Shown here one piece after another: positions 1 through 64,000 of a stretch of DNA of 64,000 bases. The position numbers and the translations under genes are program-made. Numbering within the stretch: position 1 is the stretch's first letter; each line of letters starts with the position of its first letter. The notes beneath the pieces are model-generated. The model saw only the letters and a list, made by a program, of their open reading frames with translations. It ran no database searches and was not told the origin of the DNA. The stretch comes from Escherichia coli. GTDB taxonomy: Bacteria > Pseudomonadota > Gammaproteobacteria > Enterobacterales > Enterobacteriaceae. The stretch lies in NCBI RefSeq assembly GCF_003334335.1, contig NZ_QOWQ01000005.1. One strand, given 5' to 3'.

Positions 1-10644: not shown

Positions 10645-12141
10645 ATGGCTCACCCTCATTTATTAGCGGAAAGAATTTCCCGCCTGAGCAGTTCGTTGGA
10701 AAAGGGGCTTTATGAACGTAGCCACGCCATCCGCTTGTGTTTATTAGCGGCATTAAGTGGTGAAAGTGTGTTCCTCCTTGGCCCGCCAGGTATTGCCAAA
10801 AGTTTGATCGCCCGGCGCTTAAAATTCGCCTTTCAGAATGCCCGCGCGTTTGAATATCTGATGACCCGCTTCTCCACGCCGGAAGAAGTTTTTGGTCCCC
10901 TTTCTATTCAGGCGCTAAAAGATGAAGGGCGCTATGAACGTTTAACCAGCGGTTACCTGCCGGAAGCAGAAATTGTCTTTCTGGATGAGATCTGGAAAGC
11001 GGGCCCGGCAATTCTTAATACCTTGCTCACCGCCATTAACGAGCGCCAGTTCCGCAACGGTGCACACGTAGAAAAAATCCCGATGCGTCTGCTGGTGGCG
11101 GCCTCCAACGAGCTGCCGGAAGCAGACAGCAGTCTGGAAGCGTTATATGACCGCATGCTGATTCGTCTGTGGTTAGATAAAGTGCAGGATAAAGCGAATT
11201 TCCGCTCCATGCTGACCAGTCAACAGGATGAAAACGACAATCCGGTTCCTGATGCCTTGCAGGTCACAGATGAAGAATATGAACGCTGGCAGAAAGAGAT
11301 TGGTGAAATTACGCTGCCCGATCATGTATTTGAGCTGATTTTTATGCTGCGCCAGCAACTGGATAAATTACCGGATGCGCCTTATGTCTCGGATCGTCGC
11401 TGGAAAAAAGCGATCCGATTATTGCAGGCCAGCGCCTTTTTTAGCGGTCGCAGTGCTGTTGCCCCGGTAGATCTCATTTTGCTGAAAGATTGCCTGTGGT
11501 ATGACGCGCAAAGCCTGAATTTGATACAACAACAAATTGATGTATTGATGACCGGTCACGCCTGGCAACAGCAAGGGATGTTGACTCGCCTTGGCGCGAT
11601 TGTGCAACGTCACCTGCAACTCCAGCAGCAACAAAGCGATAAAACAGCCTTAACGGTAATTCGTCTGGGCGGCATTTTCAGTCGTCGTCAGCAGTATCAA
11701 CTTCCTGTTAACGTTACTGCTTCCACTCTGACTCTACTGCTGCAAAAACCGTTAAAACTGCATGATATGGAAGTGGTTCATATCTCCTTTGAGCGTAGCG
11801 CGCTGGAACAGTGGCTGAGCAAAGGTGGTGAAATTCGCGGTAAACTGAACGGTATCGGCTTTGCCCAGAAACTGAATCTGGAAGTTGATAGCGCCCAACA
11901 TCTTGTCGTTCGCGATGTAAGTTTACAAGGCAGTACGCTGGCACTTCCCGGTTCATCGGCTGAAGGTCTGCCTGGTGAAATAAAACAACAACTGGAAGAG
12001 CTTGAAAGCGACTGGCGCAAGCAACACGCTTTATTCAGCGAACAGCAAAAATGTCTGTTTATCCCTGGCGACTGGTTAGGTCGCATTGAAGCCAGCCTAC
12101 AGGATGTCGGTGCACAGATTCGCCAGGCACAACAATGCTAA
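10645..12141 (+). CDS. ravA: MoxR-family AAA+ ATPase RavA
   Basis: ORF track 10621..12141 uses an upstream TTG; the conserved start is ATG at 10645 ([14 protein letters not shown]), 498 aa; Walker A motif GPPGIAKS. Confidence 0.93.
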
Positions 12142-13586
12142 CGCTGGATACGCTTAATGTGATGCTGGCCGTCAGCGAAGAGGGATTGATCGAAGAGATG
12201 ATCATCGCACTGCTGGCCTCACCGCAGCTGGCGGTCTTCTTTGAAAAATTCCCACGCCTGAAGGCGGCAATCACTGATGATGTTCCCCGCTGGCGTGAAG
12301 CGCTGCGCAGTCGGCTGAAAGATGCCCGAGTCCCGCCGGAACTCACCGAAGAGGTGATGTGCTATCAGCAAAGCCAGCTCCTCTCCACGCCACAGTTTAT
12401 TGTGCAGCTACCACAGATCCTGGACTTACTGCATCGTCTGAATTCTCCATGGGCAGAACAAGCCCGACAGTTGGTTGATGCTAACAGCACGATCACTTCA
12501 GCGTTACACACGCTTTTTCTCCAGCGTTGGCGTTTAAGTCTGATCGTGCAAGCAACGACGTTAAATCAACAGCTATTAGAAGAAGAACGCGAACAACTGT
12601 TGAGTGAAGTTCAGGAACGCATGACGCTGAGCGGACAACTTGAACCGATTCTCGCAGATAACAATACTGCAGCTGGTCGTCTGTGGGATATGAGCGCCGG
12701 TCAGCTTAAACGTGGCGACTATCAGTTGATTGTGAAATACGGTGAATTTCTTAACGAACATCCGGAACTGAAACGCCTGGCAGAGCAGCTGGGGCGTTCT
12801 CGGGAAGCCAAATCAATACCGCGCAACGATGCGCAGATGGAAACCTTCCGCACCATGGTGCGCGAACCGGCGACGGTTCCTGAGCAGGTTGATGGTCTGC
12901 AACAAAGCGATGATATTTTACGTCTCCTGCCGCCAGAACTGGCGACACTAGGGATAACGGAACTGGAGTATGAGTTTTACCGTCGGCTGGTGGAAAAACA
13001 GTTGCTCACCTATCGCCTGCACGGTGAGTCGTGGCGTGAAAAAGTGATCGAACGTCCGGTGGTACATAAAGATTACGATGAACAGCCGCGCGGGCCGTTT
13101 ATTGTCTGTGTGGATACTTCCGGCTCAATGGGCGGCTTTAATGAACAGTGTGCGAAAGCGTTCTGCCTGGCCTTGATGCGCATTGCTCTCGCAGAAAACC
13201 GGCGCTGCTATATTATGCTATTTTCCACCGAGATCGTCCGTTATGAGCTTTCAGGCCCACAAGGCATCGAACAAGCAATCCGTTTTTTAAGCCAGCAGTT
13301 TCGTGGCGGCACCGATCTTGCCAGTTGTTTTCGCGCCATTATGGAACGCTTGCAAAGCAGGGAATGGTTTGATGCCGATGCGGTGGTGATTTCTGATTTT
13401 ATCGCTCAGCGGTTGCCTGACGACGTGACGAGTAAAGTGAAAGAGCTGCAGCGGGTACATCAGCATCGCTTTCATGCCGTGGCGATGTCGGCACACGGCA
13501 AACCCGGCATCATGCGCATTTTCGATCATATCTGGCGCTTTGATACCGGGATGCGAAGCCGCCTGCTCAGACGCTGGCGGCGATAA
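12135..13586 (+). CDS. viaA: VWA-domain protein ViaA (RavA partner)
   Basis: ORF track 12135..13586, 483 aa; the start overlaps the ravA stop by 7 nt. Confidence 0.93.
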
Positions 13587-13590
13587 ATTA

Positions 13591-14583
13591 TTACAGCAGA
13601 GAAGGGACGCTCTCGCGAACAGCAGCTGGCCATACTCCACACTGAACCTGGCCGATATGCGGCAGTTGCAGCAGCAGCATAGTCAAACGAGACTGGCCGA
13701 TACCGCCGCCGATGGTCTGCGGCATTTCACCGCGCAGCAGCGCCTGATGCCACTCCAGCTCCAGGCGATCTTCGTCACCGGTCAGCGCCAGTTGATGCTT
13801 CAGCGTGTCGGCATCTACACGGATCCCCATGGAGGAAAGCTCAAACGCATCTTCCAGTACCGGGTTCCACACCAGAATATCGCCGTTCAGACCCGCATGG
13901 CCCAGCTCTGACGGGGTGCTCCAGTCATCATAATCCGGTGCGCGCACGTCGTGGCGATGACCATCGCTCAGCTTGCCGCCAATCCCGACAAGGAATACCG
14001 CGCCAAGATCTTTCGCTATCGCCCGCTCACGCCCTTTGGCATCAAGATCCGGATAACGAGACAGTAACTCCTGGCTGTGTACGAAGTGGATCTGATCCGG
14101 CAGGAACGGTGCCAGGCCAAACTCTTCGCTAACCGCAGCTTCGGTTGCTTTAATTCCCGCCCAGATCGCCTCTACCGTGCTTTTCAGAGTCGAGAATTGA
14201 CGCTCACCGTCGCCCATTACGCGTTCCCAGTCCCACTGGTCAACATAGACCGAGTGCAACGGAGAAAGACGGTCTTCATCGGGGCGAAGGGCTTTCATGT
14301 GCGTGTACAGCCCTTCGCCCGCGCTGAAGTCGTGTTGCCCTAAGGTCTGACGTTTCCACTTCGCCAGTGAATGAACCACTTCGAACTGGGCATCAGGCAG
14401 AGCTTTCACTTTTACCTGCACCGCTTTTTCACAGCCCGACAAGTTATCCTGCGTGCCATCCCCCACACGGCTAAGAATCGGCGCCTGGACTTCGATCAGC
14501 CCCAGACGTTCTTCCAGTTGACGAGAAAAGTGAGATTTCACGAAGCTAATTTGACGTTGTTTGGCAATGTAAGCGGTTTTCAT
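13591..14583 (-). CDS. asnA: aspartate-ammonia ligase (asparagine synthetase A)
   Basis: ORF track 13591..14583, 330 aa, N-terminus [38 protein letters not shown]. Confidence 0.96.
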
Positions 14584-14734
14584 TTTTTATACTCCTGCGT
14601 CCTGTTGCTTATGATTAAGCAACAAAAACCGACACACATGCAATAATCATTCAATAAAAAGCCTAACTCACTTTTGATTCATTAAAAAAGAAGGCTAAAA
14701 TAGAATGAATCATCAATCCGCATAAGAAAATCCT

Positions 14735-15193
14735 ATGGAAAATTATCTGATCGACAATCTGGACCGTGGCATCCTGGAAGCATTAATGGGCAATGCGCGC
14801 ACCGCTTACGCCGAACTGGCGAAACAATTTGGCGTCAGTCCGGGGACGATTCACGTTCGAGTAGAGAAAATGAAGCAGGCGGGGATCATTACCGGGGCGC
14901 GTATTGATGTCAGCCCGAAGCAGCTCGGTTATGACGTAGGCTGCTTTATCGGCATTATATTAAAGAGCGCCAAAGACTACCCTTCCGCGCTGGCAAAGCT
15001 GGAAAGCCTTGATGAAGTCACTGAAGCCTATTACACAACCGGCCACTACAGCATCTTTATAAAAGTGATGTGCCGTTCGATCGACGCTCTCCAGCATGTA
15101 CTTATCAACAAGATCCAAACAATTGATGAAATTCAGTCCACCGAGACATTGATCGTCCTGCAAAACCCGATCATGCGTACCATCAAGCCCTGA
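14735..15193 (+). CDS. asnC: Lrp/AsnC-family transcriptional regulator AsnC
   Basis: ORF track 14735..15193, 152 aa; divergent from asnA. Confidence 0.96.
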   Translation: MENYLIDNLDRGILEALMGNARTAYAELAKQFGVSPGTIHVRVEKMKQAGIITGARIDVSPKQLGYDVGCFIGIILKSAKDYPSALAKLESLDEVTEAYYTTGHYSIFIKVMCRSIDALQHVLINKIQTIDEIQSTETLIVLQNPIMRTIKP

Positions 15194-15215
15194 TCGGCTT
15201 TTTTAATCCCATACT

Positions 15216-15224
15216 TTTCCACAG
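15216..15224 (+). promoter_or_regulatory. DnaA-box-like 9-mer (TTTTCCACA) in the mioC promoter region
   Basis: 9-mer with one mismatch to TTATCCACA, located between asnC and mioC; mioC transcription is known to be DnaA-regulated. Confidence 0.55.
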
Positions 15225-15282
15225 GTAGATCCCAACGCGTTCACAGCGTACAATACGCCACTCTTAATAAAGGTGGCGGTTT

Positions 15283-15726
15283 ATGGCAGATATCACTCTT
15301 ATCAGCGGCAGCACCCTCGGCGGTGCCGAATATGTAGCAGAACACCTGGCTGAAAAGCTGGAAGAGGCGGGTTTTACCACCGAAACGCTGCACGGTCCGC
15401 TGTTAGAAGATTTACCTGCCTCAGGGATCTGGCTGGTTATCAGCTCCACCCACGGTGCCGGAGATATTCCGGACAACCTTTCTCCTTTCTATGAAGCATT
15501 GCAGGAACAGAAGCCCGATCTTTCTGCAGTCCGCTTTGGCGCAATCGGTATTGGCAGTCGTGAATATGACACCTTTTGTGGGGCTATCGATAAACTCGAG
15601 GCAGAACTCAAAAATTCCGGTGCAAAACAGACAGGCGAAACACTGAAGATCAACATTCTTGATCACGACATTCCGGAAGATCCGGCAGAAGAATGGCTGG
15701 GATCGTGGGTTAATTTACTCAAATAA
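15283..15726 (+). CDS. mioC: FMN-binding flavodoxin-like protein MioC
   Basis: ORF track 15283..15726, 147 aa, N-terminus MADITLISGSTLGGAEYVAEHLAEKL. Confidence 0.96.
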   Translation: MADITLISGSTLGGAEYVAEHLAEKLEEAGFTTETLHGPLLEDLPASGIWLVISSTHGAGDIPDNLSPFYEALQEQKPDLSAVRFGAIGIGSREYDTFCGAIDKLEAELKNSGAKQTGETLKINILDHDIPEDPAEEWLGSWVNLLK

Positions 15727-15748
15727 GTATACAGATCGTGCGATCTAC

Positions 15749-15757
15749 TGTGGATAA
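15749..15757 (-). promoter_or_regulatory. DnaA box R4 (TTATCCACA)
   Basis: Exact consensus 9-mer on the minus strand at the mioC-proximal edge of oriC. Confidence 0.9.
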
Positions 15758-15787
15758 CTCTGTCAGGAAGCTTGGATCAACCGGTAG

Positions 15788-15796
15788 TTATCCAAA
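15788..15796 (+). promoter_or_regulatory. DnaA box R3 (TTATCCAAA)
   Basis: 9-mer read directly; position is consistent with R3. Confidence 0.8.
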
Positions 15797-15822
15797 GAAC
15801 AACTGTTGTTCAGTTTTTGAGT

Positions 15823-15831
15823 TGTGTATAA
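15823..15831 (-). promoter_or_regulatory. DnaA box R2 (TTATACACA)
   Basis: Plus strand reads tgtgtataa, the reverse complement of TTATACACA. Confidence 0.85.
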
Positions 15832-15873
15832 CCCCTCATTCTGATCCCAGCTTATACGATCCAGGATCACCGA

Positions 15874-15882
15874 TCATTCACA
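15874..15882 (+). promoter_or_regulatory. DnaA box R5M (TCATTCACA)
   Basis: 9-mer read directly, between R2 and R1. Confidence 0.8.
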
Positions 15883-15928
15883 GTTAATGATCCTTTCCAG
15901 GTTGTTGATCTTAAAAGCCGGATCCTTG

Positions 15929-15937
15929 TTATCCACA
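15929..15937 (+). promoter_or_regulatory. DnaA box R1 (TTATCCACA)
   Basis: Exact consensus 9-mer adjacent to the 13-mer region. Confidence 0.9.
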
Positions 15938-15950
15938 GGGCAGTGCGATC

Positions 15951-15994
15951 CTAATAAGAGATCACAATAGAACAGATCTCTAAATAAATAGATC
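15951..15994. repeat. DNA unwinding element: three tandem GATC-anchored A/T-rich 13-mers (R, M, L)
   Basis: Plus strand reads ctaataagagatc (15951-15963), aatagaacagatc (15966-15978) and aaataaatagatc (15982-15994); these are reverse complements of GATCTCTTATTAG, GATCTGTTCTATT and GATCTATTTATTT. Confidence 0.92.
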
Positions 15995-16104
15995 TTCTTT
16001 TTAATACCCAGGATCCCAGGTCTTTCTCAAGCCGACAAAGTTGAGTAGAATCCACGGCCCGGGCTTCAATCCATTTTCATACCGCGTTATGCGAGGCAAT
16101 CACC

Positions 16105-17994
16105 ATGTTTTATCCGGATCCTTTTGACGTCATCATCATTGGCGGGGGTCATGCAGGCACCGAGGCCGCGATGGCCGCGGCGCGTATGGGTCAACAGACT
16201 CTGCTTTTGACACACAATATCGACACTCTGGGGCAGATGAGCTGCAACCCGGCGATCGGCGGTATTGGGAAGGGACATCTGGTAAAAGAAGTGGATGCAC
16301 TCGGCGGTCTGATGGCGAAAGCGATCGATCAGGCGGGTATCCAGTTTAGGATACTAAACGCAAGCAAAGGACCGGCGGTTCGCGCTACCCGAGCTCAGGC
16401 GGATCGTGTGCTCTACCGTCAGGCGGTACGTACGGCGCTGGAGAACCAACCGAACCTGATGATCTTCCAGCAGGCGGTTGAAGATCTTATTGTCGAAAAC
16501 GATCGCGTGGTCGGTGCTGTTACCCAAATGGGACTGAAGTTCCGTGCCAAAGCCGTCGTGCTCACCGTTGGGACGTTCCTCGACGGTAAAATTCATATCG
16601 GTCTGGATAATTACAGCGGTGGCCGTGCTGGTGATCCGCCGTCCATTCCGCTTTCTCGCCGTTTGCGTGAACTGCCGCTGCGCGTTGGTCGTCTGAAAAC
16701 CGGGACACCACCGCGTATTGATGCTCGAACCATCGACTTTAGCGTACTGGCGCAACAGCATGGCGATAACCCAATGCCGGTATTCTCGTTTATGGGCAAT
16801 GCGTCCCAGCATCCCCAGCAGGTGCCGTGTTATATCACTCATACCAACGAGAAAACCCATGATGTGATCCGCAGTAACCTCGATCGTAGCCCAATGTACG
16901 CAGGGGTGATCGAAGGTGTCGGCCCACGCTACTGCCCGTCGATCGAAGACAAAGTCATGCGCTTCGCCGACAGAAATCAGCATCAGATCTTCCTTGAACC
17001 GGAAGGACTGACCTCTAATGAAATTTATCCGAACGGTATCTCCACCAGCCTGCCGTTCGATGTGCAGATGCAAATCGTCCGCTCTATGCAGGGGATGGAA
17101 AACGCGAAGATCGTGCGTCCGGGTTATGCCATTGAGTATGACTTCTTCGATCCTCGCGACCTGAAACCGACGCTGGAGAGCAAGTTTATCCAGGGGCTGT
17201 TCTTTGCTGGTCAGATTAACGGCACTACCGGTTACGAAGAAGCCGCTGCGCAAGGTTTGCTGGCCGGTCTTAACGCTGCCCGTCTGTCTGCTGACAAAGA
17301 AGGTTGGGCTCCGGCACGTTCTCAGGCGTATCTCGGCGTACTAGTTGATGACCTGTGCACTTTAGGAACCAAAGAACCGTATCGTATGTTTACTTCGCGC
17401 GCAGAATATCGTCTGATGCTACGCGAAGATAATGCGGATCTGCGTTTGACTGAAATCGGTCGTGAACTGGGCCTGGTGGATGACGAACGTTGGGCGCGCT
17501 TTAACGAGAAACTTGAGAATATCGAGCGTGAGCGTCAGCGTCTGAAATCGACCTGGGTAACCCCGTCGGCGGAAGCTGCAGCCGAAGTGAATGCTCACCT
17601 GACTGCGCCGCTTTCCCGTGAAGCCAGTGGTGAAGATCTGCTGCGTCGTCCGGAAATGACTTATGAAAAATTAACCACGCTGACGCCGTTTGCCCCTGCG
17701 TTGACAGACGAACAGGCGGCGGAACAGGTTGAGATTCAGGTTAAATACGAAGGTTATATCGCGCGCCAGCAAGATGAGATCGAAAAGCAGCTGCGTAACG
17801 AGAACACCCTGCTACCCGCGACACTGGATTACCGCCAGGTATCCGGTCTTTCTAACGAAGTGATCGCCAAACTTAACGATCACAAACCAGCCTCTATCGG
17901 CCAAGCTTCGCGTATTTCTGGCGTCACGCCTGCGGCCATCTCCATTCTGCTGGTGTGGCTGAAAAAACAGGGTATGCTGCGTCGTAGCGCATAA
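16105..17994 (+). CDS. mnmG: tRNA uridine 5-carboxymethylaminomethyl modification enzyme MnmG (GidA)
   Basis: ORF track 16105..17994, 629 aa; N-terminal FAD-binding motif [13 protein letters not shown]. Confidence 0.97.
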
Positions 17995-18057
17995 CGCATT
18001 AAAAATGCCTGGTAAGCACCCGCTTACCAGGCAACGCATCAAGAACAGGTAATCACC

Positions 18058-18681
18058 GTGCTCAACAAACTCTCCTTACTGCTGAAAGACGCAGGTATTT
18101 CGCTTACCGATCACCAGAAAAACCAGCTTATTGCCTACGTGAATATGCTGCATAAATGGAACAAAGCGTACAACCTGACTTCGGTCCGCGATCCTAATGA
18201 GATGCTGGTACGCCATATTCTCGATAGCATTGTGGTGGCACCGTATCTGCAAGGTGAACGGTTTATCGATGTCGGCACCGGACCAGGACTGCCAGGCATT
18301 CCACTCTCTATCGTGCGTCCTGAAGCCCATTTCACTCTGTTGGATAGCCTTGGTAAACGCGTGCGTTTCCTTCGTCAGGTGCAACATGAGCTTAAACTGG
18401 AGAATATTGAACCAGTACAGAGCAGGGTAGAAGAGTTTCCTTCAGAGCCGCCATTTGATGGCGTAATTAGCCGCGCTTTTGCCTCTCTGAACGATATGGT
18501 GAGCTGGTGCCACCATCTTCCTGGTGAGCAAGGCCGTTTCTACGCGCTGAAAGGGCAAATGCCGGAAGATGAAATCGCTTTGTTGCCCGAAGAATATCAG
18601 GTCGAATCAGTGGTTAAACTTCAGGTTCCAGCCCTGGATGGCGAACGTCATCTGGTGGTGATTAAAGCAAATAAAATTTAA
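18058..18681 (+). CDS. rsmG: 16S rRNA m7G527 methyltransferase RsmG (GidB)
   Basis: ORF track 18058..18681, 207 aa, GTG start (gtg ctc aac aaa), N-terminus [20 protein letters not shown]. Confidence 0.95.
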
Positions 18682-18768
18682 TTTTTATCAAAAAAATCAT
18701 AAAAAATTGACCGGTTAGACTGTTAACAACAACCAGGTTTTCTACTGATATAACTGGTTACATTTAAC

Positions 18769-18813
18769 GCCACGTTCACTCTTTTGCATCAACAAGATAA
18801 CGTGGCTTTTTTT
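18769..18813 (+). terminator. putative intrinsic terminator downstream of rsmG
   Basis: Inverted repeat gccacgtt...aacgtggc followed by a run of seven T. Confidence 0.6.
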
Positions 18814-19178
18814 GGTAAGCAGAAAATAAGTCATTAGTGAAAATATCAGTCTGCTAAAAATCGGCGCTAAGAACCATCATTGGCTGTTAAAACATTATTA
18901 AAAATGTCAATGGGTGGTTTTTGTTGTGTAAATGTCATTTATTAAAACAGTATCTGTTTTTAGACTGAAATATCATAAACTTGCAAAGGCATCATTTGCC
19001 AAGTAAATAAATATGCTGTGCGCGAACATGCGCAATATGTGATCTGAAGCACGCTTTATCACCAGTGTTTACGCGTTATTTACAGTTTTTCATGATCGAA
19101 CAGGGTTAGCAGAAAAGTCGCAATTGTATGCACTGGAAAAATATTTAAACATTTATTCACCTTTTGGCTACTTATTGT

Positions 19179-19206
19179 TTGAAATCACGGGGGCGCACCG
19201 TATAAT
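19179..19206 (+). promoter_or_regulatory. atp operon promoter (-35 TTGAAA, 16-bp spacer, -10 TATAAT)
   Basis: ttgaaatcacgggggcgcaccgtataat read directly, about 90 bp upstream of the atpI start. Confidence 0.75.
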
Positions 19207-19297
19207 TTGACCGCTTTTTGATGCTTGACTCTAAGCCTTAAAGAAAGTTTTATACGACACGCGGCATACCTCGAAGGGAGCAGGAGTGAAAAACGTG

Positions 19298-20502
<1,205 letters not shown>

Positions 20503-20530
20503 TTTACCAACACTACTACGTTTTAACTGA

Positions 20531-20805
<275 letters not shown>

Positions 20806-20849
20806 TAAAGAGCAATATCAGATCGTTAACTAAATAGAGGCATTGTGCT

Positions 20850-21320
20850 GTGAATCTTAACGCAACAATCCTCGGCCAGGCCATCGCGTTTGTCCTGTTC
20901 GTTCTGTTCTGCATGAAGTACGTATGGCCGCCATTAATGGCAGCCATCGAAAAACGTCAAAAAGAAATTGCTGACGGCCTTGCTTCCGCAGAACGAGCAC
21001 ATAAGGACCTTGACCTTGCAAAGGCCAGCGCGACCGACCAGCTGAAAAAAGCGAAAGCGGAAGCCCAGGTAATCATCGAGCAGGCGAACAAACGCCGCTC
21101 GCAGATTCTGGACGAAGCGAAAGCTGAGGCAGAACAGGAACGTACTAAAATCGTGGCCCAGGCGCAGGCGGAAATTGAAGCCGAGCGTAAACGTGCCCGT
21201 GAAGAGCTGCGTAAGCAAGTTGCTATCCTGGCTGTTGCTGGCGCCGAGAAGATCATCGAACGTTCCGTGGATGAAGCTGCTAACAGCGACATCGTGGATA
21301 AACTTGTCGCTGAACTGTAA
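20850..21320 (+). CDS. atpF: F0F1 ATP synthase subunit b
   Basis: ORF track 20850..21320, 156 aa, GTG start, [29 protein letters not shown]. Confidence 0.97.
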
Positions 21321-21334
21321 GGAGGGAGGGGCTG

Positions 21335-21868
21335 ATGTCTGAATTTATTACGGTAGCTCGCCCCTACGCCAAAGCAGCTTTTGACTTTGCCGTCGAACAC
21401 CAAAGTGTAGAACGCTGGCAGGACATGCTGGCGTTTGCCGCCGAGGTAACCAAAAACGAACAAATGGCAGAGCTTCTCTCTGGCGCGCTTGCGCCAGAAA
21501 CGCTCGCCGAGTCGTTTATCGCAGTTTGTGGTGAGCAACTGGACGAAAACGGTCAGAACCTGATTCGGGTTATGGCTGAAAATGGTCGTCTTAACGCGCT
21601 CCCGGATGTTCTGGAGCAGTTTATTCACCTGCGTGCCGTGAGTGAGGCTACCGCTGAGGTAGACGTCATTTCCGCTGCCGCACTGAGTGAACAACAGCTC
21701 GCGAAAATTTCTGCTGCGATGGAAAAACGTCTGTCACGCAAAGTTAAGCTGAATTGCAAAATCGATAAGTCTGTAATGGCAGGCGTTATCATCCGAGCGG
21801 GTGATATGGTCATTGATGGCAGCGTACGCGGTCGTCTTGAGCGCCTTGCAGACGTCTTGCAGTCTTAA
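21335..21868 (+). CDS. atpH: F0F1 ATP synthase subunit delta
   Basis: ORF track 21335..21868, 177 aa. Confidence 0.97.
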
Positions 21869-21880
21869 GGGGACTGGAGC

Positions 21881-23422
21881 ATGCAACTGAATTCCACCGA
21901 AATCAGCGAACTGATCAAGCAGCGCATTGCTCAGTTCAATGTTGTGAGTGAAGCTCACAACGAAGGTACTATTGTTTCTGTAAGTGACGGTGTTATCCGC
22001 ATTCACGGCCTGGCCGATTGTATGCAGGGTGAAATGATCTCCCTGCCGGGTAACCGTTACGCTATCGCACTGAACCTCGAGCGCGACTCTGTAGGTGCGG
22101 TTGTTATGGGTCCGTACGCTGACCTTGCCGAAGGCATGAAAGTTAAGTGTACTGGCCGTATCCTGGAAGTTCCGGTTGGCCGTGGCCTGCTGGGCCGTGT
22201 GGTTAACACTCTGGGTGCACCAATCGACGGTAAAGGTCCGCTGGATCACGACGGCTTCTCTGCTGTAGAAGCAATCGCTCCGGGCGTTATCGAACGTCAG
22301 TCCGTAGATCAGCCGGTACAGACCGGTTATAAAGCCGTTGACTCCATGATCCCAATCGGTCGTGGTCAGCGTGAATTGATCATCGGTGACCGTCAGACAG
22401 GTAAAACCGCACTGGCTATCGATGCCATCATCAACCAGCGCGATTCCGGTATCAAATGTATCTATGTCGCTATCGGCCAGAAAGCGTCCACCATTTCTAA
22501 CGTGGTACGTAAACTGGAAGAGCACGGCGCACTGGCTAACACCATCGTTGTGGTAGCAACCGCGTCTGAATCCGCTGCACTGCAATACCTGGCACCGTAT
22601 GCCGGTTGCGCAATGGGCGAATACTTCCGTGACCGCGGTGAAGATGCGCTGATCATTTACGATGACCTGTCTAAACAGGCTGTTGCTTACCGTCAGATCT
22701 CCCTGCTGCTCCGTCGTCCGCCAGGACGTGAAGCATTCCCGGGCGACGTTTTCTACCTCCACTCTCGTCTGCTGGAGCGTGCTGCACGTGTTAACGCCGA
22801 ATACGTTGAAGCCTTCACCAAAGGTGAAGTGAAAGGGAAAACCGGTTCTCTGACCGCACTGCCGATTATCGAAACTCAGGCGGGTGACGTTTCTGCGTTC
22901 GTTCCGACCAACGTAATCTCCATTACCGATGGTCAGATCTTCCTGGAAACCAACCTGTTCAACGCCGGTATTCGTCCTGCGGTTAACCCGGGTATTTCCG
23001 TATCCCGTGTTGGTGGTGCAGCACAGACCAAGATCATGAAAAAACTGTCCGGTGGTATCCGTACCGCTCTGGCACAGTATCGTGAACTGGCAGCGTTCTC
23101 TCAGTTTGCATCCGACCTTGACGATGCAACACGTAAGCAGCTTGACCACGGTCAGAAAGTGACCGAACTGCTGAAACAGAAACAGTATGCGCCGATGTCC
23201 GTTGCGCAGCAGTCTCTGGTTCTGTTCGCAGCAGAACGTGGTTACCTGGCGGATGTTGAACTGTCGAAAATTGGCAGCTTCGAAGCCGCTCTGCTGGCTT
23301 ACGTCGACCGTGATCACGCTCCGTTGATGCAAGAGATCAACCAGACCGGTGGCTACAACGACGAAATCGAAGGCAAGCTGAAAGGCATCCTCGATTCCTT
23401 CAAAGCAACCCAATCCTGGTAA
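21881..23422 (+). CDS. atpA: F0F1 ATP synthase subunit alpha
   Basis: ORF track 21881..23422, 513 aa; Walker A motif GDRQTGKTA. Confidence 0.98.
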
Positions 23423-23472
23423 CGTCTGGCGGCTTGCCTTAGGGCAGGCCGCAAGGCATTGAGGAGAAGCTC

Positions 23473-25745
<2,273 letters not shown>

Positions 25746-25765
25746 CGCCTTAATCGGAGGGTGAT

Positions 25766-26185
25766 ATGGCAATGACTTACCACCTGGACGTCGTCAGCGC
25801 AGAGCAACAAATGTTCTCTGGTCTGGTCGAGAAAATCCAGGTAACGGGTAGCGAAGGTGAACTGGGGATCTACCCTGGCCACGCACCGCTGCTCACCGCC
25901 ATTAAGCCTGGTATGATTCGCATCGTGAAACAGCACGGTCACGAAGAGTTTATCTATCTGTCTGGCGGCATTCTTGAAGTGCAGCCTGGCAACGTGACCG
26001 TTCTGGCCGACACCGCAATTCGCGGCCAGGATCTCGACGAAGCGCGAGCCATGGAAGCGAAACGTAAGGCTGAAGAGCACATTAGCAGCTCTCACGGCGA
26101 CGTAGATTACGCTCAGGCGTCTGCGGAACTGGCCAAAGCGATCGCGCAGCTGCGCGTTATCGAGTTGACCAAAAAAGCGATGTAA
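25766..26185 (+). CDS. atpC: F0F1 ATP synthase subunit epsilon
   Basis: ORF track 25766..26185, 139 aa, [19 protein letters not shown]. Confidence 0.97.
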
Positions 26186-26207
26186 CACCGGCTTGAAAAG
26201 CACAAAA

Positions 26208-26237
26208 GCCAGTCTGGAAACAGGCTGGCTTTTTTTT
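26208..26237 (+). terminator. intrinsic terminator of the atp operon
   Basis: Stem gccagtctgg / ccaggctggc followed by eight T, 22 bp after the atpC stop. Confidence 0.85.
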
Positions 26238-26537
26238 GCGCGTGTGACCCGTCCTGAATAGCGTTCACATAGATCCTGCTGATATAAAACCCCCCTGTTT
26301 TCCTGTTTATTCATTGATCGAAATAAGAGCAAAAACATCCACCTGACGCTTAAATTAAGGTACTGCCTTAATTTTCTGCAGACAAAAGGCGTGACGATGG
26401 TCGAAAATGGCGCTTTCGTCAGCGGGGATAATCCGTTATTGAACAATTTATCCTCTGTCCATTTCACGATGAAAAAAATGTAGTTTTTTCAAGGTGAAGC
26501 GGTTTAAATTCGTTCTCAAATTACAGTCAGGACGCGT

Positions 26538-27908
26538 ATGTTGAATAATGCTATGAGCGTAGTGATCCTTGCCGCAGGCAAAGGCACGCGCATGTATTCC
26601 GATCTTCCGAAAGTGCTGCATACCCTTGCCGGGAAAGCGATGGTTCAGCATGTCATTGATGCTGCGAATGAATTAGGCGCAGCGCACGTTCACCTGGTGT
26701 ACGGTCACGGCGGCGATCTGCTAAAACAGGCGCTGAAAGACGACAACCTTAACTGGGTGCTTCAGGCAGAGCAGCTGGGTACGGGTCATGCAATGCAGCA
26801 GGCCGCACCTTTCTTTGCCGATGATGAAGACATTTTAATGCTCTACGGCGACGTGCCGCTGATCTCTGTCGAAACACTCCAGCGTCTGCGTGATGCTAAA
26901 CCGCAGGGTGGCATTGGTCTGCTGACGGTGAAACTGGATGATCCGACCGGTTATGGACGTATCACCCGTGAAAACGGCAAAGTTACCGGCATTGTTGAGC
27001 ACAAAGATGCCACCGACGAGCAGCGTCAGATTCAGGAGATCAACACCGGCATTCTGATTGCCAACGGCGCAGATATGAAACGCTGGCTGGCGAAGCTGAC
27101 CAACAATAATGCTCAGGGCGAATACTACATCACCGACATTATTGCGCTGGCGTATCAGGAAGGGCGTGAAATCGTCGCCGTTCATCCGCAACGTTTAAGC
27201 GAAGTAGAAGGCGTGAATAACCGCCTGCAACTCTCCCGTCTGGAGCGTGTTTATCAGTCCGAACAGGCTGAAAAACTGCTGTTAGCAGGCGTTATGCTGC
27301 GCGATCCAGCGCGTTTTGATCTGCGTGGTACGCTAACTCACGGGCGCGATGTTGAAATTGATACTAACGTTATCATCGAGGGCAACGTGACTCTCGGTCA
27401 TCGCGTGAAAATTGGCACCGGTTGCGTGATTAAAAACAGCGTGATTGGCGATGATTGCGAAATCAGTCCGTATACCGTTGTGGAAGATGCGAATCTGGCA
27501 GCGGCCTGTACCATTGGCCCGTTTGCCCGTTTGCGTCCTGGTGCTGAGTTGCTGGAAGGTGCTCACGTCGGTAACTTCGTTGAGATGAAAAAAGCGCGTC
27601 TGGGTAAAGGCTCGAAAGCTGGTCATCTGACTTACCTGGGCGATGCGGAAATTGGCGATAACGTTAACATCGGCGCGGGAACCATTACCTGCAACTACGA
27701 TGGTGCGAATAAATTTAAGACCATTATCGGCGACGATGTGTTTGTTGGTTCCGACACTCAGCTGGTGGCCCCGGTAACAGTAGGCAAAGGCGCGACCATT
27801 GCTGCGGGTACAACTGTGACGCGTAATGTCGGCGAAAATGCATTAGCTATCAGCCGTGTGCCGCAGACTCAGAAAGAAGGCTGGCGTCGTCCGGTAAAGA
27901 AAAAGTGA
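26538..27908 (+). CDS. glmU: bifunctional GlcNAc-1-phosphate uridyltransferase / GlcN-1-phosphate acetyltransferase
   Basis: ORF track 26538..27908, 456 aa; N-terminal nucleotidyltransferase motif LAAGKGTRM and C-terminal hexapeptide repeats. Confidence 0.97.
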
Positions 27909-28069
27909 TTCTGGCCGGCTAACCCGGTCACATGGGATGAGGAGATAACATAATCTCCCTCCCACAAGCAGTAACTATAAAAATAACCCCACTCTCTACA
28001 AGGCTCGGGGCGCCCGAAAAAACGGGCATACAGGTTGACCGACAACGATATAAATCGGAATCAAAAACT

Positions 28070-29899
28070 ATGTGTGGAATTGTTGGCGCGATCGCGCAAC
28101 GTGATGTAGCAGAAATCCTTCTTGAAGGTTTACGTCGTCTGGAATACCGCGGATATGACTCTGCCGGTCTGGCCGTTGTTGATGCAGAAGGTCATATGAC
28201 CCGCCTGCGTCGCCTCGGTAAAGTCCAGATGCTGGCACAGGCAGCGGAAGAACATCCTCTGCATGGCGGCACTGGTATTGCTCACACTCGCTGGGCGACC
28301 CACGGTGAACCTTCAGAAGTGAATGCGCATCCGCATGTTTCTGAACACATTGTGGTGGTGCATAACGGCATCATCGAAAACCATGAACCGCTGCGTGAAG
28401 AGCTAAAAGCGCGTGGCTATACCTTCGTTTCTGAAACCGACACCGAAGTGATTGCCCATCTGGTGAACTGGGAGCTGAAACAAGGCGGGACTCTGCGTGA
28501 GGCCGTTCTGCGTGCTATCCCGCAGCTGCGTGGTGCGTACGGTACAGTGATCATGGACTCCCGTCACCCGGATACCCTGCTGGCGGCACGTTCTGGTAGT
28601 CCGCTGGTGATTGGCCTGGGGATGGGCGAAAACTTTATCGCTTCTGACCAGCTGGCGCTGTTGCCGGTGACCCGTCGCTTTATCTTCCTTGAAGAGGGCG
28701 ATATTGCGGAAATCACTCGCCGTTCGGTAAACATCTTCGATAAAACTGGCGCGGAAGTAAAACGTCAGGATATCGAATCCAATCTGCAATATGACGCGGG
28801 CGATAAAGGCATTTACCGTCACTACATGCAGAAAGAGATCTACGAACAGCCGAACGCGATCAAAAACACCCTTACCGGACGCATCAGCCACGGTCAGGTT
28901 GATTTAAGCGAGCTGGGACCGAACGCCGACGAACTGCTGTCGAAGGTTGAGCATATTCAGATCCTCGCCTGTGGTACTTCTTATAACTCCGGTATGGTTT
29001 CCCGCTACTGGTTTGAATCGCTAGCAGGTATTCCGTGCGACGTCGAAATCGCCTCTGAATTCCGCTATCGCAAATCTGCCGTGCGTCGTAACAGCCTGAT
29101 GATCACCTTGTCACAGTCTGGCGAAACCGCGGATACCCTGGCTGGCCTGCGTCTGTCGAAAGAGCTGGGTTACCTTGGTTCACTGGCAATCTGTAACGTT
29201 CCGGGTTCTTCTCTGGTGCGCGAATCCGATCTGGCGCTAATGACCAACGCGGGTACAGAAATCGGCGTGGCATCCACTAAAGCATTCACCACTCAGTTAA
29301 CTGTGCTGTTGATGCTGGTGGCGAAGCTGTCTCGCCTGAAAGGTCTGGATGCCTCCATTGAACATGACATCGTGCATGGTCTGCAGGCGCTGCCGAGCCG
29401 TATTGAGCAGATGCTGTCTCAGGACAAACGCATTGAAGCGCTGGCAGAAGATTTCTCTGACAAACATCACGCGCTGTTCCTGGGCCGTGGCGATCAGTAC
29501 CCAATCGCGCTGGAAGGCGCATTGAAGTTGAAAGAGATCTCTTACATTCACGCTGAAGCCTACGCTGCTGGCGAACTGAAACACGGTCCGCTGGCGCTAA
29601 TTGATGCCGATATGCCGGTTATTGTTGTTGCACCGAACAACGAATTGCTGGAAAAACTGAAATCCAACATTGAAGAAGTTCGCGCGCGTGGCGGTCAGTT
29701 GTATGTCTTCGCCGATCAGGATGCGGGTTTTGTAAGTAGCGATAACATGCACATCATCGAGATGCCGCATGTGGAAGAGGTGATTGCACCGATCTTCTAC
29801 ACCGTTCCGCTGCAGCTGCTGGCTTACCATGTCGCGCTGATCAAAGGCACCGACGTTGACCAGCCGCGTAACCTGGCAAAATCGGTTACGGTTGAGTAA
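28070..29899 (+). CDS. glmS: glutamine-fructose-6-phosphate aminotransferase
   Basis: ORF track 28070..29899, 609 aa, MCGIVGAI N-terminal nucleophile, C-terminal SIS domains. Confidence 0.97.
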
Positions 29900-29906
29900 T
29901 AAATGG

Positions 29907-29935
29907 ATGCCCTGCGTAAGCGGGGCATTTTTCTT
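29907..29935 (+). terminator. intrinsic terminator downstream of glmS
   Basis: Hairpin atgccc...gggcat followed by ttttt, immediately after the glmS stop. Confidence 0.75.
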
Positions 29936-30106
29936 CCTGTTATGTTTTTAATCAAACATCCTGCCAACTCCATGTGACAAACCGTCATCTTCGGCTACTT
30001 TTTCTCTGTCACAGAATGAAAATTTTTCTGTCATCTCTTCGTTATTAATGTTTGTAATTGACTGAATATCAACGCTTATTTAAATCAGACTGAAGACTTT
30101 ATCTCT

Positions 30107-30146
30107 CTGTCATAAAACTGTCATATTCCTTACATATAACTGTCAC
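30107..30146 (+). promoter_or_regulatory. tandem Pho boxes (PhoB binding sites) of the pstS promoter
   Basis: ctgtcataaaactgtcat at 30107-30124 and cttacatataactgtcac at 30129-30146 match the CTGTCATA(A/T)A(T/A)CTGTCA(C/T) Pho box consensus, about 70 bp upstream of pstS. Confidence 0.88.
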
Positions 30147-30194
30147 CTGTTTGTCCTATTTTGCTTCTCGTAGCCAACAAACAATGCTTTATGA

Positions 30195-31253
<1,059 letters not shown>

Positions 31254-31262
31254 TAAAACTCC

Positions 31263-31294
31263 AGGCCGGGTACGGTGTTTTACGCCGCATCCGG
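31263..31294. repeat. REP (repetitive extragenic palindrome) element in the pstS-pstC spacer
   Basis: ggccgggtacggtgttttacgccgcatccggc is an imperfect palindrome with a REP-like GCCGGATGCGGCG core (reverse orientation). Confidence 0.65.
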
Positions 31295-31336
31295 CATTAC
31301 AAAATGACTTTGTAAACGCGTTTAACTGAAGAGTAA

Positions 31337-33189
<1,853 letters not shown>

Positions 33190-33204
33190 TATTGCTGACA
33201 CGGT

Positions 33205-33262
33205 TTTCCCCTCACCCTAACCCTCTCCCCAGAGGGGCGAGGGGACCGACCGAGCGCCTTTT
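33205..33262. repeat. GC-rich extragenic repeat (box C-like) in the pstA-pstB spacer
   Basis: ccctcaccctaaccctctccccagaggggcgaggggaccgaccgagcgcc is a GC-rich imperfect palindrome; family assignment from memory is tentative. Confidence 0.4.
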
Positions 33263-33287
33263 TGACTCTGTACACGGTTAACACTTT

Positions 33288-33322
33288 GCCGGATGCGGCG
33301 TGAACGCCTGATCCGGCCTACG
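33288..33322. repeat. REP element in the pstA-pstB spacer
   Basis: gccggatgcggcgtgaacgcctgatccggcctacg is a near-canonical REP sequence. Confidence 0.8.
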
Positions 33323-33332
33323 GTAAGCCTGA

Positions 33333-34145
<813 letters not shown>

Positions 34146-34159
34146 TTCAGGAGTGCGTT

Positions 34160-34885
34160 ATGGACAGTCTCAATCTTAATAAACATATTTCCGGCCAGTT
34201 CAACGCCGAACTGGAAAGTATCCGCACGCAGGTGATGACCATGGGCGGCATGGTGGAGCAGCAGCTTTCTGATGCAATCACCGCGATGCATAACCAGGAC
34301 AGCGATCTGGCGAAGCGCGTCATCGAAGGCGACAAGAACGTCAACATGATGGAAGTGGCGATCGATGAAGCCTGCGTGCGCATTATCGCCAAACGTCAGC
34401 CGACGGCGAGCGACCTGCGACTGGTTATGGTGATCAGTAAAACCATTGCCGAGCTGGAGCGTATTGGCGACGTGGCGGACAAAATCTGCCGTACTGCGCT
34501 GGAGAAATTCTCCCAGCAACATCAGCCGTTGCTGGTAAGTCTGGAGTCGCTGGGCCGTCATACCATCCAGATGCTGCACGACGTGCTGGACGCGTTCGCG
34601 CGGATGGACATTGACGAAGCGGTACGTATTTATCGTGAAGATAAAAAAGTCGATCAGGAATACGAAGGTATTGTTCGTCAACTGATGACCTACATGATGG
34701 AAGATTCGCGTACCATTCCGAGCGTACTTACTGCGCTGTTCTGCGCGCGTTCTATCGAACGTATTGGCGACCGCTGCCAGAATATTTGTGAGTTTATCTT
34801 CTACTACGTGAAGGGGCAGGATTTCCGTCACGTCGGTGGCGATGAGCTGGATAAACTGCTGGCGGGGAAAGATAGCGACAAATAA
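34160..34885 (+). CDS. phoU: phosphate signalling modulator PhoU
   Basis: ORF track 34142..34885; the conserved start [19 protein letters not shown] gives 241 aa. Confidence 0.95.
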
Positions 34886-34894
34886 TTCACCAGA

Positions 34895-34932
34895 CAAATC
34901 CCAATAACTTAATTATTGGGATTTGTTATATA
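34895..34932 (+). terminator. putative intrinsic terminator after phoU
   Basis: Perfect 13-bp inverted repeat caaatcccaataa / ttattgggatttg followed by a T-rich tract. Confidence 0.65.
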
Positions 34933-34959
34933 TAACTTTATAAATTCCTAAAATTACAC

Positions 34960-35080
34960 AAAGTTAATAACTGCGAGCATGGTCATATTTTTATCAATAG
35001 CGCATTGCTATTTTCTCTGCACGCAATTAAATTAATTTCCGAACCTGGATGTTCGTTATAAAAACCATTAATAAATGACT
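34960..35080 (+). promoter_or_regulatory. bgl operon promoter region (A/T-rich silenced promoter; hexamers not resolved)
   Basis: A/T-rich tract immediately upstream of the first antiterminator target; identified by position and composition only. Confidence 0.5.
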
Positions 35081-43764
<8,684 letters not shown>

Positions 43765-44232
43765 TTAACTTAAAGAGTCTGTTTCAGGACATGAAATATC
43801 CAATCCGGGTAGACGGGGAATGATTCTGCTCATCACCACACCTGCCAGCAATGCAGGAATGATGCGGACAACGAGACTGTCACCAGAAAGAATGTTTTCA
43901 AACAACTCCGAGGAAGCCATGCCCTTAATATGTACAATAACTGCACAATAGATCTCGGTGATAACGACGCCACCTATGCCACCAGCCAGACAACGATAAC
44001 GTTTCTGTGACCCGATCTTTTCCGGCAGACAGGCAACCATTACACCGGTTAACAACGCAGGAATAGCTCCCGTAGTTATCGACAATAAGAGAAAAATTGG
44101 ATGTATTATCACCCAAAGAACCAGCGGTTCTTTTGCGAAGAATATGTAGAGGACAAGAAACAGAACACCAATTAACGGTCCTAAAACTGCAAAATAAAGT
44201 CCGTGATGTATTACCCGACGTGAAACAGACAT
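43765..44232 (-). CDS. cbrB: inner membrane protein CbrB
   Basis: ORF track 43765..44232, 155 aa, hydrophobic. Confidence 0.88.
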   Translation of the reverse strand: MSVSRRVIHHGLYFAVLGPLIGVLFLVLYIFFAKEPLVLWVIIHPIFLLLSITTGAIPALLTGVMVACLPEKIGSQKRYRCLAGGIGGVVITEIYCAVIVHIKGMASSELFENILSGDSLVVRIIPALLAGVVMSRIIPRLPGLDISCPETDSLS

Positions 44233-44298
44233 ATCAAACTCCCTTTACTTACCTTTGAGCGCCAATTTAAGCGGGGTAAGTGAAGGGAGTGTGAAGAA

Positions 44299-44964
44299 CT
44301 ATGCCGTAATATCCCAACCACGCGCTTTCCACAGTTCAGGTAACTGCGAAAGATGGGTAAAGGTGGTGACTTTCGGGTGAACGATCGGCTTATTGTGCGG
44401 GTCGGCGCAGAAGTAGAACACTTCCATACCTGCGTCGATACCAGATTGTGCACCGGCAACTGAGTCATCAACCAGAATGCAGTTTTCTACATTTACATTC
44501 ATCGCTTTTGCCGCATGGAACATTAACGCCGGGTCTGGCTTCCAGCGCTGAATATCGTAGCCGCTGAACAGTTTATCCGGGAAGTAGTGCAACATATTCA
44601 GCTTGCCCATAGAATGCTGCATTTTGTTATTTGGGCCGTTAGATACCACACACATTGGCGCAGTGATCGCTGACAGGAGCGCTCCAGCCCCTTCGATGGC
44701 TTCCAGTTCTGAATCGAACAGCCGAGCGACTTCTGCACGGTAAACGTGTTCAGCTTCTGTTTTCGCTAACGTAACACCATGTTCAAGGGAAACAATATCG
44801 ATAATTTCGTACAGTTTTACACCTTTGAAACGTTTGAATACCTCTTCAGGATCGAGCGTAATACCAAATTCCTGAAACATCGTTACATATGCGCGAGAGC
44901 AAATGACTTCACTGTCGACCAGCGTACCGTCGCAGTCGAAAAATACCGCTTCTATCCGGGACAT
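44299..44964 (-). CDS. yieH: HAD-superfamily phosphatase (6-phosphogluconate phosphatase)
   Basis: ORF track 44299..44964, 221 aa; HAD motif I FFDCDGTLVDSE. Confidence 0.92.
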   Translation of the reverse strand: MSRIEAVFFDCDGTLVDSEVICSRAYVTMFQEFGITLDPEEVFKRFKGVKLYEIIDIVSLEHGVTLAKTEAEHVYRAEVARLFDSELEAIEGAGALLSAITAPMCVVSNGPNNKMQHSMGKLNMLHYFPDKLFSGYDIQRWKPDPALMFHAAKAMNVNVENCILVDDSVAGAQSGIDAGMEVFYFCADPHNKPIVHPKVTTFTHLSQLPELWKARGWDITA

Positions 44965-45128
44965 GCCTTTCCTTTTTAATCAGTTTAACGTTTTCGTAGA
45001 GCCGATTTGCGCAACGCAATCGTTGCCGTATAAGTAAATCCAATAAAAAAGTCTCTCACAAACGCGCCTATTGTCGCATTTTGGTATACGATAGCGACGG
45101 ATTTTCCCTCCTTGTTCGGAAATAGATA

Positions 45129-46466
45129 ATGAGTCATCAACATACCACCCAGACTTCTGGTCAGGGGATGCTGGAACGCGTGTTTAAACTGCGCGAACAT
45201 GGCACGACGGCACGGACCGAAGTGATCGCCGGTTTTACCACCTTCCTGACGATGGTTTACATCGTTTTTGTTAACCCGCAAATTCTTGGCGTTGCTGGCA
45301 TGGATACCAGCGCCGTCTTCGTCACTACCTGTCTGATCGCTGCATTCGGCAGTATTATGATGGGACTATTTGCTAACCTGCCAGTTGCACTGGCACCCGC
45401 TATGGGCCTGAATGCGTTCTTCGCTTTTGTCGTTGTACAGGCGATGGGCTTGCCGTGGCAGGTCGGGATGGGCGCAATCTTCTGGGGCGCGATAGGTCTG
45501 CTGTTACTGACGATTTTCCGCGTTCGCTACTGGATGATAGCCAACATTCCGGTGAGTCTGCGTGTGGGTATTACCAGCGGTATCGGTCTGTTCATTGGCA
45601 TGATGGGGCTGAAAAACGCAGGTGTGATTGTCGCTAACCCGGAAACGCTGGTGAGCATCGGTAATCTGACTTCTCACAGCGTACTTCTGGGTATCCTCGG
45701 CTTCTTCATCATTGCTATTCTGGCCTCGCGCAACATTCACGCAGCGGTGCTGGTTTCTATCGTGGTGACGACGCTGCTGGGCTGGATGCTGGGTGATGTG
45801 CACTACAATGGCATCGTTTCTGCGCCGCCGAGCGTAATGACAGTTGTGGGTCATGTAGATTTAGCCGGGTCGTTTAACCTCGGGCTGGCAGGGGTGATTT
45901 TCTCTTTCATGTTGGTCAACTTGTTTGACTCCTCCGGTACGCTGATTGGCGTGACCGATAAAGCAGGTCTGGCGGATGAGAAGGGGAAATTCCCGCGCAT
46001 GAAGCAGGCGCTGTATGTCGACAGTATCTCTTCCGTGACCGGTTCGTTTATCGGTACTTCTTCCGTTACGGCTTATATTGAGTCCTCTTCCGGCGTATCG
46101 GTTGGCGGTCGTACCGGTCTGACGGCAGTGGTTGTTGGTCTGCTGTTCCTGCTGGTTATCTTTCTGTCGCCGCTGGCGGGGATGGTGCCAGGCTACGCTG
46201 CAGCTGGTGCGCTGATTTACGTTGGCGTGCTGATGACTTCCAGTCTGGCACGCGTGAACTGGCAGGATCTTACTGAATCTGTTCCGGCGTTTATTACCGC
46301 CGTGATGATGCCGTTCAGCTTCTCGATTACCGAAGGTATCGCGCTGGGCTTTATCTCCTACTGCGTGATGAAAATCGGTACCGGACGTCTGCGTGATCTA
46401 AGCCCGTGCGTAATCATCGTTGCGCTGCTGTTTATCCTGAAGATTGTCTTTATCGACGCTCACTAA
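45129..46466 (+). CDS. adeP: adenine permease (NCS2/AzgA family)
   Basis: ORF track 45129..46466, 445 aa, MSHQHTTQTSGQGMLERVFKL. Confidence 0.93.
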   Translation: MSHQHTTQTSGQGMLERVFKLREHGTTARTEVIAGFTTFLTMVYIVFVNPQILGVAGMDTSAVFVTTCLIAAFGSIMMGLFANLPVALAPAMGLNAFFAFVVVQAMGLPWQVGMGAIFWGAIGLLLLTIFRVRYWMIANIPVSLRVGITSGIGLFIGMMGLKNAGVIVANPETLVSIGNLTSHSVLLGILGFFIIAILASRNIHAAVLVSIVVTTLLGWMLGDVHYNGIVSAPPSVMTVVGHVDLAGSFNLGLAGVIFSFMLVNLFDSSGTLIGVTDKAGLADEKGKFPRMKQALYVDSISSVTGSFIGTSSVTAYIESSSGVSVGGRTGLTAVVVGLLFLLVIFLSPLAGMVPGYAAAGALIYVGVLMTSSLARVNWQDLTESVPAFITAVMMPFSFSITEGIALGFISYCVMKIGTGRLRDLSPCVIIVALLFILKIVFIDAH

Positions 46467-46481
46467 AATCGATAGCGCGTT

Positions 46482-46517
46482 AAAAACCCGCCATGCATGA
46501 TTGCTGGCGGGTTTTTT
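46482..46517. terminator. bidirectional intrinsic terminator between adeP and chrR
   Basis: aaaaa-cccgcca...tggcggg-tttttt: a GC stem flanked by an A run and a T run, so it is usable on both strands. Confidence 0.8.
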
Positions 46518-46519
46518 AT

Positions 46520-47086
46520 TTAGATCTTAACTCGCTGAATAAACTCACCAAATGCGGTCAATTGCCCGGTCAGGTGGTCCAGCGTACCCTGATCAATCAC
46601 TTCTCCGGTTTGCGGATCAACTTTGTTCTGAATCACGCCGCCCATAAATTCCGGCTTGTTCATCACCATTGCATCGAGGAAAACCAGAATCTGGCGCAGG
46701 TGATACTGACAGCGCGCGCCGCCAATCACGCCCATTGAGCTGGTCTGAATCAATACCGGTTTACCGGCCAGCGGTTGATCCGGCAGGCGGGAAAGCCAGT
46801 CGATGGCATTTTTCAGCCCACCCGGTACCGAGTAGTTATATTCCGGCGTGACGATCACCACACCGTCAGCCTGACGGATCTGTTCCGCCAGAGCTTCAAC
46901 CGTTGCTGGAAAACCTTCTTCCTGCTGTACGTCAGCGTCATACAAGGGAATGTCGGCAATGGATGGTAACGCATTGACTTCCATGCTCGCCGGAGCAATT
47001 TTCGGCAGGGTACGTGCAACCATGCCATTAAATGAGCCTTTGCGCAGGCTCCCCAGTAACGTAACCACCTGCAATTTTTCAGACAT
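46520..47086 (-). CDS. chrR: NAD(P)H-dependent FMN reductase / chromate reductase
   Basis: ORF track 46520..47086, 188 aa, flavodoxin-like N-terminus VVTLLGSLRKGSFN. Confidence 0.92.
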   Translation of the reverse strand: MSEKLQVVTLLGSLRKGSFNGMVARTLPKIAPASMEVNALPSIADIPLYDADVQQEEGFPATVEALAEQIRQADGVVIVTPEYNYSVPGGLKNAIDWLSRLPDQPLAGKPVLIQTSSMGVIGGARCQYHLRQILVFLDAMVMNKPEFMGGVIQNKVDPQTGEVIDQGTLDHLTGQLTAFGEFIQRVKI

Positions 47087-47107
47087 GATGACTCCTGTGG
47101 TTGTCTA

Positions 47108-47869
47108 TCAATTTGGCGAAAAAGCCTTCACGGTAGAGAGTTGGGCAAAACGCATCATCCGGCTGGTAGGATTGTTGGCGCGGCTGTGAATATCCGGCAG
47201 GCTTTTCCAGCCGTGTTTGCCATCTAACTCCCAGACACTGAGCTTTTCAATCGTGGGCGTGACCGCCACGGACCACACCAGCACGTCTTCCGCGTCGCAT
47301 AACGCTTCTACATGATTTACATGAGCACATTTCAGGCGTCCGGCAATGGGCAGCAGCTGCAGATCGCGCGGATCGTCATTCAAAACATCACCGGTTAGTT
47401 TTAGCACGCTTCGGCGCAGCGTGATGAGCTGCGCCCGCGCTTCGTTAGGATCGTTTTGTTTACTGATCCATAGCGATTCATTGCTGGAAAAGGTGTGGTT
47501 ATCGGGCGCGTGTGGGCTATGAAACCCGCGCGTCGCACGCTGTAGTTCCATATCGAGGCCACATTCACCTTCGGTTGTTAACGCCACGCCAACCATATTC
47601 CCGGCATAGGAAATGGAAAACGAAGGCAAATTTTTATCACTGAAAACCGGTTTACCTTTCGGCAGGGTGACGATTTCCGGCAATTCGCCAATGCCATACA
47701 GCATGAACATCAGTTCTGCGAGTAAACCTCTGGACGCCAGAAAACGGCTTTGACGATGAGGGGGAATGTTTCGGGCTTCTTGATGACACTGGGAGGGGAG
47801 ACGAACAGAAATCAGATGTCCTTCCGTTAAAATCCCTCGGGCAAAGTGAGTCGCCATTTTTCGCTCCAT
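47108..47869 (-). CDS. yieE: putative phosphopantetheinyl transferase-like protein
   Basis: ORF track 47108..47869, 253 aa; exact start uncertain (an alternative ATG lies 4 codons in). Confidence 0.85.
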   Translation of the reverse strand: MERKMATHFARGILTEGHLISVRLPSQCHQEARNIPPHRQSRFLASRGLLAELMFMLYGIGELPEIVTLPKGKPVFSDKNLPSFSISYAGNMVGVALTTEGECGLDMELQRATRGFHSPHAPDNHTFSSNESLWISKQNDPNEARAQLITLRRSVLKLTGDVLNDDPRDLQLLPIAGRLKCAHVNHVEALCDAEDVLVWSVAVTPTIEKLSVWELDGKHGWKSLPDIHSRANNPTSRMMRFAQLSTVKAFSPN

Positions 47870-48013
47870 GCTTAATGGTCCATTATGAATACAAGAGTAA
47901 TCATTTACTGGAATGATGGACAGACTAAAGCGGCTAAAAGTTCGATTCAGACAAGCTTATTACAACTTTTTTACATTTTATTGTGAAATTGGGTCGCGTT
48001 TCATACGATTCGG

Positions 48014-48973
48014 TTATGCCATCGACGCGTAAAGGTTTTTAATGGTTTCCCGTAACCAGACGATCTTCGGATTATGGCTGTTCCGTTTATGCCACAGCAG
48101 GGTAAAAGGAACTTCCAGCTTTTTTTGCTGGCTTTCGTCAAACGGGAGAGGAAGAGCAACCAACGGCAGTTGATGGAGTTGATTGTAGTACTGACAGTAG
48201 CGCGGCGCGGTCGCCAGTAGCAGATTGTCGGGTTGCGCTGCCATAAACAGTGACTGCTCGAATTCCGGCAGGCTCATAGCAATCGTGCGTTCGCGTCCCA
48301 GCTCCTGTAACACATTGTCCAGCGCCCAGGTATCGCTCTGTTCCCAGCAAATGCTGATATGCGGATAACGTAAGAAGGTGTCCAGATTCCACGTTTGATG
48401 CAGTGCCGGATGATCTTTGCGTAACCAGACGCAGGGCACATCACTAAACAGCACTTCATAATCAATGGCTAACGGTAGCGAGCTTAACAGCTCCCGCGAG
48501 CGAGGATGGCTTTCGCGACCGGAAAAACCGATATCCACTTCACCACGAGTAATGGCATCTAAGGAATCGTAATCCCAGTTACGTAATTTGATGGTCGCCT
48601 GCGGGTAACGTTGGTAGATCTGTTTCGACAGCGCATTAAGCATGATCATCATCAGCGGTGATTCCGCCGCCAGCTCAAACTTCAGGCCGCGCGGTGTCTG
48701 GTGGTGCGGTTTATCCAGCAGCAGGTTGCTCATTTGCATCCACTCCGCCAGATTTTGCTCCATGCTGACCATCAGCGGTGTGGGCGACAGACCCAGCGGT
48801 GAGTTCACAAAGAGCGGGTCGTCAAACCACGCTCTTAACTTTGCCAGCGACTTACTCACCGCCGAAGGTGTCACGTTTATCCGCTTCGCCGCTTTGGTTA
48901 CGCTGCGCTCCTGCATCAGCAGTTGCAGACAAAGCAGCAGATTGAGATCAAGCGTGGTGATGGATTTCTTCAT
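48014..48973 (-). CDS. yidZ: LysR-family transcriptional regulator
   Basis: ORF track 48014..48982; the conserved start [17 protein letters not shown] gives 319 aa; the start overlaps the mdtL 3' end by 26 nt. Confidence 0.9.
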
Positions 48974-50123
48974 GAGCGGCAACGGGGCGTCCAGGCGCGA
49001 CGAACATAATCAGCAACAGGCTCACTATGCTACAGGCAATCAGAATCCCGATCAGCATATTCCATGCGCCGATACCAACCACCGCTGCCAGCCAAATCCA
49101 CAGTGACGAACCGCAAACCTGCGCAATACCTAAGGTCGAGCTGGCTACGCCCGCGCGTAATGAAAACGGCCCTAACGCCTGACTCATCGCCACACCAAAA
49201 CCTACCGAGAAACCGGCGCAAATCAGCGTGATACCAAACAGAGAAACCGCATGGGAAGGTGAAACGGCAAGAGTGATCCCCGCCGCCAGGAATAACACCT
49301 GCGAGGTGATCATCAACGTACGTGGCTTAAAAATTCCCAGCGCAAATGGCGTGGAGAATGAAACGGTCATGCTGACGCCAGCGGTCAGCGCCATAATGGT
49401 GGCGTATTCACCGCGCTCAAACCCCATGATTTCCATCAGCAATACCGGTGACGTGTTGACGAAAGTGAGGATCACCGAAACGCTGAGGGTGGTGATAACA
49501 ACACGGCTGAGGAAAAAACGGTTAAGCAGCGACTCGCTATTTTCTCGTGGTTTATCCGAAGCTGCGGGGGCCGCTGGGCGCGTTTCTTTTAAAATAAACA
49601 AAGACAACATCAGTACCGCGATGCCCATCATTGCCATCGCCCAGAACAGACTCTGCCACGGGAATTTAAGCATAATCAGATGTCCGAGCACTGGCGCTAA
49701 CACCGGAATGATGCAGGTAATACCGTTGAGTAATGACAGCACTTTAGCCCGACGTCGATCATCCAGCGTGTCGCGCAAAATAGCGAACGCCACTACGTAA
49801 CAACAGCCTGCGCCCAACCCCTGTAGAAATCGGCCTGCAAGAAATAACGTGCTGGTTTCAGCCAGTGAACAGAACACCGAGGCAATAATAAATAGCGCCG
49901 CGCCGGGTATGGCGACCGGCTTTCTCCCTGAACGATCGGCCACTTTACCGGCAAATAACATCGCAGCTGCCATCCCCGCCAGATATACGGAGAACGCAAT
50001 ATGCAACTGCGCTTCGCTGGCATTGAGATCGGCGGCGATGCGCGGTAAACCAACGAGGTACATATCAATCCCGGCGGGATAAAGTAAAACCAGGGCAAAA
50101 CTACAAATCAAAAAGCGGGACAT
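48948..50123 (-). CDS. mdtL: MFS multidrug efflux transporter MdtL
   Basis: ORF track 48948..50123, 391 aa, 12-TM-like hydrophobic profile. Confidence 0.93.
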
Positions 50124-50254
50124 GGGCTAAAGCGTCCTGATAGTAAGGTGACGCAAAGCATACGTGGTGAAGGAGGATCAGGCGAGTTGCCATTTGGACA
50201 TAAGTGATTTCCTGAGAGGCAAGAAGCCAGCGAATGGCTGGCTTCTTGAAGGAT

Positions 50255-64000: not shown

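Follow-up and report, generated by a model that had tools for sequence, protein, structure and literature searches.

The junction of asnC, mioC and the replication origin oriC in the Escherichia coli DNA analyzed here almost certainly works as described for K-12, with a DnaA-repressed mioC promoter and transcriptional read-through, across a terminator-free junction, into oriC. The positions of the elements, the phasing of the DnaA boxes and the way in which these overlap the promoter were observed directly in the present analysis, as were the lack of a terminator and the conservation of the arrangement across Enterobacterales. The whole arrangement is already known and well described, and its verification adds no new biology; the only additions to the known picture are the breadth of the conservation and the constraint on synonymous sites at the distal DnaA box R6, within asnC. 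Coordinates refer to the window, that is, the whole 64-kb stretch of DNA that was analyzed.

Identity of the locus and gene layout

The locus is the K-12-type E. coli oriC region, at the asnC-mioC-oriC junction. Positions 14580-16110 were matched in 5425 of the 5426 complete E. coli genomes, and the RefSeq labels along this segment are asnA, asnC, mioC and mnmG. Over its entire 64 kb, the window has 99.96% identity with MG1655 3877738-3941737, on the opposite strand, with a single mismatch, at 15859, over positions 14600-16110. The segment 15194-15760 shows zero differences from the MG1655 sequence used in the classical experiments, and the K-12 literature is therefore directly applicable to it. 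With respect to the protein-coding genes, the AsnC open reading frame (ORF) matches the NCBIfam AsnC equivalog NF008384 with 300.7 bits (cut-off 227), and the MioC ORF yields a full-length match above the cut-off to the MioC equivalog NF006531 (243.7 bits, cut-off 158, residues 1-146 of 147). The layout is as follows.

14735-15193, + strand: asnC coding sequence (AsnC regulator; ORF, NCBIfam, RefSeq), the same-strand upstream neighbour of mioC
15194-15282: asnC-mioC spacer, 89 nt
15283-15726, + strand: mioC coding sequence (FMN-binding flavodoxin-like protein, 147 aa; ORF, NCBIfam, RefSeq), directed at oriC
15749-16000: oriC proper, from R4 to the 13-mers (box scan, MG1655 identity except at 15859, 48-species alignment)
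15749-15757, - strand: DnaA box R4, TTATCCACA (box scan, perfect match)
15788-15796, + strand: DnaA box R3 (box scan)
15823-15831, - strand: DnaA box R2 (box scan)
15874-15882, + strand: TCATTCACA (R5M; box scan)
15929-15937, + strand: DnaA box R1 (box scan)
around 15975-16000: AT-rich 13-mers of oriC
16105-17994, + strand: mnmG (gidA; ORF, RefSeq), on the far side of oriC, with transcription leading away from it

The features that define an enterobacterial oriC are all present, namely R1-R4 in the known order and orientation, the 13-mers, and a location between mioC and gidA/mnmG. An earlier note on this DNA, made from the sequence alone, had mioC directed at oriC and ending about 20 bp before R4, and both points hold: the ORF at 15283-15726 (+) is identified as mioC by RefSeq as well as by NF006531, and its stop codon ends at 15726, leaving a gap of 22 nt before R4 begins at 15749. 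R4 is counted as the right end of the minimal oriC (PMC4585315). The 'origin_of_replication' feature in the MG1655 RefSeq record (3925744-3925975) corresponds to window positions 15763-15994 and excludes R4 (15749-15757).

The mismatch at 15859 (MG1655 3925879), between R2 and the TCATTCACA box, is an A instead of a G, by which TTATACGGT becomes TTATACGAT and one more GATC arises at 15858-15861; we take the 9-mer at this position to be the low-affinity DnaA site I1. Not one of 5424 complete E. coli genomes has this A, and G stands in the aligned column of 42 out of 48 Enterobacterales species. The A may stem from a private mutation or from an error in sequencing, or it may have been introduced; the idea of a lineage polymorphism with a bearing on the mioC arrangement was considered and rejected, the change being private and located outside 15194-15760. 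In all, the window differs from MG1655 by approximately 16 scattered single-base differences (for example at 1252, 3962, 4886, 11682, 12761, 20280, 20823, 30583, 31829, 34519, 43818, 45368 and 52871) and by a short divergent, indel-containing patch at 85-167, upstream of rrsC. Twelve of the differences are coding changes, evenly divided between synonymous and nonsynonymous (6 each). Among about 5400 genomes, the change at 20823 was found in 1 and that at 3962 in 0, and the changes at 3962, 15859 and 20823 each create a new GATC, three against about 0.3 expected by a rough estimate.

Transcription from mioC into oriC

Two features bear on the path of the mioC transcript beyond the gene.

15727-15748: gap between the mioC stop codon and R4, 22 nt, with the palindrome AGATCGTGCGATCT, two GATC sites and no T run
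15797-15818, + strand: A/T-rich hairpin GAACAAC-T-GTTGTTC followed by AGTTTTT (lenient scan), in oriC between R3 and R2

Neither a terminator scan nor a more lenient scan yielded an intrinsic terminator in 15727-16104, from the mioC stop codon to mnmG. The earlier note had likewise seen no terminator between the mioC stop codon and R4, and here the scans and the hairpin energies agree. A hidden terminator in the 22-nt gap was considered and rejected, given that the gap contains a GATC palindrome only (a 5-bp hairpin at 15733-15746, -4.2 kcal/mol) and no T run. Moreover, such a terminator-like site is present in the stop-to-R4 gap of none of the 48 species compared, and even a minimal one anywhere between mioC and the 13-mers is found in just 3 of the 48. 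Over 15690-15830 (141 nt), the RNA folds no better than shuffled sequences (z = -0.69), and an Rfam scan of 14500-16300 produced no match. With no terminator after mioC and R4 only 22 nt past the stop codon, RNA polymerase is thus expected to enter oriC.

How far transcription continues within the origin is a separate matter. Most mioC transcripts might stop in oriC, at the 15797-15818 hairpin, at bound DnaA or through the action of Rho, such that 'read-through' would be an overstatement; we regard this as the less probable reading, albeit the one among the alternatives that deserves the most weight. The hairpin is the only terminator-like feature on the mioC transcript path, a weak stem with a T run 71 nt beyond the mioC stop codon, and a review grants full crossing of oriC to 'some' transcripts only (PMC4621074). 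Against this, the hairpin is A/T-rich and, at -4.1 kcal/mol, falls below the criteria of the terminator scan, and neither its stem nor its T run is retained in distant species. Furthermore, transcripts ending at 15797-15818 would already have passed R4 and R3 and hence would lie inside oriC, so that read-through from mioC into the origin stands as the preferred reading. On the opposite strand, a promoter-like TCCACA-17-TATACT runs from 15754 to 15726, with its -35 element in R4, and points out of oriC, antisense into the end of mioC; this may be the old 'Pori-R' promoter.

DnaA boxes and the core promoter of mioC

The mioC promoter region comprises the following elements, together with the upstream asnC terminator and the distal box.

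15102-15110, + strand: distal DnaA box TTATCAACA, one misfit (misfit scan), in asnC codons 123-126
15185-15205, + strand: asnC intrinsic terminator, hairpin AAGCC-CTGATC-GGCTT (15185-15200) and then T6 (terminator scan), in overlap with the stop codon of asnC
15203-15211, + strand: low-affinity box TTAATCCCA with two misfits, 3 bp ahead of R5, the first half of the 'double box'
15215-15223, + strand: TTTTCCACA, the DnaA box of the mioC promoter (older name 'R5'), 0 misfits to TTWTNCACA
15226-15231, + strand: probable -35 element TAGATC (3/6 matches to TTGACA, 17-bp spacer), within the block TCCACAGGTAGATCCCA, with a GATC inside it at 15228-15231
15227-15235, + strand: box-like 9-mer TAGATCCCA (read from the sequence), overlapping the -35 element/promoter spacer
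15238-15246, + strand: box-like 9-mer GCGTTCACA (read from the sequence), overlapping the -35 element/promoter spacer
15249-15254, + strand: probable -10 element TACAAT, within the block CACAGCGTACAAT

The asnC-mioC spacer had been said to carry a DnaA-box-like 9-mer, and a scan of 15194-15282 for DnaA boxes had been proposed as a check; in the box scans made here, TTTTCCACA at 15215-15223 fits the stringent consensus TTWTNCACA, that is, TT(A/T)TNCACA, at every position and is more than box-like. The box lies inside the 89-nt spacer, and its 3' end is 2 nt upstream of the putative -35 element. The stringent consensus has 11 matches in the window compared to 5.49 expected by shuffling, and the chance expectation of a stringent match within one 89-nt spacer is approximately 0.008. 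This low value is suggestive, although it falls short of proof, and we therefore examined conservation, which is a stronger argument against chance occurrence of TTTTCCACA than the match counts (see below).

The four same-strand boxes start at 15203, 15215, 15227 and 15238, in steps of 12, 12 and 11 nt, each close to a turn of the helix, and the last two, TAGATCCCA and GCGTTCACA, cover the -35 element and the promoter spacer. The DnaA boxes accordingly adjoin or overlap the core promoter elements, within an invariant block, where the -35 and -10 hexamers are probable assignments drawn from conservation and the literature. A scan for consensus promoters missed that of mioC, owing to a -35 element that matches at only 3 of 6 positions. 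MraZ, for its part, recognises TGGGN repeats. In the region spanning the DnaA boxes, TCCCA, CCACA and TCCCA repeat at 12-nt spacing (15207-15235; TGGGA, TGTGG and TGGGA on the - strand), and MraZ binds a site that overlaps the mioC promoter DnaA box (PMC4446571).

Published work on K-12 bears directly on these boxes. A review designates 'mioC (R5) box TTTTCCACA' by this name, cites gel shift and titration for DnaA binding at R5 in the identical K-12 sequence, and describes how, upon swapping of R5 for other consensus variants, both the titration of DnaA and the degree to which the mioC promoter is repressed change with affinity (PMC5835720). Five DnaA boxes within the region of the mioC promoter have been experimentally verified (PMC5835720); of these, TTTTCCACA alone fits the stringent consensus, and R5 and R6 are high-affinity sites, with R7, R8 and A of lower affinity (PMC4585315). 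Moreover, DnaA ChIP-seq yields a peak upstream of mioC with the site tTTAATCCCAtacTTTTCCACAg (PMC11317965), which is window 15202-15224, and DnaA binding to the mioC double box is cooperative and is lost upon a 4-bp insertion between the halves (PMC11317965).

As for the distal box, TTATCAACA is separated from the TTTTCCACA box by 104 bp and fits the published 'R6'. The same 104-bp spacing was reportedly given by Hansen and coworkers in 2007. The exact TTATCAACA 9-mer is present in 45 of the 48 species. In the 45 species for which asnC is full-length, third-position conservation of at least 0.95 is attained in just 13% of the degenerate asnC codons, and codons 122-127, which span R6, form the only run of three or more codons at this level. 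This conservation of synonymous sites points to selection acting on the DNA, therefore, and not on protein coding alone. The asnC-mioC stretch is not in one piece in approximately 354 of 5425 E. coli genomes; in NZ_AP022049.1, an IS91-family element of about 1.7 kb (locus L002, 4317-6000) is inserted at ...ACCAT/CAAG..., window ~15183-15186, where it alters the AsnC C-terminus and parts asnC and R6 from the terminator, R5 and the mioC promoter.

Conservation across Enterobacterales

One genome per species was scanned with the oriC 13-mer pattern, which gave 56 loci; 47 of these, in which the 3' end of asnC, a complete mioC gene and the origin follow one another in the same order, were kept for comparison. 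MioC identity in these 47 other species lies between 97% and 61%, with Budvicia, Pragia and Limnobaculum at the low end. Over this entire range, a + strand box with at most one misfit occupies the aligned position in 47/47 species and is perfect in 46, and the distance from the box to the mioC ATG is 67-73 nt in all species except one, with 101 nt. The perfect boxes comprise 45 located 67-73 nt from the ATG and the one at 101 nt, where there is an insertion after the promoter; in the 47th species, the aligned position holds the one-misfit ATATCCACA. More distant genera keep the box, with the stronger TTATCCACA in place of TTTTCCACA.

Conservation extends to the neighbouring elements. Little or no variation is seen in the blocks TCCACAGGTAGATCCCA and CACAGCGTACAAT, the latter being invariant in 47 of the 48 species; furthermore, in the alignment of all 48, TAGATCCCA is nearly invariant, the CACA of GCGTTCACA is invariant, and the AT.CCC core of the TTAATCCCA box is kept. 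In the same alignment, the 5' part of the spacer and the 30 nt before the mioC ATG vary freely, and the box block of the mioC promoter appears as a clear phylogenetic footprint. On the origin side, a perfect box is found 16-25 nt after the mioC stop codon (R4) in 44 of the 47 other species, and oriC aligns over all 48.

The asnC terminator behaves differently from the boxes that follow it. Its hairpin has a predicted energy of -5.5 kcal/mol (-10.6 in the extended form), and in Enterobacter/Leclercia-type loci its T run is replaced (TCGGGCAAATTCATTCCC) and the downstream DnaA box block is unaltered. Judging from these sequences, the asnC terminator of such loci may be weaker or absent, in which case a DnaA roadblock would become the main barrier.

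These observations bear on the alternative that the cluster serves mainly as a roadblock to the asnC transcript or as a store that titrates DnaA, with mioC repression and read-through as side effects. The cluster (15203-15246) begins right after the asnC terminator (15185-15205), and a complex of DnaA with the boxes near that terminator has been reported to block RNA polymerase; R6 is far from the promoter, yet its synonymous sites are conserved, and chromosomal initiation is unaffected without mioC transcription. However, both of these roles are compatible with repression, which is itself documented directly, and the boxes overlap the -35 element and the promoter spacer, as is the case for a repressor site. 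Moreover, the persistence of the unchanged box block where the Enterobacter-type T run is lost indicates that the cluster is not tied to the asnC terminator. We consider it unlikely, then, that roadblock or titration is the main function of the cluster, and repression of the mioC promoter remains the preferred reading. The notion that TTTTCCACA is a chance 9-mer with no role, in front of an ordinary mioC promoter, is extremely improbable: although the pattern is short (11 copies in the window, 5.5 expected), any genome will hold some copies without a function, and only 13/32 perfect TTATCCACA sites genome-wide are bound by DnaA (PMC11317965), this reading is refuted by the conservation of a same-strand box with no more than one misfit, found at the aligned position within an invariant block in 47/47 other species, by the occurrence of the stronger TTATCCACA instead of loss in distant taxa, and by the published binding data, that is, a ChIP-seq peak and mutational results for the exact sequence (PMC11317965, PMC5835720).

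Mechanism and comparison with known systems

DnaA binding, repression, cell-cycle timing and read-through are taken here from experiments published for K-12, in which the sequence is identical; these experiments also bear out the view in the earlier note that read-through into oriC and its DnaA-dependent shut-off are known features. DnaA-ATP represses the mioC promoter before initiation (PMC4585315), and in dnaC2 cells held before initiation mioC transcription is fully off and returns within minutes after initiation (PMC5835720). The transcription reads into oriC, with some transcripts passing right through (PMC4621074, PMC6606810).

On this basis, a sigma-70 promoter would drive mioC toward oriC. 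DnaA would bind TTTTCCACA and then spread cooperatively over the three weaker, phased boxes on the same strand, and the weaker boxes over the -35 element and the promoter spacer would, as their positions suggest, lead to occlusion of the promoter. The distal R6 in asnC probably assists this complex. Active DnaA, high just before initiation, would turn mioC transcription off, and the drop in DnaA activity after initiation would allow it to resume, some of the transcripts then terminating within oriC and others crossing it. As a second role, the DnaA complex just past the asnC terminator is reported to block read-through from asnC. The sequence holds nothing that speaks against this scheme.

The closest counterpart is the K-12 mioC promoter itself (R5, R6, R7, R8, A), with the same 9-mer, double box, gene order and distances and no difference from the window within 15194-15760. 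The dnaA promoter (dnaAp1/p2) resembles that of mioC in the combination of a consensus box with weaker close boxes, in repression by DnaA-ATP and in the presence of GATC sites in the promoter, and a review draws an explicit comparison of the two (PMC5835720). Unlike in mioC, however, the box of dnaA is TTATCCACA, placed between two promoters. Furthermore, sequestration after replication applies to the dnaA promoter but not to that of mioC, and the repression of dnaA is only partial, whereas the shut-off of mioC can be complete (PMC5835720). The DnaA-inactivating site datA is similar to the mioC-oriC junction in that transcription of a neighbour, the glyV-X-Y tRNA operon, crosses a cluster of DnaA boxes that controls replication; there, the terminator is leaky and bound DnaA is a partial roadblock. 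The two differ in that datA has a recognisable terminator/attenuator and read-through displaces IHF, whereas the mioC-oriC junction has no terminator and no replication phenotype has been found for it in the chromosome.

Indeed, deletion of the chromosomal mioC and gidA promoters leaves growth, the initiation rate and synchrony unchanged (PMC4621074), and in mioC mutants cell division is affected only mildly. It is doubtful how much read-through contributes functionally at the chromosomal origin. Given that the array is conserved even though loss of mioC transcription has no replication phenotype, another role may be under selection; it is conceivable, though we hold this only tentatively and would not expect it on balance, that the near-invariant box array, maintained from Escherichia to Budviciaceae down to the synonymous sites, was selected for a role other than the control of oriC through transcription. 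Two possibilities of this kind have been floated in the literature: a DnaA store next to the origin that times rebinding after initiation, and a switch that, via MioC, signals to cell division that initiation has taken place.

The locus provides a clean annotation anchor for the window, fixing the position and orientation of oriC along with asnC, mioC and mnmG. Beyond annotation, the box block, R6 and the terminator-free junction are conserved across Enterobacterales far more tightly than the absence of a chromosomal phenotype suggests, and this tight conservation keeps alive the old question of the purpose of mioC transcription and of its control by DnaA.

Follow-up and report, generated by a model that had tools for sequence, protein, structure and literature searches.

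The chromosomal replication origin of Escherichia coli, oriC, is among the most intensively studied of replication origins, and its mechanism is established knowledge for the very sequence treated here. In this mechanism DnaA stays on the high-affinity sites R1, R2 and R4, and rising DnaA-ATP then cooperatively fills two opposed low-affinity arrays, of which R5M-tau2-I1-I2 extends from R1 and C1-I3-C2-C3 extends from R4. Bending by IHF between R1 and R5M aids the filling of the arrays, and Fis modulates it. The DnaA oligomer so formed unwinds the A/T-rich 13-mers (DUE), and DnaB is loaded for two forks leaving in opposite directions. After initiation, SeqA binds roughly 11 hemimethylated GATC sites and thereby sequesters oriC (PMC4451416); in doing so it blocks the low-affinity sites and keeps the origin from firing again for roughly one third of the cell cycle. 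Site map and mechanism follow PMC6070618, PMC6158602 and PMC4451416. The current model has eleven DnaA sites: R1, R2 and R4, and eight of low affinity divided equally between two arrays. Neighbours in an array point the same way and are separated by 2 bp, and a putative tau1 site is not bound (PMC6070618, PMC6158602). In an oriC evolved in vitro (Suzuki and Su'etsugu 2025, PMC12342881), G137T in tau2, C150T in I1 and G161T in I2 are numbered from 70 bp upstream of R1.

The window analysed here is a stretch of 64,000 nucleotides (64 kb) from E. coli. We put the probability that its interval 15745-16016 is the functional chromosomal oriC of a K-12-type strain at about 0.97, and nothing argues against this identification. 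Pairwise alignment of 15700-16110 with MG1655 finds 410 of 411 bases the same, with one difference, and the whole window is colinear over its full length with NC_000913.3 read as the reverse complement (99.963% identity, 19 mismatches, 4 gap openings). A window coordinate w corresponds to NC_000913.3 position 3941738 - w, and to conventional oriC position p = 16017 - w, where GGATCC defines position 1; the conventional oriC map reads as the reverse complement of the window. The earlier note, made from the sequence alone, had described a complete oriC lying between mioC and mnmG in the reverse of the conventional orientation, and had suggested alignment to the annotated origin as a check. Alignment to annotated MG1655 bears out the orientation and the flanking genes alike, and the annotated origin (origin_of_replication oriC, 3925744-3925975) maps to window 15763-15994. 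The origin is thus one that is already known, ordinary apart from a single private base. It serves mainly for orientation: it ties the window to the K-12 map of E. coli, and it sets the fork directions for any argument about strand bias or gene orientation elsewhere in the 64 kb.

A megablast search with 15700-16110 matched 5,425 of 5,426 complete E. coli genomes, every match being chromosomal and in the mioC/mnmG interval; the top identity was 99.8%, with K-12 MG1655 among the genomes that reached it. In about 45 of the 5,426 no single place accounts for as much as 80% of the 411-bp query, one genome lacks a match altogether, and some match in two places. Such odd coverage may reflect origin-proximal insertions, rearrangements or assembly breaks. 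Table 1 gives the coordinates of the features.

Table 1. Features in and around the origin, in window coordinates. "Conventional" refers to the standard oriC map.
Feature	Position	Strand	Sequence	Remarks
asnC	14735-15193	+		left of oriC; from alignment to annotated MG1655
Perfect DnaA box	15215-15223	+	TTTTCCACA	mioC promoter region, 60 bp upstream of mioC start; motif scan
mioC	15283-15726	+		transcribed toward and into oriC; from alignment to annotated MG1655
DnaA box R4	15749-15757	-	TTATCCACA	high affinity; conventional 260-268; same as MG1655
Low-affinity DnaA site C1	15761-15769	-	TTCCTGACA	position inferred
Low-affinity DnaA-ATP site I3	15772-15780	-	TTGATCCAA	holds a GATC; position inferred
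Low-affinity DnaA-ATP site C2	15783-15791	-	ATAACTACC	position inferred
Classical box R3	15788-15796	+	TTATCCAAA	overlaps C2 and C3 as placed; motif scan
Low-affinity DnaA-ATP site C3	15794-15802	-	TTGTTCTTT	position inferred
Best Fis-like match	15808-15822	.	GTTCAGTTTTTGAGT	adjoins R2; 2 mismatches to loose consensus, weak alone
DnaA box R2	15823-15831	-	TTATACACA	high affinity; conventional 186-194; motif scan
Low-affinity DnaA-ATP site I2	15841-15849	+	TGGGATCAG (conventional)	conventional 168-176; G161T of PMC12342881 is conventional 170
Low-affinity DnaA-ATP site I1	15852-15860	+	TTATACGAT here, TTATACGGT in MG1655	conventional 157-165; placed by C150T of PMC12342881, which is conventional 159
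Low-affinity DnaA-ATP site tau2	15863-15871	+	GGTGATCCT (conventional)	conventional 146-154; G137T of PMC12342881 is conventional 146
DnaA box R5M	15874-15882	+	TCATTCACA	motif scan
IHF-consensus-like 13-mer	15898-15910	-	GATCAACAACCTG	between R1 and R5M; 2 mismatches
DnaA box R1	15929-15937	+	TTATCCACA	high affinity; conventional 80-88; motif scan
DUE 13-mer R	15951-15963	-	GATCTCTTATTAG	motif scan
DUE 13-mer M	15966-15978	-	GATCTGTTCTATT	motif scan
DUE 13-mer L	15982-15994	-	GATCTATTTATTT	start is conventional 23, left edge of minimal oriC
A/T cluster, then GGATCC	15995-16016	.		A/T cluster 15995-16010; GGATCC 16011-16016 marks conventional 1
Promoter-like site	16024-16051	+	TTCTCA-16-TAGAAT	reads away from oriC into mnmG (gidA); consensus match only
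mnmG (gidA)	16105-17994	+		transcribed away from oriC; from alignment to annotated MG1655

Perfect TTWTNCACA boxes begin at 15929, 15823 and 15749 (R1, R2 and R4), so that a stretch of 190 bp contains three of the 11 found in the 64 kb (Poisson P about 6e-6). Direct reading and the motif scan agree with the earlier note that the boxes follow one another in the order R4, R3, R2, R5M, R1. Its count of five DnaA boxes stands for the classical picture but not for current models, in which R3 is outside the 11 functional DnaA sites (PMC6070618). The spacing of the boxes, which had been offered as a further check, is canonical, with 180 bp from R1 to R4, as in 110 of 112 Enterobacterales origins.

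The coordinates of the left array were fixed from the mutated bases and numbering of PMC12342881, and those of the right array (C1, I3, C2, C3) from the spacing rule of PMC6070618 and PMC6158602 together with the known site sequences; from this placement we infer that C2 and C3 overlap the classical R3. The exact I1 strings were not found in the text of PMC6070618 or PMC5716108, because there the sequences stand in figures. Both opposed arrays (R5M-tau2-I1-I2 and C3-C2-I3-C1) are aligned with MG1655 without a difference except at position 2 of I1. The two opposed predicted DnaA arrays are therefore present, as in enterobacterial oriC.

Beside R1, at 15951-16010, stand the three 13-mers and the A/T cluster that the earlier note had reported. 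Against the consensus GATCTNTTNTTTT, L and M each have 1 mismatch and R has 2, and the 60 bp as a whole are 73% A+T, a value that only 0.5% of the 60-bp windows in the 64 kb reach. GATC sites number 12 in 15745-16010, 14 in 15742-16016 (275 bp) and 15 in 15734-16016, where about 1.5 would be expected (P 1e-8 to 1e-10); in 15750-15994 there are 12 where chance would give 1.3 (P = 2e-8). Nowhere else in the 64 kb are GATC sites so dense. An earlier figure of about 14 GATC sites in roughly 280 bp is right as a count (14 in 275 bp), but one of them, at 15858-15861, comes from a private substitution and is not canonical.

A consensus scan for IHF sites with WATCAANNNNTTR at up to one mismatch, following the earlier note's suggestion to scan for IHF and Fis sites, found no match inside oriC. 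At up to two mismatches the window holds 547 matches against 532 expected, no more than chance would give; the IHF-like 13-mer of Table 1 is one such match, and its position agrees with the known IHF site. The stretches with the mapped IHF and Fis sites are 100% the same as in K-12 by alignment.

For comparison with other origins, we retrieved relatives with the R5M-tau2 20-mer, which gave 120 loci across Enterobacterales; 300 bp of each were aligned, representing 112 distinct sequences. Because the search pattern biases the R5M-tau2 columns, these were excluded from averages, and the identity of R5M in 112 of 112 origins, since it lies inside the search 20-mer, is not independent evidence. 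Sampled genera include Escherichia, Citrobacter, Enterobacter, Klebsiella, Serratia, Yersinia, Pantoea, Erwinia, Dickeya, Pectobacterium and others. Across this family R1, R2, R4, the tau2-I1-I2 core, 13-mer R and most GATC sites are conserved, whereas C1, I3 and the spacers diverge among genera. R1 and R4 are 98% conserved, most GATC sites are conserved in more than 90 of the 112 origins, and average column identity is 84% in named features against 63% in non-feature columns. The relatives carry 9-11 GATC sites in the minimal region, while the origin here has 12; at least 12 are found in only 4 of the 112.

Compared with the MG1655 origin (minimal oriC 23-267), all R boxes, 13-mers, canonical GATC sites and the flanking mioC and mnmG are the same, and so are the low-affinity sites except for I1 position 2 (window 15859), which also accounts for the twelfth GATC here. 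A second close match is NC_019049.1, a 4,012-bp E. coli oriC plasmid that has the same 272-bp origin at 99.6% identity (one mismatch in 272). It is an autonomously replicating excised copy, whereas the origin in the window is the chromosomal locus. The match is known by its identity figure, and 99.6% is the value that the reference base at 15859 would give. We presume that this plasmid is the sequenced minichromosome pCM959.

One genome among the relatives drew attention for its copy number. In Serratia sp. DD3 the same oriC-like 300 bp appears on four large contigs (NZ_AYKS02000047, 71, 118 and 123; loci L078-L081). That this genome has four origins was considered and judged less likely, as the loci are 100% the same over all overlaps, up to 8.9 kb; redundant retrieval under several contig names, or a duplicated assembly, is the likeliest account.

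The composition of the two arms agrees with the placement of the origin. At base resolution the cumulative G-C curve reaches its minimum at 16137, which is to the right of the origin by about 120 bp, and GC skew is -0.033 left of the switch and +0.032 right of it; the sign change that the earlier note expected at oriC is there. Its related statement, that the genes on both sides are transcribed in the direction of their forks, is correct for the right side and incorrect for the left. On the right, mnmG, rsmG, atp, glmUS, pst and bgl are on the plus strand and run with the rightward fork. On the left, mioC and asnC, which had been named as co-directional, are head-on to the leftward fork because they are plus-strand reading frames left of oriC. 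Eight left-side genes (asnA, kup and rbsDACBKR) run with the fork, and six (mioC, asnC, viaA, ravA, hsrA and yieP) run against it. Transcription of mioC entering oriC is a textbook feature.

Farther to the right, from about 42000 to 56000, the cumulative GC skew is flat or slightly negative despite the rightward replichore. This stretch coincides with the head-on genes cbrBC, yieH, yieEF, yidZ, mdtL, tnaCAB, mnmE, yidCD, rnpA and rpmH. Stretches of low GC at 34-41 kb are the cryptic bgl operon.

The single difference from MG1655 in the origin region is at 15859, where alignment shows A here and G in the reference, or C158T on the conventional map. Within the I1 9-mer this is position 2, where the consensus has G, the wild type C and this sequence T; neither the old base nor the new one fits the consensus. 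GGACCG thereby becomes GGATCG, with a new GATC at 15858-15861, 7 bp from the tau2 GATC, the twelfth inside minimal oriC; I1 is the only left-array DnaA-ATP site that normally has no GATC. A 61-bp query centred on the variant matched none of 5,424 complete E. coli genomes perfectly, the variant 24-mer found no exact match in species-representative genomes or metagenome contigs, and a search of plasmids with the 272-bp origin found no perfect match. In 117 aligned related origins (112 distinct) the C158 column holds C in 96, G in 12 and A in 9, and T in none, and no GATC occurs at conventional 156-159 in the 112. We considered whether C158T is the in vitro selected I1 mutation C150T and rejected this, since C150T is the adjacent base, conventional 159. 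Both are C-to-T changes within the I1 9-mer, but C150T (PMC12342881) is at position 3 and moves toward consensus T, whereas C158T is at position 2 and does not move toward consensus G.

Elsewhere in the 64 kb there are 13 further private substitutions, at 1252, 3962, 4886, 11682, 12761, 20280, 20823, 30583, 31829, 34519, 43818, 45368 and 52871. Six are nonsynonymous (hsrA R43S, rbsB I192T, viaA Q209H, pstS T124N, pstC P164S and cbrB T139P), six are synonymous and one is intergenic; with the change in oriC (about 14 in all), the ratio of transitions to transversions is 6:8. The best-matching complete genomes score the same as K-12, and none appears to share the private substitutions, which may be real mutations of a divergent or mutagenised K-12-like lineage, or errors. 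Separately, an 80-bp patch at 85-167, between yieP and rrsC, differs from MG1655 by 6 substitutions and 4 small indels. The same 181 bp at this patch are a 100% match to other rrn-operon upstream copies in many genomes, which points to gene conversion among rrn operons or to copies of the repeat being confused in assembly.

That the motifs at 15745-16016 are a chance cluster, or a DnaA-binding region of some other kind such as a titration or regulatory site, is a reading to which we give almost no weight. DnaA-box-like 9-mers do occur elsewhere in the window, for example in viaA and in the dnaA promoter box at 57791. Against this stand near-identity to an experimentally defined origin, the full architecture of DUE, R boxes and GATC sites, the GC-skew switch at the site, and a layout conserved across Enterobacterales; it is the sequence identity to K-12 oriC that refutes the non-origin reading. 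The functional oriC is thus retained, and what has to be weighed is the meaning of its one private base. One substitution in oriC is unremarkable, because a rate of about 2e-4 per base gives 0.06 expected in 266 bp, and for C158T the likeliest explanation is either a private change without effect or an error in the sequence, the neutrality of a change in I1 being here an assumption. For error taken by itself, whether of sequencing or assembly or as deliberate noise, with the exact K-12 oriC as the true sequence, we would offer somewhat less than even odds. The private differences are evenly spread, with near-random ratios of transitions to transversions and of synonymous to nonsynonymous changes; the best-matching K-12-like genomes, all equal in score, share none of them; and the exact match of patch 85-167 to other rrn-upstream copies suggests a repeat mix-up, or else gene conversion. 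However, frameshifts are absent, indels are confined to the rrn-upstream patch, and half of the coding changes are synonymous where random error would be expected to give roughly 25%.

It is unlikely, in our estimation, that the origin is functional and C158T a real mutation with a phenotype, that is, one altering the filling of the left array by DnaA-ATP or lengthening sequestration, with shifted timing. Such a mutation would act through the change at I1 position 2 together with a twelfth Dam/SeqA site, 7 bp away from the GATC of tau2. No other sequence searched has the variant, its column tolerates C, G and A but never T, altering just one of the sites tau2, I1 and I2 shifts the timing of initiation measurably (PMC6070618 Table 1), and the neighbouring C150T (conventional 159) belongs to a DnaA-competing tau2-I1-I2 triple that was selected in vitro (PMC12342881). 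Yet the base is non-consensus with or without the change, the published timing mutants deliberately moved sites toward DnaA-ADP binding, and scattered private substitutions with 6:8 transitions to transversions and 6:6 synonymous to nonsynonymous changes resemble unselected mutation or error. That T is missing from an otherwise variable column could mean that T is selected against. The fuller proposal, that C158T is real, that a GATC inside I1 changes DnaA-ATP loading or sequestration and so shifts initiation timing, and that its absence elsewhere reflects selection, seems to us a shade less probable again. If real, the substitution would be a natural single-base probe of the interplay between a low-affinity DnaA-ATP site and SeqA sequestration.

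Three further places in the window carry DnaA-box-like sequences. Ahead of the perfect box upstream of mioC (Table 1), where asnC ends, stands a terminator-like hairpin (15185-15200); the region of the box is the mioC promoter region, known to be repressed by DnaA. Inside viaA, five one-mismatch DnaA-box-like 9-mers in mixed orientation lie within 240 bp (12989-13229), a count equal to that of oriC at the same stringency, without a GATC or A/T signature. The viaA cluster is probably due to chance, and borderline in this respect because there are 117 one-mismatch matches per 64 kb. The dnaA promoter region (57557-57820) lies upstream of dnaA at about 58009, and the minus-strand box there, at 57791-57799, is the sole perfect TTATCCACA of the window outside oriC. 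The second-densest GATC cluster in the window is also found at the dnaA promoter (about 57660-57905), with 9 sites in 245 bp, and both box and cluster fit DnaA autoregulation and SeqA sequestration of dnaA.

Follow-up and report, generated by a model that had tools for sequence, protein, structure and literature searches.

The window, a stretch of 64,000 nucleotides of the Escherichia coli chromosome, carries the genes atpD, atpC, glmU, glmS and pstS, with the spacer described here between glmU and glmS. In the ORF list glmU (26538-27908) and glmS (28070-29899) are both transcribed from the plus strand, and the RefSeq annotation of the identical DNA agrees on this same-strand context. The ends of the two reading frames, at 27908 and 28070, bear out the glmU-glmS junction with a 161-bp spacer (27909-28069) on which the initial annotation was centered. 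The spacer is 100% identical to that of K-12 MG1655 over 221 aligned bases including flanks, and 5425 of 5426 complete E. coli genomes contain it, without an annotated feature; as RefSeq places no feature on the leader, it looks unannotated. Positions 28023-28069 are invariant in five divergent E. coli strains, and the variation of the spacer within the species is concentrated in the first stem-loop, plus the glmU stop codon (TGA or TAA). The parts of the spacer are listed in Table 1.

Table 1. Parts of the glmU-glmS spacer and its borders, with one row for hairpins in other genomes; positions refer to the window unless a locus is named.
Feature	Position	Strand	Description and basis
glmU stop codon	27906-27908	+	TGA; predicted RNase E processing site of the glmUS transcript; ORF end, identity to mapped end
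Stem-loop 1	27912-27930	+	7-bp stem, loop CUAAC, beginning 3 nt after the processed 5' end; part of the MFE fold of all constructs
Stem-loop 2	27933-27964	+	contains GGAGAT/ATCTCC, loop AACAUA; folding, conservation
(ARN)3 run	27967-27975	+	AGCAGUAAC; candidate Hfq distal-face contact, probably published ARN-1; regex scan
(ARN)3 run	27979-27987	+	AAAAAUAAC; candidate Hfq contact, probably published ARN-2; regex scan
Hairpin A	27987-28010	+	ACUCUCUACAAGGCUC; CCCC/GGGG stem, 16-nt loop; MFE helix 27987-27990/28007-28010
Hairpin B	28012-28027	+	GCCCG-AAAAAA-CGGGC; MFE helix
GlmZ target block 1	28030-28036	+	ACAGGUU, -40 to -34, with GlmZ 163-169; top scan match
GlmZ target block 2	28041-28048	+	GACAACGA, -29 to -22, with GlmZ 150-157; top scan match
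SD-sequestering hairpin	28035-28064	+	8 bp with 2-nt bulge, 28035-28038/28061-28064 and 28039-28042/28055-28058; folding
glmS SD core	28057-28059	+	GGA, 11-13 nt upstream of AUG
glmS start codon	28070-28072	+	ORF list; product begins MCGIVGA
Terminator-like hairpins after glmU in other genera	L025:1651-1700, L027:1651-1700, L028:1648-1700, L018:1651-1710, L030:1648-1700		

A few observations concern the wider window and the genome searches. Two further RNAs are recognized by Rfam, both on the minus strand: the enterobacterial sRNA STnc410 (188 bits, 26297-26454), between atpC and glmU and antiparallel to glmU, and AsdA (102 bits, 58519-58599), an antisense RNA of the dnaA mRNA. Of the 5426 complete E. 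coli genomes, one gives no match with the spacer as query and one gives none with glmZ, and each of these two queries also has one match on a plasmid-labelled record.

According to published work glmU and glmS are transcribed as one RNA, which RNase E would cut at the glmU stop codon to give a glmS mRNA that starts at about 27909; the initial annotation, in which glmS is co-transcribed with glmU and the transcript is then processed, agrees with this. The letters at the start of the spacer, AAAAAGTGA/TTCT, where the slash is the processed end, are identical to those of the mapped 5' end of processed glmS mRNA, AAAAAGUGA/UUCU (PMC1885654), as the comparison with the mapped RNase E site proposed in that annotation now establishes, and the processing site reported at -161 (PMC3439879) is position 27909 in the window. 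From the identity to the mapped end, RNase E cutting at the glmU stop codon is predicted for this strain. A minor mapped 5' end, CACAU/GGG (PMC1885654), falls at 27933/27934, at the base of stem-loop 2. The stop codon itself is polymorphic in E. coli, with TGA in the window and in two of five sampled strains and TAA in the other three; it is TAA in Escherichia albertii.

Transcription of glmS independently of glmU, from a promoter within the spacer, could draw on one sigma-70-like match (GTCACA-16-CATAAT, 27927-27954, 9 of 12 positions). However, a single match compares with 0.7 +/- 0.8 expected in shuffles, and no internal promoter is known, so that we regard this origin of the glmS mRNA as very unlikely.

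The two stem-loops at the 5' end of the spacer, and not the SD region, provide most of the folding signal of the whole spacer. Together (27909-27966) they fold at -25.7 kcal/mol (z -4.2); for the spacer extended by 31 nt the value is -59 kcal/mol (z -3.35), and the description of the spacer as structured is correct. Stem-loop 2 by itself (27933-27964) has an MFE of -14.8 kcal/mol (z -3.4), and one of 200 shuffles folds as well. The inverted repeat ggagat...atctcc, placed near 27940-27960 in the initial annotation, is exact and forms the core of stem-loop 2, with GGAGAT at 27941-27946, ATCTCC at 27953-27958 and six bases between them. In E. albertii the stem of stem-loop 1 is kept by compensatory changes (GGCCGG/CCGGUC to GAUCGG/CCGAUC). 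Stem-loop 2 is more than a chance structure, because it is kept in 13 of 30 Enterobacterales leaders, all of them from Enterobacteriaceae, and three of its ten pairs show compensatory double changes among these 13.

As the most obvious and most stable local structure of the spacer, conserved with compensatory changes within one family, stem-loop 2 invites the reading that the repeat is the regulatory structure itself, either occluding the glmS ribosome binding site or docking GlmZ, and the repeat had been presented as relevant to the freeing of that site. This reading is very improbable, and the role given to the repeat was the wrong one. Stem-loop 2 adjoins the RNase E site, lies about 95 nt upstream of the SD, with its end about 93 nt from it, and pairs with itself alone in every fold; the accessibility-weighted scan described below places no GlmZ site in it among its best sites, and the published GlmZ site is at -41 to -19 (PMC4152352). 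Moreover, stem-loop 2 is missing from 17 of the 30 Enterobacterales leaders, all of which keep the GlmZ site and the SD, including the minimal Photorhabdus spacers of 107-108 nt. We infer that stem-loops 1 and 2, including the repeat, have no role in GlmZ pairing.

The position of the two stem-loops directly 3' of the mapped cut is consistent with a role in processing, in which they would present the single-stranded AU-rich stop region to RNase E and afterwards protect the 5' end of the glmS mRNA and slow its decay. We give this role, which is compatible with a GlmZ-activated leader and is the one we would assign to the repeat, an even chance. Stem-loops at the very 5' end, with few unpaired bases before them, protect E. 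coli mRNAs such as that of ompA, and the cut glmS mRNA has only three unpaired bases before its first hairpin. A review suggests that the stem-loops may aid recognition by RNase E (PMC4152352), and in Salmonella a cluster of cDNAs from Hfq co-immunoprecipitation extends from the stop codon over the first 73 nt of the spacer (PMC2515195). On the other hand, polymorphism within the spacer is highest in stem-loop 1, and other families carry different hairpins at this place, often with a U tract, so that the function could concern the 3' end of the glmU RNA; no direct test of stem-loop 1 or 2 was found in the literature covered.

Several genera have a GC-rich hairpin followed by a U tract, resembling an intrinsic terminator, after the glmU stop codon (Acerihabitans, Brenneria, Edwardsiella, Yersinia and Providencia; Table 1). 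Stem-loops 1 and 2 occupy the corresponding place in E. coli, and there is no U tract.

Downstream of stem-loop 2 the spacer contains exactly two (ARN)3 runs, as found by a regex scan. Two (ARN)3 motifs are reported in the glmS leader (PMC3439879, PMC4152352), of which ARN-2 is essential for GlmZ/Hfq regulation (PMC3439879). The two runs probably correspond to the published numbering and would be the Hfq contacts of this leader, as judged from their sequence; at least two such runs are present in 17% of composition shuffles, and their count alone is not evidence. All 30 leaders keep an A-rich run immediately 5' of the CCCC stem.

Conservation within the spacer is highest, above even that of the GlmZ site, in hairpin A, which comes immediately after the second (ARN)3 run. 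Its core, CCCC-ACUCUCUACA(A)GGCUC-GGGG, is almost invariant across the leaders, and the motif UACA(A)GGCUCGGGG is present in 30 of 30 Enterobacterales leaders (read by eye in Photorhabdus) and in none of the other loci, with invariant columns in the alignment. In Arsenophonus the stem is CCCA/UGGG, with one compensated pair. Hairpin B varies in sequence, and by eye a hairpin with an A-rich loop is kept; its variants include CCGG-AAAA-CCGG, ACAGC-AAAA-GCUGU (Providencia) and GCGGCG-CACA-GCGCCG (Edwardsiella). Hairpins A and B together (27983-28028) fold at -15.5 kcal/mol (z -1.8). No role for hairpin A is described in the literature covered, which excepts published figures and the paywalled papers of 2007 and 2009. 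It could be an uncharacterised sequence-specific docking element, for a protein or a second RNA or as an obligatory part of the Hfq platform beside the second (ARN)3 run, a suggestion that we offer tentatively and consider rather doubtful.

Two other leads concerning this loop were dropped. In the Yersinia nurmii leader (L020, -95 to -85) the GlmZ variant L181 has a second predicted contact, CUCUACAGGCU with UGUCUGUAGAC, which lies in the invariant loop of hairpin A and scores about as well as the canonical site; we treat it as chance, as the GlmZ sequences of E. coli, Serratia and Acerihabitans have no such complementarity. A link between the UACAAGG loop and CsrA was given up as well, the CLIP-seq paper naming glmS only in its reference list.

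The pairing with GlmZ was predicted with the 207-nt K-12 GlmZ (Rfam RF00083, 218 bits) as query; GlmY does not pair with glmS and served as the natural negative control. When applied to the full-length RNAs, RNAduplex gave meaningless end-to-end duplexes in which GlmY scored "better" than GlmZ, and was replaced by a windowed scan in which the cost of opening both RNAs is added. The scan yields one dominant solution, glmS 28030-28036 and 28041-28048 with GlmZ 163-169 and 150-157, so that the complementarity to GlmZ anticipated in the initial annotation is indeed present. The hybrid energy is -19.2 kcal/mol and the total -8.9 kcal/mol, as compared with a best total of only -5.1 kcal/mol for GlmY in the same scan. 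The energy alone is not significant, with nine of 104 dinucleotide-shuffled GlmZ sequences reaching -8.9 kcal/mol or better. The register, in contrast, is exactly that of the published duplex: pairing was predicted for GlmZ 150-157 and 163-169 by Urban and Vogel in 2008 (PMC2267818), and the published site on glmS includes both blocks. In the predicted duplex G28034 (-36) pairs with C165 and C28043 (-27) with G155, and pairing has been proven by the compensatory mutants glmS C-27G/G-36C and GlmZ G155C/C165G (PMC2267818). The proposition that processed glmS mRNA needs GlmZ pairing to free its ribosome binding site is thus already published (PMC2267818), and the scan gives the same pairing. In the alignment of the 30 leaders CAGG is invariant and GACA nearly so.

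The window contains no Rfam match to GlmZ; in K-12 glmZ lies about 73 kb from the glmS leader. Of 5426 complete E. coli genomes, 5425 have glmZ with an identity of at least 99%, and this strain would be expected to carry it.

The folding of the SD region is far less distinctive. Positions 28028-28075 fold at -7.3 kcal/mol (z -1.0), and 27 of 200 shuffles are as good. The G and A of the SD are invariant in the 30 leaders, and G28057 is paired with a probability of at least 0.85 in all constructs. The 8-bp hairpin that sequesters the SD has a free energy of -3.9 kcal/mol and is the third-ranked structure, its CCGA/UCGG helix making up about 29% of the ensemble. It competes with the MFE conformer, which pairs 28046-28049 with 28054-28057, 28033-28036 with 28066-28069 and, in longer constructs, 28028-28032 with 28071-28075; in the dominant conformer G28058 and A28059 are mostly unpaired. 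We take the 8-bp form to be the published hairpin, because -36 and -27 stay unpaired in it, as the design of the mutants requires. In either conformer the start region pairs with the GlmZ target segment.

The initial annotation had expected a stable structure over the glmS SD along with complementarity to GlmZ. The complementarity is there, but the SD-occluding structure is weak overall (-3.9 to -7.3 kcal/mol) and, at -4.8 to -7.3 kcal/mol, no more stable than shuffled sequence (z about -1). Its weakness fits a review's remark that the SD may be accessible in some of the mRNA molecules (PMC4152352), and the reality of the structure rests on the published experiments. When the target site is held open in the model, the energy needed to open the stretch from the SD to +6 falls from 5.6 to 2.4 kcal/mol and that for -20 to +15 from 8.9 to 4.7 kcal/mol, a gain of 3.3-4.1 kcal/mol. 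No other upstream position is clearly better; the register 1 nt upstream gives 3.41 versus 3.25, and the median is about 0. The modeled opening energies fit the anti-antisense model, as follows. Segment 28030-28048 of the glmS mRNA, as published, would fold back on the SD and start region and limit translation. When glucosamine-6-phosphate is scarce, full-length GlmZ would accumulate, again according to published work, and with Hfq would pair through nucleotides 150-157 and 163-169 to 28041-28048 and 28030-28036. This pairing would displace the intramolecular structure and permit ribosome binding and, thereby, stabilisation of the mRNA.

The distribution of the leader was examined by scanning with the GlmU C-terminus, at one genome per species, and 80 loci were returned. 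Long spacers, of 107-448 nt, are found among these in the Enterobacterales only. In other lineages glmS mostly follows glmU by 1-18 nt, with spacings of 72 and 164 nt in two myxobacterial loci; in the remaining non-Enterobacterales loci glmS lies at a distance of about 1 kb or does not occur in the flank examined. The longest spacer, that of Yersinia thracica (L019:1651-1890), has 448 nt versus about 200 in other Yersinia, as a result of an insertion directly after the glmU stop codon. The start of this insertion (ATACCCGTCATACTTCAAGCTGC...) may resemble the ERIC/IRU repeat.

All 30 long leaders compared have a common core, composed of the A-rich run, hairpin A, hairpin B, the GlmZ site CAGGUY..GACA and the GGA of the SD. 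Between the GlmZ site and the SD, 27 of the 30 also have an extra hairpin that is stable and variable, for example AUGGC-AUAAC-GCCAU, and which E. coli, E. albertii and Kluyvera lack (window 28049-28054 versus, for example, L009:1790-1815). In most species with the extra hairpin, no release of the SD is predicted when the GlmZ site is opened. Overall, the gain at the start region on opening the target exceeds 1 kcal/mol in only 11 of 30 leaders, as compared with one of 30 for a control site, and the effect is clear in E. coli and E. albertii. MAFFT with RNAalifold on the 30 leaders, in whose alignment the variable hairpin is misaligned, identifies no conserved anti-SD helix, but just a mini-hairpin of 3 bp within the GlmZ site. 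Pairing against the SD has probably not been maintained throughout the order, and the inhibitory hairpin may be a peculiarity of E. coli and its near relatives.

GlmZ sequences for other taxa were collected with a DNA anchor pattern on metagenomes, which gave about 60 variants, most of them with hemY adjacent where the flank sufficed. Exact look-up of HemY assigned L181 to Yersinia, L101 and L184 to Serratia, L091 to Acerihabitans and L168 to Morganella; HemY homologues were of no use as a route to distant glmZ loci, returning only relatives of at least 87% identity. In pairs matched by genus or family (Yersinia, Acerihabitans, Rahnella/Serratia and Providencia/Morganella) the homologous block always holds the top site. 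Compensation is seen in the outer pairs of helix 1, which are A-U in E. coli, UU-AA in Yersinia, GU-AC in Acerihabitans and AAU-AUU in Rahnella/Serratia. Block 2 has no covariation: in Yersinia the glmS sequence GACAUC faces an unchanged GUUGUC, leaving a U-U mismatch. A compensatory change in GlmZ had been predicted for this Yersinia-type replacement of GACAAC by GACAUC, and was refuted, as the variants with this block keep GUUGUC or a close variant. Covariation between GlmZ and glmS is confined to the outer end of helix 1, and the GlmZ-glmS duplex, as predicted from these pairs, is conserved across the order.

We conclude that the spacer 27909-28069 is almost certainly the 5' leader of the processed glmS mRNA, activated by GlmZ; the case for this rests on published experiments and on conservation. 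It is the same element as the K-12 glmUS leader (Kalamorz 2007; Urban and Vogel 2008; Salim 2012; Gopel 2014), from which it has no difference, the two sharing their sequence, the letters of the processing site, the GlmZ register, the two (ARN)3 runs and the two 5' stem-loops. A GlmZ-activated glmS leader is known, textbook biology, to which the window adds nothing new. The leaders of other Enterobacterales (Yersinia, the Serratia group, Pantoea, Photorhabdus, Providencia and Edwardsiella) share the common core, with CAGGUC..GACA as the GlmZ site, and the predicted site is at the homologous place, but they differ in that they lack stem-loop 2 and have a longer helix 1, and in that most have the extra hairpin and most show no predicted anti-SD effect.

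The leader is reminiscent of that of rpoS, regulated by DsrA, RprA and ArcZ, where a segment likewise folds back on the ribosome binding site and is displaced by an Hfq-dependent sRNA, and where Hfq likewise needs an (ARN)x site further upstream (PMC2267818, PMC3439879). There is no relation in gene, sRNAs or sequence, however, and the rpoS leader is a primary 5' UTR rather than an intercistronic product of RNase E; the inhibitory hairpin of glmS is also much weaker in the model.

A second comparison is with the Gram-positive glmS ribozyme (RF00234), which lies upstream of the same gene and exerts the same physiological feedback by glucosamine-6-phosphate through the 5' leader, and one could suppose that the E. 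coli leader senses this metabolite itself. We see next to no chance of this. The ribozyme acts in cis, is activated by the metabolite, cleaves itself and lowers expression, whereas the control in E. coli acts in trans and is positive, and according to the literature E. coli has no such ribozyme (PMC4152352). No Rfam glmS ribozyme or riboswitch reaches the gathering threshold in the 64-kb window, and a permissive scan of 27850-28150 returns three noise matches only, with no match to RF00234 up to E = 10.

Glucosamine-6-phosphate, the product of GlmS, is the first committed precursor of peptidoglycan and lipopolysaccharide, and the GlmY/GlmZ/RapZ circuit acting on the leader keeps this metabolite balanced and gives enterobacteria intrinsic resistance to GlmS inhibitors (PMC4908143). 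The glmS leader serves as a reference both for activation by sRNAs and for differential expression inside one operon. What is gained here is a set of exact coordinates for every known part of an element that is not annotated in RefSeq; folding statistics alone would not have revealed its regulatory hairpin, and the invariant hairpin A is the only loose end worth a bench test.
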